Translations under genes and position numbers: made by a program
Sequence record: PP620640
Direction: 5' to 3' (one strand)
DNA: 64,000 nucleotides
Source of the DNA: Escherichia phage fKMPT1
Part shown: in pieces, positions 1-64,000 of the stretch
Layout: each line of letters opens with the position of its first letter
How positions within the stretch are numbered: the first letter of the stretch is position 1
The notes under the pieces: generated by a model
Database searches by the model: none
Seen by the model: the letters and a program-made list of their open reading frames with translations, nothing else
Told to the model about the DNA's origin: nothing

Positions 1-63
1 CTAGAGGAAGCTTTTAAAAATAATATTGGTGCAATTGTAGTTGGTATTTTTAGTGTTATCGGA

Positions 64-363
64 ATGTATACCACGATGCAGGTTTCAAGTGGTAAACAAG
101 AGGTGTCTGTCAAAACAAAGTTACAACAGTTGGATAATTACACAAGTAGTAACTATTCAGCTATTCGTGATTTACAGTCTGACATTAGGCTTATCCAGTT
201 AGGGATGGAGAACCAGAAAGTCCAGTTAGAGAATGTTAAGGGTGAGAACGCAAAACTTACTAAAACCCTTGATAAATTCTCTGACAGCGTGAACAATCTG
301 GCTCAATCAGTATCAGCCCTCCAAGCTATTACTGAAAAGAACACAAAGAATACTGAAAAGTAA
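64..363 (+). CDS. hypothetical coiled-coil protein (C-terminal fragment of a longer gene possible)
   Basis: 99-aa ORF, heptad-like Q/L/K-rich sequence, followed by a hairpin terminator at 371-396. Confidence 0.5.
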   Translation: MYTTMQVSSGKQEVSVKTKLQQLDNYTSSNYSAIRDLQSDIRLIQLGMENQKVQLENVKGENAKLTKTLDKFSDSVNNLAQSVSALQAITEKNTKNTEK

Positions 364-370
364 AGTTTAA

Positions 371-396
371 GGCTCCTTTTTACGGGAGCCTTTTTG
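371..396 (+). terminator. rho-independent terminator, bidirectional
   Basis: ggctcc-loop-ggagcc hairpin followed by TTTTT; sits between convergent genes. Confidence 0.6.
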
Positions 397-399
397 TTT

Positions 400-1299
400 T
401 TACTTACCTACTGACAGAGGTGCTTCAATCTTACCTGCATGTTGGTAGTTATTAATCCCACCAATAAAGTCACTTGCAGTAAGATGTTTCAGGTCACTTA
501 AAGTATTAAGTGGTAGACCAATCTCAAAAGTTGGTGCATGGAACTCTTCATTGTTCATCAGTTCATAAACCTGCTTCATATGGTTCTGATAAATTTGAGT
601 ATCTCCAAAGACACCTATCAAGTACCGTGGAGTGTATCCGGTCATCTTGCAAAGAACTTCCAGAATAAAACCATAAGAGGCAATATTAAATGGAAGTCCT
701 AAGAAGGTGTCTACTGAACGCTGATACCATTGTAAGTCAACTTCACCCTCGTTAGTGATATAAATCTGAAACAGTACATGACAAGGTGCTAAAGCCATTG
801 AGTTCGCTGCAATATCTGCTGCATTCCAAGCATTAACAAGCATGTAACGGTCTGTGATATCACCCTTCATCTTCGTTACTAAGGTCTCTAGCTGGTCTAC
901 AACACAACCGTTATGACCTTCGAAGTTTCTCCACTGAACCCCATAGATTCTCCCACCTGCATCCTCTAACCAATCTTGTTCAGAAGAATAATTAGAGCTT
1001 AACCAGCGTTTAAAATCATCTGACCAGATAGTCCAGCGTTCTCCGTCATTTTCACCCCAAGTACGGTAACGAAGTTCACCAAGCTTATTCTCACCATTCA
1101 GGAACCATAAAGCTTCCCCAATAACTTGCCGTGTAAACACCTGTTTAGATGTTAATAGCGGGAAACCAGTTCGCATATCAAAACGAAACTGAGGTGGAGC
1201 AAATGCAGAGATAACATCTCCAGTTCGTGTAGTACGCAGTTCACCAACGGATAAAACATGGTTCAGGATATTTTTGTAACTTGTATCTGCTTGTGACAT
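400..1299 (-). CDS. thyA: thymidylate synthase
   Basis: 299 aa; active-site motif ALAPCH and overall ThyA-like sequence. Confidence 0.9.
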   Translation of the reverse strand: MSQADTSYKNILNHVLSVGELRTTRTGDVISAFAPPQFRFDMRTGFPLLTSKQVFTRQVIGEALWFLNGENKLGELRYRTWGENDGERWTIWSDDFKRWLSSNYSSEQDWLEDAGGRIYGVQWRNFEGHNGCVVDQLETLVTKMKGDITDRYMLVNAWNAADIAANSMALAPCHVLFQIYITNEGEVDLQWYQRSVDTFLGLPFNIASYGFILEVLCKMTGYTPRYLIGVFGDTQIYQNHMKQVYELMNNEEFHAPTFEIGLPLNTLSDLKHLTASDFIGGINNYQHAGKIEAPLSVGK

Positions 1300-1300
1300 A

Positions 1301-1846
1301 TCAAAAGTGTCCTTTTACTTGTGGAACATAAATTTCAAAGGTTGCTTTACCATCCTCTGATGGTTTTGACTGTACCTTTGTAAATACACGGTTATCATAC
1401 AGCTTCTCGAAGAAGTTTTCAAAAGGTAAATGCACAGTGGTCTCTTCAGTAACTTTATGGAAAACTGTATGGAAAACTACACCAGCATACGGTAAAGCAT
1501 TGACAAGGACACCTGCACCACCAATTACAAAGACATCTTCATCAATAGAGCTATCAAGATAGTTCAAGAATGCTCCAAAGGATTCTTTGCTGGCCTTAGC
1601 ATACATTACATCATCTTTGCCAAAATCTATGCCTAAATATGGTACAGAATTTGTTAAGATTAGGTTTGCACGTTCTGGTAAAGGTTTACTCCCCAGAGTC
1701 TTGAAAGTTTCATTACCCATCACTACTAAGTTGTTTTTAGTGAGTCTCTTAAACTCTTGCATGTCCTGTTTATGTCGAGGCCACGGCATACCAGTTGGAG
1801 TACCAAACTCACCATTTTCACCACTTGCAAAGATTAATTTAATCAT
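1301..1846 (-). CDS. folA: dihydrofolate reductase
   Basis: 181 aa; MPWP motif, VVMGNETF...PLPER pattern; immediately upstream of thyA as in T4 frd-td. Confidence 0.85.
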   Translation of the reverse strand: MIKLIFASGENGEFGTPTGMPWPRHKQDMQEFKRLTKNNLVVMGNETFKTLGSKPLPERANLILTNSVPYLGIDFGKDDVMYAKASKESFGAFLNYLDSSIDEDVFVIGGAGVLVNALPYAGVVFHTVFHKVTEETTVHLPFENFFEKLYDNRVFTKVQSKPSEDGKATFEIYVPQVKGHF

Positions 1847-2103
1847 TTTGTAAATCCTTTCTTAATGAACCAGTTGACAACATTCTTCACAGCTTTATTG
1901 CTATGATAGATTAAGTGTGGTGTAGGTTGGTATGAACCATAGGCCCAGAAAGCAATAATTTCACTACACCCTGTACACCTTGTACTCTCTTCAGCAATAT
2001 GACCGTTGACTATTTCACTCACCTCACCTTGTAAGTCTGTACATCCACAATGTGGGCAACGGATAGGTGCTCCGTCAGACTCATAGCAGTGTTCAATTTT
2101 CAT
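1843..2103 (-). CDS. small zinc-ribbon protein
   Basis: 86 aa with CPHCGC...CTGC cysteine pairs. Confidence 0.5.
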   Translation of the reverse strand: MKIEHCYESDGAPIRCPHCGCTDLQGEVSEIVNGHIAEESTRCTGCSEIIAFWAYGSYQPTPHLIYHSNKAVKNVVNWFIKKGFTK

Positions 2104-2619
2104 TTATTTAACCTCAAAAACTGGTTCAAGAACCAATATAAAGTCTACACAGTCATCTTCTTCATCCAGAATACCATCAAAGTTCTTAGGAACGAAGTCG
2201 AAGAGACTCATCACAAAGCAGTCAGAAGTAACCCTGATAGTTCCTCCGATGTTCTCTACAGTTAACACTGTACGACTTTCTTTTACCTCTCGCAAAAGAT
2301 TACTCACAAAGTCATCTAAGAAGTACTTCATCAGTGATTTAAAGCCTTTAGGGTAATCTGTACCAGAGTATGTTTCAATCTGAGGTACAAGCTTAACATT
2401 TATACTAGTCTTTGTTAAGAATGTGTTAGAGAACATACTATCAGGTAACTTACAAACAATCTTTCCAGTACCTTCATGTTCAATCTCAACAAAACCAGCT
2501 TCATCGCCACATGTAACTATTTTAAAAGATGCTTCATTCTCACACTGTGAAGCCATAAACTTTTTAAGCATAATTTTAAGGAAATCTGCATGAGCATCTT
2601 GTAAGTAGACATCAATCAT
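2104..2619 (-). CDS. hypothetical protein
   Basis: 171-aa ORF, tight packing in operon. Confidence 0.5.
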   Translation of the reverse strand: MIDVYLQDAHADFLKIMLKKFMASQCENEASFKIVTCGDEAGFVEIEHEGTGKIVCKLPDSMFSNTFLTKTSINVKLVPQIETYSGTDYPKGFKSLMKYFLDDFVSNLLREVKESRTVLTVENIGGTIRVTSDCFVMSLFDFVPKNFDGILDEEDDCVDFILVLEPVFEVK

Positions 2620-2632
2620 AGTTAATCACCTA

Positions 2633-2992
2633 TTATGGGAACAGACACTTAATGTCATCATTTTTGAAAACGAAGCTTGTGTAATTGTGACCATCAACAT
2701 CCAGCCAAACAGCCTGAACATCTACACCATCAAGATTGTGGTAAATCTCTTTGATGAAGTGGTCTTTTACAATCTGGCTACTAGTTGTTTCCAGCTTAAT
2801 GTTTGAGATTGCTGAACCTACAGCCATATAACCCATGACACGTTTCTTCTCAGTATGCTTAATCTTACCATCTTTATAAGCCATAATGAGATTGGAAAGA
2901 ATCTTCACACCATAATACTTTTCAAGGTGAGTAGGTACACCATAAAAGCCTAATGCGAAGTTTTCAGAGTGGATAATGTTTTCACGTTTCAT
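2633..2992 (-). CDS. hypothetical protein
   Basis: 119-aa ORF. Confidence 0.5.
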   Translation of the reverse strand: MKRENIIHSENFALGFYGVPTHLEKYYGVKILSNLIMAYKDGKIKHTEKKRVMGYMAVGSAISNIKLETTSSQIVKDHFIKEIYHNLDGVDVQAVWLDVDGHNYTSFVFKNDDIKCLFP

Positions 2993-2993
2993 A

Positions 2994-3323
2994 TTAATCT
3001 GCCAGCCTTAAATTAAAATTAACACCAAATTTTTCGCATACTTCCAACATATACTCAAGCGAGACATTACCAGTGAGGTGGATTATGTTGGATACGCGAG
3101 CCTGAGAGATACCACAAATTTTAGCAACTTGCTCTTGAGAAAGACCTCTGGATTTAATCTCTCTCTTAAAACGATGTGCAACGAAGTCTCTCATTTCGTC
3201 TACATCCATTGGACAAATATAACTCTCCATTTCAGCCTCTCTGTCAACCTCCCAATCATCTTGTGGAGCATAAGGGTCAAAAGTCTCATTCATCTTTCTT
3301 CTTCCGTTTGCGTGAAGTGTCAA
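2994..3323 (-). CDS. helix-turn-helix (XRE-like) DNA-binding protein
   Basis: SQEQVAKICGISQARVSNI HTH-like segment. Confidence 0.55.
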   Translation of the reverse strand: MTLHANGRRKMNETFDPYAPQDDWEVDREAEMESYICPMDVDEMRDFVAHRFKREIKSRGLSQEQVAKICGISQARVSNIIHLTGNVSLEYMLEVCEKFGVNFNLRLAD

Positions 3324-3498
3324 TCAATGAATCTATGTTTGTAGCCCTAACCTTTTCACGTTCATCGTTAAGATAATCATCAAGAGCCTTTTCAATCTGT
3401 GAATCATCTTGACAGATAACTGTAAAGACTGTAAAGCCGTCTGTATCGTCAATTATCTTACCATAACCGCTTCTGGGGTGTAACTTTTTAAGAGCCAT
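3286..3498 (-). CDS. hypothetical protein
   Basis: 70-aa ORF with basic C-terminus; overlaps neighbour by 38 nt. Confidence 0.35.
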   Translation of the reverse strand: MALKKLHPRSGYGKIIDDTDGFTVFTVICQDDSQIEKALDDYLNDEREKVRATNIDSLIDTSRKRKKKDE

Positions 3499-3499
3499 A

Positions 3500-3883
3500 T
3501 CAAATACCTGTGCAGCTTCTGTTTTCTAAGAAATACTCAACACCATACATAGCTTTTTGCATCAAATCTTCTTTAAACTGGATGCGATGGTTGAGCATAG
3601 CCTGTACATCAATATCATCATGGTGCTTTTCTTTAATATTTGCAGATTGCAGGAAATACTCTCCAAGAACACGATACTGGTAGTCAGTTACCTTATCAGT
3701 CATCTCTGTCAAAGACTCTTCAGAGATTGGTTTAAGTAGCTCACCTTTAGATAGCGCAACACCTTTTACAATCTGGCAAGTGTCTTCTGGAACACCTGAT
3801 AAGTCCACATTTGGAAGTTCTGTTGCATTGACTGGTAAATTCATTGCCATAACCATTGCAGCAGCTAATAAAATCTTTTTCAT
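3500..3883 (-). CDS. secreted/periplasmic small protein
   Basis: N-terminal signal peptide MKKILLAAAMVMAMNLPVNA. Confidence 0.55.
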   Translation of the reverse strand: MKKILLAAAMVMAMNLPVNATELPNVDLSGVPEDTCQIVKGVALSKGELLKPISEESLTEMTDKVTDYQYRVLGEYFLQSANIKEKHHDDIDVQAMLNHRIQFKEDLMQKAMYGVEYFLENRSCTGI

Positions 3884-4468
3884 AATGACCTCAAAGTTAT
3901 ATTAAATTTTGTATTACATTGAGTATAAAAATAAGCTATAACACCTGACTTGTCAACAGATTTTATAGCTTATTTGGCAGATTTTTTATAAGGCTACTGC
4001 CATCCTTCCATACCACACCAAACCACACCTTACCTCACACCACCACACCCAACCGAGCCTGACCTTATTAAAAGACCCTCTTAAAGACCTTTTAAAAAGG
4101 TAAGTCTCATTTTAATGTAGTTGAGACTAACTACCCATACTTTACCGGACCTTACTGGACCATACCTAACACCACCGAACCAAACCATACACCACCGAAC
4201 CGTACCATACCAGACATCACTTAAAAACCCTCTTAGAAAGACTCTTAAGTGATGCTGGTGAGTACCCGTTGGTTTATGCTGCTCAGTATACTCACCAAAT
4301 TTTCTATGTCAACAACTTTTATAAAAAAGTTCTGATAGCTATATGCGTCACGAAACAAAAGATTGTAAACAAGACACCCATTGCAAAAGATGTGTCCAAA
4401 AGCTTACTTGCAACGTATGACAATACAAAGACAACCAGTATAAACAAAATGACTGTACTGAACATAGT

Positions 4469-5569
4469 TTACTCATAATCCCTAATAACTAGCCCAACAG
4501 GAAACTGTAAAGACCCCTTACGAGTCATCTTCTGGAACTGAACCGTTAAAGGTTTCCCGATAAACTCTTCAGGATGCTCAGCAAGATACTGTTTCTTCTC
4601 ATGAGTAGTCTTCCATGAGACATCTACAAAGACGTTAGGAAGCGTCTCTACAACGAACTTGCCATGACCACGTTTATCGGTCTTTACACCAGTTACTTTA
4701 AACTCTTCAGTGTGCATCTTCTTGTGCTTAATCAAGAAGTATGAACGGTGACAACACTCATAGAAGGAGTCTTCAGAAATTGAACGGTACATTGCACCTT
4801 CAAACTTAGCTTCAACCCACTTATCATGGGCTTCATCAAACTCTTCCCAAGAGTTAACACGACGAGATTTAACAGGGACAACTTTACAGCCATCTCTAAA
4901 GTCATTCAATGGTGAAGTCTCAATAATATCTCTACGCTCAGGCCACGTCTTAGTACTGTCACAGATATCATACCAGTAGAACTGGAGTAGATGTCGGTCT
5001 GGATTGTCAGCATTCTTAATCATAGACACAATGTCTTCTAAGTCCCAACCATGAGCATAAATCTCGCCATCAAAGTCTTTAACTTGCGGATGTAATTTAA
5101 GCAACAAAAGTAAATCTGGGATTAGTTCTGCTGGAACGTTGTAAACAGTATTCTCACGAGAATAAGCCGTGAAGCTAACTGAATCAGCATCTCTTGAAAT
5201 TCTACAACGAACACCATCAAGTTTTGGTTGAGCATCAGCAGGGAATATCAAATACTTTGCATGACTAACCTTTGCAGCATCATGCGCAAGCTGTACACCT
5301 ACCTTCTCAGTATTCTGTGCAGACTCTTTTGTGTAAGCATAACCTTTGCGGTCAACCTGCTTTTTATACTTAGCAGCAACTTCAAAGAGAGCTTGCTGTT
5401 CAGCGTTACGCTCATTCTTTTTACCGATGTTTTTAGGTTCTGCTGTATACTCTTCAAACATCATCTTGCCATTCTCTTTACCGTAGGTTGTAATAACTTT
5501 GTCGCCTACAGCAACACATGACCAGACGTTGAAGGAGCCATCTTTATTTTGTTTGTATAGAATTGTCAT
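4469..5569 (-). CDS. ATP-dependent DNA ligase
   Basis: 366 aa; adenylation motif I KLDGVR. Confidence 0.8.
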   Translation of the reverse strand: MTILYKQNKDGSFNVWSCVAVGDKVITTYGKENGKMMFEEYTAEPKNIGKKNERNAEQQALFEVAAKYKKQVDRKGYAYTKESAQNTEKVGVQLAHDAAKVSHAKYLIFPADAQPKLDGVRCRISRDADSVSFTAYSRENTVYNVPAELIPDLLLLLKLHPQVKDFDGEIYAHGWDLEDIVSMIKNADNPDRHLLQFYWYDICDSTKTWPERRDIIETSPLNDFRDGCKVVPVKSRRVNSWEEFDEAHDKWVEAKFEGAMYRSISEDSFYECCHRSYFLIKHKKMHTEEFKVTGVKTDKRGHGKFVVETLPNVFVDVSWKTTHEKKQYLAEHPEEFIGKPLTVQFQKMTRKGSLQFPVGLVIRDYE

Positions 5570-5772
5570 TTTCTCTTACCACCAATTTCTACGTCAATAA
5601 CTTGAATATCACCAGCATCATCAAACTTGTGAATGATGCTTTTCACAGTGTAAGTCCAACCCTCGATGCGAACCAATTCACCTTCTCGTGGAACTATTGG
5701 GTTACGTTGAGCTACCGTTGTAGTGGAGTGAACAACATCATAACAATAGATATAGTTTACTAGGACTTCCAT
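5566..5772 (-). CDS. hypothetical protein
   Basis: 68-aa ORF. Confidence 0.45.
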   Translation of the reverse strand: MEVLVNYIYCYDVVHSTTTVAQRNPIVPREGELVRIEGWTYTVKSIIHKFDDAGDIQVIDVEIGGKRK

Positions 5773-5781
5773 GCCTTTTCC

Positions 5782-6015
5782 TTAAAATGATAAGTCAATA
5801 TTGATACGTTCACCCTTAAGGACTCCTGTACGGTCCCTTGCAATCTTACCGTCAACAATAAGGATATGCGCAGACCTTAAAGATTCACTATTAAAACCTT
5901 TTACGAACTTACTAGGCATAACTACAATAAGCATCTCTTGAATCAACTCTGGAGTGTAGCAGTTGTCGTGAAGTTGCTGAATAACGTCTGCAAGTGTCAT
6001 TTTTGATGTCTCCAA
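5782..6015 (-). CDS. small protein, paralog of 6203-6421
   Basis: 77 aa; shares MTL..E..QL...Y...I..M.IV......K.N.E.LR...I.I..GKIA.D.TG.LKGER.NI with 6203-6421. Confidence 0.5.
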   Translation of the reverse strand: METSKMTLADVIQQLHDNCYTPELIQEMLIVVMPSKFVKGFNSESLRSAHILIVDGKIARDRTGVLKGERINIDLSF

Positions 6016-6206
6016 TACTCAATGTCAATAAGTTCTTGTGCAATGCTTTTCAGATTACCTTTCAAGAAAACCTTCTCAGAATCTGAAAGAGATGAATTGT
6101 CAATTAACCTGTTCATTCTCTCAAACAACTTCTGCTTACGATTCTTGATAGTTTCCTTTGAAGCACCTTTCATCATCGCTGCATGGGTTCTTCCACGGTG
6201 GCTCAT
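5997..6206 (-). CDS. hypothetical basic protein
   Basis: 69-aa ORF between the two paralogs. Confidence 0.45.
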   Translation of the reverse strand: MSHRGRTHAAMMKGASKETIKNRKQKLFERMNRLIDNSSLSDSEKVFLKGNLKSIAQELIDIEYWRHQK

Positions 6207-6421
6207 AGTAAAGTCTCAATGTTTACACGCTCACCTTTTAAGTAGCCTGTCTTGTCTTTTGCGATTTTGCCTCCAGCAATAAAGATATCAACTCTACGTA
6301 GAACTTCAGGGTTTACCTTCAAATTCCTACAGCTACTGCAAAGAACAATAAACATCCCTTCAATCTCTTTTTGAGAGTAACCTGCACATTGCAACTGAAC
6401 TTCAATCTCTGAAAGCGTCAT
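6203..6421 (-). CDS. small protein, paralog of 5782-6015
   Basis: 72 aa; see paralog. Confidence 0.5.
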   Translation of the reverse strand: MTLSEIEVQLQCAGYSQKEIEGMFIVLCSSCRNLKVNPEVLRRVDIFIAGGKIAKDKTGYLKGERVNIETLL

Positions 6422-6472
6422 GTGACCTCCTATATAAGATATTGTATATGGTACTCTTCCATGAGCACCTTG

Positions 6473-6976
6473 TCAAGATAGTTTTGCAAACTCTCCGTGG
6501 AGTTTTATAGCAGCTTCACAGTAAGCTTTATGGGCTTCTTCAGGTGTATCAAATAGACCAAGTGATGACCTTTTACCTCTGCATGTTATAGTCGCCCTCC
6601 ACTTATTGCAGTCTTTAAAGTAATGAACACCCTTGTAACCTGATTTGTTAGTCGTCTGCTTTACCCTGTTTTGAGCGTTTCCATATTTATCGGTCTCCCT
6701 AAGATTAGAAATGTGATTATTACTCCTGTTGCCATCAATGTGGTCTATCATCTTAGTAGGTTTGTAACCATGCTCAAACCACCAAACAAGGTGATGCACT
6801 TTTATTACAACATCTTTGAATTTAAGCACTTTGTAACCATAAGCATCACTTCCTCCGGCAACCTGACCAGCTTTAGCTTGTCTATTCCTATCATACCTGT
6901 TGTAGAAGACCCCTTTATCGGGGTCGTAAATAAAGTTGTCCTTGTAATCTTGAAGTGTTAGTGAACGGCGTACCAT
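6473..6976 (-). CDS. HNH homing endonuclease with AP2-like DNA-binding domain
   Basis: HLVWWFEHGY...DHIDGNRSNNHISNLRE HNH motif plus GYKGVHYFKDCNKWRA AP2-like segment; overlaps 3' end of the polymerase gene. Confidence 0.8.
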   Translation of the reverse strand: MVRRSLTLQDYKDNFIYDPDKGVFYNRYDRNRQAKAGQVAGGSDAYGYKVLKFKDVVIKVHHLVWWFEHGYKPTKMIDHIDGNRSNNHISNLRETDKYGNAQNRVKQTTNKSGYKGVHYFKDCNKWRATITCRGKRSSLGLFDTPEEAHKAYCEAAIKLHGEFAKLS

Positions 6977-7509
6977 GTTTTACCTACCTTACCAGTACCC
7001 GTGACAAGTGTCTTACTCTTTAATCCAAGATTTTTTGATGCTTGACCATACATTCTATCAATAATCTCCTTAACATCTGGTACAGCTTTTGTTGGAACCT
7101 CTAAAGAAACTTCGTCGTGGTAACTACAGACCCATCTAGCACCAATAGCTGGTTTCCTACCATTTAGAACTGTAAGTTTTCGCTCTGTTAACTCTCTATT
7201 AGCCAAGTTAATCCCCTCATTCTGTACCTGCGCCTCACTACCCATGAGTGTGAAATTCAATAACTTATGTGGAGATTTACACCATAACCACGCTCCAGCG
7301 ACTTTGATATAACCACCTTTGGCAATTGCAGAAGTTTTTCCAAAAACCTCTTCAAGTGCTTTCTTAGTTGCTTTGAAGTCTTCCTCTAACCTATCAAGCA
7401 GCTTTTTAATCTTAGGTAGACGTACAAAGTAAGTTTGTTTAGTCAATGCACCTTCTTCCGTAGATGATGCCTTGATAGTTTTTGCAAACTTCTCGTCTCC
7501 AGCACCGAA
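6958..7509 (-). CDS. DNA polymerase (family A), exon 2 / C-terminal segment
   Basis: Begins FGAGDEK (motif B continuation, compare T7 YGAGDEK), contains motif C YHDEV; track ORF starts at a TTG so no obvious independent start. Confidence 0.8.
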   Translation of the reverse strand, partial: FGAGDEKFAKTIKASSTEEGALTKQTYFVRLPKIKKLLDRLEEDFKATKKALEEVFGKTSAIAKGGYIKVAGAWLWCKSPHKLLNFTLMGSEAQVQNEGINLANRELTERKLTVLNGRKPAIGARWVCSYHDEVSLEVPTKAVPDVKEIIDRMYGQASKNLGLKSKTLVTGTGKVGKTWYAVH

Positions 7510-7785
7510 CAATACATCTGGTCAATACACTCGCAAGGTGTACCAGTTCTCTTATGAACTTCTCCGCATTTCTACGGAGTGTCGGACTATATCACGTAGC
7601 AGGATGCTACCGTTGCACTTGGGAATGGTCATTAGCTTACCACCCTACTCTACTCAGTTCATACGTTAAGTATGCTTTTCGATAGTCTCTGAACGTTCCT
7701 CTCAAGAGGCTTCGCTGCTGATTACCGTATCTTCTCAGACTTAGGCTTCCAGCAATTCACAACGTTTTACATGCGCCACTGACGC
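7510..7785 (-). ncRNA. putative group I intron interrupting DNA polymerase motif B
   Basis: 276-nt ORF-less insertion between ...KNGIY and FGAGDEK...; upstream exon ends in U, intron ends in G; GUAAA near intron 5' end could pair with exon UUUAU (P1). Confidence 0.45.
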
Positions 7786-9924
7786 ATAAATGCCATTTTT
7801 GGCTTTCTTACGACCTTTTGTAATCTCGTGGAGAAGTTCCTCATCCTGTGTATACCTACAACGAACAATATCTTCTTCCTTGTTCAGACCAAAGTAAATA
7901 CTGTTCAGTGTATGTGCATCAGTACCTGTGTATACTTCATAGAGGTCATTCTCAGCATCATAACGAAGGTACTTGTCAGTTTCTGGATTGAGGTACTTAT
8001 CAAGATGCTTGCAATAGTATCTTCCATCCTCTTGCTTGGTAAATTCTACTGACTCTTTACCTTGTGTTACCGCTTTAGTGAACTCTTCATCACCCATAAA
8101 GTTACAAAGAAGAACTAGCTGTGCTGAGTTTTGGTCTACAGAGATGATATCTGTCCCCTCTTCACAAGTCCACACCTCCCTCATAGGTGCTCCATAGACA
8201 GCAGCACCAGACGGTACGTTTACAATACCATATTGTGTCATACGTCCAGTTGAAGTACCAAATACCATTGCACCAGCACTAAGGCGACCATCAGGACGAA
8301 TCTGGTTCAACCAACCTTTTTCATCATCCTTTGAGTTCTCAATAGTTCTGCGTCGGTGCATCAAAGTATAGTACTTAGCAATCTTCTGTCCAAGCTCACC
8401 TTCAATCGTATCATAAGATGATTCAGTAAGTTTTGGTGAAGTACGGATTAAGCAAGGTTCAAGCAAATCTGTGTATTTCTTCACAGACCAGTTATGTTCA
8501 ATGTACTGGACACCTTCATGTTCAACATAACTCAAACCACACCTTTCAACCATCTCATCCCACTTAGGATGCTTTGTAATCATCTTTTTGTTGTCTTTGA
8601 AACGACAAACTTTGACAGGACGACCATCTGAGTCTTTCTTGTAGTTCCAGTCATCTGGAATCCAACCAACTGATTTCAAATAGTCTTTCACAACTGCTAC
8701 CTGAGTCATACGAGAAACTTCGAACTCAATTGGTGTATATGGTGCATCAATCAAACCTGTGTAGCGACTTGACTCAAGCTCAAAGTGGTTAACAACATGG
8801 CTGTTATAGTACTTCACAGTTTTAACTGTTTTTACTGGCTTCCAATCTTTGCACTTCTTACCAATCTTTGCATTCAACTCATTGCAAATTGCACGAGCAT
8901 CCTTCATTGCTACAAAACCTTCCTTGTACTCTTCACCAGTTACAGAGTTGGTTGGTGTATAGCAATTCCGCTTTTCAATGTTAAAAATCTTTGTAGTTGG
9001 CTTACCAAATGGCTTGATTTCATATGTCTGCATCTCACCGTTACGTACCTGCTGACGATACTTTGTCTTAGGGTACTTGGTAATTCTCTTCAGTCCATCT
9101 GCGTGACCAAATGCTTCAACATACTCATTCCAAGCTTTTGCAAACTCTTCTCCAGTGACTTTAACTTTGGTCTTGATAGTTGGAGGAAGATGTGGTTCAA
9201 CTTCTGAAGCAAGCTCATTAGTCAACTTGTCAAGTTCCTTTACATGGAACTCCATAAGCTCTTTATCAGCTTTCCAACCATTGATAGCTTGTTGACTCAT
9301 CCAGAAAGATGTTTCTTTAGCTCGCATGTAGGTTTCATAAGTATCTACGCCACACTTCTTCAGCTTGAGATATTCATTATCCAGTGCACGTTTAGTTTTG
9401 GCGTTAATACGGATATCTTCTACAACACGAGTGAAGATTTCTGCATTCCACACACCCCAATGTTCAATCTCTGGTTTACGTACACCGACACGAGCACCCC
9501 ATGCAGCCAAGCCATGAGCACCTTTATAGCCTTTTGGAGTTGGTCTATCCATCCATTGAACACGAGATTGGATAAGAGAATCCTGAAAGAAATTACTCCA
9601 CGGCTTACACTTTGGATTATCAAAGTTCCACAAATCAGGTGCAATGTGATTGAAAACCCACCAGTCATACCCCAGACCATTATGGATGCAAAGTCGTTTT
9701 GCCTTTAACGCAAACTCAACACCTTCACGCAAGCCACCCTTAATGTACTTGGTATACTTGTGACCGAGGATAGGCTCATCTGTAAAGACCCATACAGGTG
9801 GCTCTTCATCGTCAGATTTATAGTCTGCGAAAGCCATTACGTGTACTTTAGTGAACTCAAGGAGTAAACCATCAGTTTCTGTATCGCCAACTAAATGTAA
9901 GTTTTTAAAATCTACGTTTTCCAT
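7786..9924 (-). CDS. DNA polymerase (family A) with 3'-5' exonuclease domain, exon 1
   Basis: DTETDG exo motif; motif A VDQNSAQLVLL; start taken at MENVDF with upstream GGAG RBS; frame runs 14 codons into insertion before stop at 7741. Confidence 0.85.
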
Positions 9925-10181
9925 TTTTACTCCCTCTAAAATCATTAACCACATACATTACTGCAAAAAATTATAAAAAGCAAGTTGACAATGTACTTGA
10001 CAAGGTGTTAATCTTTGCGAAGTGGGTTTTTACTTAAAAGGTTACTTAACAGTTTAACTATACAGATACTTTAAAACTCTTAAAAGATTATTTAATAGTT
10101 TTTAAAAAGCTTTAAAGTATAACGTATAGAATACGTTAAGATAAAAGATTAAAACTTAATAGTTACTTAAAAGAGGCTTAC

Positions 10182-10604
10182 ATGCAGAAAATGTTTGTTC
10201 ACCCAGACATAGCTGACTTTGTTAGAGCTTTGCAGAAGTTGGAAGAACTTGACATTGCTGCTCAACGGGAATATGCTCACCATCACAGGAGAATGGTTGA
10301 TATACAACATGAAATAGAGTTGTCTGAAAACTATGAAGATGACTTAAAATGCTCTGTATTTGAGCATATGAAAGATGTTGCTACAGCGAGACGTAAAGCT
10401 AAAGACACAGTTGCTTTACTAGATTCTCTTAAAAAGAGATTGCAAAGTGGTACAGACCTGTGTAATCTAGCGTCACTGATTAACGATGTTGAAACTTCTT
10501 GGGATAGACATTACTATCCACGTTCTGAAAAGACACTTGACTTTTCTTCATCCGAAAACTTAAAATGTTCTAGAAAGAAACTTAACCAACTGAGAGAGAA
10601 ATAA
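10182..10604 (+). CDS. hypothetical protein
   Basis: 140-aa ORF. Confidence 0.55.
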   Translation: MQKMFVHPDIADFVRALQKLEELDIAAQREYAHHHRRMVDIQHEIELSENYEDDLKCSVFEHMKDVATARRKAKDTVALLDSLKKRLQSGTDLCNLASLINDVETSWDRHYYPRSEKTLDFSSSENLKCSRKKLNQLREK

Positions 10605-10605
10605 T

Positions 10606-11418
10606 ATGAACACTACTGTAGACCAGATGCTTAAAGAAAAAGGTGTTGACGAAGCATTCTTAATCAATGCCGTAGAAAGCATGGCTATGATTCTTCGTGG
10701 AAACAACTATACAGAACAGTTTATGCCTGCAAGCTATAACTTACCTAAAGACAAGTCTGATAACGGTGCTTTTGCAGAACAGGTTAATATGATGCTGTGT
10801 GACAAAAAACTTGCTTTAGCATCTATCGTTGTAGGTGTTGATGCTCTTGCAGAGTTCATTTTTTATGAGATGCAGAAAAATGACTATATTGCCATGACCT
10901 CTGAAGAAAAAGACTCGCTACTACTCTTAGATAATAATGAGTTAGTTGACCTGTTAATTTCGTCAACGAGTGCTGTTATGGCTGCTCTTGAGAAGCGCAT
11001 GGAAGAGAAGCTGTCACGATATGAAAAGCTTGATTGGGGTGTAGAAGAGTTAAACCCACGAATCAAAGAGATTATCCAGCAAACTAAAGAGTCTTTAGAA
11101 GAGGCTGTGAAAGATGATTCCGTAGCTGATGTAGAACCACTACAGGTGAAGGTTGCTCTGATGATTCCAGCTATCTCTACAATGATGAATATCGTTGCAC
11201 TAATCCAACTTTCACAGATGTTGGGTGTAACCATTGAGTTCGTTGAGGAGATGACTGGTGGTGTCAGCATGCAAGCAATCAATGATGTTTTGGTAAACAT
11301 TGGCGCTTCAATCATTGAAGAGAAGCTGCGTATTAACTTTGGCGATGATTTTGTGAAGCAAGTATCAGCTATGGCTGAAAAAGAGTATTCACAGATTAAT
11401 ACCGACCAACTGCACTAA
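10606..11418 (+). CDS. hypothetical protein
   Basis: 270-aa ORF followed by hairpin terminator. Confidence 0.55.
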   Translation: MNTTVDQMLKEKGVDEAFLINAVESMAMILRGNNYTEQFMPASYNLPKDKSDNGAFAEQVNMMLCDKKLALASIVVGVDALAEFIFYEMQKNDYIAMTSEEKDSLLLLDNNELVDLLISSTSAVMAALEKRMEEKLSRYEKLDWGVEELNPRIKEIIQQTKESLEEAVKDDSVADVEPLQVKVALMIPAISTMMNIVALIQLSQMLGVTIEFVEEMTGGVSMQAINDVLVNIGASIIEEKLRINFGDDFVKQVSAMAEKEYSQINTDQLH

Positions 11419-11479
11419 GTCTTTATAAACCTTACAAGCCTCCTTAGTTGGGGGCTTTTTAGTAATTAAGGGAGATAGA

Positions 11480-12223
11480 ATGAGTAGTATTATTGCATTT
11501 ACTGGAAAGGCACGTTCTGGAAAAGACACCTCATGTTCTATTGTTAAGAATATTCTAGAAGATGAGTATGGCTACAATGTTGCAGTAATGGCCTATGCAG
11601 ACAATCTTAAACTTTCTGCATCAAAGATATTTGACTTGACTTGGAATGACCTGTACGGTGAAACTAAAGAAACTCCACAGGTTTTTGATTTATCATACTC
11701 TGAACTTATGCCTAAAGTTACAGAAGCTATTGAGTTCACCTTCAAAGATGAACGTTACCATATGGACTTCAAGCTTATGTCAGAGTTAACCGGACGATTA
11801 ATCATGGAGCTTAAGAAGGTTGCTAAACCAACTCTATTGACACGTCTGGGATTTAGCAAAAAGTATAAATTCTCATCAAGACAAATTCAACAGATTTGGG
11901 GAACTGAAGTTATCCGTAAAGTTATGGGTGACAAATTCTGGGCTAAAGACCTTGAAAAACGAATGGCTCGCTTCTTTGAATCTTGTTCACTTATGAGTCA
12001 AGAGGGTGTTGTTTTAATCAGTGACTTAAGGTTTGACTCTGAAGCTGAGTGGCTGAGTAGATTTGCACACCAGATTATTGAAGTAAAAAGAGACAATGTG
12101 GACAAGGTTTCATCACATGTTTCAGAAAATGGAATTTCTACCAAATATGCGCGTGACATTATCCATAATAATGGTACTCTTGCAGACCTTGAAAACAAGC
12201 TAAGAGCTATCCTGAAAATTTAA
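11480..12223 (+). CDS. deoxynucleoside monophosphate kinase-like P-loop protein
   Basis: N-terminal IIAFTGKARSGKDT resembles T4 gp1 dNMP kinase GVKRSGKDT. Confidence 0.65.
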   Translation: MSSIIAFTGKARSGKDTSCSIVKNILEDEYGYNVAVMAYADNLKLSASKIFDLTWNDLYGETKETPQVFDLSYSELMPKVTEAIEFTFKDERYHMDFKLMSELTGRLIMELKKVAKPTLLTRLGFSKKYKFSSRQIQQIWGTEVIRKVMGDKFWAKDLEKRMARFFESCSLMSQEGVVLISDLRFDSEAEWLSRFAHQIIEVKRDNVDKVSSHVSENGISTKYARDIIHNNGTLADLENKLRAILKI

Positions 12224-12231
12224 AAGAGAGA

Positions 12232-12432
12232 ATGAAGATGAGAGTAAAAGATAATTTCAAAGTTATTGACCATCGTTTAGTGGAACTCTCATCTCTTTCC
12301 AATGAGGTAATGATTGAACGTCTTAAGAGAGTTGAATCACGAAGGAAAGAGATTGCAGATGAAGTCCATGAACTTGACAAGATTGAAAATGGATTGAAGG
12401 CAGAACTACAACGAAGAGGTGCTAATGTCTAA
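12232..12432 (+). CDS. hypothetical small protein
   Basis: 66-aa ORF with RBS. Confidence 0.45.
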   Translation: MKMRVKDNFKVIDHRLVELSSLSNEVMIERLKRVESRRKEIADEVHELDKIENGLKAELQRRGANV

Positions 12433-14410
12433 AGGTCGTAAATTGAAAGAGGCTGGTCAGTTTATTGGTCATTGTGCGTGTCCACGTTGTGGTTCATCAG
12501 ATGCTGGTTCAATCTATCATCATGACGATGATTCTTATTCGATGACTTGCTTTAGTTGTAACAAAGGTTTCCCAGAGTGGGATTTTGATAAAGGACAAAT
12601 CGTGAGCACTTATTCTACTGGTTCAGATAATAAAAACCGTACTTTCCGTGGAATGGATTTAGACGATGTAAAAGAAAACCTTGAAGCAATGGACTTGAAA
12701 GACAGGAAGATTCCTGCAAAAGTTCTTGAACGCTTAGGTATCAAGGTTGACATTGACAGTGATGGTGAAATTGATGCACATTTCTATCCGACTTACAAAC
12801 GTAATGAAGATGGCAAGCTAGAACATGTTGGCTACCGTGTTCGTCACCGTTACCCAGAAGACCATCCAAAAGAACACCTACGTGGTAAACTAAAAGACTT
12901 TTCAGGTGGTGTTGGAGACATTAAAGGCGAACTGGCAATGTTCGGTTCATGGATTGCTCCAGAAGGTGGCAATCGTCTATTCATCTGGGAAGGTGAGATG
13001 GAATGTGCTACAGCAATCTACATGACTTCTCTGGCAATTAAAGATAAGTCTCGTCGTAAGAATTACTGTCACGTATCTGTTCCATCAGGTGCAAACATTA
13101 AGTCTATCAAAGACAACTATCAGTATATCACATCATTTGATGAGATTTACTTGTGCTTTGATAACGATGAAGCAGGTGCTAAAGCTACCAAAGAGGCTGC
13201 TGGTATCCTGCCTATTGAGAAGGTTCGTTTATTCCAGTATCCAGAAGGTGTAAAAGACCTTAATGAATGGTGGACAAAGTTCTATAAAGAGAAAGACACA
13301 GTTCTGGAAGGATTTAAGCAGCGTATCTACAACGCACCTCGTTATTGCCCTGCTGGTATCAAGAACTTTGCAGATGGTTTTGAGGCAATGAAGAATCGTG
13401 GTCAGATTCCATTGATTCCTTTCCCAGAGTCTTTCGGGGATTTGAACAGACTGACTTATGGTGGTTACGGTTTAGGTGAGATTACAACTCTGGCAGCACC
13501 ATCTTCAGTAGGTAAATCAGCGTACACCCGTGAAATGATTTACACTGCTTGGAAGGAAACCGATTATAATATTGGTGTAATTCCTGTAGAAGATACCTAC
13601 GAAGAGTTGATGGAAATGCTCTGTGCAATTCACCTGAGCAAGCAGATTTCTGAGATTCCTTATGACGAACGTGATTGGGATGAATTGAAGGAAGCACACG
13701 CAGAGCTATCTAAAGGTCGTCGTATCCATATCGTTGACCATCAAGGGGCAATTGACCAAGATAACCTGCTGGAGTTTGTTGACTATCTTGTTAATAGTTT
13801 AGACTGTAAGATTATTATTCTTGACCCTATTACGTTGGCTCTGTCACGTTCTGATACGGATGAAGAGGAAGTATTGTCTGAACTATTGCGTCGTTGCAAA
13901 CGCTACCAGTATGCGCAGGTAAACGTGTGTCACGTTCGTAAGAGTGCAGGTGGTCAGAAAGCCAACTCTGAAGGTGGAGATATCTCTGAAGAGGACATTA
14001 AAGGTTCTGGTGCGTATTTCCAGATTTCTATGAACAACATTCTGTTAATGCGTAACAAGGTTGACCCAGACCCTGTTAAGAAAAACTTGACAAAAATCAA
14101 GTTAACTAAGTGTCGTCGTCATGGTAAGTCAACAGGTATTGCTGGTCACACTTGGTACAATCCAGACACAGGACGTCTTATCAAAGCTTCTGGATGTGGT
14201 GTTGATATTGATGGTGCAGCAGAAAATATTCGTCAACAGTTTGGTATTGGTGAAGCTGAAGACCATTACGATGACTCTTTACCTCATTATGAGGATGAAG
14301 TGTTTGACCGTGAGACTGGTGAAGTCTATACTGAAGAACAGCGTCAAAGCTCAACGATTCCACCTGTATTAAGTGAGGATGCAGATGACTGCCCGTTTGA
14401 AACTGAGTGA
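12425..14410 (+). CDS. DNA primase-helicase (T7 gp4-like)
   Basis: Zn-ribbon CPRCGS...CFSCNKG, TOPRIM-like middle, Walker A SSVGKSAY with DnaB-like C-terminus; start at ATG 12425 after AAGAGG. Confidence 0.85.
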   Translation: MSKGRKLKEAGQFIGHCACPRCGSSDAGSIYHHDDDSYSMTCFSCNKGFPEWDFDKGQIVSTYSTGSDNKNRTFRGMDLDDVKENLEAMDLKDRKIPAKVLERLGIKVDIDSDGEIDAHFYPTYKRNEDGKLEHVGYRVRHRYPEDHPKEHLRGKLKDFSGGVGDIKGELAMFGSWIAPEGGNRLFIWEGEMECATAIYMTSLAIKDKSRRKNYCHVSVPSGANIKSIKDNYQYITSFDEIYLCFDNDEAGAKATKEAAGILPIEKVRLFQYPEGVKDLNEWWTKFYKEKDTVLEGFKQRIYNAPRYCPAGIKNFADGFEAMKNRGQIPLIPFPESFGDLNRLTYGGYGLGEITTLAAPSSVGKSAYTREMIYTAWKETDYNIGVIPVEDTYEELMEMLCAIHLSKQISEIPYDERDWDELKEAHAELSKGRRIHIVDHQGAIDQDNLLEFVDYLVNSLDCKIIILDPITLALSRSDTDEEEVLSELLRRCKRYQYAQVNVCHVRKSAGGQKANSEGGDISEEDIKGSGAYFQISMNNILLMRNKVDPDPVKKNLTKIKLTKCRRHGKSTGIAGHTWYNPDTGRLIKASGCGVDIDGAAENIRQQFGIGEAEDHYDDSLPHYEDEVFDRETGEVYTEEQRQSSTIPPVLSEDADDCPFETE

Positions 14411-14663
14411 TAGTTATAAAAGAGAGGGGTTTATACCCTTCTTTGAAGAAAAAAGTTTAAATAAATTTCAGGAAGAGTGTTTGACAAAGGTTGATAGGTT
14501 CTATAGAATGCTCTACATGAAATGTGATGGAGGAGTTGAGGTTGAACAAAAGTCCCATCACAGTATAATAACAGTCACTATTACTATACCTCAACATAAT
14601 ATTGGTTGGCTGTTTATAATTAAAGAAAATGTGTTTGAATATCAAGTATATCGGAGAATATCA

Positions 14664-14813
14664 TGAAACACTCTAAAGCATTTGAAAAAGTTTTTGGGGA
14701 TTCCTTAAAAGCCACTGCTGGTAAACCAGCAAAATACTATGAAGAGAAGCGTGTAAGAACTGGAAAAACTGCACGTAAAGCAGCTTCTAAAGATAAGCAC
14801 AACTTCCAGTAAT
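14664..14813 (+). CDS. hypothetical small basic protein
   Basis: 49-aa ORF with GGAGA RBS, not in six-frame track. Confidence 0.3.
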
Positions 14814-14819
14814 TAATGT

Positions 14820-14848
14820 TTGACAATAGAGTATCAACAAATTAGAAT
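14820..14848 (+). promoter_or_regulatory. sigma70-like promoter
   Basis: TTGACA - 17 nt - TAGAAT upstream of 14885 gene. Confidence 0.55.
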
Positions 14849-14884
14849 TGGTACTCTTCATAAATTGAGATAGAGGTTTAAATA

Positions 14885-15742
14885 ATGTCTAAAGTTGTTA
14901 AAATGAAAGCTCCGGTAGAGAAGTACAATGGTACTGAACGTCAAACTCTGCGTTACCTGCTGAAAGATGTTTGGTTTTATTACCTGAACACTTCACCACG
15001 TCCGGGAAAAGGTAAATCCATTGATAAGAAATTCCCAGGCAAAGACTGTAACTACAGTGTTTCAATTCTGGCAGAAGATGGTAATAAACTATTTAAAGAG
15101 TTTACTAAGTCTAAGAAAAACCCAGAAGGTTGGGATAAAGTTACTACTGAAGCAGTTGATGCAGATGACTTCGAAGAGAAGTTTGGTTGCAAACCACCAT
15201 TTGAAGCAGACACTTACTACATCTTGAAAGTAAGTCGTGCAGCAGCTTATAAAGACGGTGCTGTGTGGACAGCTAAACAGTCATTCCCTGTAATGCTGAT
15301 TGAAGAAGTAAATGGTAAGCGTGTAGCTGTTAAACAGCCGATGAAGAAAATCAAAGCTCAAGCATCTGACAAACATGAAGATGACAAGAACTATGATGTA
15401 ATTCATCCAGATATTGCAGTTGGTAACGGTTCTTTTGGTAGTGTGATTCTGTCTACTCACTTCTACACTTTTGAGAACAATGTTCTGACAAAACCTATTC
15501 AGGAACAGTTTATCATTGACACTCTTGTACCTTACACTGGTGGTAACGGTGCTAACGGTGAACCTGAACTGGATGAAGACGAACTGGCTATGCTTGGTCT
15601 TGATGGTGTTGAAGATAACGGTGAAATCACTGAAGAAGACGCAAAAGACCACAAACCTTCTAATGATTCTGATGATGGTGACGATGAAGACTTGCCAGAC
15701 CCAGATGACGAAGAAGATGAAGACTTCGATACAGAAGACTAA
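14885..15742 (+). CDS. single-stranded DNA-binding protein-like (acidic C-terminal tail)
   Basis: 285 aa ending DDGDDEDLPDPDDEEDEDFDTED, typical of T7 gp2.5-type SSB tails; placed between primase-helicase and exonuclease. Confidence 0.5.
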   Translation: MSKVVKMKAPVEKYNGTERQTLRYLLKDVWFYYLNTSPRPGKGKSIDKKFPGKDCNYSVSILAEDGNKLFKEFTKSKKNPEGWDKVTTEAVDADDFEEKFGCKPPFEADTYYILKVSRAAAYKDGAVWTAKQSFPVMLIEEVNGKRVAVKQPMKKIKAQASDKHEDDKNYDVIHPDIAVGNGSFGSVILSTHFYTFENNVLTKPIQEQFIIDTLVPYTGGNGANGEPELDEDELAMLGLDGVEDNGEITEEDAKDHKPSNDSDDGDDEDLPDPDDEEDEDFDTED

Positions 15743-15804
15743 TCTTTAAAAGTTACTTTAAAGCCCTGTACTTAGTATGGGGCTTTTTCATATGGAGAGC
15801 CACA

Positions 15805-16845
15805 ATGGAGAAGTATACACTAACAAAACTTCCCGATTCAGTTACACATGTCTTTATCGACTCTGACAGTATTGCCTATAAAGGTGCTTGTGTAGTTGAG
15901 AAAGCAAAATATAAGTATGTCAATAAACTCACAGCAGAAGAATCTGAACCATTTGATAATGCAAAAGATGCTGCAAGATGGTTAGCAGACCAGAGAATCC
16001 TTGTGGAAGAACTTGGCCTGACATTTGATGAAGATGAATGGGAAAGACAGACTTGGAAAGAGGCTAAGAGTGAAAAAGAAGCTATCATGGCTACTCAGCA
16101 GGTTCTTCAGGAATGGCTTAAGGTTGTTGGTAAAGAAAGAACTTGGGTAGGTTATTTAACAGAGAAGGGTGTACATAAACATAAAGACATTAAAGGTCTT
16201 GAGCACCAATATCAAGGTAACCGTAAAGATGCTGTCACACCAACACACTTAGTTGCTTGCCGTGAATATCTTCTGTCAAGACCAGAGTTTAAGCTTCTCC
16301 GTGGAGGATTTGAAGCCGATTCCATCGTAATTGCTAAAGCTGAAAAGATGGGTAAGAAGGCCGCTCTTATGAGTATTGACAAAGACCTTCGACAAGCTGA
16401 AGGGACTTATTGTATTGATATGACTTATGAAAAATCACCACTAATTTTTATCGCTGATAATAATGTTGGTAACATCTGGGATTGCCCTATCAAATCAAAA
16501 CCAAAAGCTGCAAAAACAGTTGGTGTAGGTTTTAAATTCTTGTGTTATCAGGCTGTTGCTGGAGATAATGCAGATAACTACTTCGGTCTTAAAGGTGCTG
16601 GAAAAGTAGCTGTGATGAATGCTTTAGATGGTAAAGAGACCTATAAAGAGTGCCTTGACGCTATCTATGAACTCTATGCTAAAAAAGAGTCTTACACCTA
16701 TGTATCATGGGATGGGCAGACTGTTACAAAAACACCATTAGAGTTAATGGAGCAGCATTTCTGGGTGGCATATCAAGAGAGAAATCCAAAAGATAATTTC
16801 TCTTTTAAGAAATATAATTGGGAGCCGTGTATGAATGAAGATTAA
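15805..16845 (+). CDS. 5'-3' exonuclease / flap endonuclease
   Basis: GNRKD, GFEADS, SIDKDL and AVAGDNADNYFGLKGAGKV segments resemble T5 D15-type FEN motifs. Confidence 0.7.
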   Translation: MEKYTLTKLPDSVTHVFIDSDSIAYKGACVVEKAKYKYVNKLTAEESEPFDNAKDAARWLADQRILVEELGLTFDEDEWERQTWKEAKSEKEAIMATQQVLQEWLKVVGKERTWVGYLTEKGVHKHKDIKGLEHQYQGNRKDAVTPTHLVACREYLLSRPEFKLLRGGFEADSIVIAKAEKMGKKAALMSIDKDLRQAEGTYCIDMTYEKSPLIFIADNNVGNIWDCPIKSKPKAAKTVGVGFKFLCYQAVAGDNADNYFGLKGAGKVAVMNALDGKETYKECLDAIYELYAKKESYTYVSWDGQTVTKTPLELMEQHFWVAYQERNPKDNFSFKKYNWEPCMNED

Positions 16846-17332
16846 AGGATTTGGCAATTGTCCCACCTATGGTCATTGGGTATCTTTGTGTGGGGAAGTT
16901 GACCCCACTAAACATTTTGGTTTTGTCTATTTAGTATACTGTAAGAAAACCGGACAATATTATATCGGAAAGAAACAGCTTAATAGTGTGACCAAAAGAA
17001 AAGTTGCTGGCAAGACTCGGAAGAAGGTAGTCACTAAGGAAAGTGATTGGATGACTTATGAGACTTCTTCTGAGTATGTTAAAAAAGATATTGAGAGCTT
17101 TGGAAAAGAATTTTTTGACTTTTACATTATTCAAACCTACTACACAAAAGGTGGTCTAGTTTATGGTGAAGCAAACCTTCAACATAAATTCGATGTAATG
17201 ACAAAAAGGATTGACTCTAAGCTCAGACTCTTCTACAATGCCAACATTGCAGCAATTAAGTTTATCACTAAAGAAACTTATGAAGATGCTGAAAAAAGAA
17301 TCCATAAGGTAATGAAAGCAAATTGTGCTTGA
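16835..17332 (+). CDS. hypothetical protein (weak GIY-YIG-like N-terminal motif)
   Basis: VYLVYCKKTGQYYIGKK resembles GIY...YIG but downstream catalytic residues not evident. Confidence 0.45.
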   Translation: MKIKGFGNCPTYGHWVSLCGEVDPTKHFGFVYLVYCKKTGQYYIGKKQLNSVTKRKVAGKTRKKVVTKESDWMTYETSSEYVKKDIESFGKEFFDFYIIQTYYTKGGLVYGEANLQHKFDVMTKRIDSKLRLFYNANIAAIKFITKETYEDAEKRIHKVMKANCA

Positions 17333-17338
17333 TAACTA

Positions 17339-17602
17339 TTGAGAGAGAATAAAATGTTTAACAAAAGTAAAGCTGTGAGTCATGTAGCAAAAGTTGACAG
17401 CAAGATTGAAGAACTTGAGCGCATTCTTGCAAATGTCAGAGAGTCAATAATTAAAGAAGTTGAAGCTGTTGAATCTCAAATGCAGCACCTAATGCTTAAA
17501 CGTCAAGAGCTACGTGAGCATCTGGAATATATTGAAACACGAGAGCTAAAGGTTAACAGATATTTTAAGGAGTCCGAATGTTTAACTCAAGAGAATCAGT
17601 AA
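17339..17602 (+). CDS. hypothetical coiled-coil protein
   Basis: 87-aa ORF. Confidence 0.45.
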   Translation: MRENKMFNKSKAVSHVAKVDSKIEELERILANVRESIIKEVEAVESQMQHLMLKRQELREHLEYIETRELKVNRYFKESECLTQENQ

Positions 17603-18333
17603 AAAACTGGAATCTTCGTTGTGGAAACACCCAAAAGCATCCTTACAGTGACGAGTATTGGGAATCTTTAAAGTCTCAATCTTTATGTATGCTTGAAGAA
17701 GCAAAAGAGCTTGTGAAGGCAATTGAAGAGAAAGACCCCATTGAGACACTGGATGCTCAGGCAGATTTGCAATATGTTCTTGATGGTTTGATTTACCTGT
17801 CACAACATGACCATAACGGTGCTATGAAAGCTGTTTGCCATAACAATGACCTGAAGTACACAGACGACTATGAAGAAGCTTTAAAACGTCTTGCAGATAT
17901 TGAGAAGCGTACTGGTCAAGAGTGTATCATCAGAATGTCAGTAGTTGATGGCAAAGAATGGTATGCAATTGCTCGTGCAGCCGATGGGAAGATTATGAAG
18001 CAATCTAATCTCCCTAAAGTTCAGCTTGGTGAATACATTGTAGAACTTGAAAGCCAAGAACTTTTTGTGGTAGTATCTGACACATGCGTTATCTGCAAAG
18101 GTATTGTATGTAGCTTAAAGGATTTGGGTGTAGATGGTTTTGTAGAAGTTAATCCAATTACCTCTAAAGCAGATAAAGATTTCTGTAAAGAGAATGGACT
18201 ATGGATTGCAGATATTGTCTACTATGATGGTGAGCAGTTCCATGTAACCTCATACCCGAAACTTAATTATGATGCTAATAACCTGAAGTGCTGGTTAAAA
18301 GGGGTTGGTTATAATGGATTCACAGAACATTAA
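17578..18333 (+). CDS. hypothetical protein
   Basis: 251-aa ORF. Confidence 0.5.
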   Translation: MFNSRESVKNWNLRCGNTQKHPYSDEYWESLKSQSLCMLEEAKELVKAIEEKDPIETLDAQADLQYVLDGLIYLSQHDHNGAMKAVCHNNDLKYTDDYEEALKRLADIEKRTGQECIIRMSVVDGKEWYAIARAADGKIMKQSNLPKVQLGEYIVELESQELFVVVSDTCVICKGIVCSLKDLGVDGFVEVNPITSKADKDFCKENGLWIADIVYYDGEQFHVTSYPKLNYDANNLKCWLKGVGYNGFTEH

Positions 18334-18637
18334 TAAAGAAGGTGTGGCTCAGAAGAGCCACTTCTCAAACTACAATATCTCTATGACGGTGTTTATGAAT
18401 GACCCGTTACTTGAGAAGTATGGTGAGACTCCAGATACACTTCTGGATAATGAACAAGTTTTAAAAGCAGTTCTGTACAAATACGGGATTGATATTGAGA
18501 AAGAGTATTCTTTTGAAATCTGTCAACACAGGAATACTTTTGGTAAAGTTGTAATGGCTCCACTCTTCATGGGTGTAGAAAGAACTGACTATGGTTGGTT
18601 ATATCTAAAAAGAAACTTGGAGAAATACCGTGTCTAA
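18305..18637 (+). CDS. hypothetical protein
   Basis: 110-aa ORF. Confidence 0.45.
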   Translation: MVIMDSQNINKEGVAQKSHFSNYNISMTVFMNDPLLEKYGETPDTLLDNEQVLKAVLYKYGIDIEKEYSFEICQHRNTFGKVVMAPLFMGVERTDYGWLYLKRNLEKYRV

Positions 18638-18968
18638 AGCAAAAAAGCTATCTTATGATGACATTATCTCAGGTGCTAAATTAGGTGTTGATAGTATCGG
18701 ACAAGATGTTAAGCACGGAGACACAGTTATGTACTGTGATGACCGAAGAGGGAGAAGTGCAATCTTGTTTGGAAGAATTGTTTGCAAGATGCGAGGTAAT
18801 TACGTTGTTGCAGACATGGATGTGAACGTTACACAAAAACTTGAAACACTTATGGATGATAATACATCATCATGGTTCTCCCTGAATTGTATGCACACTT
18901 CTTCAGTCACAAAAGTAAGTGATAAGTTTTACGATATGTGGCAGAATGAGCAAATTTTCAAGATTTAA
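18630..18968 (+). CDS. hypothetical protein
   Basis: 112-aa ORF followed by terminator. Confidence 0.5.
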   Translation: MSKAKKLSYDDIISGAKLGVDSIGQDVKHGDTVMYCDDRRGRSAILFGRIVCKMRGNYVVADMDVNVTQKLETLMDDNTSSWFSLNCMHTSSVTKVSDKFYDMWQNEQIFKI

Positions 18969-18971
18969 ACT

Positions 18972-18997
18972 AGGGAGCCTCTTCGGAGGCTCTTTTC
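18972..18997 (+). terminator. rho-independent terminator
   Basis: ggagcctc-ttcg-gaggctc hairpin + TTTT. Confidence 0.6.
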
Positions 18998-19014
18998 ATC
19001 TGTAGGATTTAAAA

Positions 19015-21249
19015 ATGATTAAGACAATTAAAAAATCAAACGGTACAGTAGTAAGCTTTGACCCAGAAAGACTGAATAAGTGGGCATCATGGGCAGATAA
19101 GCGTGGAATTATCTGGTCAGAAGTCACTATGGAAGCCATGAAGCGTGTCTATGAGGGTTGCACTACAAAAGAGATGCACCAAGCCATGATTGATGTTTGT
19201 GTTGATAAGCAAACTCAAGAGTACTCAGATATGGCTGGGCGGCTACTTCTGGGGATTATCTACAAAGAAGCCTTTGGAGGTTTTACTAAGGTTCCTACGC
19301 TGGTTACCTTCGTTAAAAATATGGAGAGAGCAGGACTTTGGGAGAAAATGGACTATTCTCAGGAAGAGCTTGAATATCTGCAAGGGTACATTGTGCACTC
19401 AAAAGATATCTCTTACGGTTATGCAGTATTGAAACAGTTTAGAGACAAGTATGGTATCCGTGATATTAAAACGGGAAGACTTTTTGAGTCACCACAATTT
19501 ATGTTTATGGGTATGGCTATGAAAGCCTTCGAGAAGCAACCAAAGCACCGTAGGCTGCAAGATGTTATCAAGCTGTACACTTACCTATCTGACCTGAAGA
19601 TTAACGCTCCTACGCCTTATCTGAATGGTTTAAGAGCTACTAAATCAGGTTATGCGTCATGCTGTTTGATTAAGGCAAATGATACTGCCGAATCACTTGG
19701 TATTGCTGCAAAGGTTGCTTATGATATGACTACAAAGCAAGCTGGTATTGGTATGCTTATGGAGACTCGCACTATTGGTGATGGTATCCGTCAAAACACG
19801 ATTGAGCACATGGGTAAGCTGCCTTATTACAAGCTTGTACGTTCATCTGTAGAGGCAAATAAACAGAAGAGTCGTGGTGGTTCAGCTAACAACTTCTACA
19901 CCGCTCTAGACCCGCAGATTGAAGATTTACTGCGTTTGAAGCACCCTACAACAGTTCCTTCGAAACGTATTAACGAGATGGACTACTCATTCGGTACAAA
20001 TGATTATTTCTGGCAGTGTGTTCAGTATGATACAGATTGGTTGCTATTCTCTTACAAGGATGCACCAAAACTTTATGATATGTTCTACACCGCATCTGCT
20101 GATGAGTTTGCTATGGCAGTTGGTCACGCAGTACATTCTGGTGTTAAACACAGACGAGTAAAGGCTCGTGAAATTGCTAAACTGTTTATCCAGCAGCGTT
20201 ACGCAACAGGTCGTGTGTATCCATTCTTCACAAACAATGCAAACACACATACACCATTTAAAGAGCCTTTGAAGATGTCAAATCTGTGTATGGAAATTGT
20301 GTTGCCAGTATACGGCTTTGAGAAAGAGACAGACCTTTACAGAGATGATGCTGTGAAAGAGGATGGTGAGGTAGCTCTTTGCTTCCTAGCTAGTTTGGTT
20401 GCAGGGAGAATTTCAGAAGATGAATACGCTGACGTTGCTTATTATGCTCTTGCAATGGTTGACTCCGTTATTGACCTTATGGATTATCCGTATCCGTCGA
20501 TGCGCAACCATGTTCAGAAGCGTCGCTCTGTTGGTATTGGCCTTACAAATGTGGCTCATTACCTTGCGAAAAACTATGTGAACTATTCTTCAAGAGCAGG
20601 TAAGACAAAGCTTCATGAGCTTGCAGAGATGCACTCTTACTACTTACACGAAGCTTCTTTAAGACTTGCTAAAGAACGTGGTGTACCTGAGTATATGCAG
20701 TTCACTAAATATCCTGAAGGTTGGGTTCCTCCGAAGACAGCTAACAGGAAGATTGATGAAAAGCATGATGCAAAACTACGATATGATTGGGATGACTTAG
20801 CACAACGTATCAAAGAAAATGGTGGAATCCGAAACTCTGTATTAGAAGCTTACATGCCTAATGAAAGTTCTTCACTAGCAACTAATACGACAAATGGCTT
20901 GTACCCAATTCGTGACTTTATTTTAACTAAAAAGTCTGCAACTGGTAACGTACTGTTTATTGTTCCAGATTACGAAGAGTTGAAGTATGTCTATGAAATT
21001 GCTTGGGATATTGACACCTTTGACCTGATAGATTGTTATGCAATTGTTCAAAAGTTCACTGGTCAAGCTATCTCTTCAGATTTCTATGTTGACTATGCAA
21101 AGTCTAAGAAGGTATCATTGGCTCAAGCTCTGAAGTACATGATTTATGCCAACTCGGTAGGTATGAAAACCATGTACTACCTTAACAGTCGCATCGGTGT
21201 AGGTAAATCTGCACTGCAAGATGCTTATTGCGAGGGTTGTGGTGTTTAG
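19015..21249 (+). CDS. nrdA: ribonucleotide reductase class I large subunit
   Basis: 744 aa; N-terminal ATP-cone-like region, active-site SNLCMEI motif. Confidence 0.9.
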   Translation: MIKTIKKSNGTVVSFDPERLNKWASWADKRGIIWSEVTMEAMKRVYEGCTTKEMHQAMIDVCVDKQTQEYSDMAGRLLLGIIYKEAFGGFTKVPTLVTFVKNMERAGLWEKMDYSQEELEYLQGYIVHSKDISYGYAVLKQFRDKYGIRDIKTGRLFESPQFMFMGMAMKAFEKQPKHRRLQDVIKLYTYLSDLKINAPTPYLNGLRATKSGYASCCLIKANDTAESLGIAAKVAYDMTTKQAGIGMLMETRTIGDGIRQNTIEHMGKLPYYKLVRSSVEANKQKSRGGSANNFYTALDPQIEDLLRLKHPTTVPSKRINEMDYSFGTNDYFWQCVQYDTDWLLFSYKDAPKLYDMFYTASADEFAMAVGHAVHSGVKHRRVKAREIAKLFIQQRYATGRVYPFFTNNANTHTPFKEPLKMSNLCMEIVLPVYGFEKETDLYRDDAVKEDGEVALCFLASLVAGRISEDEYADVAYYALAMVDSVIDLMDYPYPSMRNHVQKRRSVGIGLTNVAHYLAKNYVNYSSRAGKTKLHELAEMHSYYLHEASLRLAKERGVPEYMQFTKYPEGWVPPKTANRKIDEKHDAKLRYDWDDLAQRIKENGGIRNSVLEAYMPNESSSLATNTTNGLYPIRDFILTKKSATGNVLFIVPDYEELKYVYEIAWDIDTFDLIDCYAIVQKFTGQAISSDFYVDYAKSKKVSLAQALKYMIYANSVGMKTMYYLNSRIGVGKSALQDAYCEGCGV

Positions 21250-21304
21250 TTTTAATAACTATGAGGGTCGTAAAAGACCCTCTAAAATTAACTTTGGAGA
21301 AACT

Positions 21305-21562
21305 ATGAAAGATTTGATAGCGAATCACGAATGGCCCATATACTTGCTCCACAAACCTCGGAAAACGATGTACTATGTGAGTAGCACAGACATGATGATA
21401 AAACAAAATGATGACTCATGGGTCGAGGGTGTCTCTTACATCTCTACAGCAGATGGTAAAATCTATGCAAGACCTTATGACATGTTTAACAAAGAAAATT
21501 GGGAAGTTTTAGACAGAAAACAAGCCTTAGAGATGATAAAGAAAGGAGAAATCACACTATGA
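21305..21562 (+). CDS. hypothetical protein
   Basis: 85-aa ORF between nrdA and nrdB, start MKDLIANHEW after GGAGA. Confidence 0.4.
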   Translation: MKDLIANHEWPIYLLHKPRKTMYYVSSTDMMIKQNDDSWVEGVSYISTADGKIYARPYDMFNKENWEVLDRKQALEMIKKGEITL

Positions 21563-22632
21563 TTAACCAACACCCAATCTTTTTAGGTGGTGAGAGAAAG
21601 ACATTTGACTCACTTAACAAGCACTACCCAAAAATCTTTGAACTCTATAAACAACAAAAAGCACAAGACTGGTCAGAAGATGAGTTCCCTTTTGAACAAT
21701 CACGTCTTGATTTTGAGAGTGTGCCAGCATCAATGTCAGGTGTAATGCTTGAGATTCTTAAGTGGCAGTGGGAAGCAGATACCCAAGTTGCTAAGAGTTT
21801 AGCGTTTGCTTTTGCACCATTCATCTCTGATGACATTTATGCAACTGCAATTATGAAGCAGTCTGAGATTGAAAACCTACATGCTCTTACTTACTCAGAG
21901 ATTGTAAGGCAATGTATTAAAAATCCTGAGACAATCTTAGATGAGATTAACCAGAACGTTGCTGTACAAGACCGATTAAAAACTGTGAATCGTGTTCTTG
22001 AAGAATTACTGGATGAAGGTATAAACTATCGGCTGAGTTATGTCCGTGACTCACTTCTGGACAAAGACCCTTTACACTTCCATAAAGTGATTCTAAAAGG
22101 TCTATTTGCAGTGACTGCACTTGAAGGTATTTCTTTTATGGCATCCTTTGCATGTACTTTTGCACTTGATGCTCAAGATAAATTTCAGGGTATTGCTCAA
22201 GCTGTCCAGAAAATTATGCTTGATGAAATTCTTCACACTAAAATTGATATTGAAGTTTTAAAAGAAACTTTAAGAGATGATGAGTGGCAAAAAGCTTTCC
22301 AACAAATTCTTCCAGAGATTAAAGTAATCTTAGATGAAGTAGTTGAAAGTGAAGAAAAATGGTCGTATTATATCTTCTCCGAAGGACGTGCTGTAGTTGG
22401 TTTAAATACAAAGCTTCTTCATGAGTGGGTTTACTATAATGCTGCCCCACTGTATGATATGTTTGGCATTCCCAGAGATTTTGTAGCTCCTAAAGAACCA
22501 CCTTTGAAGTATATGATTAAGAAGATGGAAATTGATAAAGAGCAGAATGCTAATCAGGAGCAACAGAACGGTGCGTACTTATTGAATACTGTTGTAGATG
22601 ATTTGAATAGTGGATTTTTAGAGGTTCCTTAA
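21559..22632 (+). CDS. nrdB: ribonucleotide reductase class I small subunit
   Basis: Start MINQHPIF after AAAGGAG; di-iron ligand-like E...H segments. Confidence 0.85.
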   Translation: MINQHPIFLGGERKTFDSLNKHYPKIFELYKQQKAQDWSEDEFPFEQSRLDFESVPASMSGVMLEILKWQWEADTQVAKSLAFAFAPFISDDIYATAIMKQSEIENLHALTYSEIVRQCIKNPETILDEINQNVAVQDRLKTVNRVLEELLDEGINYRLSYVRDSLLDKDPLHFHKVILKGLFAVTALEGISFMASFACTFALDAQDKFQGIAQAVQKIMLDEILHTKIDIEVLKETLRDDEWQKAFQQILPEIKVILDEVVESEEKWSYYIFSEGRAVVGLNTKLLHEWVYYNAAPLYDMFGIPRDFVAPKEPPLKYMIKKMEIDKEQNANQEQQNGAYLLNTVVDDLNSGFLEVP

Positions 22633-22874
22633 TGACTTATGTAATTTACTCCAAAACTGGATGCCCTCAGTGTGAGACTGCAAAGAATTTTGCAAAAGCT
22701 CGTGGTATTGACCATGTTGTGAGAATGTTAGGGCAGGATTATGAACTGTCAGACCTGATGGATATTGCACAGATGCCAGTTCGTCAGATGCCATTCATCA
22801 TGAAGACTGATGGTCAAAATCTAAAACCTGTTGGGACGCTACAGAATTTTATGGCAGAGGTGAATAATGCTTAA
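22632..22874 (+). CDS. glutaredoxin-like (NrdH/NrdC-type) redoxin
   Basis: 80 aa with CPQC active site. Confidence 0.75.
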   Translation: MTYVIYSKTGCPQCETAKNFAKARGIDHVVRMLGQDYELSDLMDIAQMPVRQMPFIMKTDGQNLKPVGTLQNFMAEVNNA

Positions 22875-23073
22875 ACGCCTTTGGGAAGGTTTGGTTGTTG
22901 ATGCACCAGCCATTGTGATTGGTATGCTTGTTGTTAACCTATTTACTGATTTTGAACAAGGTTCATTGTTTGGAGCCATGCTATTATGGGTTATCTTTGA
23001 AATATTAGAGATACAGCTAGGCATCACTGAAAAACTAAGAAAACTCGTTTCAAAGTTTTCTAAAAAGATTTAA
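22867..23073 (+). CDS. small membrane protein
   Basis: 68 aa, two hydrophobic segments. Confidence 0.4.
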   Translation: MLKRLWEGLVVDAPAIVIGMLVVNLFTDFEQGSLFGAMLLWVIFEILEIQLGITEKLRKLVSKFSKKI

Positions 23074-23081
23074 AATGAAAG

Positions 23082-23104
23082 GGTCTCTTCGGAGACCTTT
23101 TTAG
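23082..23104 (+). terminator. rho-independent terminator
   Basis: gggtctc-ttcg-gagacc hairpin + TTTT. Confidence 0.6.
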
Positions 23105-23121
23105 CATGTAAAGGGGCAATA

Positions 23122-25266
23122 ATGAACAAAGTACAGATTATTAAAAAGAATGGCTCACTTGAAGAACCTGATATCAAAAAAGTTTTAGCAGCAGTAACTA
23201 AGTCAGCTAATAGGGTTGGGTATAAAGAACTCCCACCAGATGTTACCCAAGCTCTTGAGTCAGCATTCATGAGGATTCTGGTGAAGTCCACTAAGCAGAA
23301 TAATTTGCTCATCTCGGTAAATGACATTCACAGTATTGTTGAGGGTGCTTTGGCAGAAGTCAATCACGAGATTTACGAGTCTTACTCAACATATAGAAAT
23401 TACCGTAAAGAGGTTGCTCAAAATTGGGATGAGCTTTACCAAAAGACTAGAGACACACTCTTCTTAGGTGACCGTGAAAATGCTAACTTTGACAGCAGTT
23501 TAATCTCTACAAAAGGCTCAATTATTCGTGGTTATCTGACTAAAGAAATCTTTAAACAGTACCATTTAACACCAGAAGAACTCGAAGCCATTGAACAAGG
23601 GTTTATCTACATCCATGACTTAAGAGACCTAATTTTTGGTGGTATTAACTGTTGCTTGTTTGACATTGGTAAAGTACTGAAAGGTGGCTTTGAAATGTCT
23701 GGCATCGAATACTGTGAACCGAAGTCTGTACTGTCAGCCTTACAAGTCATCGGTGATGTAGTTCTTTCAGCAACTGCACAGCAATTTGGTGGCTTTACTT
23801 TAGCAGAGATTGATAAGGTACTTGTACCGTATGCTAAGAAGTCTCTACGCTATCATGCTGAGAAAGCAGCATCTTACGGTATTCCTAAAGAACATTACCA
23901 TAACTATGTCATGGAGCAGCTACAGATTGAATTAACTCAAGGCTTCCAGTCACTAGAGATGAAGCTAAATACTGTACCTTGTAGCCGTGGTGATTTCGCA
24001 TTCACAACTTTAACATTTGGGTTGCTCGACTCAGATATGTCTAATGAAGACAACAGACTGCAATACATGATTGCAAGTACTCTCCTAGATGTTCGTATGA
24101 ATGGGCAAGGTAAGAGCAAAAAACCTGTTGTATTCCCTAAACTGGTTTATATCTACGACCAGAAGAGACATGATGAAAATATCTGTCAAGGTCACCTGTA
24201 CAGTAAAGCTATCGAGTGTTGCTCTAAAGCAATGTATCCAGATTTCTTAAGTGTATCTGGTCACGGTGCTGTAGCAGAGGCTTTTGAGCGTTCTGGTAAG
24301 GTAATTTCACCGATGGGTTGCAGAGCTTTCTTGTCTCCATATCTTAACGATGATGGGGAAGAGTTCTACGTTGGTCGTGCTAACATTGGTGCTGTGTCTT
24401 TGAACTTGCCAATGATTTACCAGTATTCTAAAGAGAATGGTTTAGATTTCTGGAAAGAGCTTGATAAGTACCTAGAGATGATTCGCAGCTTCCACAAGAA
24501 ACGCTACGAAATGATTGCTAATATGCCAGCAAGTTCTAACCCTCTTGCATTCACACAAGGTGGTCTGTACAAAGGTACTAAGAAATCTACTGACAAGGTT
24601 GGCTGGGATATCGTGAAGTCCTTCACAGCTTCTTTTGGGGTTACTGCACTTGATGAGTTATCTGTTCTTGCTGAAGGTAAACGACTTCATGAAGTTGGAA
24701 GCTATAGTTTCGCATACGATGTTCTGGCATACATCAACATGAAAACTGAAGAGTTTAAAAATGAAGATGGCTTCTTATATGCTGTCTATGGTACTCCAGC
24801 AGAATCACTTTGTGGAACTCAGCTAAAACAGTTCAGAGATATGTTTGGCGTTATTAAAGGCGTTTCTGACAAGGAATACTTCACAAACAGTTTTCATATG
24901 AATGTTGCAGCAGACATCTCACCATTTGAGAAGCAGGACTTAGAAGAGCCATTCTTCCATATCTGTAGAGGCGGTAGAATCCAGTATGTAAGGGTAGCTA
25001 ACCCAGAAAACTTAACAGCACTTAAAAGTTGTATTACAAGAGGGATGTTGAAGGGTTTTTATCAGGGACTTAACTTTGACTTAGCAATCTGTGAACATTG
25101 TGGTAGCAGACCAAAGGCTGATGTTGAAGAATGTGAGGTTTGCCATTCACATGATATCTCTGTGATTAACAGGGTGTGCGGGTACTTGGGGTGGACTAAG
25201 ATTAAAGGTGAATCCCGAATGAATGATGCAAAAATTGCTGAGATTCGTGATAGAGTATCTATGTAA
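23122..25266 (+). CDS. nrdD: anaerobic ribonucleotide reductase (class III)
   Basis: 714 aa; C-terminal Zn site CEHCGS...CEVCHS and glycyl-radical motif RVCGYLG. Confidence 0.9.
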   Translation: MNKVQIIKKNGSLEEPDIKKVLAAVTKSANRVGYKELPPDVTQALESAFMRILVKSTKQNNLLISVNDIHSIVEGALAEVNHEIYESYSTYRNYRKEVAQNWDELYQKTRDTLFLGDRENANFDSSLISTKGSIIRGYLTKEIFKQYHLTPEELEAIEQGFIYIHDLRDLIFGGINCCLFDIGKVLKGGFEMSGIEYCEPKSVLSALQVIGDVVLSATAQQFGGFTLAEIDKVLVPYAKKSLRYHAEKAASYGIPKEHYHNYVMEQLQIELTQGFQSLEMKLNTVPCSRGDFAFTTLTFGLLDSDMSNEDNRLQYMIASTLLDVRMNGQGKSKKPVVFPKLVYIYDQKRHDENICQGHLYSKAIECCSKAMYPDFLSVSGHGAVAEAFERSGKVISPMGCRAFLSPYLNDDGEEFYVGRANIGAVSLNLPMIYQYSKENGLDFWKELDKYLEMIRSFHKKRYEMIANMPASSNPLAFTQGGLYKGTKKSTDKVGWDIVKSFTASFGVTALDELSVLAEGKRLHEVGSYSFAYDVLAYINMKTEEFKNEDGFLYAVYGTPAESLCGTQLKQFRDMFGVIKGVSDKEYFTNSFHMNVAADISPFEKQDLEEPFFHICRGGRIQYVRVANPENLTALKSCITRGMLKGFYQGLNFDLAICEHCGSRPKADVEECEVCHSHDISVINRVCGYLGWTKIKGESRMNDAKIAEIRDRVSM

Positions 25267-25328
25267 AACTTGACAAGGTGGTGTGGGTCTTGGTAGGCTT
25301 ACATCACCTTTTTTATTGGAGTTGCATT

Positions 25329-25673
25329 ATGGGCTTATGGCTTTATGTAGCAGTTGGTGGACTTGCATGTGTTATAATCTTAGTTGTTCTTGGAGTAATG
25401 CGATTCAAAGACATCATACGGTCAGATTTTTGGCCTGATTTTATTTTAAAATCTGTAGCAGTTGTGGTCATTATACTTTGTGTTTTTGTTGTGTACTACG
25501 CATATAAAACTATAATATGGATGGACACAAGCAACTGTGTAAAAACCTCTCAACATCGTGAAGTTACCTACTTTGTAAGTGTGTTAAGTGGGAGCACCAC
25601 TATACTTGTTCCACAAACTTCTGTAGAGTATCTTTACACATGTGATAATGGTAAAACTATATGGTGGAATTAA
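25329..25673 (+). CDS. membrane protein
   Basis: multiple hydrophobic helices; start after GGAG. Confidence 0.45.
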   Translation: MGLWLYVAVGGLACVIILVVLGVMRFKDIIRSDFWPDFILKSVAVVVIILCVFVVYYAYKTIIWMDTSNCVKTSQHREVTYFVSVLSGSTTILVPQTSVEYLYTCDNGKTIWWN

Positions 25674-25675
25674 CA

Positions 25676-25876
25676 ATGACAACACTCTTAAAGGTATTGA
25701 CACCCATACTACACATAGCAATCTTCTTCTTTGGTGTTAGTGTTATGGTGTGGGGTTTTTCAGACCCACAATGGGGTTTCTCATATCATGGTCAGATGGA
25801 TTTATGGTCATGCTTCAAACCATTCTTAGGGTTAGCTATAGCATTCAGTGCATTACCAACTAAGGTGAAATTATGA
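25676..25876 (+). CDS. small membrane protein
   Basis: 66 aa hydrophobic. Confidence 0.4.
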   Translation: MTTLLKVLTPILHIAIFFFGVSVMVWGFSDPQWGFSYHGQMDLWSCFKPFLGLAIAFSALPTKVKL

Positions 25877-26268
25877 TTAAGTTGAACAAAAAACAGCTAG
25901 AGTGGATTAAAGATTACGCCTCAGAGTGTGGCTCTTGCGAAAAGAATCACGTAAGATATTCAGCATTCCATACGACCTTCACATTGTACATCAGTGACAA
26001 CGTTCTAAGTGATTCCGTAGAAGATGGTGTAGCGTTGCCTAATGAATTACTTGATAAATTAGCTATAGTCACTGGAACTTGGTCTGAAGAAGACGGTCAT
26101 GAATTATTTGACAATGTTGTCTTCTACAGTCTTGAAAACATTATGAATCCAGAGTACATTATGCTAATGACTTGTGCACAAGACTGTGTGCCATTACAAA
26201 ACTTCATTAAAGAGCACTGTGAAGAGTTTATTACTAAACAGGTTCCTTGTCAGGTGGTGTTTGAATGA
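25873..26268 (+). CDS. hypothetical protein
   Basis: 131-aa ORF. Confidence 0.5.
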   Translation: MIKLNKKQLEWIKDYASECGSCEKNHVRYSAFHTTFTLYISDNVLSDSVEDGVALPNELLDKLAIVTGTWSEEDGHELFDNVVFYSLENIMNPEYIMLMTCAQDCVPLQNFIKEHCEEFITKQVPCQVVFE

Positions 26269-26564
26269 GTAAAACAATTCGAAGAAAAGGTTTAAAGAAC
26301 GTTCATGGACTTTATGAGTGGAGAAATGAGGTACGTAACAGAGAAAATGCTTCAGAGGTCTACTACCACTCTGATATGATGTCCAGAAAAGGTGGCTCTT
26401 ACGACTTCACAAGTCAGCCTTGTAGAGAGATTAAGAAGGCTACTAAACGTCTTACAAGAACACAAATAAGGCAGCTTTCTAAGACATCCTACTTAGATGA
26501 AGACTTTGACATTGATAGTAAGTCTCCAAAGAAAGCTGCTCAGAGCACTTATATGTATTGGTGA
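26265..26564 (+). CDS. hypothetical protein
   Basis: 99-aa ORF. Confidence 0.5.
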   Translation: MSKTIRRKGLKNVHGLYEWRNEVRNRENASEVYYHSDMMSRKGGSYDFTSQPCREIKKATKRLTRTQIRQLSKTSYLDEDFDIDSKSPKKAAQSTYMYW

Positions 26565-26573
26565 GGTAACTAG

Positions 26574-27059
26574 ATGAATTACATGGAGATTCGGCCATTT
26601 GACACAGCTAATGGTGAAGGGGTTCGTGTAAGCCTCTTTGTAGCTGGTTGTAAGCACCACTGTGAAGGCTGCTTTAACAGGGAATCTTGGAAGTTTAATG
26701 CTGGTAAAGAGTTTACTTATGCAAACCTCTACGGCATCATTAAGTTAATGGATGATGAGGCCATCAGTGGTTTGTCAATACTTGGTGGAGAACCTCTGGA
26801 TGATAGAAATATTCAAGAGGTTACCAACATATGCAAACGTATTAAAACTGTTTATCCAGAAAAGTCTATATGGCTTTGGACTGGTTTTCAACTGCACGAA
26901 AAAATCCACTTAGATGTAATGAAATATGTTGACGTGGTGATTGATGGTAAGTATGATTCATCTAAACCAACAGTTAAACCATATCGTGGTTCTGATAACC
27001 AAAACCTCTGGAGAAAAGAGTATGGGTGGCAAGGTGATTGTCAATGGCGAGCAGAATGA
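26574..27059 (+). CDS. nrdG: anaerobic RNR activating protein (radical SAM)
   Basis: 161 aa; CKHHCEGC radical-SAM-type cysteine cluster. Confidence 0.85.
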   Translation: MNYMEIRPFDTANGEGVRVSLFVAGCKHHCEGCFNRESWKFNAGKEFTYANLYGIIKLMDDEAISGLSILGGEPLDDRNIQEVTNICKRIKTVYPEKSIWLWTGFQLHEKIHLDVMKYVDVVIDGKYDSSKPTVKPYRGSDNQNLWRKEYGWQGDCQWRAE

Positions 27060-27297
27060 TTATTCTGGCAAGTGGACTTACGACATCAACAAGTTAGATG
27101 CTTGGATGATTTACACAAGAGAAAAATTTGGCGAACGTTCATTATGTGCTCTTGCAACGATGGTGAAGAACGTTACCTTTGTCATTCATGAATCAGATAA
27201 GTTTGGAGACTTCTACAGGATTCAAAACATCAGAGAAGGTATAACTCCAATCGGTATCACTGAAGAAGAACTTCATAAGTTCTGTATTAAACTTTAA
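27022..27297 (+). CDS. hypothetical protein
   Basis: 91-aa ORF overlapping nrdG 3' end. Confidence 0.35.
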   Translation: MGGKVIVNGEQNDYSGKWTYDINKLDAWMIYTREKFGERSLCALATMVKNVTFVIHESDKFGDFYRIQNIREGITPIGITEEELHKFCIKL

Positions 27298-27312
27298 TGA
27301 GAGAGACTAAAA

Positions 27313-27579
27313 ATGGGAATTTTAGGTAATATGAAAGCTGGCTTCTTGAAGGCACTGGCAAAAGCAGCAGCAATCATTTCTATGACTGGGAAGCAGGTTG
27401 GTGTAGATGCTTCAGCAATTGCACAGGTTCTTGCAAGCCAAATTGAACAGCAGCCTTACATCCACGTTGGACGTGGTAAAGGTGGTAAGAAGCAGGCTCA
27501 TCGTAAATCTGGTGCAGCAGCTATTAAACGAGCAGCTAAAAAAGCTCGTAACCGTAAACGTAACAAGAAGGTTAAATAA
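27313..27579 (+). CDS. small protein with highly basic C-terminus
   Basis: C-terminal KRAAKKARNRKRNKKVK. Confidence 0.5.
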   Translation: MGILGNMKAGFLKALAKAAAIISMTGKQVGVDASAIAQVLASQIEQQPYIHVGRGKGGKKQAHRKSGAAAIKRAAKKARNRKRNKKVK

Positions 27580-27581
27580 TC

Positions 27582-27893
27582 ATGAGCAAAGTTTATAACA
27601 CTCGCAAGATTCAGATTTTAGCACTTTGTCAGTTCATGCTTGACAAACATAATGCTCACTATTGTGGGACTGGCTTCTTGTGTTTTGACCGAAAGTATAT
27701 ACCTTTCAAAGAGGCTGTAAAGCTCTACAATGAGCATGATGAAAGTGACAAAGAGTTAAAACAACTTAAGCTGACTTATGACAAGAAGCATAAGAAGATT
27801 GTTTGCCTGAACAATTATATCAAGCCAACTGAAGTACTGAAGTCAACGCTTGGTGAAGGTGAATTTGAAAAAGTCTTGAAGGCTATCCAATAA
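27582..27893 (+). CDS. hypothetical protein
   Basis: 103-aa ORF, terminator follows. Confidence 0.5.
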   Translation: MSKVYNTRKIQILALCQFMLDKHNAHYCGTGFLCFDRKYIPFKEAVKLYNEHDESDKELKQLKLTYDKKHKKIVCLNNYIKPTEVLKSTLGEGEFEKVLKAIQ

Positions 27894-27945
27894 GCTTGTA
27901 TGATTAGGGAACTGTAAAAGGTTCCCTTTTTATTTTGGAGAAAAT

Positions 27946-28479
27946 ATGTATCTGGCAAACCTTAAGCGCTCTGCTGCAATGTCTGTCCTTCGTCTTGACT
28001 TTGATGAGCGTCAAGAATTTATAGACTCCCACAAGTATGACCCTTCAAATTCTAATCACATGGTTCTTTGGAATCGTGGAAGCTTCCGTGATAAATCCCT
28101 CTTCAGATACTACCCACATTACACCATTGATAACCTGTATGAGTACTGCGTTGTCAAAAACACTATTACAGTACTTAATAAACTATGCAAATACTCTGAC
28201 AAGAGAGCCTTCACATTAGGTCACCACACACCTGTTACAAAAGGTGGCGAGCATCACTGTACAAACTGGTTTATCCAAACTAAAGCTGATAATCAGAAGC
28301 AAGGGGATAACCTACTAAGTACTCCTAAGATGACCTATGAAGAGCAAGAGAAATATATCAAAAATAATATGCCAGATGTGCTTGACAACAACTATACAGA
28401 TTTGGCAATATCTCTCCTGTTGAAGTTCGAGACAGTTTATAGGGCAACTTACAATGGCAGTAACAAACGTAACTTTTGA
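27946..28479 (+). CDS. HNH endonuclease
   Basis: GHHTPVTKGGEHHCTNWFIQTKADNQKQGDN HNH motif. Confidence 0.7.
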   Translation: MYLANLKRSAAMSVLRLDFDERQEFIDSHKYDPSNSNHMVLWNRGSFRDKSLFRYYPHYTIDNLYEYCVVKNTITVLNKLCKYSDKRAFTLGHHTPVTKGGEHHCTNWFIQTKADNQKQGDNLLSTPKMTYEEQEKYIKNNMPDVLDNNYTDLAISLLLKFETVYRATYNGSNKRNF

Positions 28480-28494
28480 TTGAGAGAGAAAACT

Positions 28495-28950
28495 ATGATT
28501 TTTTGCAGCTTCCAAAAAAGAATTATTGAGATTCTATACAATAAGTTTGGGACAGATAACACATTTGACTCAAATGAAGCTATTGAAGCCCTACAAGAAG
28601 GAAGTGATTACATCAAAAAACAGCCAATAGCAAACATCAGGTACTACTTGACTCAGATGAGAAAGTGGGGTGTGCTCATCGTGGTAGGACAGATTAAGCA
28701 ACAAGGGAGGATGCTCATCAACCAATTAAATAGGGGTTTTATTGAGAAGCACATTCAGCTAGAATATTTACTTAAAGAGCCACGAAACCAACGTGAAGAA
28801 CAGCAAAAAGACTTAAGTGATGGTGTAGGTGTGTCTCCAGACATAAAATTCTTTATTGGTGAGTTGATGTTTGATACACTCCAAGACGCTGTCGAACACT
28901 GCAAAAAGTATATTATCAAAGTAAAACGTGCAAAAATTATTTGGGAGTAA
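28495..28950 (+). CDS. paralog family member A1 (unknown function)
   Basis: MIFCSFQKRIIEILY...EAVEHCKKYIIKVKRAKIIWE; tandem paralog set. Confidence 0.6.
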   Translation: MIFCSFQKRIIEILYNKFGTDNTFDSNEAIEALQEGSDYIKKQPIANIRYYLTQMRKWGVLIVVGQIKQQGRMLINQLNRGFIEKHIQLEYLLKEPRNQREEQQKDLSDGVGVSPDIKFFIGELMFDTLQDAVEHCKKYIIKVKRAKIIWE

Positions 28951-28954
28951 TAAC

Positions 28955-29350
28955 ATGTTTGAGCTTCTGAAGGTTCTGTATATAACTTTTGGCTATGATA
29001 AAACATTTTCTGGCTCACAGCTAACTAAGGTTTTTAATAAATATCTACCACATGCTTCAATCAGGGATAAAGCTAATTGGTCTCACAGATTACGTAAAAG
29101 TGGGTATATTAGCGTTGTTGGAGCGACAGGCTTTAATAATGAGTATCTTATGAGAATCAATGAAAGCAAAGCTAAAAAGGTGCTTTTAAATTGTAATGAC
29201 CATCAACAAAAGTATGAAGAGGCTAGTGTAGGTGAAGTAGGGTACTTCATAGGTGACATACACTTTACCAGTATGGAGGCAGCAGTTGAGCATTGTAAGA
29301 AAACGGTTATCCAAACAAAAAGAAAGCGTATTGTTTGGGAAGAAGTTTAA
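28955..29350 (+). CDS. paralog family member B1 (unknown function)
   Basis: MFELLKVLYITFGYD...AVEHCKKTVIQTKRKRIVWE. Confidence 0.6.
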   Translation: MFELLKVLYITFGYDKTFSGSQLTKVFNKYLPHASIRDKANWSHRLRKSGYISVVGATGFNNEYLMRINESKAKKVLLNCNDHQQKYEEASVGEVGYFIGDIHFTSMEAAVEHCKKTVIQTKRKRIVWEEV

Positions 29351-29371
29351 ACATTTGATTAGGAATACACT

Positions 29372-29836
29372 ATGATTTTTTGCAATTTACAGAAGCACGT
29401 AATAGAGATTTTATACAAAACCTTCGGGACAGAAAACACTTTTGACTCTAATGAAGCAATTGACGCATTAAGAGAGAATAGTCTTTTTATACGAGGCCAG
29501 TCAATCAGTAATACCCGTGGGTATCTAACAATGTTAAGACAGTCTGGTGTACTGCTGACTGTAGGGCAGGTAAAAAGCAAAGGTAGGCTAAGTATTAATC
29601 AATTAAATCGAGCCTTTATGGAGAAGCACATACAACTGTCAAGGATGCTAGATAATACGCGTGAAGAGTTGGGGAGTTCACAAAAAGCAAGTTCATCTGA
29701 TGTTAAAGATGTGGATGTACAACCTGACGTAAGATACTTTATCGCAGATGTTATGTTTAAAACACTTGATGAAGCTGTTGAGCACTGCAAAAAGCATCTT
29801 ATTAAAGTTAAACATGCAAAAGTTATTTGGGAGTGA
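29372..29836 (+). CDS. paralog family member A2 (unknown function)
   Basis: MIFCNLQKHVIEILY...EAVEHCKKHLIKVKHAKVIWE. Confidence 0.6.
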   Translation: MIFCNLQKHVIEILYKTFGTENTFDSNEAIDALRENSLFIRGQSISNTRGYLTMLRQSGVLLTVGQVKSKGRLSINQLNRAFMEKHIQLSRMLDNTREELGSSQKASSSDVKDVDVQPDVRYFIADVMFKTLDEAVEHCKKHLIKVKHAKVIWE

Positions 29837-29840
29837 TGTT

Positions 29841-30221
29841 ATGATTGAACTGTTAAAAGTCCTATATAATAAGTTTGGTTATGATGAAACTTTTACTTGT
29901 TCACAGATACGTAGTATCCATGATAAGGAATTTCCAAATGTATCCAAGACAAACAAGTCAACTCGGTTCAATCGTCTTCGCCAGAGGGGTTACATTAAAA
30001 TAGTTGGATACAAGAATAACTCTTTTGAGTATGTAATGCAGATTAACAGAGAAGTATCAAGTAAAATACTTGAAGAGCCAACAGCCGAAGAACAAAAGAT
30101 ACAAGATGGTGAAGTTCGCTTCTTTGTGGAGAAGGAAAGTTTTGGGTCAATAGACGAAGCTATCGAATATTGCAAAAAGAACATTATCCAGATAAAGCGT
30201 AGAAAGGTTATTTGGGAATAA
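29841..30221 (+). CDS. paralog family member B2 (unknown function)
   Basis: MIELLKVLYNKFGYD...EAIEYCKKNIIQIKRRKVIWE. Confidence 0.6.
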   Translation: MIELLKVLYNKFGYDETFTCSQIRSIHDKEFPNVSKTNKSTRFNRLRQRGYIKIVGYKNNSFEYVMQINREVSSKILEEPTAEEQKIQDGEVRFFVEKESFGSIDEAIEYCKKNIIQIKRRKVIWE

Positions 30222-30240
30222 AGAGAAAGAGAGAGAAACT

Positions 30241-31122
30241 ATGAAAACATCTATCCGCGTTACAGTTCATTCACCAACTAAAGGAACTTATGAAGAAGAG
30301 TTTAACATCATCCAATTCCCTTCTGGTGAGATTGGTGGACACTTTTCACCAGAGTTTGTTGACTTCACTACTTATGCAGCATCATCTATCAACAATGTGA
30401 TTATGATTGTAAAAGGTTATGATAAAGATACATTGTTTGCTGTGGCACTTGCTAAAGAGGCGGTGGACAACTTAGTACCTCATAAGTTTGCTATGAAGAC
30501 CATTATCTTTTACTATTTGCCAAATGCACGTTATGACCGTCACATGTTTAAAGGTGATGCAGCAGCTTTGAAAGTGTTTGCACAACAGGTTAATGCAATG
30601 GGTTTTGATGCAGTCTGTGCAGTTGACCCTCACAGCTATGTACCAGATAACCTGTTTAACTGCTTCCAAAGTATCCCTCAAAATGAAGTTGCAGTTCACT
30701 ATGCAAATGACCCTCTGGTTGATTACTTAGTAGCCCCAGATGCAGGTGCTTCTAAGAAGATTGCAGAGACTGCTAAAGAGGTGGATAAACCATATATCAC
30801 AATGTCTAAGGTGCGTAACCTTAAGACTGGTGAAATTACTGGTATGCGAATCCTTGATGATGTTGATTTGACAGATAAAACCGTCATGATTCTGGATGAT
30901 ATTTGTGATGGAGGACGAACCTTCATAGAAGCAGCTAAACATCTTCGTGAAGCAGGTGCAAAACGTGTGGAACTCTATGTAACTCATGGTATTTTCTCTA
31001 AAGGGGTTGAAAACTTGCTTGACAATGGTATTGACCATATCTACACTACAAACTCTTTAGGGGAAGCTAAAGACCGTGGCTTAACACATTATGCTCAAGT
31101 TACTGTAGCAAACCTTGATTAA
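30241..31122 (+). CDS. ribose-phosphate pyrophosphokinase (PRPP synthetase) family enzyme; candidate ADPR-pyrophosphate synthetase
   Basis: 293 aa; PRPP/phosphoribosyl-binding loop VMILDDICDGGRTF. Confidence 0.75.
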   Translation: MKTSIRVTVHSPTKGTYEEEFNIIQFPSGEIGGHFSPEFVDFTTYAASSINNVIMIVKGYDKDTLFAVALAKEAVDNLVPHKFAMKTIIFYYLPNARYDRHMFKGDAAALKVFAQQVNAMGFDAVCAVDPHSYVPDNLFNCFQSIPQNEVAVHYANDPLVDYLVAPDAGASKKIAETAKEVDKPYITMSKVRNLKTGEITGMRILDDVDLTDKTVMILDDICDGGRTFIEAAKHLREAGAKRVELYVTHGIFSKGVENLLDNGIDHIYTTNSLGEAKDRGLTHYAQVTVANLD

Positions 31123-31167
31123 AACTTTATAGGGGCTTACAAGCCCCATTTTGAGAGAGATTAAAAG

Positions 31168-32949
31168 ATGACTAAATCACTTTATGCAGTACCAGCAGGT
31201 TTAAACGCAGACGCTTACAAATCTGGTCACATCTACCAGTATCCTAGTGCAATAGAGTACTTGATGTTCAACCTGACACCACGTAGTGATAAATGGTTTA
31301 ACAGCCCCTTAGCAATTGACGGTGTAGTGGCTTTTGGTATTCAACGTTTTGTTAAAGATTACCTGATAGACCACTGGAACGCCACCTTCTTCGAACGTGA
31401 CAAAAAAGAAGCAATTGACGAAATCTTAGAAGTCATGAACGGTGTTCTGGGTAAAGATGCTATTGGTCGAGAACATTGGGAAGCACTCCACGACTTAGGT
31501 TATCTACCAGTTGAAGTATACGCTGTAGAAGAAGGCACAGTTGTCCCTATGCGTGTACCAATGATTGTCTTCCAGAACACTGTTTCAGGTTTCCATTGGG
31601 TAGCGGGGTATCTGGAAGATGCTTTCTCTGCTGAGATTTGGAAGGCTTGTACCATTGCAACTATTGCATTGCACTACAAACGTATCTGTAAGAAGTGGTC
31701 TGACCTTACTTGTGACAATGACTTGCATTTACCTTATCAGTGCCATGACTTTGCTATGCGTGGTATGTCTGGCTTTACTGATGACGCATTTAATGCTGTA
31801 GGCCACTTAACCAGCTTTAAAGGGACTGATAGCTTCCCTGCTGTATACACGGCTAAACGCATCTATGGACAGCCCTACCCAATCTCTGATATTGGTAGTT
31901 CTGTACCAGCCACTGAACACTCTGTAATGTGTGCAAACATTGCTTGGGAAGGTGGTAATGAGTTGATTGAAGAAGAAAGACGCTTTAAAGGTGAGTTACA
32001 AACCTTCCGTCGTTTCTTAACAGAAACTTACCCAACTGGTATTGCAAGTGTTGTTTCAGACACTTATAATTTCTGGAAAACTGTATCAGAAATCTTACCA
32101 GCACTTCGCAAAGAGATTATGGAACGTGACGGAAAACTGGTAATTCGTCCTGACTCTGGCGACCCTGTACATATTGTCACAGGTTATAAAGCAATCCACT
32201 TAGAGTGCGCTAAAAAAGCTTATTACGAACACCTAAGCAAGCTGGAAGCCAGCGACACAAAGTTGAATGCTGTTCTGAACATGAATCTTGAAGACATTCA
32301 CTATATTATGGCTGGGTGGTTACGTACAGAAGGCTATGAAATGGTGGTTGACAGAGAAGACTTTGAAGTAGCTGATACAGTGCTTCTGAAAGATGCCTAC
32401 ATCAACGGCTCTGCAAACGTTGTAACACGTCCTGTAGCAGAGATTGATGGAGCTATTAAGACCCTGTATAACATCTTTGGAGGGACTATCAACGCTAAAG
32501 GTTTTAAAGTACTGGATGAGCACATTGGACTTATTTATGGTGACTCTATCACGTTGGAACGTGCAAACGAAATCCTTAAGCGTTTGTATGAAATGGGTTT
32601 TGCAAGCTCTAACGTAGTGTTTGGTGTAGGTTCTTACACTTACCAGTACATGACTCGTGACACCTTTGCATTTGCTGTTAAAGCAACTCTGGCAAGCATT
32701 GGTGGCAAAGAGATTATGCTTGCAAAAGACCCTAAAACAGATAGTGGTGTTAAGAAGTCTGCTTTTGGTGGTGTAGCACCTATGTGGGATGGTGATAAGC
32801 TGAAAGCTGTAGATGGCTATGGGTTCCAGAGCTTTGCAGATGTGCTTGAACATCCAGCTTGTGCTTTACGTTTAGTCTTTAGTGACTCTGAGCAGTTTGG
32901 TTACACAAATCTTGGTGATATTCGAAATAATATTGACAAGCAGCTTTAA
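31168..32949 (+). CDS. nicotinamide phosphoribosyltransferase (NAMPT) family enzyme; candidate nicotinamide ADPR transferase
   Basis: 593 aa with NAMPT-like core; directly downstream of PRPS-like gene; terminator follows. Confidence 0.75.
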   Translation: MTKSLYAVPAGLNADAYKSGHIYQYPSAIEYLMFNLTPRSDKWFNSPLAIDGVVAFGIQRFVKDYLIDHWNATFFERDKKEAIDEILEVMNGVLGKDAIGREHWEALHDLGYLPVEVYAVEEGTVVPMRVPMIVFQNTVSGFHWVAGYLEDAFSAEIWKACTIATIALHYKRICKKWSDLTCDNDLHLPYQCHDFAMRGMSGFTDDAFNAVGHLTSFKGTDSFPAVYTAKRIYGQPYPISDIGSSVPATEHSVMCANIAWEGGNELIEEERRFKGELQTFRRFLTETYPTGIASVVSDTYNFWKTVSEILPALRKEIMERDGKLVIRPDSGDPVHIVTGYKAIHLECAKKAYYEHLSKLEASDTKLNAVLNMNLEDIHYIMAGWLRTEGYEMVVDREDFEVADTVLLKDAYINGSANVVTRPVAEIDGAIKTLYNIFGGTINAKGFKVLDEHIGLIYGDSITLERANEILKRLYEMGFASSNVVFGVGSYTYQYMTRDTFAFAVKATLASIGGKEIMLAKDPKTDSGVKKSAFGGVAPMWDGDKLKAVDGYGFQSFADVLEHPACALRLVFSDSEQFGYTNLGDIRNNIDKQL

Positions 32950-32962
32950 AAGTATATGATAA

Positions 32963-32986
32963 GAGGCTCCTACGGGAGCCTTTTTA
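32963..32986 (+). terminator. rho-independent terminator
   Basis: ggctcc-tac-gggagcc hairpin + TTTTT. Confidence 0.6.
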
Positions 32987-33002
32987 ATTTCTGGAGAAGA
33001 TT

Positions 33003-33338
33003 ATGAAAATCAAAGAAATGAATATCAATATTGTCTTAGAAGAACGTTGGGAGAACATCAAGAAGCCTGAAAATGGTCATAAGTTCCTCAACAAAATCTT
33101 AGTAGCAGCTAAAGAAGAACTGACTGGCAAGGTTGCAGCAGCAATTACAATAAAGGTGTGTGTAAAAGGTCTTCCAGACAATCACCAATTTGCACTTGAC
33201 GAGTTTAAAGAAAGCTTCTACAATCCAAACAAACAGATGCTTGAAAGTAATTTTGCAGTATCTACAAGTATCGTCCATGACAGAAGCTTTATCCTTTACA
33301 AGAATATGAGAGGTGAGTCATGCAAGCATATTGGATAG
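33003..33338 (+). CDS. hypothetical protein
   Basis: 111-aa ORF. Confidence 0.5.
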   Translation: MKIKEMNINIVLEERWENIKKPENGHKFLNKILVAAKEELTGKVAAAITIKVCVKGLPDNHQFALDEFKESFYNPNKQMLESNFAVSTSIVHDRSFILYKNMRGESCKHIG

Positions 33339-33496
33339 AAATTTTACTGTCACTTGGTAGTGTAGCAGTATTTGTTTACCTTCTTTGCAAGTACTATGCA
33401 GAACACAAAAAATGTGACTTCTGTAACGGAGAGGGTTATACAAGAGCAGGTTGTTGCCCTATGTGTGGTGGTTCTGGTAAAATGTTTAATAAGTAA
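33320..33496 (+). CDS. small membrane-anchored protein with DnaJ-type zinc finger repeats
   Basis: 58 aa; hydrophobic N-terminus then CDFCNGEGY...CPMCGGSGK (CxxCxGxG x2). Confidence 0.4.
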   Translation: MQAYWIEILLSLGSVAVFVYLLCKYYAEHKKCDFCNGEGYTRAGCCPMCGGSGKMFNK

Positions 33497-33524
33497 TTTA
33501 ACAGTAAACTAAGAGGAAAGTATT

Positions 33525-35891
33525 ATGCGCATGGTAAACGACCACGCAGAAGTGATTAAGAGTTCAACTTCTTTAGAGACGTCGCAAGCACAGATTACAA
33601 TGACACCTGAAATGTTCAGCCTTTTGAGTTCTGGTGTATATACCTTTAAAGAAAGGGCAGTGATTCGTGAACTGTCATGTAACGCAGTAGATGCTCAGAA
33701 AGAAGCTGGAAAAGAGAATATCCCGTTCCATGTGCATTTACCTACTCGTTTTGAGCCTTACTTTGAAGTTCGTGATTTTGGAACTGGATTAACTCATGAT
33801 AAAGTTATGAGTTTGTACCTAAACTATGGGGCTTCTACGAAGAATGACTCTAATGACTACATTGGTGCAATGGGTATCGGCTCAAAATCACCATTTGCAA
33901 TTGCTCAGTCATTCACAGTGTCTAGCTATGTTGACGGTGTTGTTAATAAGTACTCTGTTTATCTTGAGAATGGTATCCCTCAAGTAACTAAACTGACCAC
34001 TAACCCAACAAAAGAACCTAATGGTTTAGCTGTACGTGTGGCAGTTGCTGACCACCGTATTTCAAAGTTCTTTGAAGAGGCTGGTAATGTATACTCATAC
34101 TTTGCTGTAAAACCAGAAAGTAACATCGAGTATGACGATGTACTAGCAGATATGAATGTCATTGCCCGTGAAGAAGGTGTCTATGATGCCATGATTCATA
34201 AGCAAAGCTGGCGTTCTAGTGGTAACAGGACAGAGTTTAATGTGGTGATGGGTAATATCGCCTATCCAGTTAACATGGAAGCATTACTTGGAGATGATTT
34301 CTTCAAAGTCTTGCCAGAATTTTTCCGTAGGAGCGTAGACCTTGTAAACATCTACATGCCTATTGGTTCAGTCGCTATTGCAGCTTCTCGTGAAGCATTG
34401 CAGATGAATGATACGACAAAAAATGTTATCATTGAGGCTACTAAAAAGATAACTGAAGCAATTACAAAGGATGTTATCAAGAAAGTTAATAGCCAACCTA
34501 CACTCATGGATGCTGCACAGGCTTATGCTGAGTTACGTTTGAACTCACGAGAGATGTTCAATGCTGTGTGTCCAAAGCTAGAGTGGGGTGGTGTTAAGCT
34601 TGATTCTCTGGAAGAAGAATTACTAAACATTCGTCGTGGAATTATCTACGCAGAAGACGGCTCAGTCATTTACGAACGTGACGGCAAAGGCAATATTAAG
34701 GTTGATAGGAACGGGAACAATATCCCTAAAGTAGATTATCTTTATGACCCAGTTGCTTACGTCAAGTTCAACTCTTTAGAGAGTAAGATTCGTGCAACAT
34801 CGCTTTCCTACACTCAAGAGGCAAGTATGTTCAATATCTTTGGCGCAATGCGTAAAAGCCAAATTGAACAGTTTTTGTTTGTTATAAATGACCGTCGCAA
34901 TAAAAATGGTACTGAGAAGACTGTAGGACGCAATCAAATTTTGCGTGGTGCATGTCGAGACTATGCCAATGAGTCAAGTCTGTTTCACAGATACAATGGT
35001 ATTGTCTTTGTATTCTCTACAGAGAAAGAGCTAGACGACTTAATCAATTTGCACAAACTTGATAAAAGCTTGTTAAAGATTGTGAAGATGTCTGATAAGG
35101 AACACCATTATCAGCGTAAAGAAGCTGTAAGAGGTGTTGTAAAACTTTGGAAAGCTGTTCCAGCAGAAGGTGTAGCTTCCTATAAAGAGGTTTCAGAGGA
35201 CTTTGATACAATTGAAGAACCTCAGCTTTACATTAAGGCAGTCGGCGACACAGTTGACGGTGAATGTTTTTGCTCATCTCCAGAAGATGTAGCTAAGTCA
35301 GTTGCAAATGTCATTGGGAAGACAGTCTATGTTTTCCGAAAAGCAAATTGGAAAAAGATACCAGAAGACTGGATTGAAGTAGATGAGAAGCTCTTGAACG
35401 ACAGCTTAACTGATGTTCACTGGATTAACCATAATAGGTATATGACACGCATCTATATGAATGGTGTCCTTGACCTCACAAGCAGTTGGATTATTGCCAG
35501 AAACTTTACGTTCAATAACAGGAAGATTTCTCGTGGCTATTGTTATTCACGGGATACAAACAAAACTATCTTCCTAGAAGGCAATGAGGATGCTGTTGAG
35601 GCAATGTTTGGTAAAATCCAATACGTTGCTGCACCGTTTGCATACACTTACACTATTAGTAGACTGCAAACTTTGAAAGAATGCCTTGATAACGATACAA
35701 AGCTGTACAAGAAAATCAAGAAAGCTGGTGACCGTATGGTCATTAAGGTGACAAACTACCTTTCAAAAAGGAAACAAGAAAACTTCTTGCTTTCTCATTT
35801 AGATTGGGATAAAGTGTCACCCATCGAAGTGAGTAAGTTCTTAGGCTTTGATGTGAAGTGTGTTCCAGAAGGGACTACAATTTACGATTAA
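33525..35891 (+). CDS. rIIA: rIIA-like protein (GHKL ATPase-like N-terminal domain)
   Basis: 788 aa; N-terminal ELSCNAVDA...GAMGIGSKSPF resembles HATPase-like motifs of phage rIIA. Confidence 0.55.
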   Translation: MRMVNDHAEVIKSSTSLETSQAQITMTPEMFSLLSSGVYTFKERAVIRELSCNAVDAQKEAGKENIPFHVHLPTRFEPYFEVRDFGTGLTHDKVMSLYLNYGASTKNDSNDYIGAMGIGSKSPFAIAQSFTVSSYVDGVVNKYSVYLENGIPQVTKLTTNPTKEPNGLAVRVAVADHRISKFFEEAGNVYSYFAVKPESNIEYDDVLADMNVIAREEGVYDAMIHKQSWRSSGNRTEFNVVMGNIAYPVNMEALLGDDFFKVLPEFFRRSVDLVNIYMPIGSVAIAASREALQMNDTTKNVIIEATKKITEAITKDVIKKVNSQPTLMDAAQAYAELRLNSREMFNAVCPKLEWGGVKLDSLEEELLNIRRGIIYAEDGSVIYERDGKGNIKVDRNGNNIPKVDYLYDPVAYVKFNSLESKIRATSLSYTQEASMFNIFGAMRKSQIEQFLFVINDRRNKNGTEKTVGRNQILRGACRDYANESSLFHRYNGIVFVFSTEKELDDLINLHKLDKSLLKIVKMSDKEHHYQRKEAVRGVVKLWKAVPAEGVASYKEVSEDFDTIEEPQLYIKAVGDTVDGECFCSSPEDVAKSVANVIGKTVYVFRKANWKKIPEDWIEVDEKLLNDSLTDVHWINHNRYMTRIYMNGVLDLTSSWIIARNFTFNNRKISRGYCYSRDTNKTIFLEGNEDAVEAMFGKIQYVAAPFAYTYTISRLQTLKECLDNDTKLYKKIKKAGDRMVIKVTNYLSKRKQENFLLSHLDWDKVSPIEVSKFLGFDVKCVPEGTTIYD

Positions 35892-35970
35892 AGTGTTTGA
35901 CAAGGGGCTTCAAAGCCCCTTAGAATAGTCTTACAAAATGATTTATTAACTAACAAGAGAGAGTAATAAG

Positions 35971-37080
35971 ATGACTACTAAAACTAAAGCACAGATTGAC
36001 GCAGAAATTTACGAACTGGTTAAAGAAGGTAAGCTGACTAAAACAGCTATTGCACAGAAGTTCAATACTTCAACCCGTTCAGTTGGTCGTGCTGTAGAGC
36101 GTCATGAAGCAACCTTAAAAGGTAAGAAGAAGACGACTTCTAATCCAGCTAAGAAGACCCTAAAGCAAGTTGCTAAGTCAGTTAAAAAGAAAGCTGGAAA
36201 ACCAGTTGAAAAGGTTGTTAAAAAGGCTGTACAAAAAGCTCCGGTAAATAAACTACACGAAGCTATGCAGAAAGATGACAAGATTGAGTACATGATTACT
36301 GGTGACTCTGTAATTATGACTTACGGTTCAGAATCTGAAATTGTTGAGTCTACTCATCCGAACTATCAAGAGATTGTAGTTCATGTTGTGAAAGGTGAGT
36401 TCAAGAAAGCCTTTGAACTGATGAACATTCGTAAGTCTATCGAAAACTTCACTCAGGGTGCTATCACAATCAAAGGTGACAAGTTATTCTACGGTGCTGT
36501 TGAGATGCGTTCTACTCTGGTTGACCGTATTCTTCACATGATGAAGACTGGTGATAAAGGTTTTGAACGACTTGTAATGTTCTTCGAAAAACTGATGGAA
36601 AACCCATCTAAAGACTCTGTAGAACAACTTTGGGGATTTGTATCTCACCTTGATGTTGAGATTGATGAAGAAGGCTTCATCATTGGTTGGAAGAAAGTCT
36701 CTACTCGTGAAGGTAAGCTGGTTGACTCCCACACCTACAAAGTACCTAATGATTTGGGTAACATTGTAGAAATGCCACGTTGGATGGTTGATAACAACCG
36801 TAACGTAACTTGTTCTCAAGGTCTTCATGTTGGTGCTTGGGATTATGTTCGTTACTTCTCAGGTGATACCATCCTGAAGGTTCGTGTCCATCCACGAGAT
36901 GTTGTATCTGTTCCAACTGATTACAACGATATGAAGATGCGTTCATCCCGTTATGAAGTTGCAGCAATCGTTGATAATCAGCGTAAAGTACTGAAAGCGT
37001 GGGATGGTAAGACTGAGGCTTTGCATGTCATCGTTGGCACTGCTGGTGAACTCATCTCCCAACGTAAACGTGAAATCTAA
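35971..37080 (+). CDS. hypothetical protein (rIIB-like by position only)
   Basis: 369 aa, lysine-rich N-terminal region, immediately downstream of rIIA-like gene. Confidence 0.5.
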   Translation: MTTKTKAQIDAEIYELVKEGKLTKTAIAQKFNTSTRSVGRAVERHEATLKGKKKTTSNPAKKTLKQVAKSVKKKAGKPVEKVVKKAVQKAPVNKLHEAMQKDDKIEYMITGDSVIMTYGSESEIVESTHPNYQEIVVHVVKGEFKKAFELMNIRKSIENFTQGAITIKGDKLFYGAVEMRSTLVDRILHMMKTGDKGFERLVMFFEKLMENPSKDSVEQLWGFVSHLDVEIDEEGFIIGWKKVSTREGKLVDSHTYKVPNDLGNIVEMPRWMVDNNRNVTCSQGLHVGAWDYVRYFSGDTILKVRVHPRDVVSVPTDYNDMKMRSSRYEVAAIVDNQRKVLKAWDGKTEALHVIVGTAGELISQRKREI

Positions 37081-37096
37081 TAAGTAATTTCTTAAA

Positions 37097-37120
37097 AGGC
37101 TGCTTCGGCGGCCTTTTTTA
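37097..37120 (+). terminator. rho-independent terminator
   Basis: ggctgc-ttcg-gcggcc hairpin + TTTTTT. Confidence 0.6.
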
Positions 37121-37180
37121 TTTGTATTTTGTGCAGAGTGCTGTATAATTGTTGTCACGATAAACTAAACAGGAGAACCA

Positions 37181-37729
37181 ATGAAGAATTTGATTCTAGG
37201 TTTGTGCTTAATGTTTACAGCACACTTATCTTATGCAGTTGACTGCCCAGAGCTATCAATTAGCCAAAAAGTAAACATGTTAAAAGCTTACCAGTATGGT
37301 GAGAACAACATGGGTAAAGGTTGGGGTATCACTCTAGCAGCTATAGCCTTACAAGAGTCAGAGTTAGGTCTGAAGGTAGAGAATAAAAAGACCCATGACT
37401 ATGGTATTTTCCAGAATCACTTGAAGACTGTTGTAAAGCGTAACAAAATCAGTCCTAATGTGGCTAAAAAGAAACTCTTAAAAGATTTTGACTATGCTGC
37501 AAAAGAGACACATAAAGAGCTTGAGTTTTGGACTAAGGTACATGGTCACCCGAAGTCAAAGAAGACTTTACAAAAAGTTTTGGCATCATATAATGCTGGG
37601 TATTCGTACAAAATCCCTAAAGCTAAGAAATACTCTCAAGATGTCTATAACAATATGAAAGTTATTGCTCAATGTGAATTTGCAACAAACATTTCTAAGG
37701 TAAATCATGAAAAAATTAAGAAAGTCTGA
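37181..37729 (+). CDS. secreted lytic-transglycosylase-like protein
   Basis: signal peptide MKNLILGLCLMFTAHLSYA; LAAIALQESELG resembles SLT catalytic region. Confidence 0.45.
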   Translation: MKNLILGLCLMFTAHLSYAVDCPELSISQKVNMLKAYQYGENNMGKGWGITLAAIALQESELGLKVENKKTHDYGIFQNHLKTVVKRNKISPNVAKKKLLKDFDYAAKETHKELEFWTKVHGHPKSKKTLQKVLASYNAGYSYKIPKAKKYSQDVYNNMKVIAQCEFATNISKVNHEKIKKV

Positions 37730-38402
37730 TGAAGTCCTGTGCCACGCTTATGACTTGCATCCTCATGAGTTAGGTCTTGATTCCTGTGTATGGACTCCAG
37801 AACAGTGCAGGGATTTTGAAGACACTGCAAGAGAAGTTGTATGTTCACTTGAAGAGTTCCACACATCAGAACCAATTGTGAACGTTGTGGATAAAGAAAC
37901 TGGACAAGCTATAGGTGTAAGTCGTGATAGTTTAGTCATAGTCAATGAAGACCTTGTAGAAAAAGGTAACCTCATCTTAGCAGATATTGATGGTGTTCTT
38001 ACAAATTTTAATCACGAAGATTGCTCAACGGAATTGACTGACGGGTCATTTTCACAGTACACTAATCTTCTTGACTCTGTAAGAGCAAAACCAACATATA
38101 TTTTCAGTATCATTGATGCAATTGCTAATCATGCTGCCATTGGCCTCTTAACAGCAAGAGGTGAAACTCAGAGAATACCTACTGAGATGTTCTTGAGGCA
38201 CAATATAGAGCATGATTACATGCTTTTTATGCGTGGTTTTGGAACTAACTCTCTAAGTGCAGAAAGTTTAAAAGTGAGGATGATTCAGTCTTGCATTCTT
38301 CCTTACTTTAATATAGTATGTTTTATAGAAGATACAGAGAAGAATGTTCAGAAGGTTAACAGAATCCTTCCACACATCAAAACCATGCTAGTTAAACATT
38401 GA
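37707..38402 (+). CDS. HAD-like phosphatase/nucleotidase candidate
   Basis: LILADIDGVLT resembles HAD motif I DxDGT. Confidence 0.4.
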   Translation: MKKLRKSDEVLCHAYDLHPHELGLDSCVWTPEQCRDFEDTAREVVCSLEEFHTSEPIVNVVDKETGQAIGVSRDSLVIVNEDLVEKGNLILADIDGVLTNFNHEDCSTELTDGSFSQYTNLLDSVRAKPTYIFSIIDAIANHAAIGLLTARGETQRIPTEMFLRHNIEHDYMLFMRGFGTNSLSAESLKVRMIQSCILPYFNIVCFIEDTEKNVQKVNRILPHIKTMLVKH

Positions 38403-38412
38403 GAGAAAACTT

Positions 38413-38877
38413 ATGAACAATATCATTACGGTAGCACTGGACGTTACGGAAAACAAATCTGCAGTAGTTCGTAACATTATCAAGAGCAACTTTGAGGGTA
38501 AAATCTTCCGTGCTGTCAATGTAAAAGCAGACGGGAACATTCGGGAGTATCGTGCTCTTCTGAATGTTAAGAAACATGTCAAAGGTGCTGGTTCAACGAC
38601 TGCACACAAAGAAAACCTGATGACTATCTATGATATGGGTATGGCTTCAGAGTTAGGTGCTGAAGGTATCGTTAAAGAAGGTGCTCCGTATCGCTCTTTC
38701 AATCTGGAAACTGCTCTTATGCTTTCCTTTACAAGTGGTTCTAAAACAACTACTTATCTCTTTACTGATGCTGCAACGGTATCTGCTATTAAGGATAGCA
38801 CTGTCAAAGCTGGGGTAGCTGCTGCTGCAAAAGCTTCTTCGATGGCTGCAAATGTCCTTGCTAAAGTCCTCAGTTAA
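38413..38877 (+). CDS. hypothetical protein
   Basis: 154-aa ORF followed by strong terminator. Confidence 0.5.
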   Translation: MNNIITVALDVTENKSAVVRNIIKSNFEGKIFRAVNVKADGNIREYRALLNVKKHVKGAGSTTAHKENLMTIYDMGMASELGAEGIVKEGAPYRSFNLETALMLSFTSGSKTTTYLFTDAATVSAIKDSTVKAGVAAAAKASSMAANVLAKVLS

Positions 38878-38888
38878 GGTTAAGATAC

Positions 38889-38911
38889 AGGCTCCTTCGG
38901 GAGCCTTTTTC
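38889..38911 (+). terminator. rho-independent terminator
   Basis: ggctcc-ttcg-ggagcc hairpin + TTTTT. Confidence 0.6.
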
Positions 38912-38929
38912 ATTTCAGGAGATTGTTAA

Positions 38930-39277
38930 ATGACATTTAAAGAGTTTTGTCAAGCTACTTTCATAATTGTTTTCTTAGTTGGGGCAGGTGTCTGGGGAGG
39001 ATACTCTTACAGAGACTACCAAGTTGCTGAAGCTGAGCTAAATAATGAGAAACTAATAAGTGTCGCTAAAGATGCTTATCAGGAAGGTTTAGTCACACTC
39101 AGCACCAATTACAAAAATGATTTGAAAGACGTGCTTGCTAAGAATAAGCATACAAAAGAGGTACTAACATATGAAAAAACTAAGCCAGAGTTTTATAATG
39201 TTTGTGTTACTGATAATTATGTCAGGGTGTTCAACGAACAAAGTGAACAGTACATTCAAAAACTCCCAAGTAAGTGA
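38930..39277 (+). CDS. i-spanin-like protein (N-terminal TM, periplasmic coiled-coil)
   Basis: TM segment FIIVFLVGAGVWGG then charged helical region; overlapped by lipoprotein ORF. Confidence 0.45.
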   Translation: MTFKEFCQATFIIVFLVGAGVWGGYSYRDYQVAEAELNNEKLISVAKDAYQEGLVTLSTNYKNDLKDVLAKNKHTKEVLTYEKTKPEFYNVCVTDNYVRVFNEQSEQYIQKLPSK

Positions 39278-39440
39278 GAGTGACAAGTACACTCAAGAAG
39301 AATCAAGATTCACTGTCAAAGGCAACACTGGTAGTGATGTGGCAGCAGCCCTTGAGTTTTATCGTGATGGTTTTTACCAGTGCACAATCAAAGCTAATAA
39401 CCTTATTGATATGATTTTATTAGGAAACAAACAGCAATGA
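39171..39440 (+). CDS. o-spanin-like lipoprotein
   Basis: lipoprotein signal with lipobox IMSGC; starts inside 38930-39277 in another frame. Confidence 0.45.
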   Translation: MKKLSQSFIMFVLLIIMSGCSTNKVNSTFKNSQVSESDKYTQEESRFTVKGNTGSDVAAALEFYRDGFYQCTIKANNLIDMILLGNKQQ

Positions 39441-39706
39441 CAGAGAATGAAGACACTTTCTATGTAGAAGGGTACTTACTACTACCACGACCAAAAGAAA
39501 CTTATATACGGGTTGATTTCTCACCAACCATTATGGATAACGTGATGTGTCATATCTTTATGCAAGGTGTCACAGCACAACTTAAGCATGTTGGTAAAGA
39601 GTGCAAAATAAAGGTTGACACTCATCCAGAAATCAAAGAGAATCACTACACATGGTTCTTGCCAGACTCTAAAGAAATCTTAGCAGTTCTTAAAACGAGG
39701 AAATGA
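39437..39706 (+). CDS. hypothetical protein
   Basis: 89-aa ORF. Confidence 0.5.
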   Translation: MTENEDTFYVEGYLLLPRPKETYIRVDFSPTIMDNVMCHIFMQGVTAQLKHVGKECKIKVDTHPEIKENHYTWFLPDSKEILAVLKTRK

Positions 39707-40017
39707 TTATGCAATTCCAGCCAACAAATCGTGGATTTTCTTATGCAGAATTTAAAGATGCTAAAGGAGAGATTTGTACTTTACAAGAAAGTTCATCATA
39801 TGAACCATGTATCTGGTTAGGTGCTAAAGAGGTCTCTGTTCAGTACCTAGATGGTGGCTGGAAAACACTTGATATCCAAGCGTTAGTAGGCAAAGATTTT
39901 GTAGGTAACCAAAGAATGAAACTCAACCAAGAACAGGTGAAAGAGTTATTGCCATACCTTCAGTACTTTGCTGAAAATGGTGAATTACCAACAGAGGAAC
40001 TTACAAATGCAGATTAA
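39703..40017 (+). CDS. hypothetical protein
   Basis: 104-aa ORF. Confidence 0.5.
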   Translation: MIMQFQPTNRGFSYAEFKDAKGEICTLQESSSYEPCIWLGAKEVSVQYLDGGWKTLDIQALVGKDFVGNQRMKLNQEQVKELLPYLQYFAENGELPTEELTNAD

Positions 40018-40333
40018 TGGAAGAGACTTTGTAGCCGTTTACTACGAGAAAGATAAAGAAGTTGGCGTAGCACAAGTATCTTATGGTAATGGTAAGTGGT
40101 TATATGGCACAATCGCAGTAGTAGGAACAAGAAGTGATACAAAAACTTTTAAAGACTGTGTTGACCTTCTTGAAGAATCCATCCACAATCATTGGTGTCT
40201 GATATGGATGACTGACAACGAAGTGATAGAACGCTTCAAAAAGATTGGTATCAACATTGATAGCATTGAGCATGTTGACTTGTATGAGCTAACTGAGAAG
40301 GTAAATTATGAAAGTAATACTAGCCAGAGATAA
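39968..40333 (+). CDS. hypothetical protein
   Basis: 121-aa ORF. Confidence 0.5.
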   Translation: MLKMVNYQQRNLQMQINGRDFVAVYYEKDKEVGVAQVSYGNGKWLYGTIAVVGTRSDTKTFKDCVDLLEESIHNHWCLIWMTDNEVIERFKKIGINIDSIEHVDLYELTEKVNYESNTSQR

Positions 40334-40527
40334 AAAGACACGGAAAATTATCCGGTCAGCAGTATTCATTGGAAGAAATAAAGTGATTCCATTTACAGCA
40401 AATGATGTAATAGCCTACAGGGAAAAATTAGCATTTAGTTATTGCTTGCGTGGCTTCATCTCACAACCATTGGAAGACTTCAAAAGTCGTTGTGGCAAAG
40501 GTATCATCATTCAAGAGGCAATTATTC

Positions 40528-40728
40528 ATGGCTGACTTCTGCAAAGATTGTGCTATCGAAATGTTCGGGCGGGATACAGGAGACTTAAAAGGTCTTATCA
40601 CTGAAGATGACTTTAAAGCTGGCTATGCAATGCCAGTAATCTGTGAAGGCTGTGGATGTATCTGGGTAGACCACGAAGGACAACGTGTAAAACCTTCAGA
40701 AGATAAAGAATCTTGGGAGAGATGTTAA
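40528..40728 (+). CDS. small zinc-ribbon protein
   Basis: MADFCKDCAIE...CEGCGC; start after AAGAGG. Confidence 0.45.
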   Translation: MADFCKDCAIEMFGRDTGDLKGLITEDDFKAGYAMPVICEGCGCIWVDHEGQRVKPSEDKESWERC

Positions 40729-41514
40729 ATGGGTATTGTAAAAATCATCAATGGTGATATCTTTGCAGCATTTGATAAAGGTAAGTTTGACATCATCGGT
40801 CACGGTTGCAACTGTATGAACTTAATGGGTGCAGGTATCGCTGACAAGATTTCTAAACTTTACCCAAAAGCATATGAGACCGATACAGAAGTTTATCTGT
40901 ATGCAGGTGGTATAGGTCACAAACCCTGTGAAAATTTACTAGGCAATTTCTCTGTAGCACGTTTAGAACAAGGCCGTATAGCTAACCTTTACACTCAGCT
41001 TAAGACTGGTAAAGATGCCCGATACAGTGCTTTAGAGTCATCTTTGAAACAGCTTAACAGATACTGTGAAGTTAACCAGTTGAAGAAAGTTGGTTTACCT
41101 ATGATTGGTGCAGGTATCGGTGGACTGGACCCTCAAGCCGTTACCGTTATCATTAATCAGGTGATGAAGAGTGTAGATGTGTATCTGTATGTCTACGAAG
41201 GGGAGATGTACCACGAGTTACGCTCAGGTTGGAAGAACTACTGTGAACCAGAATACTTTGCAGGTGTAGTAACGTTCACTGATGATGCAGTTACCCTCTT
41301 CAGACGAAGAAAAGGTAAGATACATCAAAGTAACCCTCCGGTTGAAAAGATGTCTCTAAGTAACGCTCTAGTTACCCACCTGTCGAAGAGCAATCACAGA
41401 ATTGCCGTGACATTTGGTAGCGATGCAGATACATATATCTATGCAAGAACTGATGAGGATGTTGAGGAAATTTTCTCTTCACCAGAAGTTACCTTCTTAG
41501 ACGCAAAGAACTAA
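40729..41514 (+). CDS. macro-domain (ADP-ribose binding/hydrolase) protein
   Basis: N-terminal IINGDIF...DIIGHGCNCMNLMGAGIADKI resembles macro-domain Gly-rich ADP-ribose pocket. Confidence 0.6.
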   Translation: MGIVKIINGDIFAAFDKGKFDIIGHGCNCMNLMGAGIADKISKLYPKAYETDTEVYLYAGGIGHKPCENLLGNFSVARLEQGRIANLYTQLKTGKDARYSALESSLKQLNRYCEVNQLKKVGLPMIGAGIGGLDPQAVTVIINQVMKSVDVYLYVYEGEMYHELRSGWKNYCEPEYFAGVVTFTDDAVTLFRRRKGKIHQSNPPVEKMSLSNALVTHLSKSNHRIAVTFGSDADTYIYARTDEDVEEIFSSPEVTFLDAKN

Positions 41515-41544
41515 GAAACTCTGTATAATATTCACAATAGACTA

Positions 41545-41590
41545 AGCCTTCCTTATCTGGTAAATTTTTTAGGTAAGGAGGGCTTTTTCA
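41545..41590 (+). terminator. rho-independent terminator
   Basis: ccttcctta...taaggaggg hairpin + TTTTT. Confidence 0.55.
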
Positions 41591-41768
41591 TTTTAGAATT
41601 GTGCAGGTAGAGTTCTGGACAGAAATCTGTAGAGAGAATTTTGAACTCCAAAGAGAAAATTCATTTTCAAACTGTGCAGGTAATCTCCAAAGAGCTTTTT
41701 CATTTTCAAAACGTGCAGAGAAAAATCAGGTCGGGCAAGAAAAATCATTTTCGAATTGTGCAGGTAGG
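41588..41768 (+). repeat. four direct repeats (iteron-like) cattttcNaaNtgtgcaggta
   Basis: copies at about 41588, 41659, 41700, 41745 with variable spacers; followed by AT-rich tract 41915-41945. Confidence 0.6.
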
Positions 41769-41945
41769 TGGGTGCAGGTGGGGATGTCGCCATTTCTCAC
41801 AAGGCTACCACATCTGAAAAGAAAAGTCAACAGAAAAATTTGTAGCGGATTGAAAAATAATTCTTGATTGTAGTTCTGTTTTGTGGTAGTCGCGTGCGCC
41901 CGTTTCATTACAGTTTTTTGAAAAAAAATATTTTTAAAATTTTTA

Positions 41946-41974
41946 TTGACTCCTCGAACGGGTTTTTATAGTAT
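41946..41974 (+). promoter_or_regulatory. sigma70-like promoter feeding the small-ORF array
   Basis: TTGACT - 17 nt - TAGTAT. Confidence 0.5.
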
Positions 41975-41980
41975 TTGCAT

Positions 41981-42035
41981 CAACGGGGAGGGAATGAACT
42001 TCCCACTAACTAACCTTAAACTAGGAGATTCTAAA
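41981..42035 (+). repeat. type-B conserved leader (hairpin + Shine-Dalgarno); copies also at 44043, 44906, 46128, 46696, 47291
   Basis: caacGGGGAGGgaatgaCCTTCCCCactaagtaaaacccttaaactaggagattcaaaaATG repeated 6 times. Confidence 0.8.
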
Positions 42036-42242
42036 ATGATTTACAGCCGTGAATTGATGGTCACAACTAACGTTAACACAAAGGTAAAACGTTTTTATAT
42101 GCAAGTATGCGGCGCATGGCGTAGAATATCAGAATCTGATTATTGCAACTATGTAGAAACGGCTATTAATTCTAATTGCTATCTTACAAAGAATACAAAG
42201 CGACATATAAAACAGACAGCGGTTTACTATTACGATATATAA
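42036..42242 (+). CDS. cassette small protein 1
   Basis: 68 aa; ATG after conserved leader; track ORF 41946 is a spurious upstream extension. Confidence 0.55.
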   Translation: MIYSRELMVTTNVNTKVKRFYMQVCGAWRRISESDYCNYVETAINSNCYLTKNTKRHIKQTAVYYYDI

Positions 42243-42332
42243 AAAGTACTTTACAAGGGGCTTATAGTTCGATAAAGTAAGCCCCAGATAAAAAGCTTTA
42301 TCACATTAACCTTAAACTAGGAGATTCAAAAA
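42243..42332 (+). repeat. type-A conserved intergenic element (8-bp hairpin + Shine-Dalgarno); copies also at 42717, 43058, 44373, 45166
   Basis: tttacaaGGGGCTTAtagttcgataaagTAAGCCCCagataaagagctttac...aaactaggagattcaaaaATG repeated 5 times. Confidence 0.8.
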
Positions 42333-42716
42333 ATGGCTTATCGTGCACCTAAATTCATCAACAAAGACAACTTCCGCAACGCACTGGAAAAATCACTTGG
42401 TGAGAACTTTACAGGTCAGATTATTGTTGTTCACGCATATAATTTTAAGTATGATATTAACGGGAACAGAATCAACCATTACACGGCAACCATGTTAGAT
42501 GGTGCGCTTTCAAGTGAAAAAGCCGTACTGAATGCACTTGCTGGACGTGGCAAAAACCTGATAAAATGCGATAAGAGACGTTATCAAGGTGGCGCATATG
42601 GTTATGATGATGCTGTTTACCATCTTGAAAATATGGGCTATCAGGTGGAAAAAGCCGGAGTGTCTCAAATAATCGGCAGTGATGGTTATGTGACAATTTT
42701 CAAAATTAACGGATAA
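42333..42716 (+). CDS. cassette small protein 2
   Basis: 127-aa ORF behind type-A leader. Confidence 0.6.
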   Translation: MAYRAPKFINKDNFRNALEKSLGENFTGQIIVVHAYNFKYDINGNRINHYTATMLDGALSSEKAVLNALAGRGKNLIKCDKRRYQGGAYGYDDAVYHLENMGYQVEKAGVSQIIGSDGYVTIFKING

Positions 42717-42801
42717 AGTACTTTACAAGGGGCTTATAGTTCGATAAAGTAAGCCCCAGATAAAGAGCTTTACCACTCAATCCTAAATTGGAGATTCTAA
42801 A

Positions 42802-43059
42802 ATGGCTATTATCAAAAACGTTGTAATTACTGCAAAAACTCGCGATGACGCTCGCATCATGGCGAAAAAGTTAGGCGGGAAAGTTGTTGACAACGGAAAA
42901 CAATCTGCTGTAAGGTGGGGCGTGAAGGCTGATAAACAACTAACCTTAAAACGCAGTTCAAACAATCTTTTTAAAGGTGTAAAATCACTCGGTAAAGTGA
43001 ACGTGTTTACCAAAAAAGGCTATAAAATGCACTTATCATTAACTGGCAATTTAATCTGA
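42802..43059 (+). CDS. cassette small protein 3 (basic)
   Basis: 85-aa ORF behind type-A leader. Confidence 0.6.
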   Translation: MAIIKNVVITAKTRDDARIMAKKLGGKVVDNGKQSAVRWGVKADKQLTLKRSSNNLFKGVKSLGKVNVFTKKGYKMHLSLTGNLI

Positions 43060-43149
43060 TAAAGTACTTTACAGGGGGCTTAAAAGCTGATATCTTAAGC
43101 CCCAGATAAAGAGCTTTACTACATTAACCTTAAACTAGGAGATTCAAAA

Positions 43150-43662
43150 ATGAAAACTGTAGACGCTACCTTTGAAGTTGTAAAAGAAAAATTTTCCATC
43201 ATTTACGAAGCTGTTAACTGCTACGAAGCAAGCCATAGCCTTGATAATTGGGAATTTACAGATAATCATCAAGGCGGTGTGACTATTAAAAACCCCAACT
43301 ATCGTTATAATGCTTTTAAATATGCAATCCCTTTACATTACAGCCTTAAACAGCTTTCAAGCGACTATGCAAAACAAGGCCGGGAAAATCCATCAAAAGC
43401 GGCCTATATCAGCTTGCAGAGAGAACTAGAAAGGGATTTAGAAGCATCATCATATAATATTGCCGCAAAAGTTGTAGACGCAAACGGGAAAACGGTTTTA
43501 GATAGTTTTTCTGTTGGTTACGCTTTCGATTGGTGCTATAGCGACGGCGTCGATTTAGCGGATAGACTAAAAGAGGAAGTGAGCAATTCAGGTGCAGAAT
43601 CTGAAGTTATGGAACAATTGGAAGCCTTAAAAGATTCAGTGATGAATATCTTTAAAAATTAA
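43150..43662 (+). CDS. cassette protein 4
   Basis: 170-aa ORF behind type-A leader. Confidence 0.6.
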   Translation: MKTVDATFEVVKEKFSIIYEAVNCYEASHSLDNWEFTDNHQGGVTIKNPNYRYNAFKYAIPLHYSLKQLSSDYAKQGRENPSKAAYISLQRELERDLEASSYNIAAKVVDANGKTVLDSFSVGYAFDWCYSDGVDLADRLKEEVSNSGAESEVMEQLEALKDSVMNIFKN

Positions 43663-43678
43663 ATTAAGAGGAAACACC

Positions 43679-44011
43679 ATGTTAATGATGGGTATCACTG
43701 CAAGCATTGCCATTATAGCACTTTATAAGGCATATAAAGCCTATAATCTGGCAAGTAAGGCAATCACACAACAGGTCAATAATAGTCTTGTAATGAGCTT
43801 TCTGGAGCGTTTAAGTGATGAGCAATTGAAACGGTTAGAAATGAGCTTCAGATTTCAATCAAAAACTTATCAAATCAGCGACATTTTCAAAGAGGATTTT
43901 CAGCTTGTCGATGATTATAACTCACTGATAAATGCTTTAAATATCAGTGACTTAAAAGATTATTACACTGTAATTGTTCAAGAATTAAACAAACGAAAAA
44001 ATTTCTCTTGA
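43679..44011 (+). CDS. cassette protein 5 (N-terminal TM)
   Basis: 110 aa; own RBS AAGAGGAAA. Confidence 0.55.
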   Translation: MLMMGITASIAIIALYKAYKAYNLASKAITQQVNNSLVMSFLERLSDEQLKRLEMSFRFQSKTYQISDIFKEDFQLVDDYNSLINALNISDLKDYYTVIVQELNKRKNFS

Positions 44012-44098
44012 TTTTGGTTTTAAAAGCAAGTAAATTACTAATCAACGGGAGGGATGACCTCCCCACTAAGTAAAACCCTTAAACTAGGAGATTCTAAA

Positions 44099-44371
44099 AT
44101 GTATACTACTAACAACGGTCGCACCTTAAACGTAACCCTGCGCCACTATGTAAACGGGGTGATGCACTTCGAGGATTTACGGGCTGAACAGCACATTTTG
44201 GATTGGCAACTTGCAGGATTCCAAAAAACTGCTACCGGATACGGGAAAAAGATTCCAACTAGTTGGAAAGTATACTACGAAGGACGTTTGCGCAGAATTT
44301 ATCAGGATGTATATAGCAATAGCGCATCAACTTACATCATGGTAAAAGGTAAAAAATTACACTTAGTGTAA
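44099..44371 (+). CDS. cassette small protein 6
   Basis: 90 aa; ATG after type-B leader. Confidence 0.55.
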   Translation: MYTTNNGRTLNVTLRHYVNGVMHFEDLRAEQHILDWQLAGFQKTATGYGKKIPTSWKVYYEGRLRRIYQDVYSNSASTYIMVKGKKLHLV

Positions 44372-44456
44372 AGTACTTTACAGGGGGCTTATAGTTCGAT
44401 AAAGTAAGCCCCAGATAAAGAGCTTTACTACTCAATCCTAAATTGGAGATTCTAAA

Positions 44457-44861
44457 ATGGCTATTAATAACCGTGAATTATCAATCTTAAAAGCACGTTT
44501 GACCGTTAACCGGATTAATGTTATTACGTCATCAGCACCAGACGAGACACTGCACAACATTATTGGGAAGATTCAAAGTGTTGTCTTAGACGTTGAAAAC
44601 GTGAAAAACTCATTAACTGACGTTGCAGCAGGTATCACGCTAGACGGTGCACAATATGAAATGGCTGACATGTTGGGCAAATCTAAGGTAATGAATAGGG
44701 AGTTAGATTTGAAAATGTTTCGTTTTGCTGTTAAAGTGTGGCTATCTGTCGAATATGACGCAAATTTTGCAATCGCTGACTTTTTTGCAACATGGTTGCA
44801 ACGTAATTTAACAAATCACGATTTTCGTAGTATCTGTGATGCAATCTATGCAGAACTTTAA
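44457..44861 (+). CDS. cassette protein 7
   Basis: 134-aa ORF behind type-A leader. Confidence 0.6.
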   Translation: MAINNRELSILKARLTVNRINVITSSAPDETLHNIIGKIQSVVLDVENVKNSLTDVAAGITLDGAQYEMADMLGKSKVMNRELDLKMFRFAVKVWLSVEYDANFAIADFFATWLQRNLTNHDFRSICDAIYAEL

Positions 44862-44961
44862 AAAATTTTGTTGACACTGGTTTTTAAATAGATTAAATTA
44901 CACATCAACGGGAGGGATGACCTCCCCACTAAGTAAAACCCTTAAACTAGGAGATTCTAAA

Positions 44962-45165
44962 ATGGCTATTATCAACGGTTTAAACATTGAAACTACTCAC
45001 ATCAAAGATATCAAAGTTGGCGATATAGTCCTTTTTCACGGTGTAGAGAAAACTGTTACCGCAAAAGATATCAAAGAGAGTTCATTCATGGGCCGGACCC
45101 TCTTCGGTGATTCGTATTGCTTAGGTTACCGTGCAGTTTTAAAAGTTGTCAAAAATAACAGATAA
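44962..45165 (+). CDS. cassette small protein 8
   Basis: 67 aa; ATG after type-B leader. Confidence 0.55.
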   Translation: MAIINGLNIETTHIKDIKVGDIVLFHGVEKTVTAKDIKESSFMGRTLFGDSYCLGYRAVLKVVKNNR

Positions 45166-45252
45166 AGTGCTTTACAAGGGGCTTAAAAGCTGATATCTTA
45201 AGCCCCAGATAAAGAACTTTACCACTCAATCCTTAAACTAGGAGATTCAAAA

Positions 45253-45795
45253 ATGAAATGCTTTCACGGTACTACTCAAGAAAACTTTATCAACCTGATT
45301 AATAACGGCGATAAGCCATCAGGTGCATGGAATTGTTCGGATATGGATGGAAATTTTTACGTTTATCCAGAAAATAAAATCTATGGCGACGATGAGGAAG
45401 AGATAGCATCTGAAGGTATCCAGCAAGCGTTAGGCAATGCAGCTATCACCGCAGCTTTTCAGATGAAAACCCAAAATATTGTTATCTTAGAACTTGATAT
45501 CCCAGAAGATGAGTTAAATGATGATTATTCTTGTGATAATATGTCTGGCGTGGCAAGTTTTACAGAATATTTCGATTTAAACTGGATTAAAAAGGTTTAC
45601 ATCACTGAATTTAATGCTATGTTTTCACCATTTTGTCTGCCTTCACTGGATAACCCAAATTTAAATTATATTGATGAGTCTCTGGAACTTCTCGCTAAAA
45701 GTGTTCAACAGTCCGACAGTATTCAGGTTTTTTGTGACATCATGGACACACTAACAGGAAACATTATAGAAAGCGATTTAAAGGGCTTTTTATAA
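45253..45795 (+). CDS. cassette protein 9 (acidic)
   Basis: 180-aa ORF behind type-A leader; terminator follows. Confidence 0.6.
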   Translation: MKCFHGTTQENFINLINNGDKPSGAWNCSDMDGNFYVYPENKIYGDDEEEIASEGIQQALGNAAITAAFQMKTQNIVILELDIPEDELNDDYSCDNMSGVASFTEYFDLNWIKKVYITEFNAMFSPFCLPSLDNPNLNYIDESLELLAKSVQQSDSIQVFCDIMDTLTGNIIESDLKGFL

Positions 45796-45861
45796 TAACC
45801 TATACAATCACCTTATAAACACTGATTAGCCCCTTCTAGGGGCTTTTAAGGAGCTTTAATC

Positions 45862-46095
45862 ATGCTTACAACCGTTTATCTTATCCTTTCTATTTGTAAC
45901 GGTCATTCATGCGATTTTAAAGGGCTTGAGGAGTTTACAGGGAGTAAAGAAAATGCTATTCAAGTTTGCCAGATAGCAAGGCAAGACTACCCCGCCAGTG
46001 ATGATATACAATGTTATTTTAAGACAGAAGACAGCGACGGCGTTTATTTTGATAGCGTTGATGGTCAATATGAAATTATCATTGATAAAGATTAG
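45862..46095 (+). CDS. cassette small protein 10
   Basis: 77 aa, hydrophobic N-terminus. Confidence 0.5.
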   Translation: MLTTVYLILSICNGHSCDFKGLEEFTGSKENAIQVCQIARQDYPASDDIQCYFKTEDSDGVYFDSVDGQYEIIIDKD

Positions 46096-46188
46096 ACAAG
46101 CCGGATAAAAGCCTGTAAATTGTCAATCAACGGGGAGGGGATGACCTTCCCCCACTAAGTAAAACCCTTAAACTAGGAGATTCAAAAA

Positions 46189-46530
46189 ATGGCTTATGTA
46201 ACCGTCATTACTGATAAAGCTGGGTCATCTTGGTCAACTCAAGTAAGTGATAAGATGACACCTATGCAGTGCCTAAAATACTTTGAGCAATGGAATAAAG
46301 GCGAGGATGTAAGCCCCTTCCAAGTGATGCAGATTATCCATACAGACAACGAAGGGAATAAAACGACCTTGAACAGTGAATACTACGCAAGCCGTTTTGA
46401 AACGAGAAGTAAAACGATGAAACTATTACGTGAATCCGGTTATTCTCATATTGCTGCGCTAATCTGGGATGACTTGCTAAAAAATCAGCGTATCAGCTAC
46501 GTAAAACCTGAAAAAATATTCATCAGTTAA
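46189..46530 (+). CDS. cassette protein 11
   Basis: 113-aa ORF behind type-B leader. Confidence 0.6.
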   Translation: MAYVTVITDKAGSSWSTQVSDKMTPMQCLKYFEQWNKGEDVSPFQVMQIIHTDNEGNKTTLNSEYYASRFETRSKTMKLLRESGYSHIAALIWDDLLKNQRISYVKPEKIFIS

Positions 46531-46750
46531 TCAATAACTTACAAAAAACTTTCAAAAAAGTGTTGACAATACCCCTTGACATTGGTAATGTTGTTCGAGG
46601 GGGTTTATCTTAAAGGGATTCACTTAAAAGATTTCTTTAAAGATAAACTGAAAAAATTGCTTGCAAAGGCAAATCAAATCCAGTAAATTACTAATCAACG
46701 GGGGGATAACCTCCCCACTAAGTAAAGTCCTTAAACTAGGAGATTCAAAA

Positions 46751-47281
46751 ATGAACAAGTTCAAAGCCATCAATTACATCCGCTCAAATGCTGTAATGTC
46801 TAAGCCTGTAAAAGATACCTACGAATTTCGTTGTAATGGTGTACACTTTGCAACAATCACCAAATCAGAAAACGGGGCTTATTACGTCCATCGTCGTAAT
46901 GTTGCAACCGTTGTTGTCTCTCATTTTATGCAAGCTGTCGCGGAGCTTCTCCCGATGTTTTTAGGGCTTTACTTAGATGAGTGTAAAAACGTTCACAGTC
47001 ACGTTAAAAACCTTTTAAATAGTTATAAAATGGCTTACGAGCGTTCTCTCAAGTACTTAAACAAGTTTTATAAAGCCCCTGTAAACACTGTTTCAATGGC
47101 TTACACTGTAAGCGGTGAGCTGGTTAGTCTCTTCGAAGTGGAAGAAATCGAACTGCATGACTTACGCCCTGAAGGTTATTCTAAGACCATCGGCGAAGGT
47201 TTAACGTTCAATATCAAGAACCTAGAAAAAACTTTAAAAGATATCGAAAAAGATATTGACGAGACCATCAAAAATCTGTAA
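46751..47281 (+). CDS. cassette protein 12
   Basis: 176 aa; ATG after type-B leader. Confidence 0.55.
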   Translation: MNKFKAINYIRSNAVMSKPVKDTYEFRCNGVHFATITKSENGAYYVHRRNVATVVVSHFMQAVAELLPMFLGLYLDECKNVHSHVKNLLNSYKMAYERSLKYLNKFYKAPVNTVSMAYTVSGELVSLFEVEEIELHDLRPEGYSKTIGEGLTFNIKNLEKTLKDIEKDIDETIKNL

Positions 47282-47349
47282 ATTGTCAATCAACGGGGAG
47301 GGAATGACCTTCCCCACTAAGTAAAACCCTTAAACTAGGAGATTCAAAA

Positions 47350-47598
47350 ATGGCAACTATCCGCGCAACTGTTAACGAATTCGGCTTCTACTCTCTGGAC
47401 GTTAAATTTGACCTTGTAGGTACTGGTAACGCCTTTGAAATGGTGAAAGGCCTTATCAGTCAGACCATTAAAGACTATAACCCTTCTGATGAGTTCTGGG
47501 AGGAAACAAAACAGGAAGTTTTTACGCATGGACACACCTATCACTATTGGGGTGAAAAAATTGTCTCCCTGTACTATGATAAAGAAGGCACTAACTAA
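47350..47598 (+). CDS. cassette small protein 13
   Basis: 82-aa ORF behind type-B leader. Confidence 0.6.
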   Translation: MATIRATVNEFGFYSLDVKFDLVGTGNAFEMVKGLISQTIKDYNPSDEFWEETKQEVFTHGHTYHYWGEKIVSLYYDKEGTN

Positions 47599-47599
47599 T

Positions 47600-49330
47600 C
47601 AACGCAACGGGGCTAAATAGCCCCAGATACCTTTACAGCCCCTTTATATTGATTCGATAGAATCTATCTCATAGGGGCTTTTTTACATCTCTGTAATAGC
47701 CTCTATACAATCCCTTTCCTTCCCTTTCCAGAATCTATCCCACTAATTCGATAGAATCTTACCAGACCTTAAAAGTAATAACTCTATAGCTTACTCTATA
47801 GCCCCTTATCAAATCAACTTAAATAAAAGCCCATAACCCGAAAGGGAAGGGCAACCACTAAAACGCTATATAAAGCTCTATAACAGCCTTATCAACCTAA
47901 CTTAAGGGATTGCATTACCTCACCCTTAAAAGCCCTTTATAAAGCTTTCTAGGGGGGCTTAAAAGAGTCTTAAAAGAATCTTATAAGGGTGTAAGCTTTA
48001 TCATCTCGTTAGCTATCCTGTGAATAACTAAAAAGGGCTTGTTAGTGTCTTAAAAGTATGTTATAGGGGGCTGTGAAGTTACTTCAAAGTTACGTGAAAG
48101 AGGCTATAAAGTTACGTAAATGCTAGCCCCCTTAACATTTTCTTAACAATTTCTTAACAATCCCTACATAGTTATGCTTGTTAGCAACTTGTTAGCCCCT
48201 TGTTAAATCTCTGTTAAGACCACGTAAAAGCCTTGTAAGAGTCTTTGGCATAGCCTTTAAAGCCCCTGTAAAGCTCTATAAAGAGGTGTCTGTATAGTTG
48301 GGGTGTAATTACTAGGAAGAGGCTTAAAAGAGCTTACAAGGGGCTATAGAGAGCTTTTAAGAGGTATGTTTAAAGAATCACTAAGAGGGAAAGGGAACTA
48401 TAGACCAAGAGATAGTGACCATGTTAATAGCTTGTTAAAAAGATTAAACACTTGTTAGGAATTTGTTAATTATCTTAACAAAATAACTCTTAAAAATTAA
48501 CTTGTTAGCTCTTATTAGTCATCTGTTAAGACTCTGTAAAGCCTATGTATCAACTGTTAAGAAACTGTTACCCTCTTGTTAAAACTGTTAAGAAACTGTT
48601 AAGACCTCTGAAGAGATGTTAAAAAGGTGTAGTATCTGTTAAGAGATTGTTAAGGATATTTTAAAATTCTGCAAAGGGGATGTTACAGGGATGTTAAGGG
48701 CTACCAAGCAGATATACATCTTCTACAGATATTTTTCAGTTCCTTCAAAGACCCTAAAAAATGACTTGATAGTCCTATTTTATAAAAATTTTAAAATTCT
48801 GAATAATTACCTAGACAGTCTTCTAAAAATACAGGCATAAACAGGCTTATAAGATACCTTGTTAGTACCGTGTTAGACCTTGTGAGATAAGGCCTGTAAA
48901 GATATTCCTGTTAAGTTTGTTAAAACAGTCTATATAGAGGCTTAGTAATACCTAGTGAACACCTATAGAGGGTAACATATCTAACCTAGAGATTAAGAGG
49001 TGTATAGGAGCTTCTAAGAGGGTGTAGAGAGATGGTTAAGGTGATTGTATAGGCTGTTAAGAAGGCTTGTTAGAGGGCTTGTTAGAGGGCTATTTAGAAG
49101 GTTTATACAGAGGAGCTATTAAGACCACTAGATAGAGACTAAGATACTATATAGTACTATATAACTATATATATAGAGAGTAAGCTTAAGAAGGATGTTA
49201 AGAAGGATAGATATTTTATTCACATATGATGGTGACCCAGAGGTTGGGACAACCGATAAAATTTTATAAAAATTATAAATTTCGTAAAATTTACTCAATA
49301 AAAAGCCCCCAATTAAGGAGGCTCTTAAGA
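47600..49330. repeat. ORF-free repeat-dense region (TGTTAAG / CTTGTTAG motif clusters)
   Basis: no ORF of 60 aa or more on either strand for 1.7 kb; dozens of short direct repeats; lies between convergent transcription units. Confidence 0.7.
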
Positions 49331-49334
49331 TATT

Positions 49335-49928
49335 TTAAACCAGTGTTTCCAGAACTGTCTTCAGTGATGACTTTGTTGTCTGATAAAAATGAGTAAATCC
49401 ATTGTTGTTATCAAATACCTGCATCATGATATCATCTCCCTTGATTGGGTACACTCGGATATCATAGTGAAAACCATTAAATACAGCAGAACCATTACAG
49501 AATGCTCGAAAGTCATCCACTGAGATATACTCTTCATGACCTGTGATTTTTATACAAACACCTTTACTCGGTCTCTTAGGGTTGATATCTTCCATCACAG
49601 ACATACTCTGTCCACCAAGAGATACCAGAGTGACCACTTTACGGTTCTTCTGTCTAAAGTACATCTTAACTTTCTGCAAAGTGTGTTCATAGAACGGATA
49701 AGATTTCTCTACAAATATTCCTTCAAGTGGCTCTTTACCATTTACAATACCCCTAGTATGCCGTACTGCGAAGATAAGTTGCTTTAGTGTGTCAAGATTT
49801 TCTTCGGATAGTGCTTCCCGAATATCATTCCAGTCAAGGACTAGGTAGTTACCTTCAACATCTTTTAAATTATCTTTTTCCATAGCTATCACACCATTAT
49901 CGTAAAACTTGGTAAGCTGGTACTGCAA
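49335..49928 (-). CDS. hypothetical protein
   Basis: 197-aa ORF. Confidence 0.55.
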   Translation of the reverse strand: MQYQLTKFYDNGVIAMEKDNLKDVEGNYLVLDWNDIREALSEENLDTLKQLIFAVRHTRGIVNGKEPLEGIFVEKSYPFYEHTLQKVKMYFRQKNRKVVTLVSLGGQSMSVMEDINPKRPSKGVCIKITGHEEYISVDDFRAFCNGSAVFNGFHYDIRVYPIKGDDIMMQVFDNNNGFTHFYQTTKSSLKTVLETLV

Positions 49929-50361
49929 ACTTGTTGCCGTTGTTCTTAATGAGGTCTTCTTCTGTTACTAGGAATGTAATCCCACACAAGTGTGTGTATT
50001 GGCTGTCATACTCAAATATTTTAAGTAAGTATTTACCATCGTGATAAACAAATTCTACTACACCTTTTGCAACAATCTTTCCAGTCTTGAAATCTTTAAG
50101 AGAGTATACATTACCAACTTCAGGGGCTGTTTTCATCTCAGGTTCTTTTAGTTTCTCACTAACTTCTACATCACCTAGTAAGTTAGAACTTTCAAAAGCT
50201 CTGAATCTCATATAAGCTTCTGAACATTCCCAGATAAAACAATGTACAAGAACCTTAGCAGCATGTCTTGAGCAATTCAACTCATCACAGATTTCTTTGT
50301 ACATTTCATCTTTAGTTGAATTGGTAAGCATTGCTTTTCGAACTGTTTCTTTAATTTTCAT
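49897..50361 (-). CDS. hypothetical protein
   Basis: 154-aa ORF with AGGAGG RBS. Confidence 0.55.
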   Translation of the reverse strand: MKIKETVRKAMLTNSTKDEMYKEICDELNCSRHAAKVLVHCFIWECSEAYMRFRAFESSNLLGDVEVSEKLKEPEMKTAPEVGNVYSLKDFKTGKIVAKGVVEFVYHDGKYLLKIFEYDSQYTHLCGITFLVTEEDLIKNNGNKFAVPAYQVLR

Positions 50362-50414
50362 TTTGCTACCTCCTAAGTTTCTATAAAGGGGCTATCAAGT
50401 AACCCCTCAAGTTA

Positions 50415-50639
50415 CTACTCAGACTTTTCAGTCTTCTTATCGGATTTCTTACTAGTCTTCTTCTCAGCTTTCTGCTCAGGTTCCTTCTCAGAAGTTGCCT
50501 TGATAACCATATCAAGAAGCTCTGATACGTCACTCTTCAGCAGAGTAACAGGCTGCTCATTGTAGAAGTTTTTGTCAAGATAAACTTTGAACTCTTCAAT
50601 AGAAGGAAATCCAAAAATTGGTACAGGTGTCTTAATCAT
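50415..50639 (-). CDS. hypothetical small protein with lysine-rich C-terminus
   Basis: 74-aa ORF. Confidence 0.45.
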   Translation of the reverse strand: MIKTPVPIFGFPSIEEFKVYLDKNFYNEQPVTLLKSDVSELLDMVIKATSEKEPEQKAEKKTSKKSDKKTEKSE

Positions 50640-50715
50640 TACTTAGTCTCTCCATAGGCATCTTTCAAGATTGCCTTGTTAATCATTTCAGCGATTGCAA
50701 AACGAACACATACAG

Positions 50716-51249
50716 CTATAATTGTAGGTTGCATTCTTTACTTACCTCTTCAAGTTTAACCTCAGAGTCCTTAAGTCGTTTCTTATGAACTCTGAATCTC
50801 ATTAGTGCGATGATGATACCAACTAAAGGGACAACATACAAGTACCAAACATCATATACCTTTGCAGTAATCTGTGTAATGGTTAAGTCTTGAGCTATGG
50901 AACTGATTGTTGATACTGCCAGTAATGTTGCTAGGAAAAATGCCAGTACCATTACCGTACTTAAACAACCTCTGGCATGGTGTTCATGCTTAATGCACTT
51001 ATTCTTTTCGTCAACAACCCTGTTGTAGTCATTTGTAAAGTCTCTGTAGAAAGCTTTCAAGTATTCTTGACTGTAGCCTTCAAAGCAACCTGTACCGTAC
51101 CAATAATCACCACCAAAGTGTGCTATGATACCGGTATCCCCATTCGGTTTGGTTACTCTTAGGGAGACATGATGACCAGTCTTCTGGTAATCTATTTTGT
51201 ATCTTTCTTCGTAAATCATTTCCCAACCCCTCTCAATCGTTTGTTCCAC
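50716..51249 (-). CDS. membrane protein
   Basis: 177 aa; two central hydrophobic helices. Confidence 0.5.
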   Translation of the reverse strand: MEQTIERGWEMIYEERYKIDYQKTGHHVSLRVTKPNGDTGIIAHFGGDYWYGTGCFEGYSQEYLKAFYRDFTNDYNRVVDEKNKCIKHEHHARGCLSTVMVLAFFLATLLAVSTISSIAQDLTITQITAKVYDVWYLYVVPLVGIIIALMRFRVHKKRLKDSEVKLEEVSKECNLQL

Positions 51250-51449
51250 TCAAGGTCAACAAGTCTTTGCAGGACTTTCCCTCTAGGTGTTACACCTTTT
51301 AAATCTGCATCATAGCAATGGTAAAAGTCACCTTCAGCGTGTTTACCATAACATTTTCTGATATTCTGACTTCTACGATATTGTTCTAATAGGGACAGCT
51401 TGTAGTAATCTTCAACTGTAGTTAGTTTTTTCATTCTTTCACCACGCAT
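51216..51449 (-). CDS. hypothetical small protein
   Basis: 77-aa ORF. Confidence 0.4.
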   Translation of the reverse strand: MRGERMKKLTTVEDYYKLSLLEQYRRSQNIRKCYGKHAEGDFYHCYDADLKGVTPRGKVLQRLVDLEWNKRLRGVGK

Positions 51450-51507
51450 CTTCTCCAGAAACTAAAAAGGGAACTACCTCTCGATAGCTCCCATTATAGA
51501 TAATATT

Positions 51508-52098
51508 TTATACTCTGCAAGAGTATTTCTTAGGCATTAATGCACTACGTTTGCTGCTCTCTTCACTCAACAATGCGATAAAGTCATCACCTTTACCTTT
51601 CCACGGGCTGAATGAAGGGATATGCTCACGAATAGCCTCAATAACCGTCTTAAGTGCTGTATTTTTCATCCACCAGTCAGAGTCTGCTGATGCCACTACG
51701 TAGTATCCACCGTCATCAGTAAGGATTGGCTCTGAGATACATGGAGAAATCAAAGTTGTGACGATTGAACCATTGTTCATGTAGTATGTACGCTTAATAA
51801 CCTTTTCAAGAAGCTTGTGAAGGTCACCAAACAGTGTTACAAGTTCTTTATGGTCAATATCTTTTTCGAGACTAGCTCGATACTTCAATAGTGCAGCATC
51901 AACTTCTCTGTCATTAAACTTGAAGTACTGGACTTCATCAACAAGACAGACACTAATGTTATTAACATTCATAGTCAACTTACAGACTTTTGCAGGAGAA
52001 TTGATACTTGGTTGAAAAAGTGCAACACAACCTTCAATGTTCCCAAAATGTTGGACTAGTGTTACTTGTGGGATAATATCCTGTTGCTCTTCAGACAT
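51508..52098 (-). CDS. hypothetical protein
   Basis: 196-aa ORF. Confidence 0.55.
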   Translation of the reverse strand: MSEEQQDIIPQVTLVQHFGNIEGCVALFQPSINSPAKVCKLTMNVNNISVCLVDEVQYFKFNDREVDAALLKYRASLEKDIDHKELVTLFGDLHKLLEKVIKRTYYMNNGSIVTTLISPCISEPILTDDGGYYVVASADSDWWMKNTALKTVIEAIREHIPSFSPWKGKGDDFIALLSEESSKRSALMPKKYSCRV

Positions 52099-52442
52099 TA
52101 CAGTTTCCTCATTAAATACTTTTTAAGTTGTGTGTTAGGTTTCTCAAAAACTTCTATAGAAGATATCTTAACAGATTCACCACGCATACCAGTATGTTTG
52201 AAAATATAGTACTCTAACATACCTATGTACTTTGCTGGTAAGTCGTGTTTGACATACACCGTTACAGAATCTTCAAATTCAACAACCTTTGTACCATCTT
52301 TGTAGTTAAACTCTTTAGGATGGCTGTAGTTGTCGATATCATACATTAAAAAGAGTCTTTTCCGTTGCATGTCAAGCTTATTGGTTAAAGACTCTTTGAT
52401 ATCTGAGAAGTTTTTGTACACTGTGACATGGAGCTTACTCAT
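52098..52442 (-). CDS. hypothetical protein
   Basis: 114-aa ORF. Confidence 0.5.
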   Translation of the reverse strand: MSKLHVTVYKNFSDIKESLTNKLDMQRKRLFLMYDIDNYSHPKEFNYKDGTKVVEFEDSVTVYVKHDLPAKYIGMLEYYIFKHTGMRGESVKISSIEVFEKPNTQLKKYLMRKL

Positions 52443-52728
52443 CGTTAAACTCTCTGACGAAGAAATAGTTGACTTTGTTGTTACCTACCATAAGGTCAAA
52501 GCAGGTGTTCTCAAAAGGTTTGTTGTAGGCATCATATGAAGTGTACGTATCAGCTACTTGTTTAGTATTGAGCTTTTTACTTGATGGGTTTAAGAGGCCA
52601 CCATACAGTTTCTTGATAGCCTCTTCTACAACAGACCAGATAATTTCGTCAGTAATTTCTTCGTACAGGTCAAGTTCACGCTCTAGTGAGAAGTCACAAA
52701 TAGGGAAGATAACCTGCACTTTACTCAT
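52435..52728 (-). CDS. hypothetical protein
   Basis: 97-aa ORF. Confidence 0.5.
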   Translation of the reverse strand: MSKVQVIFPICDFSLERELDLYEEITDEIIWSVVEEAIKKLYGGLLNPSSKKLNTKQVADTYTSYDAYNKPFENTCFDLMVGNNKVNYFFVREFNDE

Positions 52729-53123
52729 TAACGAATAACCTGTGTGACTTGAATTGCTTCAGTTACGGACAATTCACCCACTTTCTCTTCTTTGATAAAA
52801 GTGAAGGTGAGTTCAACAGGTTCTTCCTCTTCTTGCTCAACTGGAACACCATTAAGTTCATCAAAGATTGATTGAGTTGTCCAGTCTTCACCACCATCTG
52901 GGTAGTGGATGGCATAAAGAGGAAACTCTAAATTGTACCAAGCAAAAACAGGGCAACCATCTGCATCATCTCGGCATCTGTGGAGATATGTGTTTGTACC
53001 TTCAAAATGCAAATGGAGATTACCATTCTTCTCAAAGAGAAGAGCATCTTGCAGGTCTAGTTCCTCATTTTCGCTGTAACGACTGACATCAACTTTAACG
53101 TGGATATGACTGTTATTATTCAT
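52728..53123 (-). CDS. hypothetical protein
   Basis: 131-aa ORF. Confidence 0.5.
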   Translation of the reverse strand: MNNNSHIHVKVDVSRYSENEELDLQDALLFEKNGNLHLHFEGTNTYLHRCRDDADGCPVFAWYNLEFPLYAIHYPDGGEDWTTQSIFDELNGVPVEQEEEEPVELTFTFIKEEKVGELSVTEAIQVTQVIR

Positions 53124-53514
53124 AAAAACCTCTCTCTGCTTGTTCGATTTTCGCTTTTAGAACTTCACACCGTTCAATGTGATATCTGGCTTCATGTTCA
53201 TGTGTCGCCAAAGTTCTTTCAAGAATGGTTTTATAGTAACCTGCAAGTTGCTCTCTTGTCAATGGATTCTCTGAAATAATATCGAGACCGCTTTCACCCA
53301 GAGTATTAAACTGCCCATGTTCATTTACATGATAAGTCTCAAACTTGAATAAACCATTATTAGCAGCTTCAATAGGTGAGAGTTCAACCAACTCAACGGT
53401 GAACATTGTATGCACTCTATCACCAACTGTAACAATGTTACTTCCAATGATGCGTACAAGCGAACCATTACGAGTGTACTTAAAAGTCCCAAAGTCACTA
53501 GCCCAAAGCTTCAT
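53116..53514 (-). CDS. hypothetical protein
   Basis: 132-aa ORF. Confidence 0.5.
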   Translation of the reverse strand: MKLWASDFGTFKYTRNGSLVRIIGSNIVTVGDRVHTMFTVELVELSPIEAANNGLFKFETYHVNEHGQFNTLGESGLDIISENPLTREQLAGYYKTILERTLATHEHEARYHIERCEVLKAKIEQAERGFYE

Positions 53515-53533
53515 AGTTTTCTCCTTAGAAAAT

Positions 53534-53556
53534 AAAAAAGGCTCCCGAAGGAGCCT
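53534..53556 (-). terminator. rho-independent terminator
   Basis: on minus strand ggctcc-ttcg-ggagcc + TTTTTT just downstream of lysozyme gene. Confidence 0.6.
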
Positions 53557-53565
53557 ATGAAGATA

Positions 53566-54030
53566 TTACTTTGGGTATACGCTGTCAAGATAAATGTCAG
53601 CTTCCATTCTACGTCTGTTTTTAAGACCGTTTGAGGTGACCTTCTTACCTTTGACTGTAACCTTGTTCCACCACTGCATAGCTTCTGCACAACCTACCTT
53701 ATTACAAGCATTGTGGCGCTTGATAAATGTAGAATCCTGCATAGCTGTGATACCGATGTTGTATGTTTCACTTACAAGTGCATCGAACTCATTCTGAGAA
53801 GTTGGAACCTTGATAGCTTTGTTCACTGCTGCAACAAACTTTTCAACATCTGCGAGAAGATACTGTTCGGCTTGTTCAGCAGTAATTTTCATACCCATCT
53901 TAACAGGTTTACCAGAAATACTGGTTGTCCCATACCCAATTGTAGGGATTCCAGCAGAGTCTTCGTAAGCCTCTAACTTCAGACCTTCAAAGAACTTAAT
54001 AGCTTCTAAACCTTTTCTTGAGAGTTGCAT
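53566..54030 (-). CDS. lysozyme (T4 e-type, GH24) endolysin
   Basis: KGLEAIKFFEGLKLEAYEDSAGIPTIGYGT matches catalytic N-terminus of T4-type lysozymes. Confidence 0.8.
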   Translation of the reverse strand: MQLSRKGLEAIKFFEGLKLEAYEDSAGIPTIGYGTTSISGKPVKMGMKITAEQAEQYLLADVEKFVAAVNKAIKVPTSQNEFDALVSETYNIGITAMQDSTFIKRHNACNKVGCAEAMQWWNKVTVKGKKVTSNGLKNRRRMEADIYLDSVYPK

Positions 54031-54914
54031 TATGCCTCCCCTGTTGGGTTAACTGTAACTGTTGCCGCATTAGATGTTACAGAGCCACCTGCACCAGTTA
54101 CTACACAAGTGTAGCTCCCTGCATCAGCAGCAGTTGCACCTTCTTTGGTGTAAGTTGCAGCAGTTGCGTCTGGGATGACTTCCTCACCTTTCTTCCACTG
54201 GTAACCTGTTGCACCAGTTGCCACAACATTCAGCGTTAAGGTCTCACCTTCAGTGATTTCTTGATTTGCTGGCTGTTGAGTGATTACAGGAAGAGCATTC
54301 ACAGTAACTGTTGCCGCATCTGAAGTAACACTTGTCCCAGCCTCTCCAGATACAACACAAGTGTATGAACCAGCATCGGCAGGTACTACAGATTGTTTTG
54401 TGTAAGTTGCAGAAGTGGCACTAGGGATGTCCTCACCACCCTTCTTCCACTGATATCCAGTGGCGTTAGTTGCGACAACGCTTAAGGTAAGTGTGCCACC
54501 CTCATTGACTGTTTGGTTTGTTGGTTGCTGAGTGATTGCTGGTGGCTTAATGGCATCCTTCAACTTAGCATTCAACATTGAGAACGGTTTAACCCTTGCC
54601 AGCCATTCACAATAAACTGTATCAACATCTTTACCATTGATAATTGCATACTGTAAATCCATGAAGAAATCAGCAGTTCTCATCTGTGCACCAACACTGT
54701 AAAGGAGTTCATCACTAAAAGGAACTTTGTAGTCTGGTTTGTAGTCAAACTTCTTAACCTCTGCAATATCAGCTTCAGGCCAATATGAGCTATAGGTTAG
54801 TGGTAAAATAGCTTCTTGATACGCTCTAAAATCATATCTCTTACCAGCTTTTACGTTTGCAACGAAACCTTTTACAAACTCTTTGAAGTCTGGGTAAGTC
54901 TTTGCTTTAATCAT
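54030..54914 (-). CDS. Ig-like repeat protein (possible virion decoration/adhesin)
   Basis: two tandem ~85-aa repeats QQP.NQ...EG.TLTL.VVATGATGYQWKKG...YTCVV...VTVN. Confidence 0.55.
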   Translation of the reverse strand: MIKAKTYPDFKEFVKGFVANVKAGKRYDFRAYQEAILPLTYSSYWPEADIAEVKKFDYKPDYKVPFSDELLYSVGAQMRTADFFMDLQYAIINGKDVDTVYCEWLARVKPFSMLNAKLKDAIKPPAITQQPTNQTVNEGGTLTLSVVATNATGYQWKKGGEDIPSATSATYTKQSVVPADAGSYTCVVSGEAGTSVTSDAATVTVNALPVITQQPANQEITEGETLTLNVVATGATGYQWKKGEEVIPDATAATYTKEGATAADAGSYTCVVTGAGGSVTSNAATVTVNPTGEA

Positions 54915-55106
54915 TTCTTTTTAGCCTCTAAATGTGCGTTTAATCTCAAATAAACTTTATGTAGTGGGACACATCACCAACAATGATGTTCTTCACTATT
55001 TCACGGAATTGATGTGTAGTTGTGGGAGCAATAAAAGTCTTTTACACTTTTACCTTTATAGGGTGTGCTTATAAATAATTAAAGGGGCATCAGCCCCTAT
55101 TCACAC

Positions 55107-55697
55107 TTAAGCTTTAGTCTTAAGTAGGTTCTTAAGTTTTTTGAGATTCATACTCTCATCAAACTTAAAACCAAATCCATTGACATAATCAATGAACTCG
55201 GATTTCTTACTGAGTGACAATGCGTAACTCATATCAAAGTTCTTACTTGTTTCTGCGTCTGGACTAGAGTTCACATCAAATGAAATTTCTGTAGGCTCAA
55301 GCTTGCCACTTCCCATATTATCAATTAATAGACATGTATAGTTTGCTGGATAGAAGTTTACACTGCCATCAACGTAGCTGTACTTATTATTATGGATAAG
55401 GTTGGAAAATACCTTAAGAAATGTTTCTGAGTCGTGGCATACAAGCTTGAATTGACTACTTTCTCCAAGAGCCACTAAAGAGTAAGGGCTTTCACTATCA
55501 ATGTCATAGTTTGGATTTGATGTTGTAACCGTTACACGCATCAAGTTATTAGCAATAGTCTTCTGCTTAAAAGAATTTGGAACATAGTGAAGACCTCTAT
55601 CACACTGGTTAACTAACTCTTTCAAGAGGTCATTAGCATACGGTGAATTAATTGATACAGAGCCATCACTATTATAATTAAAACTTACTGTTAACAT
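55107..55697 (-). CDS. hypothetical protein
   Basis: 196-aa ORF. Confidence 0.5.
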   Translation of the reverse strand: MLTVSFNYNSDGSVSINSPYANDLLKELVNQCDRGLHYVPNSFKQKTIANNLMRVTVTTSNPNYDIDSESPYSLVALGESSQFKLVCHDSETFLKVFSNLIHNNKYSYVDGSVNFYPANYTCLLIDNMGSGKLEPTEISFDVNSSPDAETSKNFDMSYALSLSKKSEFIDYVNGFGFKFDESMNLKKLKNLLKTKA

Positions 55698-55924
55698 TTT
55701 TCAGTTCTCCTGCGGTTTATAATTTTGCTGCAATAGAGAAACGAAGTAAACTCACTGGAAGAAACCATTAAGTGTTGTTCACTAGATTGAGCCATTGCCC
55801 TGAAATACATTCCAGTCAAAGCATCGTAGTGACTATTCTTTCCAATTGAGGTTATATAGCCATGACTCTTTGCAGTTTTATATAAATCTATAATATCTGC
55901 GATTTCTAATTGGGAACTACACAT
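55691..55924 (-). CDS. hypothetical small protein
   Basis: 77-aa ORF. Confidence 0.4.
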   Translation of the reverse strand: MCSSQLEIADIIDLYKTAKSHGYITSIGKNSHYDALTGMYFRAMAQSSEQHLMVSSSEFTSFLYCSKIINRRRTEKC

Positions 55925-56316
55925 AGATAATCCTCTTGTCTTCTGTAATTTTGAAAGAACAGGTACAGACCAATTTCAGAGGATGAATAGTAGAGTAACT
56001 CTACCCTTTTTGATTCCTTACAGTGATTGGTATTTTTACCTTTCTTCGGGTTATTTGATTTTCTCATTAAGTCTCCTTTGTAGAACAAGGCAGACCCACA
56101 GCTTTAAGTAAGATGGTACAGTAATCCATACAACAAGTCAAGAACTATTGCAAGTTAAAAAAGTTGTTGACAAAGGACTTGACAAGGTGTAGGCTTCTAA
56201 ATACTTAGAAGATAACTTAAAAGGTTCCTCTAAAAAGGCTATTTAAACAGATATCTTTCTGGATATCTATCTTTTATCTTAAAAGCCTTTTAAGAGGTCT
56301 TATAAGAGGCATACCA

Positions 56317-56688
56317 ATGAAAAACAGAACAAACAAAGGCCAGTTTAAAAAAGGCCAATCTGGAAACCCATCTGGAAGACCAAAAGGCTCTCGTAACAAA
56401 AGCTCACTTGTAAAAGCTCAACTGACCATTGATAATTCTGCTGAGTTTGCTGCAAAGTTGTTTGAGGCGATTGTTACAAGGGATGCTGCTAAGCTTGCAG
56501 AGTTCGGTTTGACGACTGACGATGTAAACCTGAAGTCGATGATGGAAGCTGGTAAAACTATCATGACTCACTCAGCAGGTGAGATGAAAGCCATTGCAGC
56601 AGACACTAAGAAGACTCCTGATAACGGTGGTCAGTCTCAGACAGAAAACAAACCAACGTTCTCTGCTGTTGCAACGCTTAAAAAATAA
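56317..56688 (+). CDS. hypothetical protein with basic N-terminal GNPSGRPKG motif
   Basis: 123-aa ORF. Confidence 0.5.
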   Translation: MKNRTNKGQFKKGQSGNPSGRPKGSRNKSSLVKAQLTIDNSAEFAAKLFEAIVTRDAAKLAEFGLTTDDVNLKSMMEAGKTIMTHSAGEMKAIAADTKKTPDNGGQSQTENKPTFSAVATLKK

Positions 56689-56769
56689 TTTTAAAAGGTG
56701 TTGACAGACTCTATAAAGCTACTCTAAAGTCTGTCACATCAAACAACAAATGAGAGAAGAGAGTAAAAT

Positions 56770-58185
56770 ATGAGCGAATTATTTAAACATGCGCACCTTC
56801 ATGCAGGTCGAACTGAAAATGGTGCTGTAAACCATACTTCATCAATGTCTGCTCTTGTAGACTTTTACAAAGCTGCTGGTTCAAGCCGTAGCAATGTAGA
56901 AATCTTACCAGACTTGTTCTACAAAGCTTTGCGTGAGGATGTTGATGTTGCAGTTCGTATTTTGCTTCACATGCGAGATGTACGAGAAGGTATGGGTGAG
57001 CGTAAAGCCTTCAGAACTGTTTTACTTCAAGCAATCGAAGATAAAGTTTTAGAGCCTACACAGGTTCTTCGTATTATGGATAAGATTGCAGAACTTGGTC
57101 GTTTTGATGACTTCAAAATCTTCGTAGGTACTCGTTTTGAGACAGATGCCTTTAAGCATTTAGAAGCAGCATTACTAGACCCTGAGACAGCAGGTTTAGC
57201 AGCTAAGTGGTTACCACGAGTAAAACCACGACACAAACAGTTTGTAAAACGTTTCTGTAAGTTTGCTAACTTGAGTGAGAGAGAGTATCGCACACTGTTA
57301 TCTGTACTGTCTGATACTGTTGAGCAAAAAATCTCTGCTAATGAGTTTGGTAAGATTGACTACAGCAAGATTCCTTCACTCGCTGCTGCACGTTACCAAA
57401 AACTCTTTAACCGTAAAGATGGTGAACGCTACAAAGCTTACATCGAGTCACTCTCAAAAGGTGAGGCTAAGATTAACGCTGGTGCTGTTTACCCATACGA
57501 TGTGATTAAGTCTATCAAGTATGGTAATGCAGATGTTGCTAATGAGCAGTGGAAAGCACTACCAAACTGGATGGCAGAAGGTGAAAACATTTTGTGTATG
57601 ACTGATGTTTCAAGCTCAATGTCTTGGGTGAATCTTGGTTCAATCACTGCTCTTGATATTGGTGTATCTCTTGCCTTGTATGTAGCAGAACGCAACACTG
57701 GTTGCTTTAAGAATGAGTTAATGGTTTACTCAACAAACCCTCACTTCATCGAACTGAGTGGTGATTTACGAAACCGTCATCGTCAGGTAATGCGTCACGT
57801 TGAATATGGTTCAACTAACTTACAAGCAGCTTTTGACCGTATTCTTGAGGTAGGTAAGAGAAACAACTTGACTCAGAAAGATATGCCAAGTAAGCTTATT
57901 ATCTTCTCTGATATGGAGTTTAATCAGGTTGACGGTGCAAATGGTCGTACAAACTTTGAAGCAATTCAGAGTAAGTACAAAAAAGCTGGATACGAAATGC
58001 CACAACTGGTATTCTGGTACTTAGCAAACCGTAATGGTACTTGCGAAGTATCTGTTAAGGATAACGGTGTAGCAATGGTATCAGGGTTCTCTCCAGCCAC
58101 TTTAAAAGCTCTGCTTGGTGGTGAGAAGTTTGACCCAATCAGCGTAATGCTCAAAGCAGTAATGATTGACCGTTACATCTGGTAA
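56770..58185 (+). CDS. vWA-domain protein with helical N-terminal domain (TROVE/Ro60-like or DUF2828-like candidate)
   Basis: 471 aa; helical N-terminus, then MIDAS-like DVSSSM and SDMEF vWA features. Confidence 0.5.
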   Translation: MSELFKHAHLHAGRTENGAVNHTSSMSALVDFYKAAGSSRSNVEILPDLFYKALREDVDVAVRILLHMRDVREGMGERKAFRTVLLQAIEDKVLEPTQVLRIMDKIAELGRFDDFKIFVGTRFETDAFKHLEAALLDPETAGLAAKWLPRVKPRHKQFVKRFCKFANLSEREYRTLLSVLSDTVEQKISANEFGKIDYSKIPSLAAARYQKLFNRKDGERYKAYIESLSKGEAKINAGAVYPYDVIKSIKYGNADVANEQWKALPNWMAEGENILCMTDVSSSMSWVNLGSITALDIGVSLALYVAERNTGCFKNELMVYSTNPHFIELSGDLRNRHRQVMRHVEYGSTNLQAAFDRILEVGKRNNLTQKDMPSKLIIFSDMEFNQVDGANGRTNFEAIQSKYKKAGYEMPQLVFWYLANRNGTCEVSVKDNGVAMVSGFSPATLKALLGGEKFDPISVMLKAVMIDRYIW

Positions 58186-58203
58186 AAAGTTTTAAAAAGG
58201 GTA

Positions 58204-58232
58204 TTGACAATGTGTTTAATACCCTTTAATAT
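58204..58232 (+). promoter_or_regulatory. sigma70-like promoter upstream of tRNA array
   Basis: TTGACA - 17 nt - TAATAT. Confidence 0.5.
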
Positions 58233-58350
58233 GTTCTACATAGAAACGAAATGAGAGCTTTTCTAAGATACTGAAAAATATTTTAAAAAAGTTCTTGACA
58301 ACCACTAAAAAATAATGTTAAAGTGGTTACATAGAGTTTGAAAAGTTTAT

Positions 58351-58427
58351 CTCTGTTTAGCTCAGCTTGGTAGAGCGTTCCGTTTGGGGCGGTAAGGCCG
58401 GAGGTTCAAGTCCTCCAACAGAGACCA
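58351..58427 (+). tRNA. tRNA-Pro (anticodon TGG)
   Basis: hand-folded cloverleaf, GGTTCAAGTCC T-arm, encoded CCA. Confidence 0.7.
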
Positions 58428-58434
58428 AATTAAT

Positions 58435-58512
58435 GTTCCAGTAGACAAAATGGTAAAGTCACCACTCTTTCAAAGTGGATATTTGAGGGTTCAAATCCCT
58501 TCTGGAACGCCA
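58435..58512 (+). tRNA. tRNA-Glu (anticodon TTC)
   Basis: perfect acceptor and anticodon stems, encoded CCA. Confidence 0.7.
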
Positions 58513-58603
58513 GTTTTGACAGAAGACCAATTGCAGCAAACTTAATCTTATTCATCTGACACGAAATCGGACAAAGAAGAGATTTGGTCTGGTCATTAAG
58601 AAT

Positions 58604-58680
58604 TGCGGGTATAGAGAAAGGGCGTCTCACATGTCTCATTAGCATGGTATCGGCAGGTTCGACTCCTGCACCCGCCTCCA
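58604..58680 (+). tRNA. tRNA-Met (anticodon CAT), 1:72 mismatch
   Basis: T-arm and anticodon arm clear; acceptor 5' boundary uncertain. Confidence 0.55.
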
Positions 58681-58763
58681 AATTTACAGAAGACCGTTTA
58701 CAGCAATATTTATTAAATTTTTAGCGGAAAAATTGAAAGATACGGTCTGGTAATACTAAACAT

Positions 58764-58840
58764 GGTTAGGAAGCACATAAGGTATGTGCGGTCGCCTGTT
58801 AAGCGAATGGCACAGGGTTCGAATCCCTGACTAACCGCCA
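58764..58840 (+). tRNA. tRNA-Asn (anticodon GTT)
   Basis: cloverleaf with perfect T-stem, CCA encoded. Confidence 0.65.
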
Positions 58841-58909
58841 AATTTAGGAGAGAAGCGATTGCTCACCGATTTGTAAGGTGCAAGTCCTTAGCCTGAATAG
58901 AAATTAAAT

Positions 58910-58997
58910 GTGTCGTTATCCCGTAGATGGTAGCGGTGGGGACTGTAAATCCCTTGTCATTGAGACTCGGTAGGTTCGACTCCTACACGGCACACCA
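58910..58997 (+). tRNA. tRNA-Tyr (anticodon GTA), long variable arm
   Basis: 88 nt type II structure, anticodon loop CTGTAAA. Confidence 0.7.
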
Positions 58998-59003
58998 AAT
59001 AAA

Positions 59004-59081
59004 GGTTATGTAGTTTAATCTGGTTAAAATACTCCCCTGTCACGGGAGATGATGAGGGTTCGAATCCCTTCGTAACCGCCA
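59004..59081 (+). tRNA. tRNA-Asp (anticodon GTC)
   Basis: anticodon arm ctccc-CTGTCAC-gggag. Confidence 0.7.
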
Positions 59082-59537
59082 AATTATAATAAGTATTTCA
59101 AAATGATGTTTTGAGAGGGCTATTTAGCCCCTCCCTTAAAGAGTTCTTACGAGTATTCTTTAAAGGAGCAGAAGACCAAATTCAGCAAGAACGTATGAAA
59201 TTTCAAGCCAATTTAATTTTGAAAATTTAAAACTTGGTCTGGCTCAACAAATTTACAGAAGACCGTTTACAGCAAAACTTAAACAATCTATTTCTCGGTA
59301 AAGAAAAGGCGAAGGTTCGATTCCTTCACTCGGCAGATGTCGAGTTGGTGTAATGGTAGCACTTAAGATGATAAACAACGGTCTGGTAATTGTCTTTGCA
59401 GTAGCTTATGTGGCTAATTATGTCGTCCCATGAGTGCCGATGAATTTCCTTAGCATGATTCTAGATTAGCTTAATAGGAAATGACTCTACAGACCCTTTA
59501 GCAAGGTCTGCGTAGGTTACTGCAAAGATAATTTAAT

Positions 59538-59613
59538 GGAAGTGTAGCAGAATGGTGATGCGGCAGACTTTTAATCTGACAGGCGATGGGTTCGAATCCC
59601 TCCACTTCTACCA
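59538..59613 (+). tRNA. tRNA-Lys (anticodon TTT)
   Basis: cloverleaf; weak T-stem; paralogous to 60859-60934. Confidence 0.55.
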
Positions 59614-59617
59614 ATAT

Positions 59618-59694
59618 GGTTCAGTCGCAGATAAGGTAATGCAGGGGTTTCATAAGCCCTATGAATGTGGGTTCGATTCCCATCTGAACCTCCA
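59618..59694 (+). tRNA. tRNA-Met/Ile2 (anticodon CAT)
   Basis: perfect acceptor stem, anticodon loop TTCATAA. Confidence 0.65.
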
Positions 59695-59696
59695 AT

Positions 59697-59771
59697 TGTG
59701 GGTTAGCATAAATGGTAATGCAAACGGCTGATAACCGTTAGAAGAGGGTTCGATACCCTCACCTACAACCA
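59697..59771 (+). tRNA. tRNA-Ile (anticodon GAT)
   Basis: anticodon arm aacgg-CTGATAA-ccgtt perfect. Confidence 0.7.
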
Positions 59772-59786
59772 ATTTCAATAAAGTTG

Positions 59787-59815
59787 TTGACATTGAGATG
59801 TGACTACTTTATAGT
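59787..59815 (+). promoter_or_regulatory. sigma70-like promoter inside tRNA region
   Basis: TTGACA - 17 nt - TATAGT. Confidence 0.55.
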
Positions 59816-60109
59816 AACTGAAAATGATTCAGCATATGTATAATTCAAACACCAATACATGAGCGTTAGACGTAACACAATGTGGGGAAATTTGTTGTAC
59901 ATATTCTGAATAGTTTTCGTTGCGTAGCGTCTATTTTGCAAAGTTAAAATAAATGCAAACGACAATGTTTTTCTGGCAGTAGCTTGATAGGCTAAACACC
60001 AGTGAGGTCTTCCAACCCCTCATCAAAGAATTTGGCGTACTAGCCCACGGTATGATTAATAAGGTGGGCATCTTTAAGGGCTTTCTAAGAGAGTCTTTAA
60101 AGATAATTA

Positions 60110-60191
60110 CGGGGCGTATCTCAGCTGTCTTCTAAACAGCCGTTAACCGAGTAAGTGGAGTATGCGGGTTCGAGTCCTGCCGCCTCGACCA
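60110..60191 (+). tRNA. tRNA-like gene, non-canonical (no D-arm; anticodon-like hairpin with TCT)
   Basis: perfect acceptor and T-arm with CCA; internal hairpin gctgt-CTTCTAA-acagc; only 7 nt where D-arm should be. Confidence 0.4.
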
Positions 60192-60334
60192 ATTTAGTTA
60201 GCAGATTACTTAGACGACCTTATCGGGTCTTCCTGTAGGGAGGTGGTCTGTATCTCATGTTTTCCAGAACATGTAAATAATCTGAGAAGGGGCTTTACAG
60301 TGTTGTGAAAATACGGTAAGCTTCGAACTATAAT

Positions 60335-60417
60335 GTGGGACGATGTTAAGACTCTAAGGCATGAGCAACGGCTTCCAACACCGTTTCAAAGGGGTTCAAA
60401 TCCTCCGTCCCATGCCA
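60335..60417 (+). tRNA. tRNA-like gene, isotype undetermined (9-nt loop hairpin containing CCA/TCC)
   Basis: acceptor/T-arm/CCA canonical; internal hairpin aacgg-CTTCCAACA-ccgtt; D region irregular. Confidence 0.4.
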
Positions 60418-60430
60418 AAGTCTTATTAGG

Positions 60431-60518
60431 GGTAGGTAGCGGCTAATGGTAGCCAAACTGTCTTGAAAACAGTTGCCACTGTAGAGATACGGTGAGGGTT
60501 CGACTCCTTTACTTACCG
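60431..60518 (+). tRNA. tRNA-Ser (anticodon TGA), long variable arm; CCA not encoded
   Basis: anticodon arm actgt-CTTGAAA-acagt perfect; 20-nt variable arm. Confidence 0.65.
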
Positions 60519-60773
60519 CCTAATAAGATTTACACCGTCCATGCTCGCTCGCATTTTCGGTTTATCCCTCGTGTTGTCGTACACTTTGATAAAGCACCTA
60601 GTAGGTGTCACGGAGAAGAGATAATATCAAGCTCTCCAAAGGTTCTAGTCACCGGATTAAACAAGACTATGCAAAGACCTATTTAGGTCTTTTTAGAGGG
60701 CTTCTAAGGTTATTACAGCTTGTTGTGGAACCTTGTTGCTTAGGTTCTTAGAAGTTCTCTAAAAAGATTTAAT

Positions 60774-60851
60774 GGGAGATTGACGGTAATTGGTAAACCT
60801 ATCTCGCTTAGAACGAGATGTTTGAGGGTTCGAATCCCTTGTCTCCTACCA
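60774..60851 (+). tRNA. tRNA with Leu anticodon TAG, short variable arm
   Basis: anticodon arm tctcg-CTTAGAA-cgaga perfect; type I length; A73. Confidence 0.55.
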
Positions 60852-60858
60852 AATTAAT

Positions 60859-60934
60859 GCAGGTGTAGCAAAATGGTTATGCGGCTGACTCTTAATCAGT
60901 AAGACGATGGGTTCAATTCCCTCCACCTGTACCA
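60859..60934 (+). tRNA. tRNA-Lys (anticodon CTT)
   Basis: anticodon loop CTCTTAA; encoded CCA. Confidence 0.6.
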
Positions 60935-60940
60935 AACATT

Positions 60941-61016
60941 GGGGTCATAGTTTATATGGTTAAAATTCGAGTTTTGCAAACTTGGGAACTGAGTTCAATT
61001 CTCAGTGACTCCACCA
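60941..61016 (+). tRNA. tRNA-Ala (anticodon TGC)
   Basis: G3:U70 wobble in acceptor stem, anticodon loop TTTGCAA, perfect T-stem. Confidence 0.75.
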
Positions 61017-61022
61017 ATTAGT

Positions 61023-61097
61023 GCATCCATAGTTTAAACGGGAAAATTACAGTCTTCCAAACTGAGGTTGAGGGTTCGATTCCCTCTGGATGCTCCA
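61023..61097 (+). tRNA. tRNA-Gly (anticodon TCC)
   Basis: perfect acceptor stem, U73 discriminator, anticodon loop CTTCCAA. Confidence 0.7.
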
Positions 61098-61103
61098 AAC
61101 AAT

Positions 61104-61180
61104 GCTGCTTTCGTATAATTGGCTATTACACATCCCTTGTAAGGATGGAGATGCGGGTTCAAGTCCTGTGAGCAGCACCA
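61104..61180 (+). tRNA. tRNA-Thr (anticodon TGT)
   Basis: anticodon arm catcc-CTTGTAA-ggatg perfect. Confidence 0.7.
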
Positions 61181-61275
61181 ATTTAGAGGTCAAGTGAAAG
61201 ACCGCTGGTGTCAACTGAAGACCGTAACAAATTCCACGGAGTTGAGTTAGCGGCACAACTTCAGACCTCTTTCAT

Positions 61276-61350
61276 ACTCGCTTAGTTTATATGGTAAAAC
61301 ATCACCCTTACAAGATGAAGAAAAAGGTTCAAGTCCTTTAGTGAGTACCA
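61276..61350 (+). tRNA. tRNA-Val (anticodon TAC)
   Basis: perfect D- and T-stems, anticodon loop CTTACAA. Confidence 0.65.
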
Positions 61351-61351
61351 T

Positions 61352-61429
61352 GTTCCAGTATCCCAATTGGCAGAGGATGCAAGCTCAAACCTTGTACTAG
61401 TGACGGTTCGAATCCGTCTTGGAACACCA
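61352..61429 (+). tRNA. tRNA with Leu anticodon CAA, short variable arm
   Basis: anticodon arm gcaag-CTCAAAC-cttgt; type I length; A73. Confidence 0.55.
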
Positions 61430-61543
61430 ATTTTAGGAGAGCACTATGAGTGATAAGTCAATAGCAAAAAAGTTTAGAGCGTCATACCTAAACAGACGTA
61501 AAAACAAAGATTGTGAAAAACTGTATGGTGTTCTTGTAGGTAA

Positions 61544-61619
61544 GCAGGATTAGTTCAAATGGATAGAGCAGCAGTCTACGAAGCTGTTAATAGGGGTTCG
61601 AATCCCTTATCCTGCGCCA
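61544..61619 (+). tRNA. tRNA-Arg (anticodon ACG)
   Basis: perfect acceptor stem; anticodon loop CTACGAA. Confidence 0.65.
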
Positions 61620-61638
61620 ATTTAAAGAGGCTATTTAG

Positions 61639-62196
61639 ATGAGATATTTGAAGTATGCTTCATGGATTTTCTTAGCTTTGTTAGAGCCATTTGCAGCAAT
61701 CTTAGCAGTTATCTTAGCACCTTTCGTGGTTCCATTCTACAGTGAGAAGAAAGGACATCTACCTTTCGGCTTCAGATGGATGGAGACATACGACAACCCA
61801 ATTGATGGTGATGAAGGTCATGTCGAACGATGGGCTAAGATTAGAAAGATTGGTAAGCTGGGTGTCTACATGCAGAGAGTTGGATGGCTCTGGAGAAACA
61901 AAGCTTATAACTTCTCTTACCATGTATTAGGAAGAGATGTAAAAGATGTTACTAAGTGGAAAGGCAATATCAACGTAAGTTCTAACCCTGAAGATAATCA
62001 GACAGGTTATCTCCTAATGTGGAACAGTAATGCTTGGGGATTATTCGCTTTTATCCCATCAATTAAAGTCTTTGGTAAACAATTCTACTGGAGAATTTAT
62101 ATTGGGTGGAAGCTAAAAAGTGTTGTCCCAGAAGAAAGAGCATTCTCAAGGGAAAGAGTTATGTTGGCATTCTTTATTCATCCACTAAGAAAGTAA
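61639..62196 (+). CDS. membrane protein embedded in tRNA array
   Basis: 185 aa; N-terminal hydrophobic helix, aromatic-rich C-terminus, AAAGAGG RBS. Confidence 0.55.
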   Translation: MRYLKYASWIFLALLEPFAAILAVILAPFVVPFYSEKKGHLPFGFRWMETYDNPIDGDEGHVERWAKIRKIGKLGVYMQRVGWLWRNKAYNFSYHVLGRDVKDVTKWKGNINVSSNPEDNQTGYLLMWNSNAWGLFAFIPSIKVFGKQFYWRIYIGWKLKSVVPEERAFSRERVMLAFFIHPLRK

Positions 62197-62204
62197 AGAT
62201 TTAA

Positions 62205-62280
62205 AGGGGATTAGTTTACAAGGTTAAAACCTCGGTCTTTGAAATCGAAGAAGTTGGTTCAATTCCAACATCCCCCGCCA
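62205..62280 (+). tRNA. tRNA-Gln (anticodon TTG)
   Basis: perfect D-, anticodon and T-stems; 1:72 mismatch. Confidence 0.65.
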
Positions 62281-62282
62281 AT

Positions 62283-62361
62283 GCTCCATTACTCCAATTG
62301 GCAGAGAGGCCAGACTTAAAATCTGTGTTATGTATCGGTTCGAATCCGATATGGAGTACCA
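62283..62361 (+). tRNA. tRNA with Leu anticodon TAA, short variable arm
   Basis: anticodon loop CTTAAAA; perfect T-stem; A73. Confidence 0.55.
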
Positions 62362-62366
62362 AATTT

Positions 62367-62442
62367 AGCGGTATAGCATAACTGGCAATGCAGCAGTCTC
62401 TGAAGCTGTCCTATTAAGGTTCAAATCCTTATGCCGCTGCCA
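62367..62442 (+). tRNA. tRNA-Gln (anticodon CTG)
   Basis: perfect D- and T-stems; anticodon loop CTCTGAA. Confidence 0.65.
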
Positions 62443-62473
62443 CTTCTAAGGGTTCTTACGAGAGTCCTTAAAT

Positions 62474-62549
62474 GTGGCCTTATCATAAACGGTAATGACC
62501 CATGCTGTGAACATGGTCTATACGGGTTCAAATCCCGTAGGTCACCCCA
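62474..62549 (+). tRNA. tRNA-His (anticodon GTG)
   Basis: all four stems near-perfect; C73 discriminator. Confidence 0.75.
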
Positions 62550-62554
62550 ATTTA

Positions 62555-62631
62555 TAGTCCAAGTAGCTTATATGGTTAAAGCGCGTGTCTGAAAAACATG
62601 AGAAGAGGGTTCAAATCCCACTGGACTACCA
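62555..62631 (+). tRNA. tRNA-Phe (anticodon GAA), boundaries approximate
   Basis: anticodon arm cgtgt-CTGAAAA-acatg; acceptor/D junction irregular. Confidence 0.5.
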
Positions 62632-62646
62632 ATTTCAAAGGTGCTT

Positions 62647-63382
62647 AATGAAAGAGATGACAGAACAAGGTAAGGAGATTTTTAATCTCTTAAAAACTGG
62701 TAAAGGGTTTTCTAACCCCCTTATTACTGGTGCAGCAGTTCTCGGTGGAACCGTAGCTGCCTCTACATCACTTGTAAGCTCTATTAGCTCTGTAACAGAC
62801 CCTACAATAAAAGATAAGCTTGTTGCTGCTGGGCTTACAACAGTTCTGCTTAGCAGCTTTACAACGAGTCTGACAAGCACTACAGCAACTACTAAGACCC
62901 TAACAGACTATGGTCAAAAGTCCATTGATGAGTTTTCATCACGTATGCAGGTAGCAAAAGGTTATTCTAATGCTATGGGTGCAGCAGGTGAACAAGTTGG
63001 CTGTACACCATTTAGTGGTATTATGGGTGTTGCTACAGAGTATGGTCAAAAAGCTATGGATACGATTAACAGCGCACTAGATGGCGTTAATGATGTATTA
63101 AGCGACTTACAAGATGCTATTGACAAAGGTCTTGATACTGTTTCTGATTTAGCTAACCAAGCTGTTAGCAAGATTAATGAAGGTATCTCGAAGATTACAG
63201 CTTATGCAGATGAAGTTGTGCAGATGATTGAAGAAGAAGCTGCCCTTATTGCAGAGTACCTTAAAACGAATATCAATGGGTTCTTAGCAGGTATCTTACC
63301 AGACTGGTTTGATGATGCTTGTAAAACTGGTGTGATTGATACTATTGCAACACCAGAAATGAAGAACGCATTACAGAAATAA
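62647..63382 (+). CDS. hypothetical Ser/Thr/Ala-rich protein
   Basis: about 245 aa from ATG after AAAGG; track ORF start 62585 overlaps tRNA-Phe and is unlikely. Confidence 0.5.
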
Positions 63383-63383
63383 C

Positions 63384-63476
63384 GGAAGATTAACCCTAAA
63401 AGGTAAGGGAGCAGTTTGCTAAACTGCCAGTAGCTGAGAAATCGGTGTACCAGTTCAAGTCTGGTATCTTCCTCCA
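63384..63476 (+). tRNA. tRNA-Ser (anticodon GCT), long variable arm
   Basis: 93 nt; anticodon arm gcagt-TTGCTAA-actgc perfect; T-stem perfect; CCA encoded. Confidence 0.7.
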
Positions 63477-63480
63477 ATTT

Positions 63481-63556
63481 GAATCCGTGACAGAAATGGC
63501 TATGTGCCTGTCTGCAAAACAGGTTTATAAGGGTTCGAGTCCCTTCGGATTCTCCA
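63481..63556 (+). tRNA. tRNA-Cys (anticodon GCA)
   Basis: perfect acceptor stem, U73, anticodon arm cctgt-CTGCAAA-acagg. Confidence 0.7.
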
Positions 63557-63778
63557 AGTTATTTTACTCTCTCTCAATTAAAATAATAATAATGCCCTGC
63601 TATAAGTATTCTTCCTTTCGCTACCGAAGAGTATTTTTAGACAGGGCTTTTTTACAGAGTTATACTTTATAAGAAGCCTTATACAGTATGTCTCTGACGT
63701 ACATTGTGGTTTCTCCTTGACGGTCTCTGTGCCGTCTTTTTTAAGGGGAAACAAGATTAATTATTTGGAGAAAACATA

Positions 63779-63979
63779 ATGAGCGAGAACGTTTATAAAG
63801 AACTTTATGAAGCTAACAAGAAGCTAGAATTTATGCAGAATACTATCATGGCAATTGCAGACAGATTATCTGTAGCAACAGGCATTGATATTAAAGAAGC
63901 ATCTATGGATGCACTTCTTGATGCTGTTGATGCAAAGTTCGAAGTTAAGAAAGAAGAGACTGCTACAGACTCTGAATAA
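63779..63979 (+). CDS. hypothetical small acidic protein
   Basis: 66-aa ORF with GGAGAAAA RBS. Confidence 0.5.
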   Translation: MSENVYKELYEANKKLEFMQNTIMAIADRLSVATGIDIKEASMDALLDAVDAKFEVKKEETATDSE

Positions 63980-64000
63980 TTCTATTTGCGGAGGTGCTTA

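What the first reader, a model, noticed from the sequence alone, without database searches (positions are those of the whole stretch)
30241..32949. Adjacent PRPP-synthetase-like and NAMPT-like genes: candidate NAD+ reconstitution (NARP1-type) anti-defence module
A 293-aa PRPS-family protein (PRPP-binding loop VMILDDICDGGRTF) is followed 45 nt later by a 593-aa NAMPT-family protein, closed by a terminator. Phage PRPS-like plus NAMPT-like pairs have been described as rebuilding NAD+ from ADP-ribose and nicotinamide to counter NAD+-depleting defences. No NMN adenylyltransferase motif is evident nearby, which favours the two-enzyme NARP1 scheme over classical NAMPT/NMNAT salvage. The NAMPT-like protein is about 100 aa longer than canonical NAMPT.
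Basis: partly seen in the sequence, partly recalled or inferred. Interest (0 to 1): 0.8.

Follow-up and report, generated by a model that had tools for sequence, protein, structure and literature searches.

The report
Known phage NAD+ rebuilding operon (NARP1)

Summary
The window is Salmonella phage fBSPA4, a Felix O1-like phage (100% DNA identity).

- **Orthology.** ORFs 30241-31122 (293 aa) and 31168-32949 (593 aa) align full-length and ungapped with Bas63 gp79 (80% identity) and gp80 (96%). They have the same lengths and the same 45-nt spacer. NARP1 (Adps + Namat) was discovered in that Bas63 operon and confirmed there by a second laboratory.
- **Namat features.** The 593-aa protein carries the published Namat-specific adenine clamp: GSYTYQYMTRD plus K42-W43. 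All catalytic residues are present. Its closest solved structure is the SPbetaL1 Namat.
- **Adps features.** The 293-aa protein fails every canonical Prs equivalog cut-off and keeps the catalytic lysine.
- **No NMNAT.** None is found in the window or in the rest of the genome.
- **Extra length.** The roughly 100 extra residues are shared with Bas63. Most of them form a confidently folded 88-aa insert restricted to Felix O1-like and related phages. It has no sequence or fold relatives and is under weaker purifying selection than the core.

One side lead is new as far as I could find. A Macro-domain protein 7.8 kb downstream is homologous to the operon-encoded ADPR-1''-phosphate phosphatase (Adpp) of extended NARP1. 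It may act as an unlinked Adpp.

The parts
30241..31122 (+). adps: ADP-ribose pyrophosphate synthetase (Prs-family), 293 aa. Catalytic Lys K190 is at nt 30808-30810. The ribose-phosphate loop VMILDDICDGGRTF is at nt 30883-30924.
   Evidence: The ORF is listed. It is 80% identical, 293/293 ungapped, to Bas63 gp79, 31% identical to the biochemically characterised SPbetaL1 Adps and 24% to E. coli Prs. It matches phrog_619 at 2e-98. All NCBIfam Prs equivalog models score far below their cut-offs. K190 aligns with the catalytic Lys of an archaeal Prs and with SPbetaL1 K162.
31123..31167 (+). 45-nt spacer. It holds a 6-bp G+C hairpin (31132-31147, GGGGCT-TACA-AGCCCC) followed by ATTTTG, then the namat ribosome-binding site (GAGAGAG). 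It is the unoccupied insertion site of a free-standing HNH endonuclease gene seen in relatives.
   Evidence: Sequence. The fold is -12.6 kcal/mol, z = -3.6. The stem is conserved in Bas63 while the loop differs. In phage Mushroom the hairpin is replaced by a 164-aa HNH/AP2 endonuclease gene.
31168..32949 (+). namat: nicotinamide ADP-ribose transferase (Nampt-family), 593 aa.
   Evidence: 96% identical, 593/593 ungapped, to Bas63 gp80. It matches phrog_448 at 4e-200. The best PDB sequence hit is SPbetaL1 Namat 9w5w/9w5x at 1e-125. The AF2 model has pLDDT 94 and pTM 0.92. Its best structural match is 9w5x Namat, TM 0.95 normalised to the target.
31285..31305 (+). Selectivity-clamp loop (SCL) of Namat, aa 40-46 SDKWFNS. 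K42 is followed by the stacking residue W43.
   Evidence: It aligns with SPbetaL1 T38-S39-R40 and is identical to Bas63. The paper states that when Lys occupies position 3, the next residue stacks on adenine, as in Bas63.
32629..32661 (+). Selectivity-clamp helix (SCH) signature of Namat, aa 488-498 GSYTYQYMTRD.
   Evidence: It fits the published Namat consensus GSX-phi-X-phi-X-phi-TRD with aromatics at positions 3 and 7. SPbetaL1 Namat has GSFTYQYNTRD. The true Nampts HdNadV (GAQTYQRNTRD) and Xanthomonas Nampt (GGALLQKVDRD) lack the aromatics.
32185..32448 (+). Lineage-specific insert domain of Namat, aa 340-427. It accounts for most of the extra length.
32961..32984 (+). Intrinsic terminator closing the pair.
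   Evidence: It lies in a block whose first 74 positions are invariant between the window, Bas63 and Mushroom.
40729..41514 (+). CANDIDATE accessory gene, unproven. It encodes a 261-aa protein with an N-terminal Macro domain and a roughly 100-aa extension of unknown nature. It is a possible unlinked ADPR-1''-phosphate phosphatase (Adpp).
   Evidence: Pfam Macro 32.1 bits against a cut-off of 22. phrog_335 'phosphatase' at 7e-113. 28% identity, E 5e-15, to Vibrio phage Javier gp172, which lies between Adps and Namat. 34% identity to the Pakpunavirus K8 'phosphatase' two genes after Namat. However, it is 38% identical to a T4-like Macro protein in a locus where no NARP1 gene is annotated.

Best explanation
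The two genes are a functional NARP1 operon. When a host defence cleaves NAD+ into ADP-ribose and nicotinamide, the pathway rebuilds it in two steps.

1. The 293-aa Adps uses ATP to pyrophosphorylate the free ribose of ADP-ribose, giving ADPR-PP.
2. The 593-aa Namat exchanges that pyrophosphate for nicotinamide. Its adenine clamp makes it prefer ADPR-PP over PRPP. This regenerates NAD+ directly, without NMN or an NMN adenylyltransferase.

This lets the phage replicate in hosts carrying NAD+-depleting defences such as SIR2-HerA, type I Thoeris, DSR1/DSR2 or SEFIR.

**Shown here:** orthology to the Bas63 operon, presence of the catalytic and specificity motifs, fold, operon layout, and absence of NMNAT.

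**Taken from the literature on orthologues and homologues:** the chemistry was measured in vitro with SPbetaL1 enzymes, and ADPR-PP was detected in vivo with Bas63. The anti-defence phenotype comes from Bas63 deletions.

**Inferred:** that the fBSPA4 proteins do the same in Salmonella.
For: **Source.** The window matches phage fBSPA4 at 100% DNA identity, and 259 phage records, mostly Felix O1-like, carry near-identical DNA.

**Orthology.** The window proteins match Bas63 gp79 and gp80 at 80% and 96% identity, full-length and ungapped. Gene lengths and the 45-nt spacer are the same.

**Bas63 experiments.**
- Deleting genes 79-80 sensitises the phage to SIR2-HerA.
- ADPR-PP (m/z 720.010) appears only with the wild-type phage plus the defence system.
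- The phenotype is independent of host pncC and nadR.
- An independent study found that single g79 or g80 deletions cost 1e4-1e6 in plating efficiency on Sir2-HerA, and complementation restored it.

**Namat.** The SCH and SCL signatures and the catalytic residues are present: H251, R198, D221, R327, D329, F195, Y17, D15. The AF2 model (pLDDT 94) is closest to the Namat crystal structures.

**Adps.** It sits with phage phrog_619. It reaches only the broad TIGR01251 subfamily cut-off (123 against 113 bits). It falls far below every Prs equivalog cut-off, for example 104 against 296 bits.

**Selection and alternatives.** Both genes are under purifying selection, with dN/dS 0.03-0.24. There is no NMNAT anywhere in the genome.
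Against: - No biochemistry or genetics exists for fBSPA4 itself.
- The in vitro chemistry was measured on SPbetaL1 proteins, which are only 31% (Adps) and about 38% (Namat) identical. The Bas63 Adps could not be purified.
- The N-terminal domain of the window's Adps is a different allele from Bas63's, with dN 0.21 and saturated dS of 1.47.
- No sequence signature that separates ADPR from ribose-5-phosphate specificity in Adps is published. I could not derive one, because the ribose-phosphate loop differs between the Bas63-type (DGGRT) and SPbetaL1 (SFGGT) enzymes.
Confidence: 0.93

Rival explanations
1. Classical salvage. The 293-aa protein is a true PRPP synthetase and the 593-aa protein a true Nampt. 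Together they make NMN, which host NadR or PncC/NadD/NadE convert to NAD+.
For: Pfam, NCBIfam and the GenBank annotation name the two proteins Prs and NadV/NAPRTase. Namat from SPbetaL1 can make NMN from PRPP in vitro when ADPR-PP is absent.
Against: - Bas63 still overcomes SIR2-HerA in a host lacking pncC and nadR.
- SPbetaL1 Adps gave no product in the Prs assay, and Namat made only NAD+ when both donors were offered.
- The window Namat has the adenine clamp that true Nampts lack.
- The Prs equivalog cut-offs are not met.
Confidence: 0.04
2. NARP2-type or a general auxiliary metabolic module. The genes raise NAD+ constitutively for phage enzymes, whether or not a defence is present.
For: The pair lies in a nucleotide-metabolism block containing nrdAB, nrdDG, td and frd. 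Namat homologues in phages without Adps work with Nmnat as NARP2.
Against: - No Nmnat homologue exists in the window or the rest of the genome.
- In Bas63 the pathway intermediates appear only when the defence system is present, so the pathway is substrate-driven by ADPR.
- Pyrophosphokinases are listed among the contents of Bas63's nonessential genome segments, and nicotinamide-metabolism enzymes showed mixed essentiality across the four hosts tested.
Confidence: 0.03

Closest known systems
NARP1 of Escherichia phage Bas63 (JohannRWettstein) genes 79-80, the operon in which the pathway was discovered
   Same: Same virus group (Felix O1-like), same gene order, same lengths (293 and 593 aa) and same 45-nt spacer with hairpin. 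The promoter-like element and terminator block is identical. The proteins are 80% and 96% identical without gaps. The clamp residues are identical, and both carry the 88-aa Namat insert.
   Different: - The Adps N-terminal domain (aa 1-180) is a divergent allele, with saturated dS of 1.47.
- The Namat insert differs at about 17 of 60 positions.
- Upstream, the window has four tandem phrog_29478 paralogues where Bas63 has gene 78.
- Bas63 has an extra gene 81 downstream.
- The host is Salmonella rather than E. coli.
NARP1 of Bacillus phage SPbetaL1. Adps and Namat were characterised in vitro, and Namat crystal structures 9w5w and 9w5x exist.
   Same: Adps is followed by Namat. The catalytic Lys of Adps, the Namat catalytic core and the SCH signature are shared. 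The Namat fold matches at TM 0.95.
   Different: - Identity is only 31% (Adps) and about 38% (Namat).
- SPbetaL1 Namat is 491 aa. It lacks the 88-aa insert and the roughly 15-aa insert after the catalytic His.
- Its SCL uses Arg40 rather than Lys-Trp.
- In SPbetaL1 the two genes abut with no spacer.
NARP1-AP (Adps, Macro-domain phosphatase Adpp, Namat) of Vibrio phage Gary and relatives, and of Pakpunavirus
   Same: The core Adps and Namat are shared. The genome also encodes a homologous Macro-domain protein, 28-34% identical, with all shared motif residues conserved.
   Different: Here the Macro gene is not in the operon. It lies 14 genes (7.8 kb) downstream and carries an extra C-terminal extension of about 100 aa. 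None of the ten flanking ORFs scanned (eight upstream, two downstream) has a Macro domain.
NARP2 (Nampt + Nmnat, Vibrio phage KVP40) and cellular Prs/NadV salvage
   Same: The same two protein superfamilies (Prs-like, and Nampt type II phosphoribosyltransferase) and the same catalytic residues.
   Different: There is no Nmnat. Namat carries the adenine clamp that HdNadV and Xanthomonas Nampt lack. The Prs-like protein fails the Prs equivalog thresholds and lacks the N- and C-terminal segments of E. coli Prs.

Membership tests
NARP1 (Adps + Namat) | A Prs-family protein belonging to the phage Adps clade rather than to cellular Prs | tested here: met
   80% identical to Bas63 gp79, one of the queries that defined the clade. 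phrog_619 at 2e-98. All NCBIfam Prs equivalog models fall far below their cut-offs. 31% identity to SPbetaL1 Adps against 24% to E. coli Prs. No formal tree was built.
NARP1 (Adps + Namat) | Adps catalytic lysine (SPbetaL1 K162, B. subtilis Prs K197) and the ATP/ribose-binding motifs | tested here: met
   K190 in MSKVRN aligns with SPbetaL1 HKQRN and with the Lys of archaeal Prs 4twb. R97, D99, R100, H131, D219, D220 and T227 are invariant across the aligned Adps and Prs sequences.
NARP1 (Adps + Namat) | A Namat homologue in the immediate vicinity of adps (within 10 genes) | tested here: met
   It is the next gene, 45 nt downstream on the same strand, and one terminator follows the pair.
NARP1 (Adps + Namat) | Nampt-like catalytic core of Namat (SPbetaL1 F189, R192, D215, His, R306, D308) | tested here: met
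   F195, R198, D221, H251, R327 and D329 are invariant in 54 homologues and align with the SPbetaL1 residues.
NARP1 (Adps + Namat) | [quoted passage not shown] | tested here: met
   GSYTYQYMTRD at aa 488-498. In the 54-homologue alignment (A3), position 3 is F or Y in every sequence. Position 7 is F or Y in 47 of the 54 and M or H in the other 7. The true Nampts have Q/R or A/K at these positions.
NARP1 (Adps + Namat) | SCL loop supplying a stacking residue (Arg at position 3, or Lys/Tyr followed by the stacking residue) | tested here: met
   S40-D41-K42-W43, identical to Bas63.
NARP1 (Adps + Namat) | Enzymatic activities: ADPR + ATP to ADPR-PP, and ADPR-PP + nicotinamide to NAD+ | not testable with these tools
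   Shown in vitro for the SPbetaL1 enzymes. ADPR-PP was detected in vivo for Bas63.
NARP1 (Adps + Namat) | Counter-defence phenotype against NAD+-depleting systems | not testable with these tools
   Shown for the Bas63 orthologues by two independent studies, but not for fBSPA4.
NARP2 / classical Nampt-Nmnat salvage | An NMN adenylyltransferase (Nmnat, NadR or NadD-like) encoded in the same genome | tested here: not met
   phmmer with E. coli NadD and NadR against six-frame ORFs of the window gave a best E of 0.47, and against the remaining 23 kb a best E of 0.27. No HxGH or ISSTxxR motifs were found, and the positive control worked. Single-sequence seeds limit the sensitivity of this test.
NARP1-AP (NARP1 with associated phosphatase) | A Macro-domain gene within two genes of the NARP1 operon (the criterion used by the authors) | tested here: not met
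   Ten flanking ORFs (eight upstream, two downstream), which cover the +/-2-gene criterion, have no Macro, RyR or NMNAT Pfam hit at E <= 0.1. The criterion is quoted.
NARP1-AP (NARP1 with associated phosphatase) | A homologue of the Adpp Macro-domain phosphatase anywhere in the genome | tested here: met
   Window 40729-41514 has a Pfam Macro hit of 32.1 bits. It matches Javier gp172 at E 5e-15 and 28% identity. Conserved residues are listed. ADPR-1''-P phosphatase activity has not been tested.
Canonical class I ribose-phosphate diphosphokinase (Prs) | Score above the NCBIfam equivalog cut-offs, and the full N- and C-terminal Prs architecture | tested here: not met
   The best equivalog scores 104.5 bits against a cut-off of 296. 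Only the broad TIGR01251 subfamily is passed, at 123 against 113 bits. The N-terminal 15 or so residues and the C-terminal helix of E. coli Prs are missing.

The most novel reading that the evidence does not exclude
Felix O1-like phages may run a dispersed three-enzyme version of NARP1. Under this reading, the unlinked 261-aa Macro-domain protein at 40729-41514 (Bas63 gp95 orthologue) would be an ADPR-1''-phosphate phosphatase. It would feed ADPR from RES-type (aRES) NAD+ phosphorolysis into Adps/Namat. The published survey looked only within two genes of the operon, so such phages would have been missed as NARP1-AP.

A second, weaker possibility concerns the folded 88-aa Namat insert, which has no fold relatives. 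It might add a lineage-specific property such as regulation, oligomerisation, or escape from a host inhibitor.
Probability: 0.25. Interest if true: 0.45.

Novelty: already known. Interest (0 to 1): 0.15.

Why it matters
For the finding itself the value is mainly corrective. GenBank calls these genes 'ribose-phosphate pyrophosphokinase' and 'nadV'. They should be annotated as adps and namat, an anti-defence module. That is relevant when choosing Felix O1-like Salmonella or E. coli phages for therapy or diagnostics against hosts carrying SIR2, TIR or SEFIR-type NAD+-depleting defences.

The side observations give cheap, testable follow-ups in the already tractable Bas63 system:
- Does gp95 (the Macro protein) make this phage lineage resistant to aRES?
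- What does the Namat insert, absent from the solved structure, contribute?
- Does a homing endonuclease that targets the adps-namat spacer shape the mosaic evolution of this anti-defence locus?

Tried and rejected
- **Accessory genes next to the pair.** Pfam scans of ten flanking ORFs found no Macro, RyR (RyDEP) or NMNAT domain. There was only DUF7390 and sub-threshold noise. PHROGs gave only unknown-function families.
- **NMNAT anywhere in the genome.** Negative.
- **The Namat insert as a known mobile or borrowed domain.**
  - HMMER of the 97-aa segment against 1.84 billion representatives found one hit, a fragment of the same family.
  - Pfam gave nothing significant.
  - The AFDB Foldseek library was unavailable.
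  - Other Namat lineages carry unrelated inserts at the same site, so it is an insertion hot spot rather than one acquired domain.
- **Positive selection on the insert or on the Adps N-domain.** Rejected, because dN/dS is at most 0.24 everywhere. The Adps N-domain difference from Bas63 is allelic or mosaic, with saturated dS.
- **An Adps-specific motif in the ribose-phosphate loop.** Not found. The loop is DGGRT here, SFGGT in SPbetaL1 and DTGGT in E. coli Prs.
- **Bas63 accession.** My first guess was wrong (MZ501111 is Bas51). The correct record is MZ501086.
Full report
**What is there.** The window contains two same-strand ORFs exactly as described. The first is 30241..31122 (293 aa) and the second is 31168..32949 (593 aa), separated by 45 nt. 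A strong intrinsic terminator follows at 32961-32984.

Profile searches place the first protein in the ribose-phosphate pyrophosphokinase superfamily:
- phrog_619 at 2e-98;
- Pfam Pribosyltran and Pribosyl_synth;
- TIGR01251 at 123 bits.

They place the second in the Nampt/NAPRTase superfamily: phrog_448 at 4e-200 and NF006629 at 465 bits.

**Where it comes from.** The 2.7-kb segment is 100% identical to Salmonella phage fBSPA4 (OR711204.1). It is 90-97% identical to some 200 Felix O1-like phages of Salmonella, E. coli, Shigella and Citrobacter. Window position 1 corresponds to record position 23181. GenBank annotates the genes as 'putative ribose-phosphate pyrophosphokinase' and 'nadV'.

**Comparison with the literature.** Osterman et al. 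discovered NARP1 in genes 79-80 of the BASEL phage Bas63 (JohannRWettstein), which is a Felixounavirus. Their evidence was as follows.
- Deleting the operon sensitised Bas63 to SIR2-HerA.
- The new metabolite ADPR-PP appeared only with the wild-type phage plus the defence.
- The phenotype persisted in a host lacking pncC and nadR.
- The chemistry was reconstituted in vitro with the homologous SPbetaL1 enzymes.

An independent knockout screen found 1e4-1e6 drops in plating efficiency for single g79 or g80 deletions on Sir2-HerA, and complementation rescued them.

I fetched Bas63 (MZ501086). Genes 79 and 80 have the same lengths (882 and 1782 nt) and the same 45-nt spacer as the window's genes. 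The window proteins align with them end to end without gaps, at 80% and 96% identity. The pair is therefore an orthologue of the type NARP1 operon.

**Membership tests for Namat.** A 2026 structural study defined what separates Namat from Nampt: an adenine 'selectivity clamp'. It has two parts.
- A loop (SCL) that supplies a third stacking residue.

The window protein has GSYTYQYMTRD at aa 488-498, and S40-D41-K42-W43 in the loop, identical to Bas63. SPbetaL1 Namat has GSFTYQYNTRD. The genuine Nampts in the PDB have GAQTYQRNTRD (HdNadV) and GGALLQKVDRD (Xanthomonas). The catalytic residues F195, R198, D221, H251, R327 and D329 are invariant in 54 homologues. An AlphaFold2 model (pLDDT 94, pTM 0.92) is closest to the SPbetaL1 Namat crystal structures, at TM 0.95 normalised to the target. 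Bacterial NadV and human NAMPT come next.

**Membership tests for Adps.** The 293-aa protein passes only the broad TIGR01251 subfamily threshold. It is far below every Prs equivalog cut-off. It is 31% identical to the characterised SPbetaL1 Adps and 24% to E. coli Prs. It keeps the catalytic lysine (K190) and the ATP and ribose motifs. I could not find a sequence signature for ADPR versus ribose-5-phosphate specificity, so substrate choice rests on orthology.

**Excluding the alternatives.** NARP2 and classical salvage both need an NMN adenylyltransferase. phmmer with NadD and NadR against all six-frame ORFs of the window, and of the remaining 23 kb of the genome, gave only noise. The Prs control found the adps ORF at 5e-15. 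None of the ten flanking ORFs scanned has a Macro, RyR or NMNAT domain. By the authors' criterion the locus is therefore a plain two-gene NARP1, not NARP1-AP or a RyDEP-containing operon.

**The extra 100 residues.** They are not a peculiarity of this phage, because Bas63 gp80 is also 593 aa. Relative to SPbetaL1 Namat there are two additions:
- about 15 extra residues after the catalytic ATEH motif;
- an 88-aa insert (aa 340-427) after RPDSGDPVHIVTG.

That position is a hot spot, and other lineages carry inserts of 0-100 aa that look unrelated. The insert seen here is found in relatives down to about 46% identity, including phages of Yersinia, Pectobacterium and Erwinia.

**Locus dynamics.**
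- The spacer holds a conserved G+C hairpin.
- In Mushroom, and by match geometry in Felix O1, VpaE1 and others, a free-standing HNH/AP2 endonuclease gene occupies exactly this spacer. The window has the empty site.
- The Adps N-terminal domain of the window and Mushroom is a different allele from Bas63's, with saturated dS of 1.47 against 0.33 in the C-terminal domain. This indicates recombinational mosaicism.
- Immediately upstream lie an orthologue of Bas63 gp77 (88% identity, reported to counter retron Ec67) and four tandem paralogues of an unknown family. The paralogue array occurs in only ten phage records.
- The neighbourhood therefore looks like a variable counter-defence region.

**An unexpected lead.** Window 40729-41514 is the orthologue of Bas63 gp95 and lies 7.8 kb (14 genes) downstream. 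It encodes a 261-aa protein with an N-terminal Macro domain above Pfam's threshold.

Evidence linking it to Adpp:
- Its Macro domain aligns over its whole length with Vibrio phage Javier gp172, at 28% identity and E 5e-15. Javier gp172 sits between Adps and Namat, the layout described for phage Gary's Adpp, the ADPR-1''-phosphate phosphatase that lets NARP1 overcome aRES.
- It also aligns with the Pakpunavirus K8 'phosphatase' two genes after Namat, at 34% identity.
- The published survey scanned only two genes either side of NARP1. It would have missed an unlinked copy.

Evidence for caution:
- The same family is present in T4-like phages, in a locus where no NARP1 gene is annotated, at 38% identity.
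- Its nearest PDB and NCBIfam relatives are TARG1/OARD1 and DarG-type macrodomains.
- The function is open, and I rate the dispersed NARP1-AP reading at about 0.25.

**Verdict.** The pair is an orthologue of the founding example of a published pathway, so it is already known and of low interest as a discovery. Residual interest lies in the uncharacterised Namat insert and the candidate unlinked Adpp.

Noticed in passing
window 40729-41514 (+): A 261-aa protein (Bas63 gp95 orthologue, 97% identical) with an N-terminal Macro domain and a roughly 100-aa extension with no Pfam match. It is homologous to the Macro/Adpp-type gene inside the NARP1 operons of Vibrio phage Javier and Pakpunavirus K8. 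It is also homologous to T4-like Macro proteins and, weakly, to DarG and TARG1. It is a candidate unlinked ADPR-1''-P phosphatase.
   Followed up: partly
window 31123-31167; L010:2391-2882 (phage Mushroom): The adps-namat spacer is the insertion site of a free-standing HNH/AP2 homing endonuclease gene in Mushroom. By match geometry the same holds for Felix O1, VpaE1 and other relatives. The window and Bas63 have the empty site, which holds a conserved G+C hairpin followed by ATTTTG.
   Followed up: partly
window 30241-30780 (Adps aa 1-180): The N-terminal domain of Adps exists as two divergent alleles among otherwise close Felix O1-like phages. Window versus Bas63 gives dN 0.21 and dS 1.47, while the C-terminal domain gives dS 0.33. 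This is mosaic recombination, and both alleles are under purifying selection.
   Followed up: partly
window 28495-30221 (+): Four tandem paralogues of unknown function, all phrog_29478, arranged A-B-A'-B'. They are 131-154 aa long and share the C-terminal motif AVEHCKK..I..K..K(I/V)(I/V)WE. They sit between the gp77 orthologue and adps. The array is found in only 10 of the roughly 260 related phage records and is absent from Bas63 and Mushroom at that position.
   Followed up: partly
window 27946-28479 (+): A 177-aa protein that is 88% identical to Bas63 gp77. One study reported that gp77 counters retron Ec67 and described it as containing a GIY-YIG domain. Here PHROGs gives only an unknown-function family plus a weak HNH hit.
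   Followed up: partly
window 32933-32960 (+): A near-consensus sigma-70-like promoter (TTGACA, 16 nt, TATGAT; 11 of 12 matches) overlaps the namat stop codon and abuts the terminator hairpin. In an 86-nt stretch aligned between the window, Bas63 and Mushroom, positions 5-78 (74 in a row) are invariant, although the flanking coding sequence varies.
   Followed up: partly
window 33525-35891 and 35971-37080 (+): These are rIIA and rIIB homologues directly downstream. In Bas63 the corresponding genes 84 and 85 were reported to counter the qatABCD defence, so the whole stretch from about 27.9 to 37 kb may be a counter-defence neighbourhood.
   Followed up: no
window 32985-33003 versus L005:25509-25853: Bas63 has an extra 345-nt gene (bas63_0081) between the terminator and the 111-aa ORF. 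The window and Mushroom lack it.
   Followed up: no

What the first reader, a model, noticed from the sequence alone, without database searches (positions are those of the whole stretch)
38930..39440. Overlapped i-spanin / o-spanin-like pair located far from the endolysin
The 38930 ORF has an N-terminal TM helix and a charged helical periplasmic region. A second ORF starts inside it in another frame and encodes a lipoprotein (lipobox IMSGC), the classical overlapped Rz/Rz1 arrangement. The T4-type lysozyme is 14 kb away on the opposite strand, so the lysis functions appear dispersed.
Basis: partly seen in the sequence, partly recalled or inferred. Interest (0 to 1): 0.35.

Follow-up and report, generated by a model that had tools for sequence, protein, structure and literature searches.

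The report
Felix O1-type overlapped spanin gene pair
These two overlapping genes are the already catalogued inner- and outer-membrane "spanin" pair that Felix O1-like phages are predicted to use to break the host outer membrane at lysis. Both the overlap and its distance from the lysozyme gene are published features of this phage group, so the finding is correct but ordinary.

Summary
ORF 38930..39277 (+, 115 aa) has one N-terminal membrane helix and a mostly helical, charged remainder. ORF 39171..39440 (+1 frame, 89 aa) begins inside it with a 107-nt overlap and opens with a lipoprotein signal, MKKLSQSFIMFVLLIIMSG|C. It is the only lipobox-positive ORF in the 64-kb window.

The window is a Felixounavirus, 100% identical to Salmonella phage fBSPA4. 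The same pair, with the same geometry, appears in five diverged phage groups. In the P2-like phage SI7 it lies directly after holin and endolysin. The overlap shows about half the nucleotide divergence of its flanks and no third-position excess, so both frames are under selection.

Kongari et al. 2018 list the Felix O1 pair in their spanin survey as overlapped, with a 107-nt overlap, in the "JH2" families. Genome announcements state that Felix O1-like lysis genes are scattered. The lysozyme is at 53566..54030 (-), 14.1 kb away.

Three corrections apply:
- Lambda Rz/Rz1 is embedded; the overlapped layout is that of P2 LysB/LysC.
- There is no detectable sequence similarity to Rz, LysB or PseT.3.
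- No coiled coil was predicted for the Felix O1 protein.

Function remains untested for this family. Verdict: already known, low interest.

The parts
38930..39277 (+). i-spanin gene (115 aa). It has an N-terminal transmembrane helix at about residues 6-24 and an 87-88 aa periplasmic domain. The C-terminal motif F88-x-N90-x-C92 ... F101-N102 is conserved.
   Evidence: ORF and hydropathy. phrog_1152 'Rz-like spanin' E=1.1e-41. Invariant residues across diverged relatives. AF2 model is all-helical at low confidence (mean pLDDT 61.7). Listed as the Felix01 overlapped i-spanin in Kongari 2018 Table S1.
39171..39440 (+). o-spanin gene (89 aa precursor) in the +1 frame. The signal peptide is residues 1-19, the lipobox is IMSG|C, and the lipid-modified Cys20 is followed by Ser. 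The mature protein is 70 aa and has no proline. Cys71 sits in a predicted C-terminal helix.
   Evidence: phrog_4180 E=5.4e-51 and phrog_456 'Rz-like spanin' E=7.9e-5. Conserved C20-S21-T22, G54, C71, N76, L78. AF2 gives a low-confidence segment at 17-44 and a helix at 54-88. Same start as the curated Mijalis o-spanin. Kongari 2018 tables give 89 aa, 70 aa mature, lipobox IMSG.
39171..39277 (+). Dual-coding segment of 107 nt. It encodes i-spanin residues 81-115 (the conserved C-terminal motif) and o-spanin residues 1-35 (signal peptide and lipobox).
   Evidence: Divergence from three relatives is 9-12% here against 18-27% in the flanks. Variable sites by codon position are 8/6/9 here, against 18/13/46 and 12/8/40 in the flanks. 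No variable site is silent in both frames. All.
38889..38906 (+). GC-rich hairpin with a TTCG loop followed by a T-run, which looks like an intrinsic terminator. It ends 24 nt before the i-spanin ATG.
   Evidence: The equivalent element is annotated as a terminator in phage Mijalis.
53566..54030 (-). Endolysin (154 aa, phage lysozyme family). It is the enzyme whose cell-wall degradation should release spanin action.
   Evidence: PF00959 E=1.5e-40. phrog_7 endolysin E=6.7e-57. Annotated lysin or endolysin in relatives.
1..363 (+). Homologue of the 'putative holin' of phage Moogle (CPT_Moogle54). It has one N-terminal hydrophobic stretch, judged by eye, and a long C-terminal part. The first three codons are cut off by the window edge.
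   Evidence: tblastn: 88% identity over 120 aa, E=1e-68. Translation. Moogle annotation. PHROG gives only phrog_4038, function unknown. The holin role is a published guess, not shown.

Best explanation
This is the two-component spanin of a Felix O1-like phage, of the overlapped architecture and the 'JH2' sequence families of Kongari et al. 2018.

The proposed mechanism is as follows; every step is inferred unless marked as shown.
1. The 115-aa product inserts into the inner membrane by its N-terminal helix, with the C-terminal 87-88 residues in the periplasm.
2. The 89-aa product is exported, lipid-modified on Cys20 and cleaved. [quoted passage not shown]
3. Its roughly 30-residue flexible linker and C-terminal helix reach the i-spanin C-terminal domain, so complexes span the periplasm through the cell-wall mesh. 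This contact is inferred from the conserved motifs on both proteins.
4. The single conserved periplasmic cysteine in each protein (C92 and C71) probably forms intermolecular disulfides, by analogy with lambda and T4.
5. The complexes stay inert while the cell wall is intact. Once the holin lets the lysozyme (53566..54030) destroy the wall, they change shape or cluster and fuse or disrupt the outer membrane. This is the last step of lysis.
6. Gating by the state of the cell wall explains why the genes need not sit in a lysis cassette.

What is shown here is limited to the ORFs, their signals, the overlap, its conservation, dual-frame selection and the genomic contexts. Topology, complex formation, disulfides and lytic function are all inferred from lambda, P2 and T4 work.
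For: Sequence features.

Family assignment: phrog_1152 'Rz-like spanin' E=1.1e-41 for the first ORF, and a weak phrog_456 'Rz-like spanin' hit (E=7.9e-5) for the second.

Conservation of the arrangement: a +1-frame lipoprotein ORF starts in the last third of the i-spanin gene in Mooglevirus, a Hafnia Ounavirinae phage, Kuravirus, Kolesnikvirus and the P2-like phage SI7, with overlaps of 107-191 nt. In SI7 the pair directly follows holin and endolysin.

Conserved residues: C92 and F-x-N-x-C...F-N in the i-spanin; C20-S-T and C71 in the o-spanin.

Dual-frame constraint on the overlap.

Structure models, at low confidence: a helical i-spanin periplasmic domain, and an o-spanin with a low-confidence linker plus a C-terminal helix.

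Literature: the Felix O1 pair is listed with these coordinates, lengths, lipobox and 107-nt overlap (PMC6139136). The entry for the near-identical EC6 o-spanin notes that its start was moved so that it had a LipoP signal sequence. Lysis genes are described as scattered in Felix O1-like phages (PMC4319497; PMC6486253; PMC3185647). T4 spanins are likewise remote from the T4 holin and endolysin genes and complement a lambda spanin defect.
Against: I found no experiment on any member of this sequence family.

No Pfam or NCBIfam spanin model matches either protein. Profile comparison with lambda Rz, P2 LysB and T4 PseT.3 gives probabilities of 1% or less.

The o-spanin has none of the prolines that matter in lambda Rz1. 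The published Pepcoil run found no coiled coil in the Felix O1 i-spanin.

Both structure models have mean pLDDT near 60 and were built on shallow alignments.

A terminator-like hairpin sits immediately upstream, and no promoter was identified between it and the gene. When the pair is expressed is therefore unknown.
Confidence: 0.9

Rival explanations
1. The pair is a membrane protein and an outer-membrane lipoprotein with a non-lytic role. An example would be superinfection exclusion or receptor masking, as done by the lipoproteins T5 Llp or Cor. On this view the true outer-membrane disruptor lies elsewhere in the genome.
For: The genes sit among rII and nucleotide-metabolism genes rather than with the endolysin, and they follow a terminator. 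No curated spanin model matches. The best PHROG for the lipoprotein, phrog_4180, is of unknown function. About 23 kb of the roughly 87-kb genome lies outside the window.
Against: The two genes stay translationally entangled across five diverged phage groups. In SI7 they occupy the slot after holin and endolysin that lysB/lysC occupy in P2. Both proteins carry conserved C-terminal motifs with a conserved cysteine, which fits a partner interaction. No other lipoprotein ORF exists in the window. The surveys and announcements I read name no other spanin in Felix O1-like phages. T4 shows that spanins can be remote from the other lysis genes.
Confidence: 0.06
2. Only the first ORF is a gene. The +1 ORF is a chance open frame whose N-terminus happens to look like a lipoprotein signal.
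For: The ORF is short, at 89 codons. Many gene callers start it at Met17 or later, or skip it. One comparative paper reports only the i-spanin in one Felixounavirus.
Against: The non-overlapping 163 nt of the ORF varies mostly at third codon positions (12/8/40). The overlap shows reduced divergence with no third-position excess. The start, the signal peptide, Cys-Ser-Thr and the C-terminal motif are kept in relatives whose i-spanin identity is only 25-37%. A GAGGT Shine-Dalgarno sequence lies 8-9 nt upstream. It is the only lipobox ORF among 625 candidates.
Confidence: 0.02

Closest known systems
Felix O1 / JH2-family overlapped spanins (Kongari et al. 2018, SpaninDB; Felix O1 NC_005282, coordinates listed as 5330-5678 and 5571-5841)
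   Same: It is essentially the same gene pair. The lengths match (115 aa and 89 aa), as do the 107-nt overlap, the lipobox IMSG|C, the 70-aa mature o-spanin and the RBS sequences. Protein identity to other Felixounavirus copies is 96-100%.
   Different: Nothing of substance differs. There are a few substitutions, for example AEAELNNEK here against AETELNNQK in Felix O1. In the 100% identical GenBank record the products are called hypothetical, and the o-spanin start is placed at Met17.
Phage P2 LysB / LysC
   Same: Both have the overlapped architecture, with the o-spanin gene starting in the +1 frame inside the 3' part of the i-spanin gene and running past its stop. The i-spanin has an N-terminal membrane anchor and the o-spanin is a lipoprotein. 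A distant homologue of the present i-spanin sits in the lysB position of a P2-like phage.
   Different: No significant sequence similarity was found: hhalign probability is 1% for the i-spanins and 5.6% for the o-spanins. The P2 genes lie in a lysis cassette after holin and endolysin, whereas here they do not.
Phage T4 PseT.3 / PseT.2
   Same: Both are spanin genes far from the endolysin and holin genes, in a region of early or nucleotide-metabolism genes. Both lie one gene away from a polynucleotide-kinase-type gene. The i-spanins are of similar size (the T4 translation used was 116 aa). Both o-spanins are structured and not proline-rich, with a predicted C-terminal helix.
   Different: T4 has the separated architecture, whereas this pair is overlapped. 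T4 PseT.3 has no periplasmic cysteine and PseT.2 has two; here each protein has one. There is no significant sequence similarity; the 51% hhalign probability for the o-spanins rests on the lipobox region.
Phage lambda Rz / Rz1
   Same: Both are two-component spanins with an inner-membrane anchor protein and an outer-membrane lipoprotein, with intermolecular disulfides expected, and with the second gene in the +1 frame of the first.
   Different: Rz1 is wholly embedded in Rz, is 40 aa when mature with 10 prolines, and is unstructured. Rz has two coiled-coil domains. Here the o-spanin is 70 aa when mature with no proline and a predicted helix, and no coiled coil was predicted for the Felix O1 i-spanin. 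There is no sequence similarity.

Membership tests
Two-component spanin (functional class, criteria of Kongari et al. 2018) | The i-spanin has a single N-terminal transmembrane domain followed by a periplasmic domain. | tested here: met
   Hydropathy maximum at residues 6-24, and no other hydrophobic segment. The N-in/C-out orientation is inferred, not tested.
Two-component spanin (functional class, criteria of Kongari et al. 2018) | The o-spanin has an outer-membrane lipoprotein signal: a signal peptide, a lipobox and a Cys, with no inner-membrane retention residue (Asp) at +2. | tested here: met
   The PS51257-like pattern matches MKKLSQSFIMFVLLIIMSGC, and residue +2 is Ser. Kongari 2018 records a LipoP signal sequence for the near-identical EC6 protein. 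No formal predictor could be run here.
Two-component spanin (functional class, criteria of Kongari et al. 2018) | The o-spanin gene is embedded in, overlapping with, or directly following the i-spanin gene on the same strand. | tested here: met
   It is in the +1 frame with a 107-nt overlap, and this is conserved in five diverged groups.
Two-component spanin (functional class, criteria of Kongari et al. 2018) | At least one periplasmic cysteine is available for intermolecular disulfide bonds (found in 507 of 528 systems). | tested here: met
   C92 in the i-spanin and C71 in the o-spanin are both invariant in the diverged alignments. Bond formation was not tested.
Two-component spanin (functional class, criteria of Kongari et al. 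2018) | The pair is required for outer-membrane disruption at lysis, or complements a lambda Rz/Rz1 defect. | not testable with these tools
   I found no experiment on this sequence family.
JH2 / Felix O1 i- and o-spanin sequence families | Sequence similarity to the listed members (JH2, EC6, Felix01, Moogle, wV8, phiEco32 and others). | tested here: met
   There is 97-99% identity to the JH2 and wV8 i-spanins and 76-77% to Mooglevirus. The sequences printed in the paper's tables are near-identical to the window's.
Lambda Rz (Pfam Phage_lysis) and Rz1 families | A match to the family profile. | tested here: not met
   No Pfam hit to any spanin family at E up to 0.1. hhalign against Rz gives a probability of 0.4%.
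P2 LysB / LysC families | Detectable sequence homology. | tested here: not met
   hhalign probabilities are 1.0% and 5.6%.
T4 PseT.3 / PseT.2 families | Detectable sequence homology. | tested here: not met
   hhalign gives 0.7% for the i-spanin. It gives 51% for the o-spanin, but only over the lipobox and linker region. BLASTP is not significant.

The most novel reading that the evidence does not exclude
The JH2-type spanin may work by a mechanism different from lambda's. It has no proline-rich o-spanin, no predicted coiled coil and exactly one conserved cysteine in each partner. The conserved o-spanin C-terminal helix (with C71) could dock on the conserved i-spanin C-terminal F-x-N-x-C...F-N domain (with C92). 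A heterotypic i-o disulfide might then form, instead of the homotypic bonds seen in lambda and T4. The complex would be made early in infection, behind a leaky terminator.
Probability: 0.12. Interest if true: 0.35.

Novelty: already known. Interest (0 to 1): 0.07.

Why it matters
The finding matters little beyond annotation. The pair and its remote position are already published for Felix O1-like phages.

The practical value is the corrected gene model. The 100% identical GenBank record calls both products hypothetical and starts the o-spanin at Met17, which removes its signal peptide. Most database copies share that error.

Felix O1-like phages are used for Salmonella and E. coli biocontrol, so a correct lysis gene set has modest applied value. 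This spanin family lacks both prolines and predicted coiled coils, and it has never been tested experimentally. It would therefore make a reasonable comparison case for how spanins fuse membranes.

Tried and rejected
- Pfam and NCBIfam scans of both proteins found no spanin family. The only hits were sub-threshold matches to lipoprotein signal regions and unrelated families.
- Profile and BLASTP comparisons with lambda Rz, P2 LysB/LysC and T4 PseT.3/PseT.2 found no significant similarity.
- The large protein database search returned only close relatives, at least 53% identical over the full length. The alignments for structure prediction were therefore shallow, and both models had mean pLDDT near 60. 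I did not run fold searches on models of that quality.
- I tested whether the 'putative lysin' annotated upstream in some relatives (37181..37729) is a cassette endolysin. It is a secreted SLT-like protein homologous to T4 vs.1 and is widespread in large myoviruses, and T4's lysis endolysin is a different gene (e). I therefore did not count it as the lysis enzyme.
- I tested whether the neighbouring 'polynucleotide kinase' is a clear homologue of T4 PseT, which would have suggested shared synteny. The match is weak (E about 0.1) and centres on the D-x-D-G phosphatase motif.
- A first null model counted out-of-frame ORFs that run past a gene's stop. It was uninformative because ordinary short gene overlaps dominate it. 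I replaced it with the window-wide lipobox scan.

Full report
**What is in the sequence**

ORF 38930..39277 (+) encodes 115 aa and ORF 39171..39440 (+) encodes 89 aa. The second ORF starts 241 nt into the first, in the +1 frame, and the two share 107 nt.

The first protein has a single hydrophobic segment at residues 6-24, FCQATFIIVFLVGAGVWGG, with a Kyte-Doolittle 19-residue mean of 1.75. This is followed by 87 residues rich in K, E, N and L, with one cysteine, C92.

The second protein begins MKKLSQSFIMFVLLIIMSGC. That fits a lipobox pattern I wrote after the PROSITE PS51257 rule, recalled from memory. The residue after the cysteine is Ser. The mature 70-aa part has no proline and one further cysteine, C71.

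Both starts have Shine-Dalgarno sequences: AGGAG for the first and GAGGT 8-9 nt upstream for the second.

**Is it more than chance?**

Among 625 ATG-started ORF candidates of at least 40 aa on both strands of the 64-kb window, this is the only one that passes the lipobox test.

I compared the window with Mijalis, mistaenkt and Sf14.

| Segment | Divergence from the three relatives | Variable sites at codon positions 1/2/3 |
|---|---|---|
| i-spanin only | 18-26% | 18/13/46 |
| Overlap | 9-12% | 8/6/9 |
| o-spanin only | 24-27% | 12/8/40 |

No variable site in the overlap is silent in both frames.

**What phage this is**

The region is 100% identical to Salmonella phage fBSPA4. It is 90-98% identical to more than 200 Felixounavirus genomes of Escherichia, Salmonella, Shigella and Citrobacter.

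In many of these the two genes are annotated i-spanin and o-spanin. In fBSPA4 itself they are 'hypothetical protein'.

**Family evidence**

The first protein matches phrog_1152 'Rz-like spanin' over its full length, E=1.1e-41. The second matches phrog_4180 (unknown function, E=5.4e-51) and, weakly, phrog_456 'Rz-like spanin' (E=7.9e-5). Neither Pfam nor NCBIfam has a model for either protein.

tblastn finds the i-spanin in 402 phage records. These include other Ounavirinae (Mooglevirus, Suspvirus, Kolesnikvirus of Erwinia, a Hafnia phage), Kuravirus podophages and the P2-like Salmonella phage SI7.

In each of five diverged representatives I found a +1-frame ORF that starts in the last third of the i-spanin gene. 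Each encodes an 86-98 aa lipoprotein, with overlaps of 107-191 nt.

The alignments show invariant residues:
- i-spanin: F88, N90, C92, F101 and N102.
- o-spanin: C20-S21-T22, G54, C71, N76 and L78.

In SI7 the pair directly follows the holin and endolysin genes, which is the position lysB/lysC hold in P2.

**What is already published**

Kongari et al. 2018 (PMC6139136) list Felix01, JH2, EC6, wV8, Moogle and others in one i-spanin family and one o-spanin family, both named 'JH2'. They place Felix01 in the overlapped class.

Their supplementary tables give these values for Felix O1:
- Coordinates listed as 5330-5678 and 5571-5841, with a 107-nt overlap.
- A 115-aa i-spanin and an 89-aa o-spanin.
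- A 19-residue signal, lipobox IMSG and a 70-aa mature protein.

The printed sequences are almost identical to the window's. For EC6 the authors noted that the o-spanin start had to be moved to obtain a LipoP signal.

Their Jpred figures for Felix O1 are 66% helix in the i-spanin periplasmic domain, and 20% helix with 16% strand in the o-spanin. Their Pepcoil run found no coiled coil in the i-spanin.

[quoted passage not shown] The Meda announcement and the Felix O1 genome paper say the same in other words.

**The other lysis genes in the window**

The lysozyme is at 53566..54030 (-). It matches PF00959 with E=1.5e-40 and phrog_7 endolysin with E=6.7e-57. It lies 14.1 kb from the spanins, beside a tail-type gene.

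The homologue of Moogle's 'putative holin' is at 1..363 (+) and is cut by the window edge. PHROG gives it no function.

**Structure predictions**

The database search returned only close relatives, so the alignments were shallow.
- The i-spanin model has mean pLDDT 61.7. It is all-helical, with the membrane helix and then helices at 39-56, 65-79, 85-92 and 95-111.
- The o-spanin model has mean pLDDT 59.4. It shows the signal helix, a low-confidence segment at 17-44 and a helix at 54-88 with pLDDT about 75.

These models support 'helical' and 'linker plus helix' only weakly. I did not use them for fold searches.

**Comparison with the paradigms**

Profile comparisons with lambda Rz, P2 LysB and T4 PseT.3 give probabilities of 1% or less. 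The o-spanin gives 5.6% against LysC. It gives 51% against PseT.2, but only over the lipobox region. BLASTP against the T4 proteins is not significant.

This is therefore a separate sequence family that shares only the architecture and targeting signals of the class. The gene layout is that of P2 (overlapped), not lambda (embedded). The remote genomic position resembles T4, where pseT.3/pseT.2 lie far from the holin and endolysin genes and one gene from pseT.

**Mechanism**

The steps below are inferred from the lambda, P2 and T4 literature cited, and from established knowledge of lipoprotein sorting.
1. The i-spanin is anchored in the inner membrane.
2. The o-spanin is lipid-modified on Cys20 and sent to the outer membrane.
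3. The two meet through their C-terminal conserved regions and span the periplasm through the cell-wall mesh.
4. Disulfides through C92 and C71 probably stabilise oligomers.
5. The complex acts only after the lysozyme has removed the wall, which is why co-location with the other lysis genes is unnecessary.

None of these steps has been tested for this family.

**Rivals**

A non-lytic membrane protein and lipoprotein pair is unlikely. The arguments against it are the conserved entanglement, the SI7 cassette context and the absence of any other lipoprotein ORF in the window. A chance second ORF is excluded for practical purposes by the substitution pattern and the conservation.

**Verdict**

The feature is already catalogued, so novelty is nil and interest is low.

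Noticed in passing
window 37181..37729 (+): This 182-aa protein starts with what looks, by eye, like a Sec-type signal peptide (MKNLILGLCLMFTAHLSYA|VD). It also carries motifs that I recall as the three lytic-transglycosylase SLT signatures (ALQES, GIFQ, SYNAGY). Its Pfam SLT score is just below threshold, at 18.8 against 21.3 bits. It is a homologue of T4 vs.1 and is present in 2128 phage records. Some relatives annotate it 'putative lysin', and others mislabel it as an endoribonuclease. It lies 1.2 kb upstream of the spanins and its role is unknown.
   Followed up: partly
window 1..363 (+): This is a homologue (88% aa identity) of the 'putative holin' of phage Moogle, cut by the window edge. 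It has one N-terminal hydrophobic stretch and a long C-terminal part. PHROG assigns no function. It lies 38.6 kb from the spanins, so all three lysis functions are apart.
   Followed up: partly
window 38889..38906 (+): A strong terminator-like hairpin (GGCTCC-TTCG-GGAGCC plus a T-run) ends 24 nt before the i-spanin start codon, and no sigma-70-like promoter lies in between. The same element is annotated as a terminator in Mijalis. The spanins may therefore depend on read-through or on an unrecognised promoter type.
   Followed up: no
window 39171..39440 and database copies (L001, L002, L003, L014, L015; P0023-P0039): Most GenBank and metagenome gene calls for the o-spanin start at Met17 or further downstream, which deletes the signal peptide. 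One 73-aa truncated cluster alone holds 303 member sequences. The 100% identical record fBSPA4 has this error.
   Followed up: yes
window 37707..38402 (+) with 38930..39440; T4 locus L013: The spanin pair lies one gene from a gene that PHROGs calls 'polynucleotide kinase'. That protein aligns only weakly with the part of T4 PseT around its D-x-D-G motif (E about 0.1). In T4, pseT.3/pseT.2 likewise lie one gene from pseT, although the spanins themselves show no detectable homology.
   Followed up: partly
hit H21, MG065668.1 'Campylobacter phage A126' (43 kb): A record labelled as a Campylobacter phage carries an i-spanin 100% identical to this Felixounavirus. One Staphylococcus-labelled record also matches the region. 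These are probably mislabelled or contaminated records.
   Followed up: no
L008 (Salmonella phage SI7, NC_049460) 1658..1954: This is an unannotated 98-aa lipoprotein ORF (signal ...LLMITSG|CSTK). It overlaps the annotated 'Rz-like spanin' by 191 nt and is the missing o-spanin of that P2-like phage.
   Followed up: yes

What the first reader, a model, noticed from the sequence alone, without database searches (positions are those of the whole stretch)
40729..41514. Macro-domain protein in a phage that also encodes an NAD+ reconstitution pair
The N-terminus (IINGDIF...DIIGHGCNCMNLMGAGIADKI) looks like a macro-domain ADP-ribose pocket. Macro domains bind or hydrolyse ADP-ribose and remove ADP-ribosyl modifications, so this could reverse ADP-ribosylation-based immunity or feed ADPR to the NAD+ pathway.
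Basis: partly seen in the sequence, partly recalled or inferred. Interest (0 to 1): 0.6.

Follow-up and report, generated by a model that had tools for sequence, protein, structure and literature searches.

The report
Two-domain macro-domain hydrolase of a Felix-like phage
This gene encodes an ADP-ribose-processing (macro-domain) enzyme fused to a small domain of unknown type, in a Felix O1-like Salmonella phage that also rebuilds NAD+; its relatives in other phages disarm bacterial defences, but this version has never been tested.

Summary
Window 40729-41514 (+) is a 261-aa ORF whose first ~157 residues form a macro domain: Pfam 32 bits against a cutoff of 22, and an AlphaFold model matching TARG1, DarG and Poa1p at TM 0.73-0.83. 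The window is Salmonella phage fBSPA4, a Felixounavirus. The gene is the orthologue of Bas63 gp95 (96.6% identity). The upstream "NAD+ pair" is the experimentally proven NARP1 (Bas63 gp79/gp80).

The macro domain belongs to a phage family carrying Gln where TARG1 and DarG have their catalytic Lys. Two members have been characterised. T4 Tk.4/AdfM is needed to resist DarTG2. Vibrio phage Gary Adpp converts ADPR-1''-phosphate to ADPR so that NARP1 can beat the aRES defence. Sequence cannot separate them: 82 bits to Tk.4, 52 to Adpp, 77 to NARP1-adjacent Pakpunavirus macros.

New here is a C-terminal ~100-aa β-rich domain. It has no relatives in Pfam, PDB, BFVD or 1.84 billion proteins outside Ounavirinae-type macro proteins, evolves 5-10 times faster than the macro half, and occurs as divergent alleles.

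Verdict: an ordinary enzyme family, already annotated, in an uncharacterised two-domain variant. Interest is moderate.

The parts
40729..41514 (+). Complete ORF, 261 aa plus stop. Orthologue of Bas63 gp95 'putative phosphatase'.
   Evidence: 96.6% aa identity to Bas63 gp95. phrog_335 7e-113.
40729..41199 (+). Macro domain, residues 1-157 (α/β/α fold). Key positions: D10 (40756-40758), H25 (40801-40803), N28 (40810-40812), G34-A35-G36 loop 1 (40828-40836), Q90 in the invariant NLYTQ motif (40996-40998), G127-A-G-I-G-G132 loop 2 (41107-41124).
   Evidence: Pfam Macro 32.1 bits, residues 25-141. PDB profile hits to TARG1 and DarG. AF2 plus Foldseek. PADLOC DarG HMM, residues 24-158, 4.5e-13. Residue correspondences from the alignments. 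Invariant columns. dN/dS 0.01-0.05.
41200..41511 (+). Linker helix (residues 158-167) plus a C-terminal orphan domain (residues ~174-250). The domain has six β-strands and one C-terminal helix, with conserved P174, G179 and Y236. It is lineage-specific and fast-evolving.
41544..41585 (+). Terminator-like hairpin (17-bp stem followed by a T-run) 30 nt after the stop codon. The macro gene closes a transcription unit.
   Evidence: The equivalent site in phage wV8 is annotated as a Rho-independent terminator.
40528..40728 (+). Small Cys-rich ORF (66 aa, CxxC...CxxCxC) whose stop abuts the macro ATG. Possibly translationally coupled. Function unknown, and membership in the system is uncertain.
   Evidence: 100% identical to Bas63 gp94. 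No Pfam hit. In divergent relatives the abutting ORF differs: another zinc-ribbon-like protein in L007, an unrelated protein in L006.
30241..31122 (+). Adps (ADP-ribose pyrophosphokinase, PRPP-synthetase-like), first enzyme of NARP1. Context only, not adjacent.
   Evidence: Annotation. NCBIfam ribP_PPkin 123 bits. 79.9% identical to Bas63 gp79. NARP1 function shown in Bas63 (10.1101/2024.02.11.579819).
31168..32949 (+). Namat (nicotinamide ADP-ribose transferase, NadV/NAMPT-like), second enzyme of NARP1. Context only, about 7.8 kb upstream of the macro gene.
   Evidence: Annotation. NCBIfam NF006629 465 bits. 96.0% identical to Bas63 gp80..

Best explanation
The gene encodes a two-domain counter-defence enzyme.

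Shown computationally: the N-terminal 157 residues are an intact macro domain of the phage 'Gln-type' Poa1p-like family (T4 Tk.4/AdfM, Vibrio phage Gary Adpp, phrog_335). The parts of the ADP-ribose pocket are all present: D10 for the adenine, G34-A-G36 and G127-AGIG-G132 for the diphosphate and distal ribose, and H25 and N28 next to ribose C1''.

Inferred: the domain binds an ADP-ribose that carries a substituent on C1'' and hydrolyses that bond, releasing free ADP-ribose.

My committed reading of its main job: like its closest characterised relative T4 Tk.4/AdfM, it removes the ADP-ribose that DarT2-type toxins attach to thymidines in single-stranded phage DNA, so replication can continue. 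The fast-evolving C-terminal orphan domain would then serve as a targeting or partner-binding module, analogous in layout but not in sequence to the toxin-binding C-terminal domain of DarG.

Whatever the substrate, the product is free ADPR, which is exactly what this phage's NARP1 enzymes (Adps and Namat) turn back into NAD+. The two roles are not mutually exclusive.
For: - Macro identity and fold.
- The closest characterised homologue is T4 Tk.4: 82 bits, 34-35% identity over the whole macro domain, sharing the HGCNC, NLYTQ and IGAGIG motifs. A tk.4 knockout sensitises T4 to DarTG2, and T4 has no NARP1.
- The only defence-library and NCBIfam hits are DarG models, on the macro half: PADLOC 4.5e-13, NCBIfam 1.6e-12.
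- The best structural matches are TARG1 and DarG.
- N28 aligns with the conserved Asn of DarG and PhiKZ AdfM. Mutating a conserved catalytic-site Asn lowers PhiKZ AdfM's DNA de-ADP-ribosylation; that this is the N28-equivalent residue is my inference, since the paper's text does not name it.
- In the NJ tree the two-domain clade sits with Tk.4-like and other single-domain proteins whose neighbourhoods lack NARP1, outside the NARP1-adjacent clades.
- The extra domain is conserved but evolves 5-10 times faster than the macro half. The gene body is swapped for a divergent allele in an otherwise 94%-identical backbone. This pattern suits a protein facing variable host macromolecules better than a metabolite phosphatase.
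- The Bas63 orthologue is dispensable on laboratory and several defence strains, as expected for a conditional anti-defence gene.
Against: - No experiment exists on any Ounavirinae member.
- The catalytic Lys of DarG and TARG1 is replaced by Gln (Q90), and TARG1 Asp125 by Gly. T4 Tk.4 has the same Gln and its biochemistry is untested, so its anti-DarTG2 mechanism is itself an inference.
- The only in-vitro activity shown in the Gln-type family is ADPR-1''-P phosphatase (Gary Adpp).
- The window protein scores almost as well against NARP1-adjacent Pakpunavirus macros (77 bits) as against Tk.4 (82 bits).
- The tree has no bootstrap support.
- The C-terminal domain shows no similarity to the DarG C-terminal domain and is acidic (pI 5.5). 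Its targeting role is speculation.
- DarTG was not in the PhageMaP panel.
Confidence: 0.4

Rival explanations
1. Adpp-like role. The macro domain is an ADPR-1''-phosphate phosphatase that converts the product of RES-type NAD+ phosphorylases (aRES) into ADPR. This would extend the phage's NARP1 into a dispersed 'NARP1-AP' pathway, even though the gene is not in the NARP1 operon.
For: - It belongs to the same Gln-type family and has the same catalytic constellation (H, N, GxG, Q, G-x-G..GG) as Gary Adpp, the only biochemically tested member.
- H25 matches Poa1p H23, in an ADPR-1''-P phosphatase.
- It scores 77 bits to the NARP1-adjacent Pakpunavirus macros.
- NARP1 is present and proven in the orthologous phage Bas63.
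- Macro and NARP1 co-occur, on the same strand in the same early region, in every Ounavirinae-type locus examined.
- aRES systems come from E. coli, Klebsiella and Enterobacter, which are relevant hosts.
- The published survey scanned only ±2 genes around NARP1 and would have missed this gene. No Escherichia, Salmonella or Felix-like phage appears in its Table S1.
Against: - The gene lies ~7.8 kb and 14 annotated genes downstream of Namat, beyond rIIA/rIIB and the spanins.
- It is only 27% identical (52 bits) to Gary Adpp, less than to T4 Tk.4.
- A small-molecule phosphatase has no obvious need for a fast-evolving extra domain or allelic replacement.
- Co-occurrence within one virus subfamily may simply reflect shared ancestry.
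- Close single-domain relatives and T4-like phages carry the macro without NARP1.
Confidence: 0.3
2. The protein is a hydrolase for another ADP-ribose conjugate or signal. Candidates are ADP-ribosylated RNA (CmdT-type), ADP-ribosylated proteins, O-acetyl-ADP-ribose from sirtuin-type defences, or TIR-derived 1''-linked ADPR signals. The C-terminal domain would set the specificity.
For: - Macro domains of the TARG1/Poa1p class are promiscuous for 1''-linked substituents (general knowledge; reviewed in PMC9503650).
- That survey predicts phage macro domains mostly target small ADPR derivatives.
- GenBank annotators call some orthologues O-acetyl-ADP-ribose deacetylase.
- The orphan domain implies some specificity not seen in characterised members.
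Against: - No homologue in the Gln-type family has been linked to these substrates.
- No ADP-ribosyltransferase is annotated in the stretch of the phage record examined.
- This is a residual category without positive evidence.
Confidence: 0.15
3. Housekeeping in phage RNA repair. As with yeast Poa1p, the protein would clear ADPR-1''-P or ADPR>p by-products of 2'-phosphotransferase reactions, linked to the nearby polynucleotide-kinase-like gene.
For: - There is Poa1p-like sequence and fold similarity.
- A gene annotated as polynucleotide kinase in Bas63, pEP20 and the Erwinia phage (window 37707-38402) lies 2.3 kb upstream in conserved synteny. Its homologues carry weak HAD_PNKP hits.
Against: - No Tpt1/KptA or 2H phosphoesterase is annotated in the part of the record examined.
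- The window's PNK-like protein itself gave no Pfam hit at E ≤ 0.01.
- T4-type Pnkp/ligase repair does not generate ADPR-1''-P (established knowledge).
- Fast evolution of the gene argues against housekeeping.
Confidence: 0.05
4. The protein is a non-catalytic ADP-ribose binder, acting as a sponge or sensor rather than an enzyme.
For: - The DarG/TARG1 catalytic Lys and Asp are absent.
- Some macro domains only bind ADPR (general knowledge).
Against: - H25, N28, the GxG loops and NLYTQ are invariant across 19 sequences down to 32% identity.
- dN/dS is 0.01-0.05.
- Gary Adpp, with the same Gln, is catalytically active.
Confidence: 0.05

Closest known systems
T4 Tk.4 / AdfM (anti-DarT factor macrodomain; preprint 10.1101/2025.11.20.689424)
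   Same: It is the closest characterised homologue: 34-35% identity over residues 3-157, 82 bits. It shares the HGCNC, NLYTQ and P-x-IGAGIG motifs and has Gln at the TARG1 Lys84 position. It is also a phage early-region accessory gene that is dispensable without the defence.
   Different: Tk.4 is a single 155-aa domain, while the window protein carries an extra ~100-aa C-terminal domain. T4 lacks NARP1. The Tk.4 evidence is genetic only, and nothing has been tested for the Felix-like protein.
Adpp of NARP1-AP (Vibrio phage Gary gp137; preprint 10.64898/2026.01.28.702374)
   Same: It belongs to the same Gln-type macro family (27% identity, 52 bits; T4 Tk.4 versus Adpp is 77 bits), with the same conserved H, N, GxG and Q residues. 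Both phages encode NARP1 (Adps plus Namat).
   Different: Adpp sits inside the three-gene Adps-macro-Namat operon and is a single domain. Here the macro gene is ~7.8 kb and 14 annotated genes downstream of Namat, ends a different transcription unit, and has an extra domain.
DarG antitoxin macro domain and PhiKZ gp104 AdfM (PMC13309987)
   Same: Both have the macro fold (TM 0.76-0.79 to the DarG structures) and are hit by the DarG HMMs. The Asn equivalent to N28 is conserved. DarG likewise has a two-domain layout of macro plus a C-terminal module.
   Different: DarG and PhiKZ AdfM keep the catalytic Lys ('PTK'), whereas here it is Gln. The window protein scores only 26 bits to PhiKZ AdfM and 35-43 to DarG. 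The NCBIfam DarG score is 47 against a cutoff of 250. The C-terminal domains are unrelated, and there is no adjacent darT.
Human TARG1/OARD1 and yeast Poa1p
   Same: These are the best PDB matches by sequence profile (3.6e-11) and fold (TM 0.82). The H-x-C-N-C motif is shared with Poa1p (H23 corresponds to H25).
   Different: TARG1's catalytic Lys84 and Asp125 correspond to Q90 and G131 here. Both are single-domain cellular proteins.

Membership tests
Macro domain superfamily (Pfam PF01661) | Sequence matches the family HMM above the curated gathering score | tested here: met
   32.1 bits against a cutoff of 22, E 1.2e-7, residues 25-141 covering profile positions 2-117 of 118.
Macro domain superfamily (Pfam PF01661) | Three-layer α/β/α macro fold | tested here: met
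   AF2 model pLDDT 84.7, pTM 0.85. Foldseek probability 1.0 and target TM 0.82 to TARG1, 0.79 to DarG, 0.73-0.74 to Poa1p.
Macro domain superfamily (Pfam PF01661) | ADP-ribose pocket motifs: N-terminal Asp for adenine, Gly-rich loop 1, Gly-rich loop 2 | tested here: met
   D10 (GD), G34-A-G36 and G127-AGIG-G132 align with the corresponding TARG1, DarG and Tk.4 positions and are invariant in 19 homologues. The roles of these residues come from established macro-domain structures, not from tests here. Loop 1 has lower model confidence (pLDDT 63 for residues 31-40).
Macro domain superfamily (Pfam PF01661) | Binds or hydrolyses ADP-ribose derivatives | not testable with these tools
   Needs ITC, thermal-shift or enzyme assays.
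Phage Gln-type Poa1p-like macro family (T4 Tk.4/AdfM, Gary Adpp; phrog_335) | Matches the phrog_335 profile and shares the H-x-[CA]-N-C, N-x-[YH]-x-Q and [IL]-G-[AC]-G motifs | tested here: met
   phrog_335 7e-113. Motifs shown in the alignments. 82 bits to Tk.4, 52 to Adpp, 77 to JG004.
Phage Gln-type Poa1p-like macro family (T4 Tk.4/AdfM, Gary Adpp; phrog_335) | Single-domain architecture of about 146-186 aa | tested here: not met
   The protein is 261 aa with an additional conserved C-terminal domain. The characterised members are 155 aa (Tk.4) and 157 aa (Adpp).
AdfM (anti-DarTG2 macrodomain) | Loss of the gene sensitises the phage to DarTG2, or the protein removes ADP-ribose from DarT2-modified ssDNA | not testable with these tools
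   Shown only for T4 Tk.4 (genetics) and PhiKZ gp104 (in vitro). The PhageMaP panel for Bas63 contained no DarTG.
DarG antitoxin (NCBIfam NF048014 equivalog; PADLOC DarG) | Full-length match above the equivalog cutoff, including the C-terminal DarT-binding domain | tested here: not met
   47.4 bits against a cutoff of 250. Only profile positions 4-151 of 338 (NCBIfam) and 18-145 of 329 (PADLOC) align.
DarG antitoxin (NCBIfam NF048014 equivalog; PADLOC DarG) | Catalytic Lys (TARG1 K84 / DarG 'PTK') and an adjacent darT toxin gene | tested here: not met
   Q90 occupies the Lys position. The neighbours are small phage ORFs with no darT.
NARP1-AP (Adps-Adpp-Namat) | Macro gene within the NARP1 operon (published criterion: within two genes of Adps/Namat) | tested here: not met
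   The macro gene starts 7,780 bp after the Namat stop, with 14 annotated genes between them, including rIIA/rIIB and the spanins. No Felix-like phage appears in Table S1.
NARP1-AP (Adps-Adpp-Namat) | Adps and Namat present in the same genome | tested here: met
   Window 30241-31122 and 31168-32949 are orthologues of Bas63 gp79/gp80.
NARP1-AP (Adps-Adpp-Namat) | ADPR-1''-phosphate phosphatase activity | not testable with these tools
   Needs an LC-MS assay with purified ADPR-1''-P, as.
TARG1/OARD1 | Catalytic dyad Lys84 / Asp125 | tested here: not met
   These align with Q90 and G131.

The most novel reading that the evidence does not exclude
The Ounavirinae protein is a new kind of 'complete orphan antitoxin'. 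A Gln-type macro hydrolase has been fused to a lineage-specific, rapidly diversifying domain that recognises a host ADP-ribosylating or NAD+-cleaving effector (such as DarT2 or aRES) or its modified substrate. The ADPR it releases is channelled to the phage's own NARP1, physically or functionally coupling the reversal of ADP-ribose-based immunity to NAD+ reconstitution. The divergent alleles would then track different host effector variants.
Probability: 0.12. Interest if true: 0.7.

Novelty: new variant of a known kind. Interest (0 to 1): 0.4.

Why it matters
Felixounaviruses are common therapeutic and typing phages: about 250 genomes carry this gene. Bas63 is also the model phage in which NARP1 was discovered.

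Two 2025-26 preprints assign two different counter-defence roles, anti-DarTG2 and anti-aRES, to what is shown here to be one sequence family. The Felix-like member sits between them. It has NARP1 in the genome but is closest to the T4 protein, and it alone carries an extra orphan domain.

A single set of experiments on an existing Bas63 knockout could show three things. First, whether the family is bifunctional. Second, whether NARP1-AP is more widespread than the 15% estimated from operon adjacency. Third, what the new domain does.

If the gene turns out to be simply another Adpp or AdfM, the finding is routine annotation.

Tried and rejected
- **C-terminal domain by sequence.** Pfam at E ≤ 10 gave nothing. 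PHROGs matched only phrog_335 itself. The PDB sequence and profile searches covered only the macro half.
- **Exhaustive hmmsearch with the C-terminal profile.** The hits in long proteins (P0033-P0044) proved to be PQQ β-propeller and YDG-repeat proteins matching via several short β-hairpin stretches. I rejected them as repeat or compositional noise. P0032 and P0038 are fragments of two-domain proteins.
- **Separating AdfM from Adpp by similarity or tree.** This was not decisive: 82, 77 and 52 bits, and the NJ tree has no bootstrap. I first used K460/RYC as 'the' Adpp type, then corrected this after reading Gary's real sequence in Table S1.
- **Literature.** PhageMaP has no phenotype for Bas63 gene 95 and no DarTG or RES system in its panel. 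The NARP1, CmdTAC and AdfN papers do not mention this protein. The Migulavirinae preprint concerns the host ThsA macro domain and is irrelevant. No paper co-mentions Felix-like phages and macro domains.
- **Neighbouring ORFs.** None gave an informative Pfam hit.
- **Conserved partner.** The small upstream ORF is not conserved in the divergent relatives, so it is rejected as a conserved partner.
Full report
**1. Observation**

Window 40729-41514 (+) is a single ORF of 261 codons plus a stop. The window is 100% identical to Salmonella phage fBSPA4 (OR711204.1), a Felix O1-like myovirus. Window position equals record position minus 23180. The deposited record calls the gene a 'hypothetical protein'. 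Other Felixounavirus records call the orthologue 'putative phosphatase', 'macro domain protein' or 'O-acetyl-ADP-ribose deacetylase'.

**2. Is it a macro domain?**

Yes, on four lines of evidence:
- Pfam PF01661 scores 32.1 bits against a cutoff of 22, over residues 25-141.
- phrog_335 matches end to end at 7e-113.
- A profile of 19 homologues hits human TARG1 (3.6e-11), M. tuberculosis DarG (3.5e-9) and T. aquaticus DarG (1.5e-7) over residues ~7-157.
- An AlphaFold2 model (mean pLDDT 84.7, pTM 0.85) matches TARG1, DarG and Poa1p with Foldseek probability 1.0 and target TM 0.73-0.83.

The residues that line the ADP-ribose pocket in solved macro domains are present and invariant in the family: D10, H25, N28, G34-A-G36, and G127-A-G-I-G-G132. 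All PDB matches stop at about residue 160.

**3. The NAD+ context**

A PRPP-synthetase-like gene (30241-31122) and a NadV-like gene (31168-32949) lie upstream on the same strand. I located Bas63 (MZ501086.1), the Felixounavirus in which NARP1 was discovered (10.1101/2024.02.11.579819). The window proteins are 79.9% (Adps) and 96.0% (Namat) identical to Bas63 gp79 and gp80. The macro protein is 96.6% identical to Bas63 gp95, 'putative phosphatase'.

The macro gene is not part of that operon. It starts 7.8 kb after Namat, with rIIA, rIIB, a PNK-like gene, the spanins and small ORFs in between (14 annotated genes in total). It is followed directly by a strong terminator-like hairpin at 41544-41585. 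The same site is annotated as a Rho-independent terminator in wV8.

**4. Which macro family, and what do its relatives do?**

tblastn finds the N-terminal ~155 residues in 2,798 phage records (T4-like, phi92-like, Pakpunavirus and others). Only about 257 records, all Ounavirinae, cover the full length. Three experimentally studied phage macro proteins are relevant.

- **T4 Tk.4.** It was renamed AdfM because a tk.4 knockout makes T4 sensitive to DarTG2. It is 155 aa and 35% identical to residues 3-157 (E 3e-24).
- **Adpp of Vibrio phage Gary.** This macro protein is encoded between Adps and Namat. It dephosphorylates ADPR-1''-phosphate, the product of the RES-domain defence aRES, to ADPR so that NARP1 can work. 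Its sequence comes from the paper's Table S1.
- **PhiKZ gp104.** It is also called AdfM and removes ADP-ribose from DarT2-modified ssDNA in vitro.

| Pair | Bits |
|---|---|
| window – Tk.4 | 82 |
| window – Pakpunavirus NARP1-adjacent macro (JG004) | 77 |
| window – Gary Adpp | 52 |
| window – TARG1 | 47 |
| window – DarG | 35-43 |
| window – PhiKZ gp104 | 26 |
| Tk.4 – Gary Adpp | 77 |
| PhiKZ gp104 – Taq DarG | 82 |
| PhiKZ gp104 – Tk.4 | 21 |

(All scores.)

Tk.4, Adpp, the Pakpunavirus proteins and the window protein share H-x-[CA]-N-C, N-x-[YH]-x-Q and [IL]-G-[AC]-G..GG motifs. All have Gln where TARG1 (Lys84), DarG and PhiKZ gp104 ('PTK') have the catalytic Lys. So T4 'AdfM' and Gary 'Adpp' are one Gln-type Poa1p-like family, and PhiKZ 'AdfM' is a true DarG-type macro. 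The window protein is a member of the first group.

It is not a DarG. The NCBIfam DarG equivalog scores 47 bits against a cutoff of 250, and only the macro half aligns.

**5. The C-terminal domain**

Residues ~158-261 are conserved in length and secondary structure in homologues down to 32% identity. They fold into a linker helix, six β-strands and a terminal helix.

The domain has no detectable relatives:
- It gives no Pfam hit.
- Its only BFVD match is its own orthologue.
- A profile search of 1.84 billion representative proteins found it only in two-domain macro proteins and their fragments. The remaining weak hits are β-propeller or repeat noise.

Every divergent two-domain homologue whose contig I could read lies in the same Ounavirinae synteny: Adps-Namat-rIIA-rIIB-...-macro. 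The Erwinia Kolesnikvirus protein at that position is also 260 aa.

Nei-Gojobori estimates among Felixounaviruses give ω of 0.01-0.05 for the macro half and 0.17-0.40 for the C-terminal half. Amino-acid identities (macro/C-terminal) are 76/48% to Citrobacter phage Michonne and 53/23% to the P0009 allele.

The P0009 contig is 94% identical in nucleotides to the window over 9.3 kb. It loses all nucleotide similarity from about codon 48 of the macro gene to its end, and regains it downstream. The gene therefore circulates as divergent alleles in a conserved backbone.

**6. Function**

*Shown (computationally):* an intact, strongly constrained macro domain of the Tk.4/Adpp family, plus a real, faster-evolving orphan domain.

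*Inferred:* the enzyme cleaves a substituent from C1'' of ADP-ribose and releases ADPR.

*Committed reading (0.4):* an AdfM-like reversal of DarT2 ADP-ribosylation of phage ssDNA. The reasons are as follows:
- Tk.4 is the closest characterised relative, and it acts without NARP1.
- The two-domain clade groups away from the NARP1-adjacent clades in the NJ tree.
- Close single-domain relatives lack NARP1 nearby.
- A fast-evolving accessory domain and allele swapping fit an interaction with variable macromolecules.

*Main rival (0.3):* an unlinked Adpp that makes NARP1 proof against RES-type NAD+ phosphorylases. The reasons are as follows:
- The only in-vitro activity in this Gln-type family is ADPR-1''-P phosphatase.
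- The catalytic constellation, including the Poa1p-like His, is the same.
- NARP1 is present.
- The published survey could not have detected a gene 14 genes away.

The two roles are not exclusive, and either way the product is the NARP1 substrate.

*Minor rivals:* other ADP-ribose conjugates or signals (0.15), RNA-repair by-product clearance (0.05), and a non-catalytic binder (0.05).

The Bas63 knockout is dispensable on S17, MG1655, TerY-P and AVAST-4 hosts (scores +0.6 to +1.1). Neither DarTG nor RES was in that screen.

**7. Novelty and verdict**

Three things are new:
- A two-domain architecture with an orphan, rapidly diversifying C-terminal module that is restricted to Ounavirinae.
- The recognition that 'AdfM' (T4) and 'Adpp' belong to one family.
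- The possibility that the NARP1 model phage Bas63 carries an overlooked, unlinked third component.

I rate it a new variant of a known kind, with interest 0.4.

Noticed in passing
window 41573-41845: The 430-bp non-coding gap after the macro gene holds 4-5 copies of a ~34-nt direct repeat (…TTCATTTTCAAA[C/A]TGTGCAG) spaced 39-82 nt apart, just after the terminator hairpin. The megablast query 39700-42800, which spans this gap, matched at 2-5 places per Felixounavirus genome, so something in that 3.1-kb stretch may be dispersed. They could be phage promoter or regulator sites.
   Followed up: partly
window 42011-42036 and 42307-42332 (also upstream of an ATG inside ORF 44054-44371): A 26-nt leader, TAACCTTAAACTAGGAGATTC[T/A]AAAA, contains an RBS and ends in the A of an ATG, and it recurs before several small ORFs. 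It suggests that the annotated TTG start of ORF 41946-42242 is wrong and the real start is the ATG at 42036.
   Followed up: partly
L008:10144-10837 versus window 40872-41566: A metagenomic Felixounavirus contig is 94% identical to the window over 9.3 kb but shares no nucleotide similarity across most of the macro gene. The protein is 53% (macro) and 23% (C-terminal) identical. This is allelic replacement at this one locus.
   Followed up: yes
literature; L003:4923-5390 (T4 tk.4), L005:12518-13006 (PhiKZ gp104): The name AdfM is used for two proteins from different macro subfamilies. T4 Tk.4 is Gln-type and Poa1p/Adpp-like (77 bits to Gary Adpp). PhiKZ gp104 is Lys-type and DarG-like (82 bits to Taq DarG). 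They score only 21 bits to each other.
   Followed up: yes
window 40528-40728: A 66-aa Cys-rich ORF (CxxC…CxxCxC, probably a zinc ribbon) ends exactly where the macro ATG begins. It is 100% identical to Bas63 gp94. In one divergent relative a different zinc-ribbon-like ORF occupies the same spot, and in another the ORF there is unrelated.
   Followed up: partly
window 30241-31122 versus 31168-32949: Adps is only 79.9% identical to Bas63 gp79, while the adjacent Namat is 96.0% identical to gp80. Many Felixounavirus records align only from nucleotide 54 of the pair. The rates along the NARP1 operon are uneven, or there is mosaicism.
   Followed up: no
window 6473-9945 (- strand): The DNA polymerase is annotated as two ORFs (7741-9945 and 6958-7512) with an HNH endonuclease ORF (6473-6976) at the junction. 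The polymerase gene appears to be split or invaded by a homing endonuclease.
   Followed up: no
window 37707-38402 and 38930-39440: fBSPA4 annotates these as hypothetical proteins. The Bas63 and pEP20 records call the orthologues polynucleotide kinase and i-/o-spanin. The PNK-like protein gave no Pfam hit at E ≤ 0.01.
   Followed up: partly
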